DNA from: Eledone cirrhosa
Lineage: Eukaryota
Length of the DNA: 64,000 bases
Reading direction: 5' to 3'
NCBI GenBank assembly: GCA_964016885.1
Contig: OZ024751.1
Location: forward strand, 15,252,001-15,316,000
The translations under genes and the position numbers were made by a program. Each line of letters starts with the position of its first letter. Position 1 is the first letter of the stretch. The notes beneath the pieces are model-generated. The model worked only from the letters and a program-made list of their open reading frames with translations, made no database searches and was not told the origin of the DNA. Shown piece after piece: positions 1 through 64,000 of this stretch.

Positions 1-167
1 GAGTTACGTCCCTTTACGGACTGAGTTCAAATCCCACCGAGGTAAACTTTGCCTTTCATCCTTACGGGGTCGATAAAATAAAGTACCAGTCACGCACTGG
101 GGTCGATTTAATCGACTTTGCCCTCCCCTCAAATTGCTGGCCTTGTGCCTAAAGTAGAAATAATTAT
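1..167 (+). mobile_element. tRNA-derived SINE (Meta-domain-like core), cut by window start
   Basis: B-box-like GAGTTCAAATCC, core GCCTTTCATCCTTACGGGGTCGATAAAATAAAGTACCAG, tail GGCCTTGTGCCTAAAGTAGAA+ATTATT; many copies in window. Confidence 0.85.
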
Positions 168-199
168 TATAATATATATATATATATATAAATATATTA

Positions 200-382
200 T
201 AATTGTTTCTACTTTTGGCACAAAGCCAGCAATTACCCAGTGCATTACTTTATTTTATTGACCCCTTAAGGATGAAAGGCAAAGTTAACCTTGGCGGGAT
301 TTGAACTCAGACCGTAAAGGGACGTAACTATACTGGAAAGTATGGCGTCCGACCCTCTACAGATACTGCCAATCCACTGCCC
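200..382 (-). mobile_element. same SINE family, reverse copy (tail-to-tail with 1-167)
   Basis: Reverse complement of the 1-167 core and head (GGATGAAAGGCAAAGTT...GGATTTGAACTC...GCCAATCCACTGCC). Confidence 0.85.
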
Positions 383-820
383 TTATATATATATAAATTA
401 TAATAATAATAAAAAGCACAAAGTGTTAGGTCTTCATTGTGTTTATTGAGTAGTGACGCGTGTTTCACTATTGATCAGCTCAAAGTTCGATCTGTATTGG
501 TCTGACCCGACTCTGGAATCAAAAGCTTGTTGGACCTCTGTTATGGTAATGATAGAATGAACCTCCTAGGGCTTTGAAACAGTATATAACAATTCACATT
601 CATTTACTGATGAGCCTACAGTAACTGGACATTACAAGCCCTAAATATATTTATATATATAGTTCTTGCAAGCAGGGAAAAGCGGACGTAAAATGATGAT
701 GATAATGATGATGATGATGATATATATTTGTATGTATGTATGTGTGTGTATGTACAGAGAGAGAAATACATACATGTATATAATTACACACATACATACA
801 CATATATATACACACACTTA

Positions 821-1168
821 TGAGGGTGGGCTGAAAAGTTCATATGAAGGATTGATGCTATGAAGGATTGATGTTAGAGCTGTGAAATCTTGCATGCATT
901 AATTTCAACTTTTCTTATTAATAGCTGTATTGTTTCTTTCGAGTGACTATGTTGAAAAATATATCTCATTTGGTCATTCCATGAGAGTATCTTGGTCTAT
1001 CTATGAAGGTATGATGCTAGTGTTGTGAAATCTTGCATGCATTAATTTCAACTCTTCCTTATTAATAACTGCATTGTTTCTTTCCAGGACTATGTTGAAA
1101 AATATAACTCATCTGGTCATTCCATGAGCGTATCTTAGTCCGCCTATGAACTTTTCAGCCAACCCTCA
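821..1168. mobile_element. Tc1/mariner-type MITE with internal ~140-bp tandem duplication
   Basis: TIRs TGAGGGTGGGCTGAAAAGTTCATA / TATGAACTTTTCAGCCAACCCTCA, TA on both flanks; ~860-1000 repeated at ~1001-1141. Confidence 0.8.
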
Positions 1169-2018
1169 TACGATGTTAGTTAGTTGGAAAATATTAAGCA
1201 TTGCTATTTTAAAGAGGGGCTAAGAATAAACAATTTGCCAATTCTAAACTGTGTTAAACCAGAATCTGTGGAGACTTGTGAAATTTTAAACAAATGGTTG
1301 ACTAATAGGAGTAAGGAATTATAAAGGAAGTGAAGAATACTATTGCGTCTTCCTGACAACTGTGCGACACACCCACTTCTTTGAGATAGCCTGAAAAAAA
1401 ACATTAATCTGGTATCTTCTGTTTTCTAACACACCAACCACATTTTCGGGTGCTGTCGTTGAACTTAGGCAATCAGAATACATTTGAAAAGTTTCATTAT
1501 TACATTATTAAAAAGTAGGTAAAGCAATATTTTTCAATCAGTGGGAAAGAAAATCTGTTGACATTAGTTTCAACAGCTGAGCAAGAGAAAGCATGAGTTA
1601 ACCTTTTAAAAACCATTAAAGCTTACTGCTTATAATGCTTGATGATAAATTATTAGCTGGAGCATTCAGAATTATTGCTTTATTTACTGTAATTTGAAAC
1701 CATCAGTCTTGGATATCTCCCCCCTCTCACTTTCTTTCTCTTAATGAAGACTAGGAGTCACTTGTTCTACAAAAAAAAAATATCTTTATTGGATGGTCAT
1801 TGACTCTCTTGAATTCCTCTGCCTTTTGATGGGTCTTGTTTTTCCTCCTGCAGAGTGTCTAAATTCACCCTCCTTACCAAGCAAACTTGGTGGGGTTGCT
1901 GGTTTAGTTGCTGACGACCCAACCATGTACAGGTTGTACTGGTTTACATGTTACCAGTAACACTGAAGAGTGACCTGACAATAACATACATACATACAGC
2001 ATGGAAAATGGAGGTTAA

Positions 2019-2072
<54 letters not shown>

Positions 2073-2176
2073 CTACAATACATACATGCATGCATTCATA
2101 CATATATTGATACATACATTCATACATACATACATACATACATACATACATACATACATACATACATACATACATA

Positions 2177-2587
2177 CCTTCAAATTTATGCCTGTGATTA
2201 TTGGGGCACTGGGATATGTTAGTAACTGCCTCAATACAAATCTTGAGAAGCTAGGCTTCACAGGAACAGAAAGAACACAACTAGTTAGGAAATTACAAGT
2301 ACAATCCATTAATGGAACAGTAAAAATATGTAAAACATTCCAAAAATTTTGCATCTAATAACTGCATATACACATGTACAGATACAAAGCATATACACAT
2401 GCACACATACAACTCAAAACATACACATCCACACATACAATAACATCCATATCTACACATGCATGCATACATACATATCTACCTAGTTGATGTTGTGTAA
2501 ATTCCAATGAGAGAGTCTTGTGTCTATGTTAGAAACCGACTCTCTCTCTATTGGTAAAACTTTGTGAAATTATAAAACCAGAAGGAC
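2177..2587 (+). mobile_element. 3' end of R4/Dong-clade non-LTR retrotransposon in (CATA)n
   Basis: Translates FMPVIIGALGYVSNCL...LQVQSINGTVKICKTF*, typical C-terminus of the restriction-like endonuclease domain; (CATA)n on both sides. Confidence 0.7.
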
Positions 2588-3077
2588 ATACATACATACA
2601 TACATACATACATACATACATACATGGTGGCTGCCAACTCGTTTTCGAGTACGGCCACTACTTTATAGCCATGTAGGAGAACCCTACCGATGCGCTGAAC
2701 GAGTGTGACTTTTTAGTCCAGCCAGCGACTTGAAAACTCTGGTACAAACACTACACATGTGACAATTATTGACACATAGTGCTGGGCCCATGGTACCATG
2801 TGACGACAAGTGCAGAGAGATCTCCAGATATAAAGCAATGCCTGTGCTGTGAAGCTTTTATAGTGAGCAAAGGCACTGCACAAAGCCAGTCCCACTCTCT
2901 TAACCAAGATGATATTTACCAAAAAGAAGAACAAGTCAACATCATTGGATACCATCAGGGTTGCAGGTGTTATATCAGAGTTTTCCTTCTCCTAGAATTC
3001 TGCCTTGACAAAGGCTAAGGGGTCATCTCTCCCTATACATACATACATCTCTCCCTATACATACATACATACATAAT

Positions 3078-3355
3078 GAAACTAGAGAGCCAGTGATGAA
3101 TGTTCTGAAGAGAAATGGAATGAGATGGTAGAGTCATGTGTTGAGGAAGGATAAAAGTGATTGAATGAGAGGAGTGATGGAAATGAATGTGGATGGAAGT
3201 AGAGGAAGGGGAAGACTAAGAAAGTCATGGCTAAAGATGATAAAGTGGGAAATGAAAGTCAGAAAGGATAGGGCACAATAGAGAAGTTTGTCATTTGTGT
3301 CTGCAAGACTAACCCCTGCCTTAGCAAGGTCGATAGACTTAAACTGTTTGTTGTG
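3078..3355 (+). mobile_element. degenerate RTE LINE 3' fragment
   Basis: RW*SHVLRKD...VDGSRGRGRLRKSW, similar to RTE C-termini elsewhere in window. Confidence 0.65.
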
Positions 3356-3398
3356 GGTTTATATATGTATGTGTGTGTGTGTGTGTGTGTATGTGTAC

Positions 3399-4474
3399 AT
3401 CATCATCATCATCATCATCGTTTAACGTCCATCTTCCACGCTTGCATGGGTTTGGACGGGAGTTTTTCCACTTGAGGCAAGATTGGTTATCCTGCTCATA
3501 TAGGACTGTCTGGCGGGTTTTCTACGGCTGGATGCCCTTCCTAACACCAACCACGTTTACAGTGTGTACTGGAAGGTTTTTACCGTGTTACCTACACGGC
3601 CACATTACAGCGTGGACTGTGTGTTTTTTTGTCGTGACACCTACACGACCTCATTTGTTTCAGACTGGATGTTGTGGTATCAACATAACTTCACATTTAA
3701 GGGGGTGGTGTGGATAGGGTGGGGGTAGTGGGACGGGGGTGTATTTTGTTAGAGGTGCCTACTGACTGTAGGTTTCGCTTTGTACTTAGGCAAGGCGGGT
3801 CTTCTGTATAACTGTGTAGCGCCAAAGATCTCGGTCCAGTGACATTGTCTTGGAGAGGTGTAAGTGTGTGAGGTCGGAATTTATCAAGTCGTCCCAGGTT
3901 TTTCTGGGTCTGTCTACTCCGTGGCTACCGTCTATTTTTATCGCCCTGCACTTTTTTATACAGCTGTCGTCTTTCATGCACATCACGTGACCGTACCAAC
4001 GTAGTCTTCTCTTGAGTAAACAACATCTGATCCCTCTTATTCCTAATTTCTCCCTTAGTTCGTTTATGCTTTGCCGTTCACGTATATTACTATTACACAT
4101 CCAGCGGAGTATGCAAGCTTCGTTTCTCTCCAGTCTGCGTATATCCTCTGCACACAATGCCCAGGTCTCACTGCCATGTAACATTGCTGTTCGTATGCAG
4201 GCATCATACAGCCTGCCTTTCATTTTTAGGGAGAACCCTTTAGTGGCCAATAGTGGTATAAGCTCTCTGAACTTTTTCCATCCCGTTCTGACTCTAGCTA
4301 CTGTACTTTCAGAGCACCCTCCTCCACTGCTGATTTTGTCACCCAGGTAAAGGAAGCTGTCCACTATTTCTATAGAACCATCTGTGCAATGGAATGAGCT
4401 AGTATTCTGTGAGCACTTACTGCTACTTATTGCACCAGAGCACCGGCCACATATAAAATCTATATTCTTAGTTA
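3399..4474 (-). mobile_element. 5'-truncated RTE-clade LINE (ORF C-terminus, 3' UTR, (GAT)n tail)
   Basis: ORF 3786-4474 nearly identical to C-terminal third of 52201-53862 (YLGDKISSGGG, HGSETW, RLRWYGHV, RPRKTW); 5' junction in (TA)n. Confidence 0.95.
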
Positions 4475-4533
<59 letters not shown>

Positions 4534-4661
4534 CATACAGAGATATATAAATATTAAAGAAGACATGATCACCTGACTTGGTGTTGCCCACAACAGGACA
4601 ACTCATCTAACCCATGCTGGCATGGAAAAATAGACGTAAAACAGTGATGATATATATATAC

Positions 4662-4692
<31 letters not shown>

Positions 4693-5136
4693 CACACATA
4701 CACACAAACACATATATATATATATATACATATATTACTATATATAACATTTATTCTGCAGATGTATTCTTTTTGGTCTCTACTGTTTTTTCAAGAATTT
4801 GTTTAAATATGTTTGTCTTCTGTTTCATATATTCTAAATAATATATTTTGTTAAAAAAAGATATAACCACATGTGTAGAATTGGAACACAGTGGACTTGT
4901 CTTACCGTTTCTTTAGTTTACTGGAATCTACTGTAATATAAACAAACAGTTTCTCTCATGTCTCAAATATACATACCAAAATATATCTCCATTATTTATG
5001 AGTAACACAGACAAAGACAACAACAACAAAAATAGCAACAAATTCTAGATCTTAGAATCTCTGGTGACTCATGTCTTCACTTTAATCTTCAGTAATTTCA
5101 TAATAATAATAATAATGGTTTCTTTATAATAATAAT

Positions 5137-5660
5137 AATTGTTTCTACTTTTGGCACAAGGCCAGCAATTACCCAGTAAATTACTGCTACTTTATTTTAT
5201 CGACCCCGTAAGGATGAAAGGCAAAGTTAACCTCAACGGGATTTGAACTCAGACAGTAAAGGGACGTAACTATGCTAGAAAGCATGGAGTCCAACCCTCT
5301 ACCGATACTACCAATTCACCGCCCTGGTTTCTTTAAAATAATAATAATTGTTTCTACTTTTGGCACAAGGCCAGCAATCACCCAGTGCATTACTGGTACT
5401 TTATTTTATCGAGTACCAGTAATGCACAGGGTAATTGCTGGCCTTGTTTCTACTTTAGGCACAAGGCCAGAAATTTGAAGGGGGAGGGGAAAGTCAATTA
5501 AATCGACCCCAGTGCATTACTGGTGCTTTAGTTTATCAATCTCGCAAGAATGTGAGGCAACGCTAACCTCGGCGGGCTTTGAACTCAGAACGTAAAGGGA
5601 CATGACTCTATGCTACAAACCATGATGTCTGACTCTCTACCTATACTGCCAATCCACCAC
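5137..5660 (-). mobile_element. cluster of SINE copies in (TAA)n with a local fold-back inversion
   Basis: Repeated TTTCTACTTTTGGCACAAGGCCAG tails and GGATTTGAACTC heads; ~5365-5401 inverted at ~5412-5446. Confidence 0.8.
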
Positions 5661-5661
5661 C

Positions 5662-5701
<40 letters not shown>

Positions 5702-5895
5702 TTTCTTTATTGGTCACAAGGGCTGACATCAAGAAAAACATTACAGACGGCACAGGACAGTACAGGATGGTATGATGTGGGTTTTGTACGTGTAAAGATT
5801 TTTATTATTTATATAACAAAAGAAAAAAAAGACATAGAAACATATATATATAAACAATAAAAATGAAAATTGAAACAATAATAATAATAATAATA

Positions 5896-7680
5896 AGAGA
5901 GATTGAGTTGGAAATGGAGAGTGGAGTATATCAGGCAAATGCGCCAGTGGGAAATGGAGGTGAAGAAGTTGAGAGACCTGAGGAAGCAACCAAAGCAGAC
6001 AATGATCTGAATGCTGAAATAAATAACATCTGGAACAAAGATACGGCCATTGATGAAATGCATGCTGACGGGCTAGGGCAAGATTTGGTCAATATTCTGA
6101 ACTTAGTGGTAGATGAAATGAACAATGATAGTGGAAAGCCTATGAACCTAAGATTTGTAGACAGGAAAAAGTTAAAAGAAACAACAGCTAAGGTAAACAA
6201 GGTCATCCCATACCTTGAGGCGAGGAAGCTTCACCAATGCAACAATATCCTCAAAGCAATCGCAAATGTGGTGAAAAAATTACTTGGTATAAAAACGAGA
6301 GGAAACAACAAACAAGAAAGATCAGAACCTCGGTGGAAGAAACGACTGAATGGTCAAAGCAAGGAAATGAGAAAAGACATTGGAAAGCTTGAGTCTTTAC
6401 TGAATGGGACTTTACAAAACATAGACACTAAAGATAGATTGAAAATAAAATACAAAACTAGGGGAAACTGTTAACAAGCATTGTGTCTGAAGAAATCTAC
6501 TATCACCTCCCCTTAAACAACTTGTTACCGGACAAACAGAAAGGATGTCGAAAGAAGTCCCATGGTACAAAAGACCAGTTACTTATTGATAAGATGGTAA
6601 TGAGGAATTACAAGAGGAGGCATACTGGTCTTGCCATGGGATGGATAGATTACAAAAAGGCATTCAACATGGTACCGCATTCTTGGATAACCAAAAGCCT
6701 AGAGATCTTCAAGGTGGCAGACAACATCAGACAGCTATTAAGTAAAAGTATGTAGTCCTGGGAAACAGAGCTAACATCAGGTGGAGAATCCTTGGGAGGC
6801 GTGAAGATCAAGAGAGGTATCTTCCAGGGAGATAGTTTGTCCCCTTTGTTGTTTGTCCTTACCCTCATACCCTTGCCCCTCATATTGCGAAAAGTGAGAG
6901 CAGGATACAAGCTGGGAAGAGGAGAGCTTACCATCAACCACCTCCTCTTCATGGATGATCTTAAACTCTTTGGGAAGAGTGAGAAGGAGTTGGATGTACT
7001 TGTTGACACTCCGTATTTTCAGCAATGATATATGTATGGAATTTGGTGTTAATAAGTGTGGAGTCCTAGTGATGAAGAGGGGTAAATTGAGCAGAAGCGA
7101 CGGAATCCAGGTACCAACAGGTGAGATGATAAAGGAAATTGACACTGAAGAGGGATACAAATATTTAGGTGTCTGGAGGCAGATGACATCAAGAACAAAA
7201 AAATGAAGGAATTGATAAGATCTGAATACACAAGGAGAGTAAGGAACATACTAAAATCACATCTAAATAGTAGGAATGTCATAAGTGCAGTAAATTCCCG
7301 AGCTGTGTCTATTATTAGGTACAGTGTGGAAATTCTGAAATGGAATGTTGCTGAACAAAAAGAAATGGATAGGAAGACTAGGAAGTTAATGACTATCTAC
7401 AACATGTTCCACAAGAGGAGTGATGTTGATAGACTCTACTTAAAGAGATCTAAAGGTGGATGAGGTCTTCTCAGCATAGAGGACTGTGTTCAGATGGAAA
7501 AAAACAGTCTGCACAAATATGTGGCTGACAGTAGGGAGCCAATGCTCAAAATTGTACTGAAGGAGAAGACAATAGACCAAGGGATGTCCAAGGAAGAAAT
7601 AACAACAAGAAGGAAGAGCAACCTTCATGAAAAATCCCTTCTTTAAGAAAACGGAATTCAGAGATCCACAGACATGGAAC
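5896..7680 (+). mobile_element. decayed Dong/R4-clade LINE, reverse transcriptase pseudogene
   Basis: QKGCRKKSHGTKDQLLID, WIDYKKAFNMVPHSWI, GIFQGDSLSPLLF, NHLLFMDDLKLF, YKYLG, DVDRLYL split by stops and frameshifts; starts at (TAA)n. Confidence 0.92.
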
Positions 7681-7944
7681 ATTATGAAATGTAATCTTTA
7701 TGGTACATTATGAGCAAGGGAGTGAGCAGAGAGGGGATTCTCAACACTATGGTCAGGAGGGGTGTGCCTACAAATGCCACAAAATAGATGTCAAATGATG
7801 ATGATGATGATGATATATCCTGATCATCATCATCATAATCCTCATTTAATAATTGTTTTCCCTGTTAGCAAGGATTGGAAAGATCTTCACAGATTGAGTC
7901 AGTACTCAAGCAGGACTAATCACCTCTCTGATGAACTAGGATCC

Positions 7945-8410
7945 TCCCACTCTGTAAAGTGGTCATGTTGGTGACACAATAAAAAGTGCCCAGCCGACAC
8001 TGTAAAGTGGTCGTGTAGGTGTCACAATAAAAAGCACTCAGTCTACACTATAAAGTGGTTGTGTAGGAGTCACAATAAAAATCAGCCAGCCCACACTGTA
8101 AAGTGGTCGTTTAGGAGTCATGCATGATAAAAAGCGCCTAGTCCCCACTGTAAAGTGGTTGTGTAGGAGCCACAATAAAAAACTCTCAACTGTAAAGTGG
8201 TTGTGCAGGAATCTCGATAAAAAGCGCCCAGTCACACTTTAAATGTGGTTGGCATTAGGAAGGGCATCCAGCCATAGAAACCAAGCCAAAATCAGTTATG
8301 TGTGAGCAAAACACGGTCCCCCGACCTGGCTTGTCTCACAATGGGACAGCTCGTCTAACCCACCCTAGTGTGCGAAATGGACGTTAAACGATAATGATGA
8401 TGATGATAAT
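7945..8410 (+). mobile_element. RTE-type 3' tail with ~43-bp internal tandem repeats
   Basis: Several CACTGTAAAGTGGT...AATAAAAAG units, then GGCATTAGGAAGGGCATCCAGC...GGACGTTAAACGATAATGATG. Confidence 0.75.
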
Positions 8411-8426
8411 CTCATACATACATTTA

Positions 8427-8460
<34 letters not shown>

Positions 8461-8622
8461 TTCAATGAAACATACGCACACACACATATATGCATGCACG
8501 ATGCCGTAACCTCTCGGGGAACCGTATTGACATACAGCGTTACTAGGGCATTTCAAAACCTGGAGCCTATTCGTCTGAATACAGCAGATGTGAGAGATAT
8601 AGAAGAAGAAACGACTTGTACT

Positions 8623-8727
8623 GGATGAGAGGCAAAGTTGACCTCGATGGGATTTGAACTCAGAGTCGAAACGAATATCGCAAAACATTCTATCCGACGT
8701 TCTAACGACTCTGCCAATTCGCCGCCT
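8623..8727 (-). mobile_element. SINE 5' half
   Basis: GGATGAGAGGCAAAGTTGACCTCG...GGATTTGAACTC...GCCAATTCGCCGCC. Confidence 0.75.
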
Positions 8728-9059
8728 ATACACACACACACACACACACACACATCTTTTCCACCTATATTAAGCATTAAACTAATATATATCTTCATCG
8801 TACTGTTTCGTTTTCCTGTGCTATTTATCCTTTTACTTTTCACACACACACACATACATATATATATACGTAGACGCACACGTATGTACGAGTGTATATG
8901 TTTTGATTTTGGTAATGTCCTTGAGAGAAATGAATGAATGTCATAACTTGCCATTACCAACCCCCTATTTATACATAAGCAATGACATGACTAAATGAAG
9001 AATTTCATTAGAAACCACCCCGCAAGATCATAGTTAAGATCTAGCTGTGGTGACATTCA

Positions 9060-9569
9060 TCACTGTCCGGTAACTGTTCAAACCGCCATACCGTTCCGTT
9101 AGCTAGTTTTTCATTCCGATCCGCCTACAGTTATATTATACCACTTAGGCTACTGGAAGAGGCATGAAAGCCTCAGCATCTGTTTACTTTTACTATATAT
9201 AAATACGAGTGCTCATTTTTAGTGTAAAACCGAATCACGTCGACGGCGATGATGGTAGTGTCAGTAATAGCTGCAACGATGGTAGCTGTGGCAGCAGCAA
9301 TATCGGCTGCACCTGCAGCAGTAGATATCAACTGCAACAGCATTAGCAGTGTCAGCTGCACCTGTGGCAGTACTATGAAGGTTTAATAGCAACAGCAGTG
9401 TCAGCTGCACCTGTGGCAGTAGTATCAACTGCAAAAAAAAAAAAAAAAGAGCAGTAGCAGCATCAGTAGTAGCAGCAGCATCATCACTATCAGCAGCAGC
9501 AGTAGCAGCTAGCTCATGAATTATTCATGAGGTCGAGAAGGAGGCTTTTCTAGAAGGAAGGGCAGCACC
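9060..9569 (+). promoter_or_regulatory. putative promoter and 5' UTR of host gene
   Basis: Locally CpG-rich unique DNA, TATATAAA near 9196, CAG/GCA-rich leader, duplicated CAGCTG/CACCTG E-box block, two uORFs before a good Kozak ATG. Confidence 0.5.
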
Positions 9570-9621
9570 ATGTCGGACCGCGAGAGTGATGAAGATCAAC
9601 AACAGCAGGCACAAAATAGAG
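9570..9621 (+). CDS. probable first coding exon of an unidentified host gene (MSDRESDEDQQQQAQNR, phase-1 intron)
   Basis: GCACC-ATG context, in-frame upstream stop at 9528-9530, AG/GTTAGC donor followed by an abrupt shift to AT-rich DNA; no second exon identified. Confidence 0.6.
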
Positions 9622-10456
9622 GTTAGCACTTTCTTTAGATTTACTTTTATATCATTATTGACACTACATAATAAACTATTCATCACATAGTACATTTATT
9701 TAGCTCTCTTTTATACCATTTACCTTCTACACCACACTATGCTACACTATAACATACACAAATATATATATATATATATATATTCACAGAATATATGCAT
9801 ACATCACTTTCTGTGTGTGTCTATATAATATATATATATGTATGTATTTGTCTGCATGTGTATGACATTCATGGATCGATGAGCAATATATATATATATA
9901 TATATATATATGTGTATACCGTGTGTTATATAATCTATATATTTATAATATACACATACAAGGTTACTGCAAATAATGTAGCGTTCACTTCATTTCTTCT
10001 GTGCGTTATTGTTGTTGTTTAACCCCTGGTCAGTTTTGATCGAGCTGATCTATGATAAAAAAAAACAAAAACACTCCAGCCAAGGCCATCCGGTGTTTTC
10101 AACACACCAGGAACTATATTATCAATTATGTCCTGCCTTAAAAATATTAATAATAAATAAATAAAACTGACAAACAAAAAAAAAAAGAAATAATAATAAT
10201 GGAAAAGAAAATGGGAGGGTTGTGATCTGAAGGAGATCTGGCTGTTATTTTTAGCAGGTCGAACGATCTCATAGAGAATCACTCATTTTGTTGGATTTTT
10301 TTGGTGTTTCTCGATTCCAAGTTGAAATTTTATTGGGGCTGATTCTTATATATAGATATAAATGTATACACACATACGTATATACATACATATACATACA
10401 TCTTATGGACCAACCAGTATTCATGTAGAAATATTACATATTATCAACACTTGTTG

Positions 10457-10499
<43 letters not shown>

Positions 10500-10589
10500 T
10501 GTGTGTGTGTGTTATCAATGTGCGTATGTATATATCGATCTCTGTGCAAATCCCATGCAATGTGTGATATCCAATAGGCATTCCTGTAT

Positions 10590-10863
10590 TTGTGTGTATA
10601 TGTGTATATATTACAATTGTACGTCATGCATGTATATAATATATATATATATAAACCAGAAGTATATATATATATATATATATATATAAATGAAAGGTAT
10701 AGAAATATATATATAAATAAATATATATATGTATATAAATGTGTATATGTGTGTGTTTGTGTGTGTGTATGTGAAACGCTACTTATCTGTTGCTTCTACC
10801 TCACATTCTGTCATATAAACACACACATGTACATAGATGTCCTTGCCACTCTCATATCTCTAT

Positions 10864-10904
<41 letters not shown>

Positions 10905-11260
10905 TACATATGCATGTATATACATGTACACACACATACATACACTCCCGTAGATATAGATATATATATATGTACTGTGTATTTCTATATATACACATAC
11001 ATATGCATTTGTATACATATGTACACATATACATACATACACTCACGTACATATATATTTATACATACATGTACATATATTTGGTTTGGATAAATATATA
11101 TATGTACGAGGTGCGTTCAAAGACTATATATACATGCATGCATTTATATATATACAAATATGTATATACATGTATGTGTATATAAATATATACATACATG
11201 CATCTACAAATATGTATATACATGTATGTGTATATAAATATATACATACATGCACATAAG
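10590..11260. repeat. compound (TA)/(CA)/(TG) microsatellite
   Basis: Direct inspection. Confidence 0.9.
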
Positions 11261-12646
11261 TTCTCTCTCTCTCATATCGTTTGTCCCTCAGTTTTATCTA
11301 TATCTGTATCTCTCTTTCTCTCTACCTCTTCCTTTTAACCACTCTATATCACTACACCTCTTCCTTCACCTATAACGCCTTTCTCTCTTTCTCTGGTCTT
11401 CTCTCTCTCTCACGTCTCCCCTTTTCTCTGTCAATACTTTTATCTTTTCCTCAATTTCTTCTTTTTCTGTCTTTCATTTCCACAGTCTCTCTTTCTCTCT
11501 AGTTAATCCTCTTTATGCATACACACATACATACATACCTACACACATATATGTACATACACATACATACGTATATGAATTTCGTTTATAAATATATTTC
11601 ATTCCTTCCCTTTCTTCACACATATACACAATCCAACCCCATTTCTCTCTCAGAGTACTGGAGGGAAGCCTCAGTTTCGAATATATATACACACACACAC
11701 ATATATAGTGACTCGCGTGTTGAATAGATAGATGTGGCCCCTTTATATTCCTCTATATGCCATTGACACCACTCTATACATGTCTAGGTACATCCTTATA
11801 GACATGTCTTTCACTAATCTTGGTGTGCTTTATAGTAACTGGTTGTTGTTGTGATTCTATAACACACATTCACACAAACATACTAATCTGTTCATCTTTC
11901 CACACATCTAAATAATCTTAATAATAGACAATATTTCAGTCCACTAGAATGGCCTTCTTTTGAGGATTTCTCAACAAATTTTCTAATGTCAGCATATATT
12001 ATCAGCACCATAATCATCGTCCCACTCACCACATTAGCTGGGAACGAGGAAAAAATCGAATTCGCCTCTTCCTGTAGCTTTTGGAGGTTTTTCTCCCCCC
12101 TATTTCTAGTTTCGATTTTGTTGCCGTTACAGCTGTATATATTATTTTACACAACAACCAGACACTGCTCCTCACTGACACACACATACCCCCCCCCCTC
12201 TCTCTGTTAATATACATACATGCATGTATAAATACACACACACACATAAACACACTTATATGCATACATATGTATATATTTATATGTGGATAATTCTTGT
12301 TAGTCTTACGAAACGGTCGTACATCAATTAGATGATTTAATTAAAATCCTTGTTAATCTTTGTTCTTCACACACGCATATATATCTGTGTATACACACAC
12401 ACATATATAATATTTATTTTCTGAAGAGAAAGTGGCTGTGACTTCGGAGTTACAGCTTGGTCGTTTCTTCTGGCTGTTAGGAAGGGAGTCTCCAGTAGAC
12501 GAGGCGAGGTGTATGAAACCTTAGAAATGGTTATGTAGTCCTTGTTAGCCATACACATTTACACGCATGCACACGCGCGTGAGGGGCGTTACACTCAAGT
12601 GCTATGTGCGCGCGTGCGTGTATATAGCAATATATATATATATATA

Positions 12647-12725
12647 CAGGGTGTCCCCCAAAAAATGTATACACATATTTATTAGAATGCTGTTGAAGTG
12701 TGTATACATTTTTTCGGACACCCTG
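12647..12725. mobile_element. 79-bp Tc1/mariner-type MITE
   Basis: TIRs CAGGGTGTCC..AAAAAATGTATACAC / GTGTATACATTTTTTCGGACACCCTG, TA flanks. Confidence 0.85.
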
Positions 12726-12764
<39 letters not shown>

Positions 12765-12768
<4 letters not shown>

Positions 12769-12904
12769 AAAGTTGGTTGATCAAATAATCTACCGACATT
12801 TTCGTAAACAGCTGTAAAGCACTCAACGATTTGTATTCCTTTGGATTTTCTGTAAGGTATCAACCGGAGTTTTAATATAATAAATAAGAGAGACGGTTTT
12901 ATCA
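12765..12904 (-). mobile_element. short TA-inserted element, 3' end of the hammerhead-element class
   Basis: (TA)n on both sides; minus strand ACTCCGG...TTGAGTGCT motif shared with 15710-15750 and 54912-54963. Confidence 0.55.
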
Positions 12905-13186
12905 TATATATATATATATATCGTCATTGGGGCAGACGGCTAAAAGAAGCCGGAGTATGTAGTATGCTTGTTGTGTCAGTGAGTGTAGAAGGTGATGAAA
13001 GAAAGGAAGAAAGATCTGTGATGCTTCAAAGAACTAAAACATACCAACAGATTGTTCCTGTTGCAATAAGTCTTGATGGTGACGTGCTCAGCTGCAATGC
13101 TTAGCAACTTTTGATGTAGCTAATCTTGTACATCCTCCCACACAGAACACCACACTGCACTACATCCACCTTACACCTCCCCCCGT

Positions 13187-13219
<33 letters not shown>

Positions 13220-13920
13220 CTAAACTATAATAATATATATAATATATTTAAATAGTTCTCTCTTTTTTACCACCACTATATTTACTCTACATTATTCTCA
13301 TAAAATAATCTTTCACTACTTATATATTATAATGCAATACACATTGTAAATTTAGACAGCCGGTATGTATTAAGTGGCTATATACTTTAAACTGTTCATC
13401 TAGTAGATCTCCCTCTCTCTCTATATACGTACGTATATACACAATATATATATATATTATATGTGCGTGAATATATTTCCTGACGAGGAACTGAGTGGAT
13501 ACAAATATTTAAACTCTACATCTGTGTATGTATTGAATACTTTATTAAAAAATGGTCTTAGTTTAATAACTGAGAATTACACCCCCCCCCTTCTTGAGAG
13601 AGAGTGTATGTATGTGTGGGTATGTTAGTGTCTATATTTATTACCTCTGTGTTAGTCCATTCTCTCAACCACCACCACGTCTCGTCAGCATTCTCACACA
13701 AAGGTAAACATTTCCACCACACACCTCATTAACGCAGGCTCTCAGACACATATACTTCCTAGTGTGACCCACAAACATCCACATTATGCCTTATGACATA
13801 CAGAGTAGATGGAGGTTGTCCAGCTGCGATTTCTTTCACGCTTTGACTTCAATATCTACCTCCCACTCTGCGCGCGCGCGCACACACACTCACGCGCACA
13901 CACACATTATATATATATAT

Positions 13921-14116
13921 AATAGAAATGATTTCTACAGGACTAGAACTGTTTCATTCGTAAGAAATCATCAGGACTTTCCTGTTGATTTCTTACAAAT
14001 GAAACAGCTCTAGTCCTGTAGAAGTCATTTCAATTATAAAATGAATATGCCTATACTCTTCTAGCGTAATGAGTACCTTGTTTAACAGTGGTTTCCTCAC
14101 GATTTTCATCGGGATT
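13921..14116 (+). mobile_element. TA-inserted fold-back element with hammerhead motif in each arm
   Basis: Inverted arms ~13922-13976 / ~13980-14034; + arm GACTTTC-CTGTTGA-stemII-GAAA-CAG..CTG-TA-GAAGTC; - arm retains CTGATGA. Confidence 0.7.
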
Positions 14117-14303
14117 ATATATATGTATATATATATGGGTCTGGAAACGTTGATAAATTATGAACGTGAGAACTCTTTGATTCGAATGAACGGAATTGTT
14201 TAGGTCTTAAAAATGAAACATGAAAGTAGTCGTGTTTTCAACAACATATGTATAAAAGAAGGGCTGTTCTCCATACTGCTATATATATATATATATATAT
14301 ATA

Positions 14304-14433
14304 TAACGAAGGAATTGTGGTAAGGAACCAGATGGACCATAACGCACCAAAGTACTCAATACTTAGGGTAGTAGAGTGGGTAATAGGAACAAGTATGACC
14401 CCAACGGCAGAGCTCAAGCCATTTCGACGGCTA
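14304..14433 (-). mobile_element. copy of the 15240-15369 element (3' half of hammerhead plus tail)
   Basis: Reverse-complement match to 15241-15369 with scattered substitutions; abuts (TA)n. Confidence 0.8.
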
Positions 14434-14459
14434 TTTCACACACCTATCTATATATAGAT

Positions 14460-14828
14460 ATATTTCTTTATTTACCATAAAGGCATAAAAAGAAGGGACA
14501 AATACAAAGGGGGCGTTTACATACAATTGAGTAAAAAGGGTATAAAATGAAAATAATCGAAAATAACCTCAAAAGGGAGGGGACGTGATGGGGGTTGCAC
14601 ACACCCCCGAAAAAGTGTGCAATCCTTTGCTCCGGGAGCACATGGAGAAGGTGCTCCCCTCTCCTTTACTTCTTTACCTACAGGATGGTATACAGAGAAG
14701 GCCCATTTACACGAGCCATTCTCGCCACTATCACCCACCTTTCATAAAACTGCCTGTGGCCAAGCACCTCTCTCTCCATTCTTATCCTTCTTCCGAAGTG
14801 ATATCGGAAGAAGTAGACCAGACTTTAT
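14460..14828 (-). mobile_element. 3' end of Tx1/L1-clade LINE in TA/GATA microsatellite
   Basis: Minus strand LVYFFRYHFGRRIRMEREVLGHRQFYERWVIVARMARVNG...*, pyrimidine-rich 3' UTR ending AATAAAGAAA. Confidence 0.65.
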
Positions 14829-14962
14829 CTATATATATATAGATAGATAGATAGATAGTTGTGTGGATAATTTTTTATATAGCGTCCCACCTATATCCCC
14901 CTAAATATAGCTACCTACTACCCACCCTTTCTCAGTGTCTACTTCTCTTTCACACACACACA

Positions 14963-15036
<74 letters not shown>

Positions 15037-15142
15037 CATGGTTATTAAAATAATGCTTTCCAAGAAAGTTCTAAAACGAAATCGGAAGATAGTGTCATAT
15101 CCAGATACTTCAATGTGGGCAACTTTTGCATATCTAACAGTA

Positions 15143-15176
<34 letters not shown>

Positions 15177-15179
<3 letters not shown>

Positions 15180-15367
15180 GGAACGAGTAGGACCCCGACG
15201 GCTGAGCTCAAGCCGTTTCGACGGCTAAATCTGGACTTATTAGCCGTCGAAACGGCTTGAGCTCAGCCGTCGGGGTCCTACTCGTTCCTATTACCCACTC
15301 TACTACCCTAAGTATTGAATACTTTGGTGCGTTATGGTCCACCTGGTTCCTTACCACATTTCCTCCG

Positions 15368-15369
<2 letters not shown>
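15177..15369 (+). mobile_element. TA-inserted fold-back element with hammerhead 3' half
   Basis: 52-bp inverted arms 15177-15228 / 15240-15291; GAAA-CGGC-TTGAGCTCA-GCCG-TC (stem III and GUC) at 15249-15271; no CTGANGA. Confidence 0.75.
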
Positions 15370-15407
<38 letters not shown>

Positions 15408-15413
<6 letters not shown>

Positions 15414-15800
15414 AAAATATAAATATTAATAAAATAGATGTTCTTTTGATCAATTACATTTTATTATACATATTTCGGATGTACAACAGTACGTCCTCAT
15501 CAGACAAAATATAATGATACATGACATACCCTGAGATCTTAAATGGTTAAGATTTAATCAAAGTATTAATACCTTGATTAAATCTTAACCATTTAACATC
15601 TCAGGGTATGTCATGTATCATTACTGTTGTACATCCGAAATATGTATAATAAAATGTAATTGATCAAAAGAACATCTATTTTATTAATATTTATATTTTA
15701 ATATTGATAACTCCGGAAAATTATTTTGCCGTAGAGTGCTTCCAATCTACTGTAAAACTCATTCTTTGACATACTCATTGAATATTGTTTAACACTTTTA
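15408..15800 (+). mobile_element. Penelope-like fold-back element in (TA)n
   Basis: Near-perfect palindrome 15408-15705 centred at 15567/15568, plus unique 3' extension to the TA tract; contains hammerhead. Confidence 0.8.
15453..15515 (-). ncRNA. minimal type I hammerhead ribozyme
   Basis: ATTATATTTTGT-CTGATGA-GGACGTAC(TGTT)GTACATCC-GAAA-TATGTAT-A-ATAAAATGTAAT: 12-bp stem I with two G-U, stem II with one mismatch, short stem III, AUA site. Confidence 0.85.
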
Positions 15801-16139
15801 TATATATATGTGTATATATGTGTGTATGTATATATATATATATATATGTCTGTGTCTATACACGTATGTTGTGCAGTAGAGGAAATATCTATCTAAAGTC
15901 ATGTTTAGTCTTGACCAAAAGTTAAATTATTTCCTGCCTTTCTCCACCACTCTCTTCTCCATACCTCCTCTCATCTCCCCCCCCCTCAATTTATCATTCT
16001 CTTCCTTTATTTCTCTCTACCTTCTCCTCATTTTCCTCCCACCATAAAAATGGTAGAGCGGTCATTCAACTCGTTTCTTTTTGAAACCTACTTTCAGTTT
16101 TTATATTTTTAGGTCGAGGGGTTAAACACACACACACAC

Positions 16140-17065
<926 letters not shown>

Positions 17066-17873
17066 GAGTCTTATCGTTTGGGAAATGTCAGTTGATTCTC
17101 GTTAATTAATATTCTTTCCTATGTTTGTCGACACCATTTGGTGTGTATGTGTATGTCTGTGTGTATACTTAGTTGTGGAATGCATACGTTTGTGTGTGTG
17201 TGTGTATGTATGTCTTTGTAAATATATTTCGTTGTGGAATGCATACGTGCGTGTGTGTGTGTTCCTCTGATCTTCTACCTACATATTGATAATATCTACT
17301 TCTTACACGACAACTAAAGTATTGCTGATCGAGTGGAGTAGTGTACAGGTGTGTACAAGTTGCTTACTCTACTCTCAGCTTGTAATTTATATTGAAGAGA
17401 AAGGACGACCTTACGTCCCCAAACCTGATTTACACCTTGTAATATTTCTCAGGTGTTTTATTGATGTAGTTGGTTTTAACTGTCGTTTTTTTTCTTTCTC
17501 ATTGTAAATTCTTTGCATTTCAGTTTAGCAAATCTTTCTATGAAATTCCCGAAACCTTGTCTCGTCTTGTCTTGTCTTGTCTAATAGCACTACACCATTA
17601 GAAAACATATGGTTAACAATGGTTTATGGTCTGGTTGTGTGTGCTGTCAGTTAGTTAGTCCCTGGTTTCTGCTGTATGCTGCTAAACTATCCGCTGGGCT
17701 GTTGTTATATTTATATTTATAGAACTATTTTCAGAGGAAGGTCCGTCGTTACTCAAACATTCACAGAATCAACGTAATTGTTGCTATATTAACCGTGGAT
17801 GCCAGCTCACCACCACCACCATTACTCTCACATTCTCTCTTGTTTCTGTCTTCCTTTCTTTATACATTTTCTG

Positions 17874-17927
<54 letters not shown>

Positions 17928-18074
17928 TGACTGACCACACTATTGGTGATTTTCATCATTCATTGATCTTTATACTTATTGCCAGTGATACATAGATAGA
18001 CACACACATACATACACATACAGACATACGAATATTCATTTATATATATATATGAATATTCATATATATATATA

Positions 18075-18164
18075 TGGGGTATGCCGAAAAATGTATACAC
18101 CATTCCAATAAATATTGCCTGTACAGGTAATCAAAGTGTGTATACATTTTTTGGGACACTCCGT
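18075..18164. mobile_element. diverged relative of the 12647 Tc1-type MITE
   Basis: AAAAATGTATACAC...GTGTATACATTTTTTGGGACAC in TA context. Confidence 0.7.
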
Positions 18165-18519
18165 ATATATACATATATATACACACTCATTCATAGATGC
18201 ATGCATGGTTGAGCTGAATAACACCATTTAACAAACATCCAGCAGTGACATTTGTCTTCCACAAACAGTACTTCCTGCAGTGGTTTAACGAATATAAGCG
18301 TGATACACCATACTTAAATAAAGAATGGGTTGGCTTCGGGAAGAGCAGCAACTTGAAGAAAACCTGCCACAAAAAGTTTCATACTACTCAATCACATGGA
18401 AAAAGTGATGATGTTCCTGCTTAGTAATAAATTTTATCTGAAATATTGAAGGAGTGGGCTGTAGTTGATTGAAATATCTTCAGTATATAGTTGGTATTAA
18501 TTTATTGGTGCCAGTAATG

Positions 18520-19795
18520 CTGGTGTTACAATAAGATGCACTGAGCCTACTCTGTAAAGTGATAGTGCCTCAATAAAAAAAGCACCGAGTTCACCTTATT
18601 AGGTGGTAGTGCTGGTGCCTCAATACAAAGCACTGAGTCTACCCAATAAGATGGTAGTGTTGGTGTCATGATTAAAAGCACTCAATTTTCACCCTTTTAG
18701 GTGGTAGTGCTGGTGCCTCAATATAAAAGGATTGAGTGCACTGTGTAAGGTGGTAGTGCTGGTGCCTCAATATAAAAGGATTGAGTGCACTGTGTAAGGT
18801 GGTAGTGCTGGTACTTCAGCATAAAAGCATTGTGTTCACTGTTTAAGGTGGTAGTGCTGGTGCCTCAGTATAAAAGCATTGAGTGCACTGTGTAAGGTGG
18901 TAGTGCTGGTGCCTCAGTATAAAAGCATTGAGTGCACTGTGTAAGGTGGTAGTGCTGGTGCCTCAGTATAAAAGCATTGAGTGCACTGTGTAAGGTGGTA
19001 GTGCTGGTGCCTCAGTATAAAAGCATTGTGTTCACTGTGTAAGGTGGTAGTGCTGGTACCTCAGTATAAAAGCATTGTGTTCACCGTTTAAGGTGGTAGT
19101 GCTGGTGCCTCAATATAAAAGGATTGAGTGCACTGTGTAAGGTGGTAGTGCTGGTACTTCAGCATAAAAGCATTGTGTTCACTGTTTAAGGTGGTAGTGC
19201 TGGTGCCTCAGTATAAAAGCATTGAGTGCACTGTGTAAGGTGGTAGTGCTGGTACTTCAGCATAAAAGCATTGTGTTCACTGTTTAAGGTGGTAGTGCTG
19301 GTGCCTCAGTATAAAAGCATTGAGTGCACTGTGTAAGGTGGTAGTGCTGGTGCCTCAGTATAAAAGCATTGAGTGCACTGTGTAAGGTGGTAGTGCTGGT
19401 GTCTCAGTATAAAAGCATTGAGTGCACTGTGTAAGGTGGTAGTGCTGGTGCCTCAGTATAAAAGCATTGTGTTCACTGTGTAAGGTGGTAGTGCTGGTAC
19501 CTCAGTATAAAAGCATTGTGTTCACCGTTTAAGGTGGTAGTGCTGGTGTCATGATAGAAAGTACTCAATTTTCATCCTTTAAGGTGGTAGTGCTGGATTC
19601 TTGATAAAATCTTCCTAGTATACACTGTAAAGTGGTTGGCATTAGGAAGGGCATCCAACTAGACACCAAGCCAAAAAGGGAGCGTATGAAATGGAGCCAG
19701 TAGTCGTCACCTGGCCAGTCTAGTCTCAGTACCTGACAACCTGTCTAAACTATGCAAGCCTGAAAAATAGATATTAAACAGTGATGATGGTGATT
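18520..19795 (+). repeat. 49-bp minisatellite (~20 units) expanded inside an RTE-tail element
   Basis: Unit AAGGTGGTAGTGCTGGTGCCTCAGTATAAAAGCATTGAGTGCACTGTGT (starts 18845, 18894); runs into GGCATTAGGAAGGGCATCC...GATGATG tail. Confidence 0.92.
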
Positions 19796-19871
19796 TCAGT
19801 ACATTACAGATACATGGTTATTGAGCAGAGGTGGATGGATGAAAAGTAGAGTTGAACTTGGCAAGACTTAA

Positions 19872-20076
19872 CCCTTTAGCATTTACTATTATATTTTCAT
19901 GGTAAAGGCTTTGCCTTACATAATTATGTCACATAATATCGAATCTATGAGATTTTGATATTATTTATTTTGAGAACAATACTTTAACATCAATATGAGT
20001 GACTAGTTACAGCCAGTTTGAAAAGAAAAATGTGAGAGAATACTGGCCGGATATGGCTGGTTTAAATGCTAAAGGG
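19872..20076 (+). mobile_element. piggyBac-type MITE
   Basis: TTAA-CCCTTTAGCATTTA ... TAAATGCTAAAGGG-TTAA. Confidence 0.88.
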
Positions 20077-21985
20077 TTAAACTTAGAACTAGAAATCTAT
20101 AGTTTGTTAAATTGCGATGATTTATTTTCTTAGACAGAGGATTAATTATTGAAGGAAAGGGGTATAGTTGATTAAATCAATCAGCCATAATATGTTATGT
20201 GTGTTTGTATATTTATATAGGTCTCTATCTGTAACTCTTTACTAGTTACAGACACACACATATACACACAATGTATTTCCTATCTCAGTCATGTTGCTAG
20301 AATAAAAAGTTTGCTTTCCATTCACAAGGTCCTAGGTTATGACCTACATTTGTCCCTGTAAATAGTTATTTCTCCAAAGTTACTCATGCATTTAATCCTG
20401 TATATTATTTGTACATTATATGCTGAACATTTATGTAATTACTTAAATATTTATAAATTATTAAAATATCATTCTTTAATCACTTCTATGTGCTGTGCCA
20501 GTAATTGACATAAATTAAAGGGTTTCTTTTATGCAAATTTCCCAGTTTGTATGATTGTTCATTTATCCAGTAATCCTGGTATATATGGTATACCAATCCT
20601 GGACTCCAAAAATTAAGTATGTTCAACACTATTGCCATCATTATTGACAGCACTGGCCTAATAGTCCATTATATTACTAACACTCATTTTATAAATCCTG
20701 GTGGAACTCCCAGCATTTAAACTTAAGTGGTAGTCTTAATCTGTTGCCCAGTTTAACACAACCACCTGGCTCTTGATTGGTTTTGGCAGAATCCATTCTT
20801 TTGCAAGCATTCAGGCCAGATCTCTGATTTGAGGATATTTTCTCTTCCTTTTTCCAATCTCTGGGACCCTTAAAATACTTAATGGGCACTTCCCTCCCTG
20901 GCTAAACAACAATCAAAAAGAATAAAAAATATTGTAAATTTAGCAGTCTAAGAACATACCAAGAACACAAAAACTTAATTAATCATTTACAAACCCAATT
21001 TTTTTTATTCCAATTCAGTCATCACAGTCTCCCTTAAAACTTGTGTCATGGTATGTGTGGTACAAGCTCTTCCGACAGCTCCCTCTCTCTACCCCCCATC
21101 TCTCACACACACAGACACAGGCACACACTTACACACAGTTGCAGTAGATTACCACCATCTACTTTCAGAGATCTCATTTCATTTCAACTATAAATACAGA
21201 ACAAAAGAACTAACAAGCAATATAAATAGAGGTGTCATGATGTTGATGTGGCACATATCATAGCAAAGAGAGCAACATCTCAAGTAATGAACGTTTATTA
21301 TAACAACTGCTTACAGATTCAACGAGGAGAACTAATATTGATGTTTCCTGTTAAAAATGTCTGTATTTTATTGAAATAACATTTAAGCCTTACAAGAGCT
21401 ATGTTTTTCTTTAAATTAATAGATTACTTCAAAGTTAAGTTTTTATTTATGTGTGTGTGTGTGTATATATATGTGTATATATATGTGTATATATATATAT
21501 ATAGTGTGTGTGGTTATATCATTTCATATTTTAGAAATGTATATACAATACATATATACACACACATATATAAAATGTCTGATTATATCATTTCATTAAT
21601 TTAGGAATATATATATGAAGCTTTCTGTTGATATCATTTAGAAATGCAAAAGCTGTTACATAAACAAATTAACTTGAACTTCTATGAACATTTGGCTATT
21701 GAATTTATTTATGGATTGCTTTAATTGTTTGCCGGATATTCACTGTTAACGAGGAGAATAGATCTGCCATCTGCCTTTTATGCTTCCTTCTCTCTCTCTC
21801 ACTTGGTCTTAGTCCCTGTCTACTCTTGGTCTCTTAGGACACTGTTGAGTTGATAAGGTGTTTGTCTAGTCCTAGGTCATCATATAATTAGTTCTATGCT
21901 GTCTAGTGTAGCCAGCTCTGTTGTATATCCAATGAATATATCAATGGCCATTTTTTTTTTTTGCAGGTATGTTATGTTAGTTTAA

Positions 21986-22120
21986 CCCTTTAGCATTTAC
22001 ATTATTCTATATTTACTATTATATTTTCATGGTAAAGGCTTTACCTCACATAATATTTCACATAATATCGAATCTATGAGATTTTGATATTATTTATTTT
22101 GAAAACAATACCTTAACATC
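21986..22120 (+). mobile_element. piggyBac-type MITE, left part
   Basis: TTAACCCTTTAGCATT and same internal sequence as 19872. Confidence 0.8.
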
Positions 22121-22239
22121 AGGAGTAGAGTTTGCTCTGTAGCAAGCAGATAGATAAAGCTCCTGACAATGGGTTATTGTTATTGTAACCTCATGGCACA
22201 TTGACACCCTCTACACATCCCTAGATGTCACAAAATAAC

Positions 22240-23310
22240 ATTAAATCCACTGAACAATTTTCCCTCCTCTTCTCCATTATTTGTGGACTCCAATCCAACG
22301 TAGACCCTCTACACCTAATTTCCTACTCACATGCAAACCACACATCCTGTTCCTCTCTGAGACACAAATCTTTCAACCCTTATCTATGGTCCATCTCTGT
22401 TACCCAAGCTACTCTCATTATTAAAATTTCACTCTGAAATGCATTGTTTATGCATATGTAGATTCTACTCACCTTTCCCTGATCAGTAACAAGGACTTTC
22501 TTGTTCAAAGTCTTTACTTTGCACCCCACTCTTTCAAATATATCTGCTTCCTTTATCAGCCACCACCAACTCTTTGACCCTCTTCTAGCACCAAGGGTAG
22601 TTATCTCACTTCACTCCTCTCTGAAGTCCTCAAGCCTTGGTGACTTCATTGTTCACAACCTTTCTTGTTTCTCACATTCATCCCATACTGATGTTGGGGC
22701 AGACACTGAATCTTTTACAATCTTCAATGCTTTATATCAATTAGTTTTGTCCCTTGCTTACATCTCTGACTGACATACAGATACTCCAGACACTCTTGAT
22801 CTCTTTCTTACCTTCAAATCCAGCCACTACCAAACCATCACCTTCATCTCTGTACCTATCTAGTCAGCTGACCATTGCCTTATTGCAACTGCCCATAACT
22901 CATCCACATACTATACAATATCCCTCCCCATCTCACAAACCTTATGGCAATGCAAGTTAGTTTATTGGTCTGAGATTCATCAGTTTATATGTTACCTATC
23001 CCTGCCAACACTTACTTCACTCTTGAGTAATCAGAGACAATCGGGCAGGTAACACAAACATCCTCTTATACAATTCCATCCACACCAAAACTCATAAACC
23101 TAAATCAATCAAATAGTTCATCCATAGCTGTGCTGCAGTAGGTTAGACAAAGAACACTACTGGCTTATAGAGCTTGAAGAAAATCACCCACTCCCTACAA
23201 ACTAGACTGCATTTATTTAGCACCACTTTCCTGCAAGACCATCATCTAAATTACAAAAGATATCTCCATGCATTGTATGGTCCCCAAGCTCTCCCACCTC
23301 CCAAACTCTA
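22240..23310 (+). mobile_element. highly decayed CR1/L2/Jockey-group LINE, AP-endonuclease region
   Basis: Remnant motifs LGDFIVHN, PDTLDLFLT, ADHCLI in shifting frames. Confidence 0.6.
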
Positions 23311-24453
23311 ACCTGATATCACAAAGTTGACAGGAATATTTTAACCAAGGAATTATTACAGAAGGAATAGATGAGAAAGAAAGGATCATTTTTAGGGGAA
23401 ATTATCAAAATCATATGAATCAATATATTTCCAGCTAAGAAAATATAAGTTCTATATTTGTCAGAAACACCCAGTTACTGAATATAGAAGCAATTCTTGT
23501 CTAAAACTGATGGGAGAGGAGCATATAAGGCCTCTTAGACCTTCATTATCTAACGCAGTGTCTAGAGTAGTATCATCGACTTCCACTTGAAACATCTTGA
23601 CATACTTCTCACTCCAACAACAACACTATTATTATTATATATATATATTTTATGAATATACACACACGCACACATACATATATGCTTATACACACACACA
23701 CATGTATTACAAGCAGCTAGGAAAAAGTATATTTTTTGCTATGATATATTGAGGGCATTAATACACATATGTATATGTTAAGTCCCTACCACATACAGGA
23801 GGAGCCAATGTGTCTGGTTAAAAGTTTAGTTCAGTCAATGTTCTTAGTATTATTGACACACTGTCTTGTAAAGAATAAAATGTTTTCATAATTTTTTTTT
23901 ACTGATATCTGACATTTCACAGGAATGAAAAGATGAATAAATGTGTGGAATAAAACACACACACCATATGATTTTCACTTTTTCATTTTATCTTTATTAC
24001 TAATTATTGGTTAGTTTGTCAAAGTTCTTTTGTCACACATTCTGTGACCTCCTCAATGACTATCTGTTTATGAGATTTTTTTTTTTTTCATGTTTAGTCA
24101 GGGAGGTAATGACTGCCTATGATCCTTTTTGAGGTTGACATTTATCTTTAATGTTGAATGACTATATATCTACAACAAATGGATGGAAAGTTATGTTACT
24201 GACCAACCTATCTCAATAGGTGGGTATTAAACTGATGATGATGATTATAATGTTTAAAACTTGTTTCAAAGAATTCATACAAACAGCTAGATTTGCACAA
24301 GTATCACATCATTGTTGTTTAACATCTGCTTTTCCTGCTAGCAAAGGTGGGACAGGTTGTCAGCAGACCGGGCTGGTTCTCAAAGCACAGGTACTGACCC
24401 CATAATGGGTCAGGAGCCTGCATCTCATTAACGCTCCTGTACCCTACCAAGTA

Positions 24454-24668
24454 CAGTCTGTTCGCTTTCTATGTGAAAATGCGTTCGCAAGCATGGTGCA
24501 TAAAGCAAATTCGCGTAATTCAAGTCTAATGTTATATTATATTTCTGATAAATAAAAAGAAAAAGACCACATGTGTTATAGCGCATTATTCATGCAAAGT
24601 GAATATTTAATAATATTTTTTCAAGAGGCGTCAGGTACTTCAAGTTCGCGTAAAAAGTGAACAGACTG
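24454..24668. mobile_element. Tc1/pogo-type MITE nested in an RTE-tail element
   Basis: TA-CAGTCTGTTCGCTTT ... AAAGTGAACAGACTG-TA; host tail pieces at ~24305-24360 and ~24700-24840. Confidence 0.8.
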
Positions 24669-25203
24669 TACTTAGACAGGCCAGTGGCCCACAACTCAAA
24701 TATGAGTGCATTTTATCGTGACACAAGCATAAGGGATGTTGTCCTCCTGACTCTTAGTTTGGCAGATTTTCTATGGCTGGATGCCCTGCCTATCACCAAC
24801 CACCTTACTGAGTTTATTGGGTGCATTTATTGTGTAACTCTAGGGAGGTTAGCTGGAGTGTTCTCTCTAGAAAATTAAAACATATATAGAAATAAATATC
24901 TCCGGAGGGTGGGAGGTGGAATGTCATGTTATTAGGGTAGGCAATGACTATGAAAATAAAGAGTTAGTTTAGGGAGCCTCCTTGGTATAAAGGTTGACTT
25001 CAGCTCTTTGGCAAGGACTTCAGAATATTATTTGGGGGGTGCAAAACAAGAAATTTGTCCCCAGACATTTTATTGTATGTATATTTTCTTTTATTAACAT
25101 TCATTTTGTTTTGTTTATTTATGGTTTAATATGACTACATAAGAATGTGTTGGCTGTAATGGTGATAACAGTGAATACACTCCCTAAATTTGTGCAGGTA
25201 TAA

Positions 25204-25411
25204 CCCTTTAGGATTTACATTACTCTATATTTACTAGTATATTTTCACAGTAAAGGCTTTACCTCACTTAATATCGAATCTATGAGATTTTGGTATTATT
25301 TATTTTGAGAACAATACCTTTACATCAGTATGAGTGGCTGGTTACAGCTTGTATGAATAGAAAGAGGTGAGAGAATTCTGGCTGGATATGGCCTGTTTAA
25401 ATACTAAAGGG
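25204..25411 (+). mobile_element. piggyBac-type MITE
   Basis: CCCTTTAG...CTAAAGGG-TTAA, same family as 19872. Confidence 0.85.
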
Positions 25412-27224
25412 TTAAAATGAAAGAAAGAAAATGATAGTTGAACAAATAGATACAAATAGATATAATTTGAAAAGCACGAAAGAAGAATGTTGTGGAAATG
25501 AAAATTTAAATGACAATAACGAATCATCATCAACAACAACTAAAATGGGTCAATTTCAGGTAAAAGAAACATGGAAGCGGTATGTCACAAAAGAGAGTGA
25601 TTCCTTGGCTGAGGAATTTACTCTATAAAAGGCAAAGGGGAAGTGACATATCTTCATTTTTTAAAAAAGGAGATTTCCCATATTTTTTCAAAATTAGAAT
25701 TAGAGAAAGGCCTGGTTGAAGTGGGGCAGGACATATGAAAATGTGTCCTTGGTCTCTAAGACCAAGGATGAAGTGAAGATACAACTGCTCACAGGCTGGT
25801 CCCATAATACCTCAGAAAATGGAATATGAGAGTCATGTAGAAGGATATTGGCACTGAAGATGAAGGATGCAACAGTTTTTCTGTAGCTCTTTTGTGTAAC
25901 ACATTTTGTATTGTATGTGTGGAGCCTTATGGCCAATAAAGAAAGTTTCCTTATTTTCATAACTGTTGTCAAAATCATTCTTTATGTAAAGAATGTTAAA
26001 AAGTTCAGGTTCAAAGCTGTAGTTATTTTATGTAATAAATCACTATTATGATTGCATGTTGATGTGTATGAATGTCTTCAGGATAGCTCAGCAAAATGTT
26101 GGATTTTATCACAAATCATTTGATGAAAGAAAATTTTTTTTAAAATTTCATTTTGTAAACAAGAATCTTTGGAATGTTTGGTTGTCTGTCTACCTACATT
26201 ACATGTGGAAGAAAGGTCTGTCATAGACATTTATATTATTTGTGTATTTGTAATTTAATATAGCTTTAGGACATGTGGAAAGAGGTGTTAGCAATAAACA
26301 AGTTAATACAACCTCCAAAGAAAAAATTTCAAAACAACAACACAGTTCTAAAACAAATGACAAACGAACTAAGTTTTTTTAAAAATTAATACAATTGAAT
26401 AAGCAGACAGAGTTGGCATTTGTACTTTAACAAATGCAAAAAAACAAACAAATAATAATAATGATATTTCTAATAACATTAATAGTAAGAGCAATGGCAG
26501 AAGACTAGGCTTTTTTTAGTGGCAGCTTTTACTCACCTTGTCTTAACTACATCACTTAGGTTGGGAGAAATTTCTTGAGAGCCAACAGTATCTATCACTC
26601 ATTATTCCATCTGCCCCAATAGTCAGCCATTGTTTGGTCCAGGGTTGCTTATACGTCTGGCAGGAGTCCACTTTATCGCCTCTAACCATTATATCTGGTG
26701 GTTGTATCACTATCTGCCACCTGAAACCTGTTCTCTAGCAGAACAGCTCTGCCAAGAATGAGCAAAGTTGTTCAGACAGAACAGTTAGATCTCAAGAAAA
26801 CTCTCACAACCCAGCGATATAGTTATAACAAAGTGAGTAAAGGCCACCTCTAAAAGGACCTATTCTTCAAGGGTCTGAAAAAATAATCAAATTGGTGAAT
26901 GGCGCAAATAAAACTACCAAAGACTGCAGTATGGTGAGATTTGAAAAAAAAACAAACAATCATACTGCATTGTTCTTCATGTATCAAGGCTTTAAATATA
27001 AGGGCCTGTTCAAAGAATAAATTGCAGCCTCCATTTAACAGCAAAAAGACTGGCGATGGGACTGCAACATGTCCTGGATGCTTGCAACAGAAAGAATAGA
27101 TCCTATTAAAAGTACCCAAGAGTCTGGAAGTGGTGTTAAACTGGGTGATGGATTAAGTTGTGTTTATATGCATATATATAAATATATATATGCATGCACC
27201 CACACATATGCACACTTACACACA

Positions 27225-27392
27225 TGACTGGTTTCCTTACAGTTTCCATCTACCAAATTTATTTACAAAGCTTTGGTCAGCTGAAAGCTAGTATAGCAGT
27301 CAGTCATTTGTTCAAGGTATCATGCAGTGGATAGAAACCTGAAACCATGTAGTTGCGAAGCAAATTTCCTAACCACACAGTCATGCCTGCAC
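27225..27392 (-). mobile_element. tRNA-derived SINE (probable CORE type)
   Basis: CAGTTTCCATCTACCAAA...TAACCACACAGTCATGCCTGC; related copies 39570-39730 (+) and 58335-58508 (-). Confidence 0.65.
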
Positions 27393-27439
27393 ATGTGTAA
27401 TTCTCTGAGAATGCTCTGAATTCTTAAAACGTCGAATTA

Positions 27440-27632
27440 TTTACATTACTCATTATTTATTTTTATATTTTCATGGTAAAGGCTTTACCTCACATTGAAT
27501 CTCTGAGATTTTGATATTATTTATTTTGGGAACAATACCTTAACATCAGTATGAGTGGCCGGTTATAGCCAGTTCGAACAGAAAGAGGTGAGGGAATTCT
27601 GGCCAGATACAGCCAGTATAACTACTAAAGGG
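27440..27632 (+). mobile_element. piggyBac-type MITE lacking left TIR
   Basis: Same internal sequence, ends CTAAAGGG-TTAA. Confidence 0.8.
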
Positions 27633-28799
27633 TTAAACATTGAATTAAAGTCAGCTAAATTTTCACTTAATACTCCCATTACAAAGTCAAAAAAACAAGA
27701 CCTTTATACAGCAGACAACATTATATTTATGTATATATTGATGTCGCATGTTTTAGTGGAAATAGTTTGCCTAGTTAAGAAGTTTCTGCAGTTATTTGTT
27801 CATTCCAAGAGGTCAAATTTGTGTTAACCTTGACAAGATGGTTGTTAGTCAAAGTGTTTTGTTCATCAATTTTTAAAGAACAACAACAAAAGCAAGAAAG
27901 ACTTGTCTCATTTTACTATTTCCTGCTCCTGGTTAGTTGTTGGGTGGCTAATGTTTCACATACTAACATGATTTTACTTCACAATTTGTATATATATATA
28001 TATATATAGAAGTGTATATATATATATATTTATATATGCATGTGTATATGTATATATGCATGTGTTTATATGTGTATATGTATATATATGCATGTGTATA
28101 TATATATGTATATATATTCATATATGCACGTGTGTGTATATGTATATATATGCATGTGTGTATATGTGCATGTATATATATGCACATGTACATGTATATA
28201 TATATGCACATGTACATGTTATATGCATATCATCATCATCATCATCACCGTTTTACATCCGTTCTTCCACGCTAGCATATGTATATATATATATGCACAC
28301 ATATATGCATGTATATATTGCATATACATACATATATATGAATGTATATAAAAATATATATGCATGTATATATGCATCCATATATGCATATATATACATG
28401 TATATATACACAAACCAACACATGCACATATATGTGTGTGTGCATTTCAATTTTCATATATTTACTTTCAATTAAATATAAATTTAACTGACATCTGATC
28501 CACACCAGTTAAATTGTATTAAAAGCTTTGTATAGATGCCTCATGACTATAAGAAGATAATTAATATGTGGGATAGGAGCTAGAGTAGAAAACACACCTG
28601 ACAGTGAAGGTATTTTCTTACAGTCCAAAAGATAGACTGGAAAGTATTTATATGGAATGTTATTTTAAACAGTACAAGAATGAAATGAATGAGATAATTC
28701 CCTATGATAGGCTTTATCATGAAGTAAGATGTACAAATGGTGCTGGCCTGAGGTGTGTATGTGTATGTGTGTGTGTGTGTGTGGGGGGGGGATTATGGT

Positions 28800-29115
28800 A
28801 GAGGTAAGAGGTAGTGTCGGCTTGAGGTGAGAGGCTTTCAGATGAAGTAAGAGGTGATATTAGCTTGAGGTGAGAGGCTTTTGGATGAAGTAAGAGGTGA
28901 TGCTAGCCTGAGGTGGGAGGCTTTTGGGTGAAGTAAGAGGTGATGTTAGCCTGAAGTGGGAGGCTTTAGGGTAAAGTAAGAGGTAGTGTAGGCCTGAGGT
29001 GGAAGGAAGACCTGATGATAGCCTGAGGTGAGAGGCTTTAGGGGAAAGTAAGAGGTGATGTTAGCCTGAGGTGGGAGGCATTATTGTAAAAGTTAGGAGG
29101 TGATGTAGGTTTGAG
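28800..29115 (+). repeat. 43-bp minisatellite (~7 units)
   Basis: GAAGTAAGAGGTGATGTTAGCCTGAGGTGGGAGGCTTT.. at 28844, 28887, 28930. Confidence 0.85.
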
Positions 29116-29389
29116 TAAAAGTTTACAACTAGTGCTTTAGTGTTGTGGACATAATTAGTACAGATGGAAACATTTATTCTACTGACTGTCTTTCTCTCAT
29201 CCTTTCCCTACTACTACACTAAAATAATGGGTTCCAACTGGTTAGATAATGAATGGTATGTAAAATTTACAGCAGGCTGTTGTGGAGAACTTTTTCAGGT
29301 TAGATAGCAGAATAGTTTACTTGTTAGTATGATCCAGAGGAAAGTACCGCTACATGGCTAATGACAGCTTATAATCTGTGGCTGTGTGA

Positions 29390-29420
<31 letters not shown>

Positions 29421-29423
<3 letters not shown>

Positions 29424-29645
29424 TCCTGTAATTTGGTAAAGAAGAATATCAAAGTTTGGAGAACACTCAATCTGTGGGACTAACTGTACTGTCATGTAGG
29501 TAGCAATGTTTCTTTGGATGCCTGTTTATTTCAGATATCTCTAAGTCAGGCCCCAAATCATCAGCCTATATTGATAATTTGGGGCCTGACTCAGAAATAT
29601 TTGAAATAGACAATCAAAGAAGCATTTATGCTTAAATGACAGTGT
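29421..29645 (-). mobile_element. older TA-inserted fold-back element
   Basis: (TA)n both sides; imperfect inverted arms ~29505-29562 / ~29569-29626; CTGATGA and GAAA on minus strand but stem II not intact. Confidence 0.55.
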
Positions 29646-30399
29646 ATAATATATATATATATATAGTTTCAACCCCTACCAACATAGTTGTATGTCCATT
29701 TCAACGGCCAATAACCATGGAGTTTTGTACTTGTTGCCAATATTACACTATCACCCATGTTGAACATGTCTCCCCACCTCTTCTTTTGATTGATATATAT
29801 ATATATATATATATATAAAAGTTGAAGCAAAGCTTTTAAGTTGTCAAAGAACTGTTATGTTTGGTACTTAGTCTTCTCATATAATGTTACATATTGTTGT
29901 AGCCAGGTATGTTGGATGTATAATAACATCCATTATTCTCATATCAGTTGTATCGGCTATGTCTCTCTCTCTCTCTGCCATAGATCAGCTTAATGTATGA
30001 ACTCTTTTAGGAAGACACACATACAAAATGGACTTTACTACTCAATAATGAAACACTTGTTATCTCAGTTTTTCAACTAATAAATTGGTTCAATGTTTTT
30101 GACATTTTAAACTTTAATACTTTCAGGTATCATGAAACATCACACACACCCATCCTCTCCCATCTCTTTCCTCTTTTTCCTCACTCCCCCTCCTCTCATA
30201 TTCTCTATGTTGAGTGCCAGTAATTAGAATTATCTTTCTGTACTTCTCTGCTAACACAACAGCTGTCATGGTGACATTTCATTGTGTTCTTGGACATAAC
30301 TGTAGGGGTTGGGTGGGTGTTTTCCAGTACAGTGTGTTATTTGTTGTTGTCCAATGTCATCTTCTCAGTGTGGTTCATTTTCTTGAGATCACCCTTCAC

Positions 30400-31310
30400 T
30401 TCTTCCTATATCTTCCTTGTGTTCCTCTATTGCAGCTTTCTTCCACTTTGATCATTTATTATTTCTTTGTCTAATTCTCATCCAGACACATTACATGCCT
30501 GGTACCAGCTCAGTCTTCTCTCTTCATATGCCTAGTTTTTCTTTCAGTTCATTTGTGTTCTATTCTTTATGCACACTAATGCAACATATCTAACAGAGCA
30601 TGCTCGCCTCAATTCTTTCCAGTTTTCACATTTCCTTCTCATTCAATGCCAATGTTTAACTACTATGTAATAAAATCTTACTTCATTCACAAAAGTTTTA
30701 CAATCTGCCCTTCAGTTGGAGAGAGAATATCTTTATTGCCAGCATTCCTAATAATTTTCTGAACTTTGGTTATATTACCTTTGGAACATTGCTGATTAGG
30801 TTACCTAACTAACAGAAGCTTTCGACTATTTATAGGGAACCTTCCAGGCATTTGAAAGGATTCATTTTCTCTATGCTCTTACTACTAATTACTTCTGTGC
30901 CTGTTACATATGAAGCCTTCTTTGTTAATATGCCTGTAATGACTGCATCTTGTAGTTTACATATAGTATTCTGTTTAAAGATCTTATATTTCTGCTTATT
31001 GAGCATAATCTCTTCCCAGCTAGAAGTGGAATCCTGTTTTCTTTCCTGCTAATTAAAACTTGTCTTTGCCAAGGTTTATTCTAAGGCCTCTTGATTCTAA
31101 GCATTGCTTCTACATTTGGAAATTTTTCTATAATTCTTCTAAAGATTCTTCTATGAGAACTAAGTCATAGGTATACAGAAACTCCTCTCTGTTATGGTTT
31201 GGAGAACTGAAATAAACAGGAGGGGGCTGAGAATTGAGACCTGGGACACATACCCACATACTAAATTCCTTTCTGAATTTGATGCTAACTTTTACCTGCA
31301 CATGATTTGC
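30400..31310 (-). mobile_element. old decayed RTE LINE
   Basis: Remnants such as CTCAATTCTCAGCCCCCTCCTGTTTATT (S.LSPLLF) and patchy similarity to 52201-53862. Confidence 0.6.
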
Positions 31311-33009
31311 ACAGCTTTTGCTAAATGTAATTAATTATTCATTAAACATTATTCAGTCTCTGTTATACCTGTAGTGTGATGTAAGGTAAACCTTTTTTTG
31401 CAACACAGGAACCATTGCTGTATATTGTTGTAACTGTAAAGAAATGTCTTCATGGTTTTCTTTTCTTTCTCCTTGTGGACAGAATATATGAGGGTTTCAT
31501 AGCAACAGAAATAGCAGCATGGATTTGGGTTAATTAATTTCACCCTTAGGGTTAACTTTGTCTTTTATTCCTTCTAGGTTGTTAAAATGTATACCAGTAA
31601 TATATTAGGGTTCTTCTAATTGACTACATACTTCTGCCAGTATGAGACATCAGTGTGTTATATTATCAGCTATAATAATGTTTTTTTTCTGATGTTGTTT
31701 ATATAATATATTTCACAAGAAGTGATTAATATATTAAGATCCCAAGGGGCCAATCACAACTGATTTATTCCAGTGATTATTAGGAATCTTGTCATTGACC
31801 TTAAAGCGGTGGAGACTTCTGGCGTTCTTGGTCCCTGGACCATTTTTCTACTCAATGCTATCACGGCAGAGTAGTCCACCCACAGGAGGGAACCCCACAC
31901 GGTGGAATAATTATTTTAACCTGTTTCTCTTGCTATCCTCCAGGGTAACATTTTCTCCATTTCTGTCCACTGGGACCATGAGGCAGCTTAGGCCTGGGTT
32001 TACTGCACACCAGAGAGCATTTATTCCCCCACACTGTTGGGGCTTGTATCATTGGGATATAGGTTGCTGATATTATCTATGGTATTAGTTGGTACACACA
32101 CACAAACATCAGCTGTAATGCTATGTAAAAACCTTTGGTAAATAATTATCAGGAAGATTTTACTTCAAAAGAATTAAGATTGCACGTGTTCACCTCAGTT
32201 TAATTTCTGCCATCTAAATTGCCAGGATTGTTGGATTTCTTAAAAAAACATACTGTTGCTTCTATTTCTCCCTCATGTACTGGAATTCGTCTACATTAGA
32301 AATATGACTTTCCTGATGTACATGCACGTGGGTGTGTGTGCGTGCATGTGTGAATAAGGTGTGTAAAGATATGTACCTGTTTTTAGGAAGTTGAAGATTG
32401 GTAAGTTTAATATAGCATTCAGTAGGATTGGTGGTGTAAATGTGTGGAGGGCTATGGTAATTGAGCAGGCATAAAAATAGGTTTGTGAAAAAGTTCATTG
32501 GGGCATAAAGTTTTTTATATAGACCAATTTAAGGGGTTAAGCAATTTGGAACATAAAGTATTCGTATCTCTATATATACATACACGTGCATTTATATATT
32601 TATATATATATATATATATATGTATATGTACAGGTGCAAGGTTGTACATATCGATGTATATACATGCTCAGATGTATACATATATATATATATAAATATA
32701 TATATATATACACATACAAACATGGACATACATATGTATTGAGTTACAAATAAATATGAATACACATCTAAATAGATGATGTGTATATTCTGAAAATACA
32801 AATATATAGTTGATTTAGGCATAGACACTGACAAATGTGCATGTATAAAGTAGATACACACATATATATGTGTAGATACACAACACAGATGCATACATTG
32901 GTGGATATACACATGCAGAGCCAAGCTGTACACACACAACCAACCATACAAATGGATATAGGTATATAGAGATATTGAGTGTTGTAAGCAAAGTATGGAG
33001 ATGGAGGCA

Positions 33010-33618
33010 CATCAGGCCAGTGCTTATCCCGGTTTCTGTGGTGTTAAGCGACTAAGAATACAAGACTCCCCTTCTGGACAGGACCCCAGTCTATCACAGG
33101 GTTAAACCCCCAGCTATTGCAGGTACTCATTTTCAGCTGTATATACTGGAGCAACATGAAATGAATTGTTTTGCTCAAGAACACAACATACAACCCAGTT
33201 CAGGAATCGAACCCATGATATGATTTTTTTTTTTTTTTTTTTTCATTTTACGTCCACTTTTTCCCTGCTTGCAAGGTTGGGACAGGAGCTGATTCTGGCT
33301 TGATTTCTACAGCTGGATGCCCTTCCTAACACCAACCTCATTTACAGTGAGTGCTGGGTGCTTTTTTTGTTGTGGCACCTCCACGACCACTTTGCAGTGG
33401 AATGATATGGACCCCAGTCCTATCATCTCATTTCTACAGCTGAGTAAACTGGAGCAATGTGAAATAAAGTGTCTTGCTCAAGGAAACAACACATCACCCG
33501 GTCTGAGAATTGAACTCACAACCTTTCGATTGCAAGGCCAATGCTCTAACCACTAAGCCATGTGCCTCCATCAGATTGTAAGTTCAAAATCCTTACCACT
33601 AGGCCACGCACCTCCACA
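33010..33618 (-). mobile_element. nested tRNA-SINEs and RTE-tail fragment
   Basis: Two TGCTCAAG..ACACAAC...GAAT(C/T)GAAC heads, TAACCACTAAGCC/CCACTAGGCC ends, poly-T and CGTCCACTTTT tail between. Confidence 0.7.
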
Positions 33619-34701
33619 GTAAAGTGAGAATAAGCAGTAAGTTTAGTGAGGAATTCAGTTTAGTGGCTGATGTCCTTCAAGTCTTTGTTATCTGCCTATA
33701 TCTGCTTTCCTGGACTATGTGCTGATGACCTCGTACATATAGCTAAACTTGTGGATGTTTTCTGGGTTTCTGAGATAAACACTAAACATGTATAGAATCA
33801 TTATAATATTTGTTACTAATGGTGACTGTTTATTTCAAAGTTTTCCTGAAACATTGAAATATACAGTCACCTTTAATAACAATTATATATGACAAGAAGC
33901 ACCTGGTCCACACTGTAAGGTGCTAGTGCATGAGTCACAATAAAATGCTGCCAGTACACACTGTAAATTGGTTGTTGCTAGGAAGAGCACCCAACCATAG
34001 AAACCAAGCTAAAAATGGAGTGTACAAGCAAGACACGGTTACCTGACCAGTCTAGACTCCGTACATGACAGCTTATCTAATCCATCTGAGCATGGAAAAT
34101 AGATGTTAAGTGATGATGATGATATAACTTTATTTACTGTTCAACTTTATTTATTGTTCAAAGCTTTAAAGAGTCAGAAGAAGGTAATCTATCTGACACT
34201 CTAACAACTCTTGTTGAAGCAAGACACCCTTCTTGACACCATCTCTTTTAGTCACTTCTTACGACATGCTGGAATATGGTATATCTATTCTGAACTAGAT
34301 ACACATTCTACATATATGTGTACTCATCATCATCATTGTTTTTATGTCTACTTTTCCATGCTGGCATGGGTTGAACAGGATGCTTTGAGACAATGTTTTA
34401 TAGCCAGATGCTCTTCTAGACACTAACCCTTTTAGTCATTTCTTATGACATGCAGCAATATGTTGTATCTACTCTAAAAACTGTGCTACATATGCTATAT
34501 GTATGTATTTCTGTATGTGTATATATGTGTGTGCGTGTGCATAGAATAATAAAGAAAACAGAAGCCAGGTGTAGGTAGTTAATTGTTTTACGATCATTTC
34601 AGAGGGTCGACTGATCAATGGGGATCAATGTATCGACTAGAATGGTAGTGGTTATGTTATTACCTACTTCTTATATACATATATACATATATACATATAT
34701 A

Positions 34702-34734
<33 letters not shown>

Positions 34735-34738
<4 letters not shown>

Positions 34739-35322
34739 TTGAGGACTTCCTGTATTTGGGAGCAAAGATTGGGAATGCGGAAGATGATGTGGTTGAGAGG
34801 AAGAGCAAGGCCTGGGCGGCGTGTCACAGCTTGAGATCGGTGTGGAAGTCGGACCTTCGTAGAGACCTGAAAATCCGCCTCTTCATTGCTGTAGTGGAGT
34901 CTGTGCTGCTGTATGGGTCTGAGACTTGGACACTGACCAAGAGACTCACTCAGATGGTGGATGGGTGCTACACGAGAATGCTGAGGATGGCTCTGAACAT
35001 TAATCAGTATACACTGAGGATGAAAAACTCAGAGCTGTATGGGAGCATCCCAAAAGTCAGCTCAAGAGTGACACAGAGGAGACTGGGGTTGGCTGGACAT
35101 GCTCACCGACATCCAGAGTTGACATTGCACTCAGTGCTCCTTTGGGAGCCCCTACATGGACACACTGGAAGAGGAAGACCAAGGTTAACATATGTTGATG
35201 CCCTAAGGACAGACACTGGTCTGTTGGAGATGCGGGATATGGCAGCGATAATGAGGGACAGAGACCGCTGGAGAGAACTCGTCCATGGATCTCGGGAATT
35301 TTACCCGCCTTAGATAGATAGA
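34735..35322 (+). mobile_element. 5'-truncated RTE-group LINE of a second family with (TAGA)n tail
   Basis: EDFLYLG...KIRLFIAVVESVLLYGSETWTLT...LAGHAHRH...GRPRLTYVD; stop codon merges into TAGATAGATAGA; 5' end in (TA)n. Confidence 0.9.
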
Positions 35323-36115
35323 TATGTATGTATATGTGTGTGTGTATAGTGTGTATATATATATATATATCATTATCGTTTAACATCCATTTTCTCTGCT
35401 AGCATGGGTTATATATGTGTGTGTGTGTATATATGTGTGTGTATGTGTGTGTGTGTAATGTTATCTTTAAACATTGTGTCCAACATTTGGTTTCATTTAT
35501 GAACACATCACACACTTGCAATATTTTAATTTTCTTTCACATATATTTCAATATATTTAATTCATTTAGAGTCTTTAAAAAAAAGGAAGAAATATTTCAC
35601 TTGTTATCGATTCTCTCTGTTAGTTTTGATTTGTCCTTCCTCCTTCATGCTTGCACTCATAAAATCTAAAGATAATATTTATCCTCTTTCACTTTCAAGG
35701 CTTTTTCTTTCTCCTTTCAATGTCCTTTCAATTGTTATTGCTTTCTTCATTCAACAGTATTTATCAATAAATATACCGTAACAATATCATTATCATTTCC
35801 CTAACTAATCACTATTATTATTATTGTTGTTTGTTATTATTATTAATAGTAGTATTGTTATTATTGGAAAATACAGATTCCAAAATATATCTGCAGCACT
35901 ATTCTAAGGATTGCATATTCATATTTTTGCTTAATTATTCCCTCTCTCCATCAAATGGAGTATACATATATGCATACATACTTTTATATATACACACACA
36001 TATATATATATAACATATGTAACATATATATATAAATATAATATATATAAAATATATTTATAATAATATCATCATCATCATTACATCCATTTTTCCATGC
36101 TTGCATGGGTTTGAT

Positions 36116-36175
<60 letters not shown>

Positions 36176-36399
36176 CTATTAATTGCATGTTTCATCTATG
36201 CTAGGTAACAGCTTCACATCATCTCTTCTTTTCATCATCATCATCATCATCATCACCACGACCATTGATCATTATTGTTGTTGTTGTTGTTTTCTTCTGC
36301 AATGCTGATCAGATATGCAAACCATAGTGTAAGGAGGTTTACTGAGGCTAACTAACCCCTACAACTGACAGCTTGTTACTGGAAAAGACATAGATAATC

Positions 36400-36455
36400 A
36401 CTGGAACAGTTGTTGTTGTTACTACTACTACTACTACTATTACTACTACTATTAC

Positions 36456-36497
<42 letters not shown>

Positions 36498-36510
36498 CAT
36501 CACCACCTTT
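36400..36510. repeat. (GTT)/(ACT)n/(ACC)n trinucleotide tract
   Basis: Direct inspection. Confidence 0.9.
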
Positions 36511-39500
36511 ACTATAATGCTGGTAGTAATACATAGCTACCATAGTTATTTCTCTTACTACTATAACTACTACTAGGACTATTACACTGCTTCTGTATGG
36601 CACTACTAAGCAGCAAATCAACTATCACTGATTTAGCTAGTGCCACAAATGTATGTAGATTTTTGTTTGGTTAATGTGAAATAAGTACAATACTTCCTTC
36701 CTTTCGTTGGACATTTCTGAGGGTGTGTGGAAGTTTTTAGATTAGTTTTCCCTTCCCCCAACATATCCTATCAAATAGTTTATCAACATTATCATTATTC
36801 TATATCCCATATTGCCCTATGGTTCTTAGCATCAGTGTAAAGATTTTTTGATAAATCATTATCTTTACTCTCTTGCCTTTAAGATAGAAAAAATCCACCT
36901 ATTTTGACCTAGTTTGTCTTTCTCTCTTTCTCTACAAAGCAGTTTAAATTGTTCTAATTTTTCCTATCTATATCTCTTCTCCTTACACACACAGCATGTC
37001 GTCCTTCTGTGTAGAAACACTTGTTTAAATGATTAAAGCAAATAAATTTAATGCATTTTATTTTAGTGAGAGAAAAAAAATTAATACTATATTCTTGGCA
37101 ATCAACATGCTGCAATATTTTTTAAAGAGGTATTGCACTAATCTATGACTTTCTTGCATATATGGTTGTCCATCCACCGAATCTCACGATGACCATTTTC
37201 TCCTTCATATCTGGATCATTTAATGACTGCATATCCTAATCTATGATGTGCAGCTTTCGTTGCAGATGGTACTTGTAAACATTTGTTTTGAGAGGCTAGG
37301 TTTTACTTTACATGCATGTCCTTTTTTTTCCTCATTTCTCCTGGCAGTGCTGAGTATGTTCCTCCTGTAATATCTTCAATCTCCTTTCAACAGAGAGATC
37401 ACCAGAGTGAACAGCAAGTTGTGATGTCTTCTACCCTTGAATAGTTGATGTTGCTCTTATTCAAAGTGGTTTTCAGCTAGACATGGAATTACTACTTTGT
37501 TCCTCCAGCCAATTATTGACCAGAATTTAGCTGGACAGAGATGATCTTACGGGGGTTAGAAGATGTGAGTCAGCCTACAAGTCCAAACAATCTCTGTAGT
37601 GTGGATTCAATACTTCTGGGTTATTTCAACTAAAGATTTATGTGTGTATAATCCTGTCTTGTCATGTGACTGAAAAGATCTGGAAATACTGGATATTAAA
37701 GGCCTGCATGGCCTTAATGTGTGGGCTACATGTGGTCTACATGTTGTACCTATACAGGAGAGTGGAAACACAGACTACCTAGTAGATGGGAACCTTGGTA
37801 TAAAGACTGAGATACTTGTTTGGAAAGGCTCCATTTCATGATTTCCAAAAAATATAGAGGCTTGTCCAAGGCAGTTTAGAATCTCTTTATCCAGTGTGCA
37901 GTCATTGGAAATTCTGTTGCTTACATATTTTAATTGGGTTGTATGTTGTTGTATTCAGAAAGTGAGAAGGAGCGAGGGCAGGGCAGTGTGCTATTGACAG
38001 ATGGCCTCAGGTTTCTGGCTGTTAACTATCAGGCCCATTATTTTATAAGCTGCCTAGATGATGGATCATATGGCTTTCATAAGCTACCAAGATGATGGCT
38101 CATAGGACTTCCAGAGTCTGAGCTACTGTAGTACATAGTAAATTGGTCATTTTCTACCATGGCCTTCAATTGATCAATGCCATGTGAATGAAATTTGGAA
38201 GGCAGAAACTGTACTGAAGCCTGTTGTGCGTGTGTGTGTATATAGTACTGGTGTCACAATAAAATGCACTCAGTACATTCTGTAAAATGGTTGGTGTTAG
38301 GAAGGACGTCCAGTTTTAGAAACCATGCCAAAGATGGAATGTATGAGCAAGACATGGGCCCCTGACTTGTCTAGTCTCAGACCATGTGATCCCATCCAAC
38401 CCATACCAGCATGGAAAACAAACATAAAATGATGATGTTGATCAACATATATACATACATGCACACTCACACTAACACACAAACACACACCTACTAATAC
38501 ACACACTATTATTGATGTTAGTATGACTCTTAGTCGCAGAATTTACTATATTCAGAACTATGCTATCATAGATGTACTTTTATTAATTGTACCAGTAATT
38601 TAATATCATGAATAGTTTTCAAACAGAAATTGAAATAAATAAGTAAATAAAATGGATGATTATTTGTTTAATATACAATAGCTTATGTAGTTTTTGTTAT
38701 TAATTAAAGATAATTAATACATGCTTATATGTGATTAGATGTTTCTAAATAGTAATTATTTCTGTATAATGGAAAACCTCAAAGTCATTGTAAGATCATT
38801 AGAATATCTCAGTTTTTTACAACAGTTGGTAATTTAGCAGTAACCTAGCTTTAGCACCTAGCTATCTCTACACATCCTCTATAAATACCAATTTTTAACA
38901 GTATCTTATAATTGATCCATTATCAGTTCTAATATTTATGCTACTATGTGTCTAATTCCTCTACAGTAATGTATTTATTAGATTATTTCTAATAAAATGC
39001 ACTGCTAATAATTTAAAAAATAATTTTGAAAATAATCTAGAATTTTGTGTGTGTGTTATTTATTTGCGTTCCAGCGGAGGGGATGAGGCCATGCCGGGGC
39101 ATAAATAACTTTCTCATTAATAAGTTGGTGTTTGGAGAATAACTTCATAAAGGTTCATAAAATCATGATGAAAGGTTTTTAGATAAGTATAAATACTATA
39201 AAATAAACATCTTTGTATTGTAGAAGAAGTGGTTCATGTAGGGTGGTATCAAAAGGGTTAAATGATAATAAACAACATCTTTCATTACTATATCATTGTA
39301 GCAAATATGACAGCTTATTTTTTTATCTTAAACGCCTTCACCCCTATTCTATAAGGTACTTTATAGCATCTCTGTTCATGAGCACACCACTCTTTATATT
39401 GACTTTATCCCCTCAGCGTTTTGTAAAAGTCCGAGATCGCACACACATACACAAACTTTAATTCATTATATATCTGGTAGAAACACATTGTTTAGTATTA

Positions 39501-39803
39501 ACCTTAACCCACCAACAACTGTGCTTTATATAATGGTTTGAGTGGTTGGTTTATTTGTATTATAAAAAGCAGGTATGGCTGTGTAGTTAAGGTGTTCACT
39601 TTGCAAAATCCATAGTATCATGTTCAATCCCACTGCGTGGCAGTTTCGGCAAGTACCTTCTATAGCTTTGGGTTGATTAATGCTATGTGAGGCAGTTTGG
39701 TAAACAGAAACTGTGTGGAAGTCTGTCATATATGTGTGTGTGGTTATTGCCACATAAATTTTCATAGATTAACTGAATGAGCCCTCAATACTTGTGAGTA
39801 GAG

Positions 39804-40373
39804 TCATCATCATCATTGTTTAACGTCTATCTTCCACGCTAGCATGGGTTTAGACGGGAATTGTCCCACGTGAAGCAAGATTGGTTGTCTTGCCCGTATT
39901 GGACTGTCTGGCAGGTTTTCTACGGCTGGATGCCCTTCCTAACACCAACCCCGTTTACAGTGTGGACTGGGAGGTTTTTACTGTGTTACCTACACGGCCA
40001 CATTACAGCGTGGACCTACACGACCTCATTTATTTAGGACTGGATGTTGTGGTACCAAATAACTTTACAGAGAAAGGGGTGGTGTTGATGGGGGTGGGGG
40101 AGTTGGGGTAATGTGAGGGTTGTGTAAATTTGATTAAGAGGTGCCTACTGACTGTAGGTTTTGCTTTGTACTTAGGCAAGGCGGGTTTTTTTGTATTACT
40201 GCGTAGCGCCAAAGATCTCGGTCCAGTGACATTGTCTTAGAGAGGTGTAAGTGTGTAAGGTCGGAATTTATCAAATCGTCCCAGGTTTTTCTGGGTCTAC
40301 CTACTCCGTAACTTCCATTTATTTTGATCGCCCTGCACTTTTTTATACAGCTGTCGTCTTTCATGCGCATCAC
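39804..40373 (-). mobile_element. 5'-truncated RTE LINE, same family as 52150-54268
   Basis: MRMKDDSCIKKCRAIKINGS..GRPRKTWDDL plus 3' UTR and (GAT)n. Confidence 0.92.
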
Positions 40374-41313
40374 GAGAGTGTAAATTTTATTTTCTAAGTA
40401 GAAAAGTGGTAGTGACTTTAAAATTTCAGTTTAGTTGCTTCATCTGGCAGCAAGATAAAACATTCATTTTCATATCGACACCTTTAAGTAACTGGGGGCA
40501 TTTGTTTACATCCTGCATAAACAATATGTCCTAGAGCTTAGTGGCTCAATGAAGGTCGACAGTATATGCCACACTTAAAATAAGGTGCAAGTTGGTATCA
40601 GGAAGGGCATTAAAATGTAGAAAACTGCCCCTAAAGGTCCTGTCCAGCCAAAGCCAATATGGAAAAGTGGACATAAACGTGATGGTGATGATGATAACGT
40701 ACTGGGCATAGACCATCTTAATTTCACTAGCCTGGTAGGGTTTACAAAAGTCATTATTAAAAAATATAAACTACGAGGATTTTTTCAGCACACTGACGCG
40801 TGTGTGTATATATATATGTGTGTGTGTGTACATGCGCATATGCATACATTTATATGTATGAGTCTATAAATATAAACGCGCAAACACAGGCAAACTTACA
40901 AAAATACACACTCAGACATACATTCACATAAAGACACACATACATTCACACAAACACACATACACATGCACTCACACACAGCATAGTTTTTTCACCACCC
41001 CCTTCCTTCTTTTTACACACACATACATTCATGCAGGTAGCAGACGTAAAGAAGAGGAATAGTATGAGATAGTCAAACTATTCCTCTCTTTTTACATGTG
41101 ACAGAATCGCAGAAATTTATATATAGATGAAAGAAAATTAAATTAGAAAAATATGCATGTTATATTTCTTCTAAATTTGTATTAGAATTAAGTTAATTAG
41201 TTGTCCCATGGCAGCATTGCAAAAGTAAACATAAAATGAAAATAAAAAGAAATTAATATTTCCTGTATTTATTTGAATACAAGCTGATCTGAATATAAGC
41301 CAACCCTTTAGTA

Positions 41314-41646
41314 CAGAGGTTCTCAAAGTGAGCGTTACTGCCCCCTGGGTGGCACTGAGAAGGTCCAGGGGGGCGCTGGGGCCTGGTAGTATGGGGTAGA
41401 GATGATATTATTGTATATTAAATATCAAATAATACATATATATAAATATAGTAAAATAAAAAAATATATAATATTTATTTATACATAGTATATATTTTAT
41501 TATTTATTATATATAAATTAACGATTATTTATAATTTGCGTGTTGGCAGGTATTTCTGGAAATAGGGTTGGGGGCACTGAGGGTATTACGTCGCCGTGAG
41601 GGGGGAGGGGGGGGGGGCTGCGGCCCAAAAAGTTTGAGAAATTCTG
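41314..41646. mobile_element. hAT-type MITE
   Basis: TIRs CAGAGGTTCTCAAA / TTTGAGAAATTCTG; 8-bp TSD CTTTAGTA / CTCTAGTA (7 of 8). Confidence 0.85.
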
Positions 41647-41805
41647 CTCTAGTATATGACTGAGAAATGGCCAAAAACCCAAACCCTGTTTATAAGCTGA
41701 GGTAGCTAATTAATAGATTATGTTTAAAAGATGCAGTTTTGAAATTCTTAGAAGTGGAGAATATATTTATGAAGTTTTAATATTTCAATATTTAAAATGT
41801 TTTAA

Positions 41806-42027
41806 CCCTTTAAGAATCCACATTACTCTATATATATACTATTATATTTTCATGGTAAATCTTTATCTCACATAATTATCTCACATAATATCGAATCTAT
41901 GTGATTTTGAAAGTATTTATTTTGAGAACAATACCTTAACATCAGTTTGAGTGACCGGTTACAGCCAGTTTCAACAGAAAAAGGTAGAGAATTCTGGCTG
42001 GTTTTGGCTGGTTTGAACATTAAAGGG
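41806..42027 (+). mobile_element. piggyBac-type MITE
   Basis: TTAA-CCCTTTAA ... TTAAAGGG-TTAA. Confidence 0.85.
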
Positions 42028-42602
42028 TTAAGTGTTGTTTAGAGTGTAGTTTTTGTTTCACAACTCCATTACGTAATGATTTTTTTTTTTACCAATTTCC
42101 GATCATTTTGAAGGCCATATTCATTCAAAACATAAAAACGAGATTTAACCTCCAAAGTGAAAATATTTTAGCACCTCATTTACATAGAAAATTGGTTAAA
42201 ATCAGCAAAATATTAACCTTGAATATAAGCTGTTGATATTTTTGACACATATTTCTCAGTTTATATATGAGTATATATGATAAGCAACCTCTGTCTTCAT
42301 TTGTAATGTTATCAGCACTACATTTCAACCAGTATATTCTGCAGTTGGCATAGTTTACAAATAAGTATGCATAACCTTGAACTAGAATTGAACTTGAAAC
42401 TAGGGTATTGGAATCATAGCAAATTGGCATAAAATGGGAGAATCTGGTATTGGAATGTAAAGTAGATAGAAGCAGAAAGATGAAATAATGATTTAATTAG
42501 TAACACAGATATATAGTAACAACTGGTGAGAGTAATTAGTACATACTACTGTCATGTACTAATAACTCACTAGTAGTATATGTGTGTATATATGTTTATA
42601 AG

Positions 42603-42647
<45 letters not shown>

Positions 42648-43941
42648 ATATAATTTATTTTTCTCCTCATTCTCCTGTAGCAATAAAGTTCTTTAATGAG
42701 GGGTTGATATTTACTTTTAATTGTTTGAACTTTGCAAATTCAAATTCATTAACCCTTTTGTTACCAAATTTTTAATGAAAGATACATGCTAGTGTGGAAA
42801 ATGGACGTTAAACGATGATGATGCTTATGATTTCAAATCATTTTGAAAATACTCAAGAATTTGGAGGGATTTACTAACATAAATTACTTTCTCATTATTA
42901 AGCTGGTGTTTGGAACATAACTTGAAGATTCTTTGCATGAAATTATAATAATAATGATAATAACAAGGTTTGTAGATAATTATAAATACTTTGAAAAATA
43001 AACAGCTTTGTTTCATAGATCCAGGAACGGTTTCAGGCTGTTTGGTAGTGAAGTTAAACATTGTATCAAATTCTTTCACAGTTATTTTCATTAACTTCCT
43101 TTTTGATTGTCTGCTTTATTGTATGCAACCTGTTGAGCTAAATTAAAGGCCATGTTTGTCATCATAAATAAATCTCTAATTTTTTTTTACCCACACATTG
43201 TAACATCACTGGTTATATGAACATTTTGAATTCCTGTTTGATTTTTGAATCTATAAAACCAACCAAAGTCAGAAATAAAAGATCCTTCAGTTTCTTTTGG
43301 GATCCTGTTTTCAGTCCAGGTTTCATTAACTGCAAAGATGCTTAAAGCTTTAAATAGCCATGATGCTTAGGGGAATTCAAGTTTAGTTAAAATATCTTCC
43401 TTCTATATAGATAAAAGCTACTCCATTTCAATTATGGTACTGCCTCTATTTTTTGTTGCGTGTTATGCACCTGAGGTTGATAAAACTTTCCCTTTTTTCC
43501 TAATCTATGTTTTTAAAAATAATTATTCGCTCTGTTGCTTCATCCATTCTGAAGCCTGACTCTATTTTTGCTTTGCTGTCACCACGTTCACGTTCATATC
43601 TTTATATAACTTTCAATTTATCATCTATATTTGACATGTTTCCCCTTCTATTTTCTTGGCACCAGAACTGTTCTCAGTGTTTCTTTTATCAATAGTTATT
43701 AGGGTTAGATTACCGTCTTCTATTTTGATTATGTATTGCTGTGCTAAACATGGTTAGGGTCCCACACTTATTACTGTGGAAGTTACATGAAGACAAACAA
43801 GGTAGGGAGCTACAATTCAAGTTGTATGGTAACTATCTGCCATACAACAGATACAACAGATGCTGCCAAATGTATTGCTCTGATTTGTTGTTTTAGACAT
43901 GTGATCTTTATTATTAAGTTGTTCTCTAATACAACTCTGCA

Positions 43942-43983
<42 letters not shown>

Positions 43984-43989
43984 CACACA

Positions 43990-44052
<63 letters not shown>

Positions 44053-44318
44053 CAAGTAAGTATCTTTTGAAACAGTGAGCAAGTTTGAAATTAGAAAATA
44101 TTTTTTGACTGGAAAAAGATGAGTATTGATGTACATGTACGTCAATACTCATCTTTTTCCATTTCTCTGAGGGTTCTAAACCCCACTATCAGGCTAAAAT
44201 TTCTTTAGTAAAAAAAAATACGCTAATATATATATATGTATATTATTGTGTATATATATATATAAATATATATATATAAATGTATATTATTGTGTATATA
44301 TTATATGTATGTATATTA

Positions 44319-44370
<52 letters not shown>

Positions 44371-44383
44371 GTATGTATATTAA

Positions 44384-44422
<39 letters not shown>

Positions 44423-44644
44423 ACACACACATTGTGTGTTTTCTTCAGGGTGGAGTGGGAGGGGGAATTTGGTATCAATTCATGAACTGTTTTAATTTGA
44501 GAATCAGGCTTTTTAAAGACATGTTAATGGAGTGTACTGGGTGTAGATCAGCAATATATATGTATATGCACACACACATACATATACAATGACCCTCCAA
44601 TTAACACAGCTTTGGAAGGGTAATTAACAGTTATAGTTATAATT

Positions 44645-44820
44645 CAGTATTGGTAGAGGGCCGGACGCCATGCTTTGCAACATAGTATTGTGGCTCCTTA
44701 TGGTCTGAGTTCAAATCTCGCCGAGGTCAATTTTACCTTTCATCCTTACGGGGTTGATAAAATGAAGCACCAGTAATGCACTGGGGTAATTGCTGGCCTT
44801 AAGCAAGTAGAAACAATTAT
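44645..44820 (+). mobile_element. tRNA-derived SINE
   Basis: GAGTTCAAATCTCGCCGAGGTC...TTTCATCCTTACGGGG...GTAGAAACAATTAT. Confidence 0.8.
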
Positions 44821-45464
44821 CTAACATCTGTACAACACACACACATTCACACTCACATATCATCACCATTACCATCGTTTAACGTCTGTTTTCCCTGTAT
44901 ACAATACACATATATATATATTATATTAATCTAGTTATAAACCTGATTGCTTGTGACTAGAATCTACTTCAATACTCTTTATAAGTATTGAGTATAAATG
45001 ATTGCATTTGGTATAAGTAATCAATACAGCATGATTTACTAAAGACTTTATGTATCAAATGAGATGAAACTAAAATAATGTTCTAGAAGATATCATATCG
45101 TTATTATAACATTTAGATGCTCTCTCTTACTGATTCTTTCTTACATTGTTTCTGTTCTCTGTCTGTCTGTCTTTGTTTGTCTTTCTTTCTCTTGTGCAGA
45201 TGTCATATCCTCATTATAACATTTAGATGCTCTCTCTCTAAACTGGTTCTTTCTTCATTTGTTTCTGTTCTTTGTTTATTTGTCTGTCTGTTTGTCTTTC
45301 TTTCTCTTGGTCAAATATCTTCTGACAGTCAGAGAAGTTATCAATCATATATGGGATGCAGTATCTATCTCATTAGATATTTAATTCTGAGGTTTTTGTT
45401 CTTTATTCCCAACAGACATATCAAAGATGTTTCCATTATTCTCATCATAGTTTTTATTCAAGCA

Positions 45465-45648
45465 TAATAATTGTTTCTACTTTAGGCACAAGGCCAGCAA
45501 ATACCCAGTGCATTACTGGTACTTTATTTTATCGACCCCGTAAGGATGAAAGGCAAAGTCAACCTCGGCGGGATTTGAACTCAGATCGTAAAGGGATGTA
45601 ACTATGCTGGAAAGCATGGTGTCCGACCCTCTACTGATACTGCCAATC
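45465..45648 (-). mobile_element. tRNA-derived SINE, inverted relative to 44645
   Basis: Near-consensus reverse copy. Confidence 0.85.
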
Positions 45649-45679
45649 TACATTTCCAATATGACTTTTCTCTTTTGAG

Positions 45680-45810
45680 GAAGATTTGGCTGCTATTTGG
45701 GGGAGATTTGGTTGCTGTTTGATGGAGATTTGGCTGCTCTTTGGGTGGAGATTTGACTGCTATTTGAGGGAGATTTGGCTGCTATTTGGGGGAGATTTGG
45801 TTGCTATTTC
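45680..45810 (+). repeat. ~23-bp tandem repeat (6 units)
   Basis: GGAGATTTGGCTGCTATTTGG at 45701, 45724, 45747. Confidence 0.8.
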
Positions 45811-46167
45811 TAGTAGATTGAATGACAATGTAGAAGCTCTCTTGTCAGTTCCATTCATTTAGAAGTTTCCAAAGATGTAGAAAATAAATACAAAAAGTAA
45901 AGATTGATAGGAGGAATGACATCATATTTGGTAATATTTATATAAATGAATAAATATACACAAAATATTATTTATCCTCAAATTACATGGGAGTAAAATA
46001 TTCCATTTTGATAGTTTCAGTAATTTGTTAAATTTATTCAGCTTATATACAATTAAGTACTCTCTATATTAATTGTTTATATTTGTACACACACACTGTA
46101 CACACACACGTGTGTGTGTGTGTATCATCATCATTGTCGTCGTTTTTATGTCCACTAATATATATAT

Positions 46168-46860
46168 GGGAAATGGCCATGCTCGATATGTAGAAAAGGA
46201 GTTGGCATAAACTCTATAGAATGTACACAATGCAGATCTTGGGTACACAAGAGGTGTAGTGGGATAGCAGGCAAACTAACAGGGAAGGAAAACTTCATAT
46301 GCAGTAGATGTTCAGGGGAAATAGATAGTAGAAGGGAGCTGCTTCCTCTATTGACAATGAAGGGTTTCTCCCTGTGAACGAAAGGTCGGTTGTATGATGC
46401 CTGTGTGAGATACGCAATGCTGCATGGTAGTGAGACATGGGCAGCAACTGCGGAGGATATGCAAAGGCTGGATGGATGTGCAATGTCAATGTGCATGAAC
46501 GACCAAGCATAGACGAGTTGAGAGTGAAACTGTGTATAAGAGGAGCAAACTGTAGTGTGCAGGAGAGAAGACTGCATTGATATGGCCATGTGATGCGCAT
46601 GGAAGATGACCGCTGGGTGAAGAAGTGCCAAGAAATCCTGGTGGAAGGAAGACGCAGTAGAGGAAGACCACGAAAAACATGGGCAGAGGTGGTGCGAGCT
46701 CACCTCAGATCGCTGAAGCTCACAGAGGAGATGACAAAGGACCGTGACGAATGTAGAGATGCTGTGCTGAAGAGGACCTGTCCCACCTTTGTAGCATCCT
46801 CCTCCCTTGCTAATCTGATCACCTAGATATTGGAAGTTATCAATCACCTCTATAGATTCA
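46168..46860 (+). mobile_element. rearranged RTE LINE fragment
   Basis: GKWPCSICRKGVG...HGSETW...GRPRKTW on +, internal deletion at ~46330, inverted piece at ~46782-46860. Confidence 0.85.
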
Positions 46861-47229
46861 ACCAACTTTCCCCTCCCCTTCAAATTGCTGGCCTTGTGCC
46901 TAAAGTAGAAACAATTATTATTTATATTGCTCTTTAATACTTGGTGGTTGTTTCTAATTAAATTATAGAATTTCCACAAGGTCAGCTAGTTACTATATAT
47001 AATTAAGTCATGTTGGTGTTTAGTGTCATAGTATTTAGTTCTTTTCAATAAACAGGATATCTGTTTGTTTTATTGAATGACCATGCTGACACAACTCTGT
47101 AAATGTAATATTTGATTTAGATCTATTTCATTGATATTGCTTCTGCTATCTAGCCATAAGACTACCATAGTATTGATGTTAATCACCGATATGGTTGTTA
47201 TTTTCTATATGATAGATTCATAATGGTAA

Positions 47230-50200
47230 TAAATACCTATATTACTATTAGCAGTTGAGAAATAGTAGTTTTATTACCATTAGCAGTAGTAAAATGATAG
47301 TATTATTACTTACGGGGTCGATAAAATAAAGTACCAGTAATGCACTGGGTAATTGCTGGCCTTGTGCCTAACGTAGAAACAATTATTACTCTTAGCAGTA
47401 GAGAAATGATAGTCTTATAACTGTTATCAGTAGAGAAATAGTAGTTTTATTACCATTAGCAGTAGAGAAATGGTAGTGTTATTACTGTTAGGAGTAGAGA
47501 AATGGTAGTGTTATTACTGTTAGGAGTAGAGAAATGGTAGTGTTATTACTGTTAGGAGTAGAGAAATGGTAGTGTTATTACTGTTAGCAATAGAGAAATG
47601 GTAGTTTTATTACTGTTAGCAATAGAGAAATGGTAGTGTTATTACTGTTAACAATAGAGAAATGGTCGTGTTATTACTGTTAGGAGTAGAGAAATGGTAG
47701 TGTTATTACTGTTAGGAGTAGAGAAATGGTAGTGTTATTACTGTTAGTAATAGAGAAATGGTAGTGTTATTACTGTTAACAATAGAGAAATGGTCGTGTT
47801 ATTACTGTTAGGAGTAGAGAAATGGTAGTGTTATTACTGTTAGGAGTAGAGAAATGGTAGTGTTATTACTGTTAGCAGTAGAGAAATGGTAGTTTTATTA
47901 CTGTTAGCAATAGAGAAATGGTAGTGTTATTACTGTTAGCAATAGAGAAATGGTTGTGTTATTACTGTTAGGAGTAGAGAAATGGTAGTGTTATTACTGT
48001 TAGCAGTAGAGAAATGGTAGTGTTATTACTGTTAGGAGTAGAGAAATGGTAGTGTTATTACTGTTAGTAATAGAGAAATGGTAGTGTTATTACTGTTAAC
48101 AATAGAGAAATGGTCGTGTTATTACTGTTAGGAGTAGAGAAATGGTAGTGTTATTACTGTTAGGAGTAGAGAAATGGTAGTGTTATTACTGTTAGTAATA
48201 GAGAAATGGTAGTGTTATTACTGTTAACAATAGAGAAATGGTCGTGTTATTACTGTTAGGAGTAGAGAAATGGTAGTGTTATTACTGTTAGGAGTAGAGA
48301 AATGGTAGTGTTATTACTGTTAGCAGTAGAGAAATGGTAGTTTTATTACTGTTAGCAATAGAGAAATGGTAGTGTTATTACTGTTAGCAATAGAGAAATG
48401 GTTGTGTTATTACTGTTAGGAGTAGAGAAATGGTAGTGTTATTACTGTTAGCAGTAGAGAAATGGTAGTGTTATTACTGTTAGCAATAGAGAAATGGTTG
48501 TGTTATTACTGTTAGCAGTAGAGAAATGGTAGTGTTATTACTGTTAGCAGTAGAGAAATGGTAGTTTTATTACTGTTAGCAATAGAGAAATGGTAGTGTT
48601 ATTACTGTTAGTAGTAGAGAAATGGTAGTGTTATTACTGTTAGCAGTAGAGAAATGGTAGTGTTATTACTGTTAGCAGTAGAGAAATGGTAGTTTTATTA
48701 CTGTTAGCAGTAGAGAAATGGTAGTGTTATTACTGTTAACAATAGAGAAATGGTCGTGTTATTACTGTTAGGAGTAGAGAAATGGTAGTGTTATTACTGT
48801 TAGGAGTAGAGAAATGGTAGTGTTATTACTGTTAACAATAGAGAAATGGTAGTGTTATTACTGTTAGCAGTAGAGAAATGGTAGTGTTATTACTGTTAGC
48901 AGTAGAGAAATGGTAGTTTTATTACTGTTAGCAGTAGAGAAATGGTAGTGTTATTACTGTTAACAATAGAGAAATGGTCGTGTTATTACTGTTAGGAGTA
49001 GAGAAATGGTAGTGTTATTACTGTTAGCAGTAGAGAAATGGTAGTTTTATTACTGTTAGCAATAGAGAAATGGTAGTGTTATTACTGTTAACAATAGAGA
49101 AATGGTCGTGTTATTACTGTTAGGAGTAGAGAAATGGTAGTGTTATTACTGTTAGGAGTAGAGAAATGGTAGTGTTATTACTGTTAGCAGTAGAGAAATG
49201 GTAGTGTTATTACTGTTAGCAGTAGAGAAATGGTAGTGTTATTACTGTTAGGAGTAGAGAAATGGTTGTGTTATTACCGTTAGGAGTAGAGAAATGGTAG
49301 TGTTATTACTGTTAGCAGTAGAGAAATGGTAGTTTTATTACTGTTAGCAATAGAGAAATGGTAGTGTTATTACTGTTAGCAATAGAGAAATGGTTGTGTT
49401 ATTACTGTTAGGAGTAGAGAAATGGTAGTGTTATTACTGTTAGCAGTAGAGAAATGGTAGTTTTATTACTGTTAGTAATAGAGAAATGGTAGTGTTATTA
49501 CTGTTAGTAGTAGAGAAATGGTAGTGTTATTACTGTTAGCAGTAGAGAAATGGTAGTGTTATTACTGTTAGCAGTAGAGAAATGGTAGTGTTATTACTGT
49601 TAGCAGTAGAGAAATGGTAGTGTTATTACTGTTAGGAGTAGAGACATGGTTGTGTTATTACCGTTAGTAGTAGAGAAATGGTAGTGTTATTACTGTTAGC
49701 AGTAGAGAAATGGTAGTGTTATTACTGTTAACAATAGAGAAATGGTAGTGTTATTACTGTTAGCAGTAGAGAAATGGTTGTGTTATTACTGTTAGTAGTA
49801 GAGAAATGGTAGTGTTATTACTGTTAGCAGTAGAGAAATGGTAGTGTTATTACTGTTAGCAGTAGAGAAATGGTAGTGTTATTACTGTTAGGAGTAGAGA
49901 AATGGTAGTGTTATTACTGTTAGTAGTAGAGAAATGGTAGTGTTATTACTGTTAGCAGTAGAGAAATGGTAGTGTTATTACTGTTAGGAGTAGAGAAATG
50001 GTAGTGTTATTACTGTTAGGAGTAGAGAAATGGTAGTGTTATTACTGTTAGGAGTAGAGAAATGGTCGTGTTATTACTGTTAGGAGTAGAGAAATGGTAG
50101 TGTTATTACTGTTAGCAGTAGAGAAATGGTTGTGTTATTACCGTTAGGAGTAGAGAAATCGTAGTGTTATTACTGTTAGCAGTAGAGAAATGGTAGTTTT

Positions 50201-51088
50201 ATTACTGTTAGCAATAGAGAAATGGTAGTGTTATTACTGTTAGCAATAGAGAAATGGTTGTGTTATTACTGTTAGGAGTAGAGAAATGGTAGTGTTATTA
50301 CTGTTAGCAGTAGAGAAATGGTAGTTTTATTACTGTTAGCAATAGAGAAATGGTAGTGTTATTACTGTTAGTAGTAGAGAAATGGTAGTGTTATTACTGT
50401 TAGTAGTAGAGAAATGGTAGTGTTATTACTGTTAGCAGTAGAGAAATGGTAGTGTTATTACTGTTAGCAGTAGAGAAATGGTAGTGTTATTACTGTTAGC
50501 AGTAGAGAAATGGTAGTGTTATTACTGTTAGGAGTAGAGAAATGGTTGTGTTATTACCGTTAGTAGTAGAGAAATGGTAGTGTTATTACTGTTAGCAGTA
50601 GAGAAATGGTAATGTTATTACTGTTAACAATAGAGAAATGGTAGTGTTATTACTGTTAGCAGTAGAGAAATGGTTGTGTTATTACTGTTAGTAGTAGAGA
50701 AATGGTAGTGTTATTACTGTTAGCAGTAGAGAAATGGTAGTGTTATTACTGTTAGCAGTAGAGAAATGGTAGTGTTATTACTGTTAGGAGTAGAGAAATG
50801 GTTGTGTTATTACCGTTAGTAGTAGAGAAATGGTAGTGTTATTACTGTTAGCAGTAGAGAAATGGTAGTGTTATTACTGTTAACAATAGAGAAATGGTAG
50901 TGTTATTACTGTTAGCAGTAGAGAAATGGTAGTGTTATTACTGTTAGGAGTAGAGAAATGGTTGTGTTATTACCGTTAGTAGTAGATAAATGGTAGTGTT
51001 ATTACTGTTAGCAGTAGAGAAATGGTAGTTTTATTACTGTTAGCAGTAGAGAAATGGTAGTGTTATTACTGTTAGGAGTAGAGAAATA
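47230..51088 (+). repeat. 32-bp satellite array (~115-120 units)
   Basis: Unit AGTAGAGAAATGGTAGTGTTATTACTGTTAG(C/G); starts 47461, 47493; diverged left edge with SINE fragment 47311-47390. Confidence 0.97.
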
Positions 51089-51409
51089 GTTTCGGATGGT
51101 TACAGATAATTGTACCAGTCCCTGTTGGTTAAACTCTATAATTTCTCTTGTTCTTAAGCTTTTGACTCATTTATCATTGTTTGGTGAATATGTGACCCAG
51201 GAAATTGAACTGACTAAATAACATTGTTAACTATTGTGAATTATCAATGGTAATTGTTGTTGACCTTCAAACCTAGAACTTGCTCTGTGTGTGTGCTTTT
51301 TATATACACAGATTTGTATTATGTGTGCTTGGTTGTTGACTTTTCCACTTTCTCAGTTTTTATATTTAAGATGACCAAATACCAAGTTTAGATTTGTTCC
51401 TATATTTTT

Positions 51410-51625
51410 CAATAGCTATGTTATCTATTTCAGTAGCTACATTGTCTATTTCCATAGCTGAATTGTTTATTTCCAATCTAGCTATTGAAATAGACAATAT
51501 AGCTATTGAAATAGATAGCTAGATTGTCTATTTTAGTAGCTATATTATCTATTTCAATAGCTAAAGTGTCTATTTCAATAGCTATTGTGTATTTCAATAG
51601 GTGCAATGTCTTATTCACTAGCTAA
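51410..51625. repeat. ~21-bp tandem repeat with an internal inverted block
   Basis: CTATTTCAATAGCTA units; TAGCTATTGAAATAG units at ~51479-51513. Confidence 0.75.
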
Positions 51626-51679
51626 ATTACTAGTCTATTTTATTTTGTTTGCTATTTATTCTTTGATTCTTTACATAAG

Positions 51680-51916
51680 CAGGGGCAGTGGAACTTTGCA
51701 TGGCCCCTCCAATGATTATATTTCTCAAACTATCAAAACACACATCTATTTGTATATGCGCTACAATTTATGTACCTGTTATGTTTATCACATATCTAAT
51801 TTTTTTTTGTTATATCTTGGTTGATATTTGATAACAGCTAAACTCATCACCACAACTAAAAGTTGACCAAATTTGGCCCCACCCACCAAAATTCAGAAAT
51901 GCTTTCTCCGCCCCTG
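51680..51916. mobile_element. possible hAT-like MITE
   Basis: CAGGGGCAGTGGAA / TTTCTCCGCCCCTG imperfect TIRs; no clear TSD. Confidence 0.45.
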
Positions 51917-52118
51917 ATAAATGAGTTAACTGTAATGACTACGACATATTGGTATGGATATTTAGGGTTCAGATTAAAATGTATGTCATGTAGGTATAGA
52001 ATAATATTTGAGGAGGGCGTTTAGCTAAGGAATGAATGATAAGGTATCACAGATGGAATGTTTGGGTGAGGATGATTATGATTACAAGAAAATGTTTTAT
52101 TCTTGATGTATTGTGAAC

Positions 52119-52149
<31 letters not shown>

Positions 52150-52153
<4 letters not shown>

Positions 52154-54268
52154 GGGAGAAAGACAGTCTCCCCCATATCGACCCAATAGAGGGACCAGCA
52201 GTGTTAGTCGAGGGGAGTATAATAAGTAAGGCAATCAAGGATATGAAGACGGGTAAGGCGGCTGGGCCTTCGAAAATAGTTGCTGAGATGCTGAAGGCAT
52301 CTGGCACGGTGGGACACACCATGGTCACCCGCATAGTTAACCAAGTCGTACAGAATGGGGTTGTTCCGAAGGACTGGCATAGCAGCATCATCGTTAACTG
52401 TTATAAGGGTAAAGGAGACGCCCTAGATAGGAGTAACTATAGAGGCATTAAATTAATCGACCAGGTCATGAAGGTCACGGAAAAAGTAATAGCGCAACTA
52501 ATCAGAGAGAGAATTGACCTAGATGAAATGCAGTTCGGGTTTGTGTCAGGCAAAAGTACCACAAACGCTCTTTTCATAGTACGACAACTACAGGAGAAGT
52601 ACCTAGCTAAAGGTAAACCCCTCTACTTAGCTTTTGTCAACTTGGAGAAAGCCTTCGACAGAGTCCCCCGCTCCATTATCTGGTGGGCTCTTAGAAAACT
52701 AGGCGTTGACGAATGGCTTGTGAGGGCTATACAAGCCATGTATAAAGAAACAGTCAGCAAGGTTAGAATTAACAACGAATATAGTGAAGAGTTTAGCGTA
52801 AAAGTTGGCGTCCATCAGGGCTCTGTTCTCAGCCCCCTACTATTTATTATTGCCCTTCAGGCTATAACAGAGGAGTTCAAGACAGGCTGCCCATGGGAAC
52901 TCCTATACGCAGATGACCTGACACTCATAGTGGAATCAATGGCCGAGCTAGAGAAGAAATTCCAAACATGGAAGCACGGCCTAGAGTCAAAAGGACTTAA
53001 AATTAACCTGGCTAAGACCAAAGTTCTAGTTTGTAGGAAAGAAAACAAGGTGGCGGTCCCTTCTGGGAAATGGTCGTGCTCGGTGTGTAGGAAAGGCGTA
53101 GGTAGAAACTCCATTTTATGTCCTAAATGCAAAGTATGGGTGCATAAAAGATGTAGTGGGATCACAGGTAAGCTAACTAAGAACATAGATTTTACATGTG
53201 GCCGGTGTTCTGGTGCAATAAGTAGCAGCAAGTGCCCACAAAATACTAGCTCTTTCAATTGCGCAGAGGGTTCTATAGAAATAGTGGACAGCTTCCGTTA
53301 CCTGGGCGATAAAATCAGCAGTGGGGGAGGGTGCTCTGAAAGTACTGTAGCTAGAGTCAGAACTGGTTGGAAAAAGTTCAGAGAGCTTATACCACTATTA
53401 GCTGCTAAAGGGTTCTCCCTAAAAATGAAAGGCAGGTTGTACGATGCCTGCATACGAACAGCAATGCTGCATGGCAGTGAGACCTGGGCATTGTGTGCAG
53501 AGGATATACGCAGACTAGAGAGGAACGAAGCTTGCATGCTCCGCTGGATGTGTAACAGTAATATACGTGAACGGCAAAGCATAAACGAACTAAGGAAAAA
53601 ATTAGAGATAAGAGGGATCAGATGTTGTTTACTCGAGAGAAGGCTACGTTGGTATGGACATGTGATGCGCATGAAAGTCGATAGCTGTATAACAAAGTGC
53701 AGGGCAATAAAGATAGACGGTAGTCACGGAATAGGCAGACCTAGAAAAACCTGGGACGAGCTGATAAACTCCGACATCACACACTTACACCTCTCCAAGA
53801 CAATGTCACTGGACCGAGACCTTTGGCGGTACTCAGTAACAGAGAAGACCCGCCTTACCTAAATATATAGTAAAACCTGCTCCAACCAGTAGGCATCTCT
53901 AACAAAATACACCCCGTCCCACCACCACCACCCCCACCCCATCCACACCACCCCGTTCTATGTAAAGTTATGTTGGTGCCGCGCCATAGGCCGAAACAAA
54001 TGAGATCGTGTAGGTGTCACGACAAAAAAAAAACACACAGTCCACGCTGTAATGTGGCCGTGTAGGCAACACGGTAAAAACCTCCCAGACCCACACTGTA
54101 AATGTGGTTGGTGTTAGGAAGGGCATCCAACTGTAGAAAACCTGCCAGACAGTCCTATGCGAGCAAGACAATCACTCTTGCCTCAAGTGGGACTACCCCC
54201 GTCCAAACCCATGCAAGCGTGGAACACGGACGTTAAACGTAGATGATGATGATGATGATGATGATGAT
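52150..54268 (+). mobile_element. 5'-truncated RTE-clade LINE in (TA)n
   Basis: Open RT frame, 3' UTR and (GAT)n tail; no endonuclease region. Confidence 0.97.
52201..53862 (+). CDS. RTE reverse transcriptase (N-terminally truncated) with PHD-like C4HC3 finger
   Basis: KAAGP, NYRGI, QFGF, LEKAFD, GVHQGSVLSPLLF, LLYADD, CSVC..CPKC..HKRC..CGRC, YLG, GRPRKTW; 553 aa without stops. Confidence 0.93.
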   Translation: MLVEGSIISKAIKDMKTGKAAGPSKIVAEMLKASGTVGHTMVTRIVNQVVQNGVVPKDWHSSIIVNCYKGKGDALDRSNYRGIKLIDQVMKVTEKVIAQLIRERIDLDEMQFGFVSGKSTTNALFIVRQLQEKYLAKGKPLYLAFVNLEKAFDRVPRSIIWWALRKLGVDEWLVRAIQAMYKETVSKVRINNEYSEEFSVKVGVHQGSVLSPLLFIIALQAITEEFKTGCPWELLYADDLTLIVESMAELEKKFQTWKHGLESKGLKINLAKTKVLVCRKENKVAVPSGKWSCSVCRKGVGRNSILCPKCKVWVHKRCSGITGKLTKNIDFTCGRCSGAISSSKCPQNTSSFNCAEGSIEIVDSFRYLGDKISSGGGCSESTVARVRTGWKKFRELIPLLAAKGFSLKMKGRLYDACIRTAMLHGSETWALCAEDIRRLERNEACMLRWMCNSNIRERQSINELRKKLEIRGIRCCLLERRLRWYGHVMRMKVDSCITKCRAIKIDGSHGIGRPRKTWDELINSDITHLHLSKTMSLDRDLWRYSVTEKTRLT

Positions 54269-54365
54269 ATATATTTATGTAAAAGGTAACCAGAAATAAC
54301 AACACAATCGGTACAGTATATGGAAGGTATATATTAGGTTAACGCTTGATATAGCAGGAAGCGGG

Positions 54366-54401
54366 TCTTAATGTTTCGGACGCTAGTCCTTCATCAGAAG
54401 A
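54366..54401 (-). ncRNA. minimal hammerhead-like motif in element ~54272-54550
   Basis: TCTT-CTGATGA-A-GGAC(TAGC)GTCC-GAAA-CATT-AAGA; extra A after core, rudimentary stem III. Confidence 0.65.
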
Positions 54402-54755
54402 AAGAATGAGAAATAAGATAAATTGAGGGGACGGGCGGGTTGGAATTGGAAAAATGTCTTTAGATAAAAATAACAGGTCCATTCATGTTGACATCTCTTG
54501 CAAAACTGTTGATGTTGTTGTTTTGTGTATGATTTATGTTTTAGAAAAGTATATAATCATCATCATTGTTTAACATCCATTCTTCTATGCTAGCATGGAA
54601 GAATGGACATAAAATGGTGATGATAAACGTTGATTGCCAAATAAATTAACTATGGAGATATAAAAAATACAGAAGCGAAAACCAACCAAACAGTGAGTGT
54701 GTTCTGTTAGTATTTCTGGCAATATTATTACAACAATATGACTCTCCTCAAGTAT

Positions 54756-54829
<74 letters not shown>

Positions 54830-55018
54830 CTTCAAGCAAACTTTAACACCCTCATATATATATATATATATATTTTGAGTTTATGTTGGTTGTATACCAA
54901 CACCTCAGTATGCAGGCTGGAGCACTCGACGAAGTGCGCAGGTTGGTTTGGTTACTCCGGAGTAGTGTAAAATAAAGTTAAATAAAAGTCAAATGATTAA
55001 AATTTAGCTTCGTTTATT

Positions 55019-55073
55019 ACTGCTATATATATTTCAGTGACAGCCATCTTTGGCTGTGACCTCTTCAGGCAGT
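55019..55073 (-). ncRNA. minimal type I hammerhead ribozyme
   Basis: ACTGC-CTGAAGA-GGTCACAGCCA(AAGA)TGGCTGTCACT-GAAA-TATATAT-A-GCAGT. Confidence 0.88.
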
Positions 55074-55295
55074 TTGAATTAGTATGGTATAGACAAGTAC
55101 ATATGTTGTTTAGGTGTATGATATTGTCAATACTCTGATATGCCCAGTTCCTTGTTGGGTTGTTAATTCACTGGGGAACTATGACTCCAGTTCCCCAGTG
55201 AATTAACAACCCAACAAGGAACTGGGCATATCAGAGTATTGACAATATCATACACCTAAACAACATATGTACTTGTCTATACCATACTAATTCAA

Positions 55296-55350
55296 ACTGC
55301 CTGAAGAGGTCACAGCCAAAGATGGCTGTCACTGAAATATATATAGCAGT
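55296..55350 (+). ncRNA. minimal type I hammerhead ribozyme (inverted copy)
   Basis: Same sequence as 55019-55073 on the opposite strand. Confidence 0.88.
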
Positions 55351-55394
55351 AATAAACGAAGCTAAATTTTAATCATTTGACTTTTATTTAACTT

Positions 55395-55432
<38 letters not shown>

Positions 55433-55602
55433 GGTAACAAGTTTTTGTTATAGGTAATCCAGTTAGAGGTTGTGAATACTCCATATTGTGGATAGTTTTA
55501 GCATACAACGTTGACTCAACAAGAGGTTTCCTTAGGTAGCGAGTATATAAGTTCTCGGGAGTCCCTATGTAAGTTAATCTTGGAGTAATAATAGGGAAAG
55601 GG

Positions 55603-55638
55603 TCTCAATGTTTCAGACACTAGTTCTTCATCAGAAGA
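55603..55638 (-). ncRNA. degenerate hammerhead-like motif, same family as 54366
   Basis: TCTT-CTGATGA-AGAACTAGTGTCT-GAAA-CATT-GAGA in TA-flanked element 55431-55658. Confidence 0.55.
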
Positions 55639-55719
55639 TAGAATAAGAAATAAAAGATATATGTATATATATATTTGTGTGTGTGTGTGAGTGTGTACAT
55701 ATGTATATGTATATATATG

Positions 55720-55754
<35 letters not shown>

Positions 55755-56761
55755 GTATGTGTGTGTATATATATATATATATATCATCATCATCATCATC
55801 ATCATCATCACTTTACGTCCGCATATATATATGTATATGTATGTATATGTATATATATGTATGTACGTGTATATATATGTATATGTATATATATGTGTAT
55901 GTATGTGTATATATATGTATATTTATATGTATGTGTATTTATATGTGTATATATGTATATATATATATATCTATGTGTATATATATATGTGTGTGTGTGT
56001 GTATATATATATACATATATACACATATATCTAACCCATGCTAGCGTGGAAAGTGGACGTTAAACGAGGATGATGATGATGATGATGATATGTACTCCAC
56101 TTGATTGAATCAAGGAAAATGCTTACTCAGGGAGAAATACGTTAGGGGGCCCTTGAATTACAGGTGCAACTAGTTTTTATCAGTTGAGTGAACTGGAGTA
56201 ACGTGAAATAAAGCGTCTTGCTGAAGGGCACAACTTAGAATCATTAGCTGAACACCTTAACCACTAAGTCAGATGCCTGCCCCCCTCCCCTCTCTCCACA
56301 CACACAGATAGACACACACTCACACACACACAACTCACAAGTATGTGTATACTTGGAAGATAAAGTATAAAGAATATATCATTATAAAGCTACTTCTCTT
56401 GAAACACATTAAACCATTTACTACATAAAACTTCCTCAACATAAACAGATCATAAAGCATTGTCTTCACACTTTCTTTTATATTTAGTATGTTTCCGTGG
56501 AATTCCATTAAATCTTTCACACAATTCGGTAGTTAATTTATTTTGTTTTCCTAATAGGTCTGTTTGCTATTGTCATGTAGAATCTTGAATATTGATGTGT
56601 CACTGAGTGGCCTGCAGTGGCACAATAAAGTGCCACCAACAGTGCCTAATGAGGCTACAAGATGGTTAGATTGACAATACTATCCTAATGGGACAAAATG
56701 GAACATTTGAATGCGAAGATAAATATTGAACTTCGAATGGCACAGATTGAAATATATCACG

Positions 56762-57020
56762 GGTGTTGGTGGTAGTGGTGGTGTTGGTAGTGGTGGTGGT
56801 AGTGGTAGTGGTGTCTGGTGATGGTGGTAGTGGTGGTAGTGGTAATAGTAGTGGTGTTGGTGGTAGTGGTAGTGGTGTCTGCTGATTGTGGTAGTGGTAG
56901 CAGTAGTGGTGGTAATGGTGGTAGTAGTGTTGGTTGTAGTGGTAATAGTGGTGGAGGTGGTGTTGATGGTGGTGATGTTGATGATGGTGGTGGTAGTAGT
57001 AGTAGTGGTTGTGGTAACAG
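56762..57020. repeat. (GGT)/(AGT)-rich low-complexity tract
   Basis: Direct inspection. Confidence 0.9.
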
Positions 57021-58884
57021 TAGGAGGGGTGACAGTTAACTTCTTAACATGTTTAGAATTATGCCTATTTTTATTAGGCAATTTTTACTCCTTGTGTGAG
57101 CTTTTATTCTTTATTGCCTAACCAGGGAGAGAATGACAGTGCCCTTGAGATTTTTCATGACCTCCAGTACTGTTGGGGTTGAGGAATGGAGGGAGGTAGA
57201 TAGGAAAGTGTCCTCACACTTGGTCTGAATCTTACAACAAAGTGGATTCTTCTAATGACACTCAAGTGTCAGCTGGTTGTGTTAATCTTGGCAATGAATT
57301 AAATCTACCACCCAAGTAGGCCACAGTGAGATTTGAATTCAGAACACAAATAACCAGAACAAACACTGAAAGGTGTCTCATCCCAAAACTCTTTAACATT
57401 TCCATCATTTAACTGGTCTGGACTAGTCTTTTTATTTGATCAACCTTGGAAGGATGAAAGGCAAAGTTGACCTCAGTGTGATTTGATCTGAGAGTGCAGA
57501 GAGTTGGAACAAATGTCACAGGGTATTTTGTCCTTATGCTTTAACTACTCTACCAGTTGAACTCCTGATGTATTTAAAAATCAATTATCACACTAATGTA
57601 CACCACCCTGACTACCTTGATAATTGCTGTTGGATATGATAAACTTGGACAATTGATCAACTTAGGCAGTTTATTTTTGCTTGTAGCAATGTATACACAA
57701 TTGGTTCATTAAATTTGATAATCCATTTGACAAATAGGAAAAACAAAACAACAAAAAGACCAACAAACAAACAAATGGAAACAAAACTGAAATTATATGA
57801 GAGGGATTGTTGGTGGGTGGAAAGGTTTCTTTTTTCTTTTTTTGCTCTTGAAGTTATGTATCGCATGCAACAACCCCCAGAATACCAAGGTTTGGGGTTG
57901 TTGAGAATTTAGAAGGATGGACTTGTTAGATCCCTCCTCTCTCTCTTTCTCATTATTAAATCATTCTGGCGTACAATGACTTTAGAGTTCTCATTTGCAA
58001 TTAAACAACCGACAGCTAAATAGTGTATTATTATACTGCTGGAGGCTATTTAATCATCGATAAGATTAGTTTTAATTTTATCTGTTTTGTTTACTGTTTT
58101 TTTTTTGTTTTGTTTTTATTTCTTTTACTTTTGAGCTACTCTTTTACTAGTTTCAGTCATTAGACTGTGGCCATGCTGGGGCTCTGCCTTAAACAGATTT
58201 AATTGATCATATCAAACCTAGTACTAATTGTTTTCAAGTCTAGTACTAATTTTATCAAACACTTTTAGTCAAACCGCTAGGTTATGGGACTTAAACATAA
58301 GCACAGACATGGACACACAGACACACACACACATATACGACAGGCTTCTGCAGTTTCCATCTACCAATCTATCAAATTCTACTGACAAGGTACTGGTCAA
58401 GCCAAGACTATAGTAGAAAACACTTGCCCAAATTGCCACGAAGTGAGAGTGAACTCTGAACCATGTGAATGTGAAGCAAAGTTCTTAACCACACAACCAT
58501 GCCTGCACATAGTCATATTTTGTTATTGTTTATTTATGTTGTTACATTTCTGAGTTTCCTATTAGTGACCTTGCTGGTACTTTTAACCATGCACACACAC
58601 ACCCACACACAAAGATGATACTATATTTCAATCCTCATTAACCTGTAAACCTTGATCCTTTACCATGTGGATGTTCCACAACCCTGGGTGTCCTGGGTGT
58701 ACATATGAGAATCATTGAGAAAAATGATACTCATCAATTAAACCTGGAAAAAAAACATAATGAATATATGAATTTCACCAAAATTACAGCAATGCCTCCC
58801 TGAGCAACTCAGGTTTAAACAATGATGTAAAATGATCACTAATTGATTCAGAAGATGATGTGACCAACAGTAGTGAACAGAAGT

Positions 58885-59100
58885 ACATATGTTACTGTTA
58901 ACATCTTTTGTGAGTTTAGCCAGCATCATATGTTACTACTAACACCTTTTGTAGGTTTAGCTGGTCTCTTATGTGGTTGTATCTCATATGTCACTACTAA
59001 CACCTTTTGTAGGTTTAGCTGGACTTATATGATGTATCTCATATGTTTCTGCTAACACCTTTTCTAAATTTAGCCAGCCTCTTATGATGTTACATCTCAC
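58885..59100 (+). repeat. ~55-58-bp tandem repeat (3-4 units)
   Basis: CATATGT.ACT.CTAACACCTTTTGTAGGTTTAGC recurring. Confidence 0.75.
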
Positions 59101-60779
59101 AAGGTTTCTTGGGTGTTTTAACCCTTTTCATACCAAACTGCCTGAGACTGCCACTGGTTCTACATTACAAAGCTGTTTATTTTAAAGTGTTTATATTTAG
59201 TTTTATAAAAAAAAACATTCCATCATAATGTTATGTAAGAACCCTTGTTAAGTTATATTCAAAACACCAGCTTAATAACAAGAGATTTAGTTATACTACT
59301 AAATCCCAAAATTCAAAGTGTTAACCTTCTATGCATGTGTCCACACACAACCTAGATACCTTATATCAGTCTTTCACTACTTTCATTAAATAAATCCTCA
59401 TAACATTCTTCAATGGGGACATGACAGCCTAGGCTACAACACATAGGAGAACTACAGTATTTCTATGCATTAACATCAAACTAAAACTCTGAAGGTTTGT
59501 TAGAAATACTAAACCTTTCAAATATCTGATCATCTCACAGAGTGACTTTAGACCTGCAACATCTCTGCTAAATCTGCACCTGAAAGACCAGGTTTCTTCA
59601 GACTATATAGGATCAATTACTGACTTTATAACGATCAAGTAAGAACCATGTAGTAAGAGTAGTGCTTACATATCTGGGATGGTACTGCTATTGCATATAT
59701 ATATATATAAACACACACACACACTCTCTTTCTCTCACTCAAACACCTTAAAGTACTGTTCTTGTATGTGGTATAGTACTGCCTGTTACACACACAGATG
59801 CACATGCACTCACACACACACACACACACCTCAAACCACATCCCACACAAAATGTTTTTATCTGATTGGCAACAATTCAAACATCAACACACAACAACCA
59901 CTGGCTCACAGACATGCACTTTTTTCTCTGTGTCTCTTCTAACACTGTTATAACAACAGTATATATTCCTCTAAACTAGCAAGCTACCTATTAGCTCCTT
60001 CTAAGTCCATCCAGTGCATCTGTGTTTCTCTTCCTGTCACCTCTACTGTCTCATGACCTCAAACTTTGTATGGAACACTTTGTTCAACCCTTTCTTTTCA
60101 GACCTTCATCCCTCTAGAAACATTTCTCAGCCCATGTTTTCCCTACTTACATCAACTTACAGAAGTTCAAGTTAACTATCAACCACATTGGACTCATTTG
60201 TCATGACTATTATGAAGTCAGGACCAATGTTCTCTGTAATTTTTCCCAACCACCGAACTGGATACTTGATACGTGGAGCAAATATATTTGAAATTAAAAG
60301 CTACTGCACGGCAACATTCCAAAGCTAGTGAATGGCAACATTTCAAAGCTATAGAGCAGCAACCTTTTTGACCTGTGTAGTAGCACTACAATGACTACAC
60401 ACATGTGCAGCTTAGTGAGAACATTGGGGGTTAGGACTAATACTAAAAGCCAAAGGTTCCTGTCGGTTGACCCTTTTTAGATTTGTTGTTGATATGGCTC
60501 ACACCTGTGTAAGTTTAGCAGGGAGTGGTTGTGGTAGTGGTGGGGGTGGTGTGCTGGTCTAGTATGAGATTGTATCAGGAGATTTCTTTGATGTTTTAAT
60601 GATGACTTACCAGAAATCTGAAGACTTAGTTGTCAATTATGTCAAATAAACTTTATTATTGATTGATATGACATGTTATCACGTATTCCTGTTGATCTTA
60701 CCAAGTGAACTGTTTGTGTTTCAGTTTCCATATTTGTTTTGTTTAGATTGTTTGGAGGCAACTGGTTATGAAGTATTGA

Positions 60780-61145
60780 AGGTAGTGGTGGAGAGACTAG
60801 TGTACTAATCAGTTATTAGTGGATAGATATAGGGAGTATTGGTAGTGATGGTGGTGGTGGGGAGACTAGTATATTCATCTGTTATTAGTTGATAGATATA
60901 GGGAGCATTGGTCGTGGTGGGGGCGACTAGTGTACTAATCAGTTACTATTAGATAGATATAGGAAGTATTGGTGGTGGGGAGACTAGTGTACTAATCAGT
61001 TACTATTAGATAGATGTAAGAAGTATTGGTAGGGAGTAAAGTACTAATCAGTTATTAGTAGAAAGATATAAGAAGTATTTGTGAGGGTAGTGTACTAATC
61101 AGTTACTAGTGGATAGATATAAGAAGTGTTAGTGAGGGTCAGTGT
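60780..61145 (+). repeat. imperfect ~52-75-bp tandem repeat
   Basis: GTACTAATCAGTTA...GATAGATATA.GAAGTATTGGT recurring six times. Confidence 0.8.
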
Positions 61146-62171
61146 AGTAATAATTTTATTTAAGAAACTTAAAATTATGTTTCAACCAGCTAAATAATGA
61201 CAAAGTTAGTTATATTATTAAATCCTTCCAAATTTCTGATTAATTTCAAAATTATTTCAAAACCATAGGCATTCTTTCATTAGAAATACAGTAAATAGTG
61301 TTAACATAACAGGGTGTAAGTAAGTCAACTTTAATCTTGCTCTATTGACCTGGTCTTGTTGTATGACATTAGTAGGTTCTATTTAAGTTACTACTTGGTG
61401 GAAAGCTTGCTATATTTTATTTTTACATTACAATGTAGGATATGACCTTCTTCATTCTGGGTTGTCATATTTATACTGACTAGTTAGTAAATACAATAGC
61501 AGAACCTGGCTTACTGTCAATTGGAAGTAATCCAATACTTTATTAGCGCATATTGGTATTGTTTATGACAAATGTTTGTTTAGGAATAATTCTCATCGAA
61601 TCTGAGAAAGATGTGTCATATATTCCATTATATATAGTCTAATATCTCACTTCCCATGATCTTTATTGGTAAATTACAGATTACAGATAAAGAATGTCTG
61701 TGTCAGGGTCTCAGTATGTGTCTGTGTCAGTATGTGTGTGCATGTCAGTATGTCAGTGTGTGTGAATATGTGTTAATGTGTCAGTGTGTGTGTGTGTCTC
61801 AGTGAATGTTCTTAATAAATTCTGCTCTCTAGCTAGCTGTAATTAGCTGTCACATGGACAGCTACTTCTTACTGGACAACATTAGAAAGAACTTCACATA
61901 GAAACATTTAAAGAATTTAACCTGAAAATCCCCTTTAGAGACATCACTGTTTGACCTAATTACTGAGGAAAGTCTCTTAATATATTAACAGAAATTCTTC
62001 TCATAATCTGTCTAACCTAATAAATATTGGCAAGAGAATGTCCTATATATCCTCCTATAAAATATATAGTTAATTGTGTTGTATACATTATTATGAAAAG
62101 AAACTGCAACATAAACAAGAACAACATTCACAATAAAATAAATCCTGGGCAATGAATATTATCTGTTTTAA

Positions 62172-62372
62172 TCCTTTAGCATTTAAACCAGACATATTCG
62201 GCCTGAATTCTCTCACCTCTTTCTGTTCAAACTGGCCAGAACCAGCTGCTCATACTTATATTAAGGTATTGTTCTCAAAATAAATAATATCAAATTCTCA
62301 TGGATTCGATATTATGTGAGATAAAGCCTTTACCACAAAAATACAATAGTATATATAGTGTAATGTAAATAG
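62172..62372 (-). mobile_element. piggyBac-type MITE, reverse copy
   Basis: TTAA-TCCTTTAGCATTTAAACCAG..., reverse complement of the 19872 family. Confidence 0.8.
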
Positions 62373-63248
62373 GAAATCCATTGTTTAGTATGAATATAGG
62401 GTCTAACTAGAATCTTCCTACTGTTAATTAGAAAATATTTCTTCACCAACCACATACAACAAACAAACTGCTCAATAAAACCAGTGTAAAAGCTATAGTT
62501 GCCTGTCTGCCTGATGATGTGAAGAAAACAGGAAATGTGATATATGTGGATGTCGTCTTCTTTTGAAAGCTGGCTATATTAATCACATGAAATCATACTT
62601 TTATACTCAGAAAAAACAGTTTACTGATACCGATACTTTTTCCATGCCTAAAAAATACTACTTGCGAATTGTGCAGTGAAGTGTGTAAGTCAAAAACTGG
62701 ACTGCAAAGACATATGCACAAGAATGTCATTCAACAGACATAACTAATCCATTCCTTAGAGTTTTGCCTGTCATATTATTGACTGTAGACCAGTCATGAG
62801 CAAACTGCAGTTCATGGGACGTGCTGTCCCACATTTGACTTTCTAAATGGCACGCCTAATGAAAAATTACCTTGAATTATTTTAGTAGTGTTGCTCACCT
62901 TATGATGTGCCATATCTCATGCAGTCCACTGCTCAAAAAGGTTGCTAATGCATGCTCTATACCATGTAAATCATCAGCTGGTCTTAAGAGTCATCTCGGT
63001 GCACATGTACATACAACAGTAAGGTTTAACTGAACAATTAAAAATGAGACAGCTGTCATCTGACAAGATGAAGTAATCATCATCATTATCATGTGTGTGT
63101 GTGTGTGTGTGTGTGTATTCTGATGTGGTCCATACATACTTGACTATTTGCATTAATGTTTTGTGAAGAAACAGCATAAATTTGTGCATATGTTGAATAA
63201 AAAAAACTGGAAGTCTGCAAAGAAAGATAAATAATTTTAACCCTACAA

Positions 63249-63303
<55 letters not shown>

Positions 63304-63423
63304 AAGGTTTTATTTAAAATTGTTGGGTTACAAGTAAATATTTACTACCCAGACAGCTTCCTAATTTAATGGTCGCTTATAATATGGTACGTCAAAATTA
63401 TTTATAAAACTGTTTATATATTG

Positions 63424-63489
63424 TATTTTATCTGACGAAGGCATGCCATATTTTTAATATGGTATCCCTGAAATATGTATAATGAAATA
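63424..63489 (+). ncRNA. minimal type I hammerhead ribozyme in TA-flanked element 63301-63530
   Basis: TATTTTAT-CTGACGA-AGGCATGCCATATT(TTT)AATATGGTATCCCT-GAAA-TATGTAT-A-ATGAAATA; stems III and I resemble 15453-15515 while stem II differs. Confidence 0.87.
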
Positions 63490-63526
63490 AATATGGTTTT
63501 ATAAATATAGTTTCCATTTGGTTAAT

Positions 63527-63576
<50 letters not shown>

Positions 63577-63800
63577 CTTTTAATGACCCCTTTCCCTGCT
63601 AGCAAGATATATGTATTTGTGTATTTATGTATGTGTGCATGTATGTTTTATATGTAGATTTATGTATGTATGTGCATATGCATATATATATATATATTTA
63701 TGTATGTGTGTATGTTTTATATGTAGGTTTATTAATATATGTATGTAAATTAACATGAAATCACATACACATATATGCATGTATATACGTATGCATGCAT

Positions 63801-63851
<51 letters not shown>

Positions 63852-64000
63852 CATGTATGTTTAAATGGGCACGTGTATTTTATCATTGCTGATCAAGTTT
63901 CATGTGAAGCTGAAACTAAAATAACAGACTTGATTAAATATTCACGCTTCAAATTACTCTAAATGACTGCAGAAAGATGTTAACCTAATCTGTAGGTATT

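Follow-up and report, generated by a model that had tools for sequence, protein, structure and literature searches.

A 213-bp hammerhead palindrome in Eledone cirrhosa with the anatomy of a head-to-head Penelope-like element insertion

Insertions of Penelope-like elements (PLEs) are described as carrying an inverted, 5'-truncated copy beside the pseudo-LTR (pLTR), a tail of 30-40 bp that is often found at one end only, hammerhead ribozymes in the pLTRs and a bias towards (TA)n targets; the way in which the inverted copies are made is listed there as unresolved (PMC8557442). The palindromes at the inverted junctions are mostly head to head and have been read as products of self-priming (PMC3846280). 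Dual minimal hammerheads on opposite strands, about 100-700 bp apart, are reported from PLEs. In this type of hammerhead the G10.1-C11.1 pair is described as highly conserved, a single motif does not cleave and dimers cleave poorly (PMC4209133). In vitro, both strands of AT-rich DNA are cleaved by a PLE protein and then extended by it, and reverse transcription starts at two sites that bound the tail. Cleavage by the ribozyme needs the PLE protein, and insertion does not need cleavage (PMC11167929).

The window, a 64-kb stretch of Eledone cirrhosa DNA, contains a palindrome whose two arms of 213 nt lie 8 nt apart and are complementary at 213 of 213 positions (100%) in a self-comparison of the window (Table 1). 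This is far beyond chance and bears out the original prediction of identical 213-bp arms with an 8-nt spacer. The borders of the mirror are also those of the element, with a tail of 95 nt on the left and, on the right, TA followed by unique DNA. The hammerheads of the two arms point away from each other, which makes the joint between the copies a head-to-head one. Since the left copy runs on for 95 nt to its TA tract and the right copy passes straight into TA, the insert extends over 54873-55401, is asymmetric and is no terminal-inverted-repeat element. Both of its ends are within TA repeats, which makes a target-site duplication unreadable. The 8 nt between the arms are not a neutral loop but the first 8 nt of the right-hand copy: loose ends of family sequences behind 55180 match their reverse complement. 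The right copy thus has its full 5' end, which in the left copy falls short by 8 nt. The family unit is about 316 nt long. Its 5' end is fixed and precedes the predicted cut site by about 165 nt, a putative internal start lies at position 221, and the tail ends at 316.

Table 1. Parts of the insert and further hammerhead palindromes of the 64-kb window
Feature	Position	Strand	Basis
Left (TA)n tract, putative target site	54854..54872	.	sequence
95-nt one-sided 3' extension (tail) of left copy, in repeat family	54873..54967	-	sequence; family contig/read depth
Left arm: inverted copy, unit positions 9-221, without first 8 nt	54968..55180	-	self-comparison, family reads
Type I hammerhead of left copy, core 55068-55062 + 55035-55032, predicted cut after 55024	55019..55073	-	motif scan
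Spacer: 5' end of family unit, part of right copy	55181..55188	+	X1/X24 loose ends behind 55180
Right arm: 5'-complete copy, tail-less, T-rich tract at TA repeat as end	55189..55401	+	self-comparison
Type I hammerhead of right copy, CUGAAGA at 55301, G10.1·U11.1, ATATATAT helix III, predicted cut after 55345	55296..55350	+	motif scan, folding
Right (TA)n tract, putative target site	55402..55430	.	sequence
Hammerhead palindrome of a different family; TA on both sides, near-zero spacer, 94-nt one-sided extension, 22-nt deletion removing right-arm core	15408-15705, to 15799 with extension		
Older hammerhead palindrome, diverged arms; TA flanks, ~77-nt one-sided extension	13918-14038, to 14115 with extension		
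Older hammerhead palindrome, decayed, diverged arms; TA flanks, 67-nt one-sided extension	29488-29643, from 29421 with extension		

The same self-comparison revealed three further palindromes with hammerhead cores. They belong to other families, are flanked by TA and carry one-sided extensions of 67-94 nt. The head-to-head anatomy occurs four times in the window, and the three others are decayed. Homology between the tails of the units at 55 kb and 15 kb is suggestive only, 68 of 2000 shuffles giving an equally good alignment.

The unit belongs to an abundant repeat family. A word search with 54873-55184 listed 24 runs, 16 of them with some of its words and 10 of these with at least half. None of the runs that contain the unit's words is recorded as RNA, which has no bearing on its expression. 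Four of the listed runs (X1, X5, X17 and X24) were aligned to 54873-55200, a reference that includes only 20 nt of the right arm. Family contigs numbered 2620 in X1 (691 at >=99% identity) and 240 in X5; X24, which has the same organism label and comes from a separate study, gave 7350 raw family reads, 1608 at >=99% identity. These counts indicate a high-copy repeat with a near-identical subfamily, tail included. Run X8 (organism E) contains 0.63 of the unit's words, and the run X17 of the same label gave 0 reads in 1.9 billion letters, about 1/100 of the run being sampled; low copy number, a mixed sample or transfer between species are possible.

The loose ends behind 55180, present in 14 contigs of X1 and 540 reads of X24, show a single difference from the spacer in reverse complement. 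The consensus of the 14 contigs runs into a second 5' end and so forms a head-to-head junction with zero spacer. Five of the eight listed joints have one side at 55180/55181 and the partner at 54905, 54993, 55032, 55053 or 55073, a pinning at the 5' end that is only approximate because breakpoints are fuzzy by about 8 nt and the reference holds 20 nt of the right arm. The 5' end is not involved in the remaining three. Among nine entries of a further listing there are three more joints pinned in this way (partners 55113, 55133 and 55142), and two of the pinned joints come from contigs with depths of 10.8 and 28.8. Chimeras occur in X24 at AATT sites (55001, 55077 and 55165); 55180 is no such site, and the joint at 55073 lies 4 nt from one.

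Each arm contains one type I hammerhead with CUGAAGA, detected by a motif scan. It consists of a 5-bp helix I, a helix II of 9-10 bp interrupted by a single C-C mismatch, GAAA and a ATATATAT helix III, and cleavage is predicted after AUA. The core (CUGANGA, GAAA and UH) is present with helices I and II in both arms. Under relaxed settings the scan counted 6 hammerheads in the window, where 20 shuffles gave 0-2 (mean 0.35), and helices I and II form part of the lowest-energy fold of 55285-55360 (z = -2.67; 1 of 200 shuffles equally stable). The pair that closes helix II (10.1-11.1) is G·U in both arms, not the canonical G-C. The canonical C at 11.1 (position 55036) makes up 31-43% of the family depth, with 1705 of 4005 covering reads (~43%) in X24. 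A literature search found no account of the effect of G10.1·U11.1 on cleavage. Among 40 of the 91 family variants, those listed, none falls on the 13 core positions, one restores C11.1, one rare variant affects helix I, and loop II has two (Fisher p = 0.027); this placement hints that the ribozyme may be under constraint in the family.

By folding, an intramolecular helix III is unfavourable by 3.4-4.5 kcal/mol. Upon cofolding, ATATATAT gives an 8-bp intermolecular helix, and the lowest-energy dimer misfolds the core. The two hammerheads of the insert, being of opposite polarity, are unable to form a double hammerhead in cis. No Rfam hammerhead was matched at the gathering threshold, and none up to E=10 on 55185-55420, where three sub-threshold matches to other Rfam entries were put down to chance. 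A match to SNORA11 across the centre of the palindrome (36.5 bits, gathering threshold 36) was read as a product of the hairpin. The description of the two hammerheads as apparently intact stands for the full type I core and the palindromic helix III of each arm. It applies at the level of sequence alone, in view of the G·U pair, the unfavourable monomeric helix III and the Rfam result. The hammerheads appear to be passengers of the pLTR.

A read-through transcript of either strand is predicted to fold into a hairpin of -412.6 or -418.7 kcal/mol, in which the pairing probability of helices I and II is 0.0. The expectation that a transcript of either strand would form a long hairpin abolishing the ribozyme fold is upheld by this model. 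Transcription from either side reaches the antisense arm before the ribozyme. In a transcript that starts at the centre of the palindrome, helix II is kept (0.70-0.77) and helix I partly kept (0.15-0.38), according to the folding.

The insertions of endonuclease-bearing PLEs (Penelope/Poseidon, Neptune and Nematis; PMC8557442, PMC3846280) are described with the same traits as the window insert: head-to-head copies of which one is truncated, an extension at one end, a hammerhead in the repeat, a (TA)n target and a palindromic junction. Of the marks of an EN+ PLE insertion, a hammerhead in the terminal repeat, an inverted 5'-truncated copy at the 5' end and a (TA)n target are present. With the dual minimal hammerheads of PLEs (PMC4209133) the insert shares the type I core, the long helix II, the short helix I, the palindromic helix III and the pairing on opposite strands, here about 230 bp apart. 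In contrast to the EN+ insertions as published, it has no open reading frame, its tail is 95 nt long and not 30-40 bp (67-94 nt at the three other loci of the window), and an autonomous partner was not found. The inverted truncated copy, the one-sided tail, the (TA)n target and the opposite-strand hammerheads are all already in the PLE accounts cited here, a link that the original prediction did not make, and the departures from those descriptions are only the 67-95-nt tails and the G·U pair. A literature search for non-autonomous head-to-head palindromes of PLEs found no such account.

Neither a PLE reverse transcriptase nor a GIY-YIG frame was found in the insert or among the 150 of 303 open frames of the window that were searched with Pfam, and to judge from its sequence the insert would be a non-coding PLE-type stub, not an autonomous PLE. 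Membership in the PLEs rests on anatomy, as no such frame was found beside the unit and no autonomous partner emerged from metagenomes. The locus is very probably a single insertion of a short (~316 nt), non-coding, high-copy repeat together with an inverted partner. The repeat would be either the pLTR terminus of an endonuclease-bearing PLE or a non-autonomous element derived from such a PLE.

Several other readings have been considered. Animal non-LTR retrozymes (PMC7229834; 10.64898/2026.07.22.740005) are likewise described as non-coding units of ~300 nt with a type I hammerhead and high copy number, and the unit could be a monomer of such a tandem element, with a circular RNA intermediate, inserted in inverted orientation. 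The size of ~316 nt, the low GC content and the type I hammerhead fit (PMC7229834), and the retrozyme and PLE readings overlap because the preprint derives retrozymes from PLE pLTRs (10.64898/2026.07.22.740005). However, the unit is not arranged in head-to-tail tandem, no direct repeat of it occurs in the window, it has a tail, and its 5' end is fixed and not permuted, with none of the listed joints linking the end of the tail to the 5' end; a retrozyme monomer is an improbable source. A MITE or fold-back DNA transposon was rejected, since the left terminus lies 95 nt past the mirror and the junctions differ between copies. It is most unlikely that the palindrome is an artefact of assembly or of a chimeric read. 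Arm identity of 100% is typical of a chimera or of over-polishing, no listed contig spans the stretch, and the exact junction of the locus was not singled out in the reads, where those carrying it would align straight and look like the rest in the alignment tables. But the mirror ends exactly at the element boundaries and its flanks differ, unlike those of a chimeric read; the same class of junction is found in the two short-read contigs of known depth and in raw reads of another study, and the window holds older palindromes of like construction whose arms are diverged. The absence of differences over 213 nt bounds the divergence of the arms below 1.4% (95%). Identical arms agree with a young insertion but are no proof of one, since they might also result from homogenisation by polishing or gene conversion; 'very recent', as the insertion had been called, is a loose term. 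A regulatory role, with the palindrome as part of a host transcript in which it prevents the ribozyme from cleaving and serves as a substrate for ADAR or Dicer, is very improbable. The hairpin is thermodynamically certain if the locus is transcribed through, and antisense small RNAs are reported on rotifer Penelope families (PMC3846280). Yet Pfam revealed no host exon in the 150 of 303 frames, the arrangement occurs four times in 64 kb with the three others decayed, and the monomeric ribozyme is not expected to cut (PMC4209133; folding). There is probably little cleavage to silence, because the monomeric helix III is unfavourable, copies of opposite polarity cannot pair as a cis dimer, and such monomers are reported as inactive. 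The proposal that cleavage of a host pre-mRNA is silenced and that ADAR or Dicer acts on the hairpin finds no support in these results, and most likely the locus is inert.

The likeliest origin of the inverted pair is priming on two strands. A PLE RT/GIY-YIG protein acting in trans would nick both strands of a (TA)n tract, and each nicked strand would prime reverse transcription on the element RNA, a scheme taken from in vitro work on one lizard element. Synthesis would begin in one case where the tail ends (unit position 316), in the other at the internal start (221). One cDNA would then reach the 5' end of the RNA, the other would halt 8 nt short, and the 3' ends of the cDNAs would be joined. 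What is directly seen is the tail, the inverted truncated copy and the 5'-complete copy between TA tracts, the family, and its junctions with one pinned and one variable side. Two-strand priming would explain why the tail is on one side, why it is the tail-less arm that has the complete 5' end, and why the joints are pinned on one side and variable on the other. Within the same class of element, the second arm could instead stem from self-priming or fold-back of a single strand, or a perfect palindrome could later have lost 8 nt at its tip, which together are possible but rather unlikely. Perfect palindromes are known to suffer tip deletions. Fold-back is favoured by the zero- and near-zero-spacer junctions in this family and at 15408-15705, and the palindromic inverted junctions of rotifer Penelope elements were read as self-priming on an antisense template (PMC3846280). 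However, fold-back of a cDNA started at the tail should preserve positions 1-8 in the arm with the tail, where they are missing, and a cDNA started at position 221 would have no template for the tail. Tip deletion is opposed by partner arms that are shortened by up to ~275 nt with the other side still at the 5' end. The original prediction of insertion by fold-back synthesis is retained in so far as the inverted duplication was born at insertion; simple fold-back leaves the complete 5' end of the tail-less arm unexplained.

As a single locus, the insert carries little weight: it looks young and illustrates an insertion pattern that is already published. The junctions of the family, with one end pinned and the other variable, together with the long tail could help to test the origin of inverted PLE copies. 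On a speculative and doubtful view, several short, non-autonomous families derived from PLEs exist in this animal lineage, their 5' ends fixed and their tails 2-3 times as long as published. Head-to-head pairs would be so frequent among their insertions, with four in 64 kb, that perfect hairpins for editing or for self-silencing by small RNAs might be seeded genome-wide; the spectrum of junctions could then decide between two-strand priming and self-priming.

Searches outside the window with the family-specific pattern gave 0 loci in metagenomes. A general pattern gave 14 metagenome and 4 prokaryote loci, most of which look like chance matches in coding DNA, and none of these loci resembles the window element beyond the core. 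L001 (duplicated as L011 and homologous to L004/L008) is an AT-rich, ORF-poor contig with two hammerhead-bearing head-to-head inverted pairs in 9.3 kb (3992-4339 and 7627-8012). This metagenome contig looks like animal host DNA; it is unrelated to the window insert and seems to share its architecture.

In the 150 of 303 open frames searched, Pfam found no host gene above cut-off; what it returned were remnants of LINE-like elements with RT and PHD/C1 domains, a single DUF6451 match below cut-off and weak sub-threshold matches. A position of the palindrome inside a large host intron is possible and compatible with this result. A sigma-70 promoter scan was set aside as inapplicable to an animal genome. 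The forward strand at 52117-53862 holds an open frame of 581 aa with an RVT_1 domain and a PHD-like finger, part of a LINE-like element that we take to be of the RTE type; a partial copy of the frame, 89% identical, lies at 3398-4475. A direct repeat of 81% identity (54351-54423 and 55588-55660, minus strand) brackets the insert, and in each member there is a minimal hammerhead, now decayed, that belongs to a different family (54397-, 55634-). Additional palindromes or inverted pairs were seen at 2-329, 15177-15291, 5365-5447, 33806-33886 and 14280-14433 with 15241-15394, and the motif scan detected no hammerhead core in 15177-15291, 5365-5447 and 33806-33886. Long tandem arrays occupy 47240-51091, where the offsets of self-alignment suggest a unit of ~32 nt, and 18514-19596. 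A solo hammerhead unit with CUGACGA at 63432 and a ATATGTAT helix III lies between two TA tracts at about 63300-63531.
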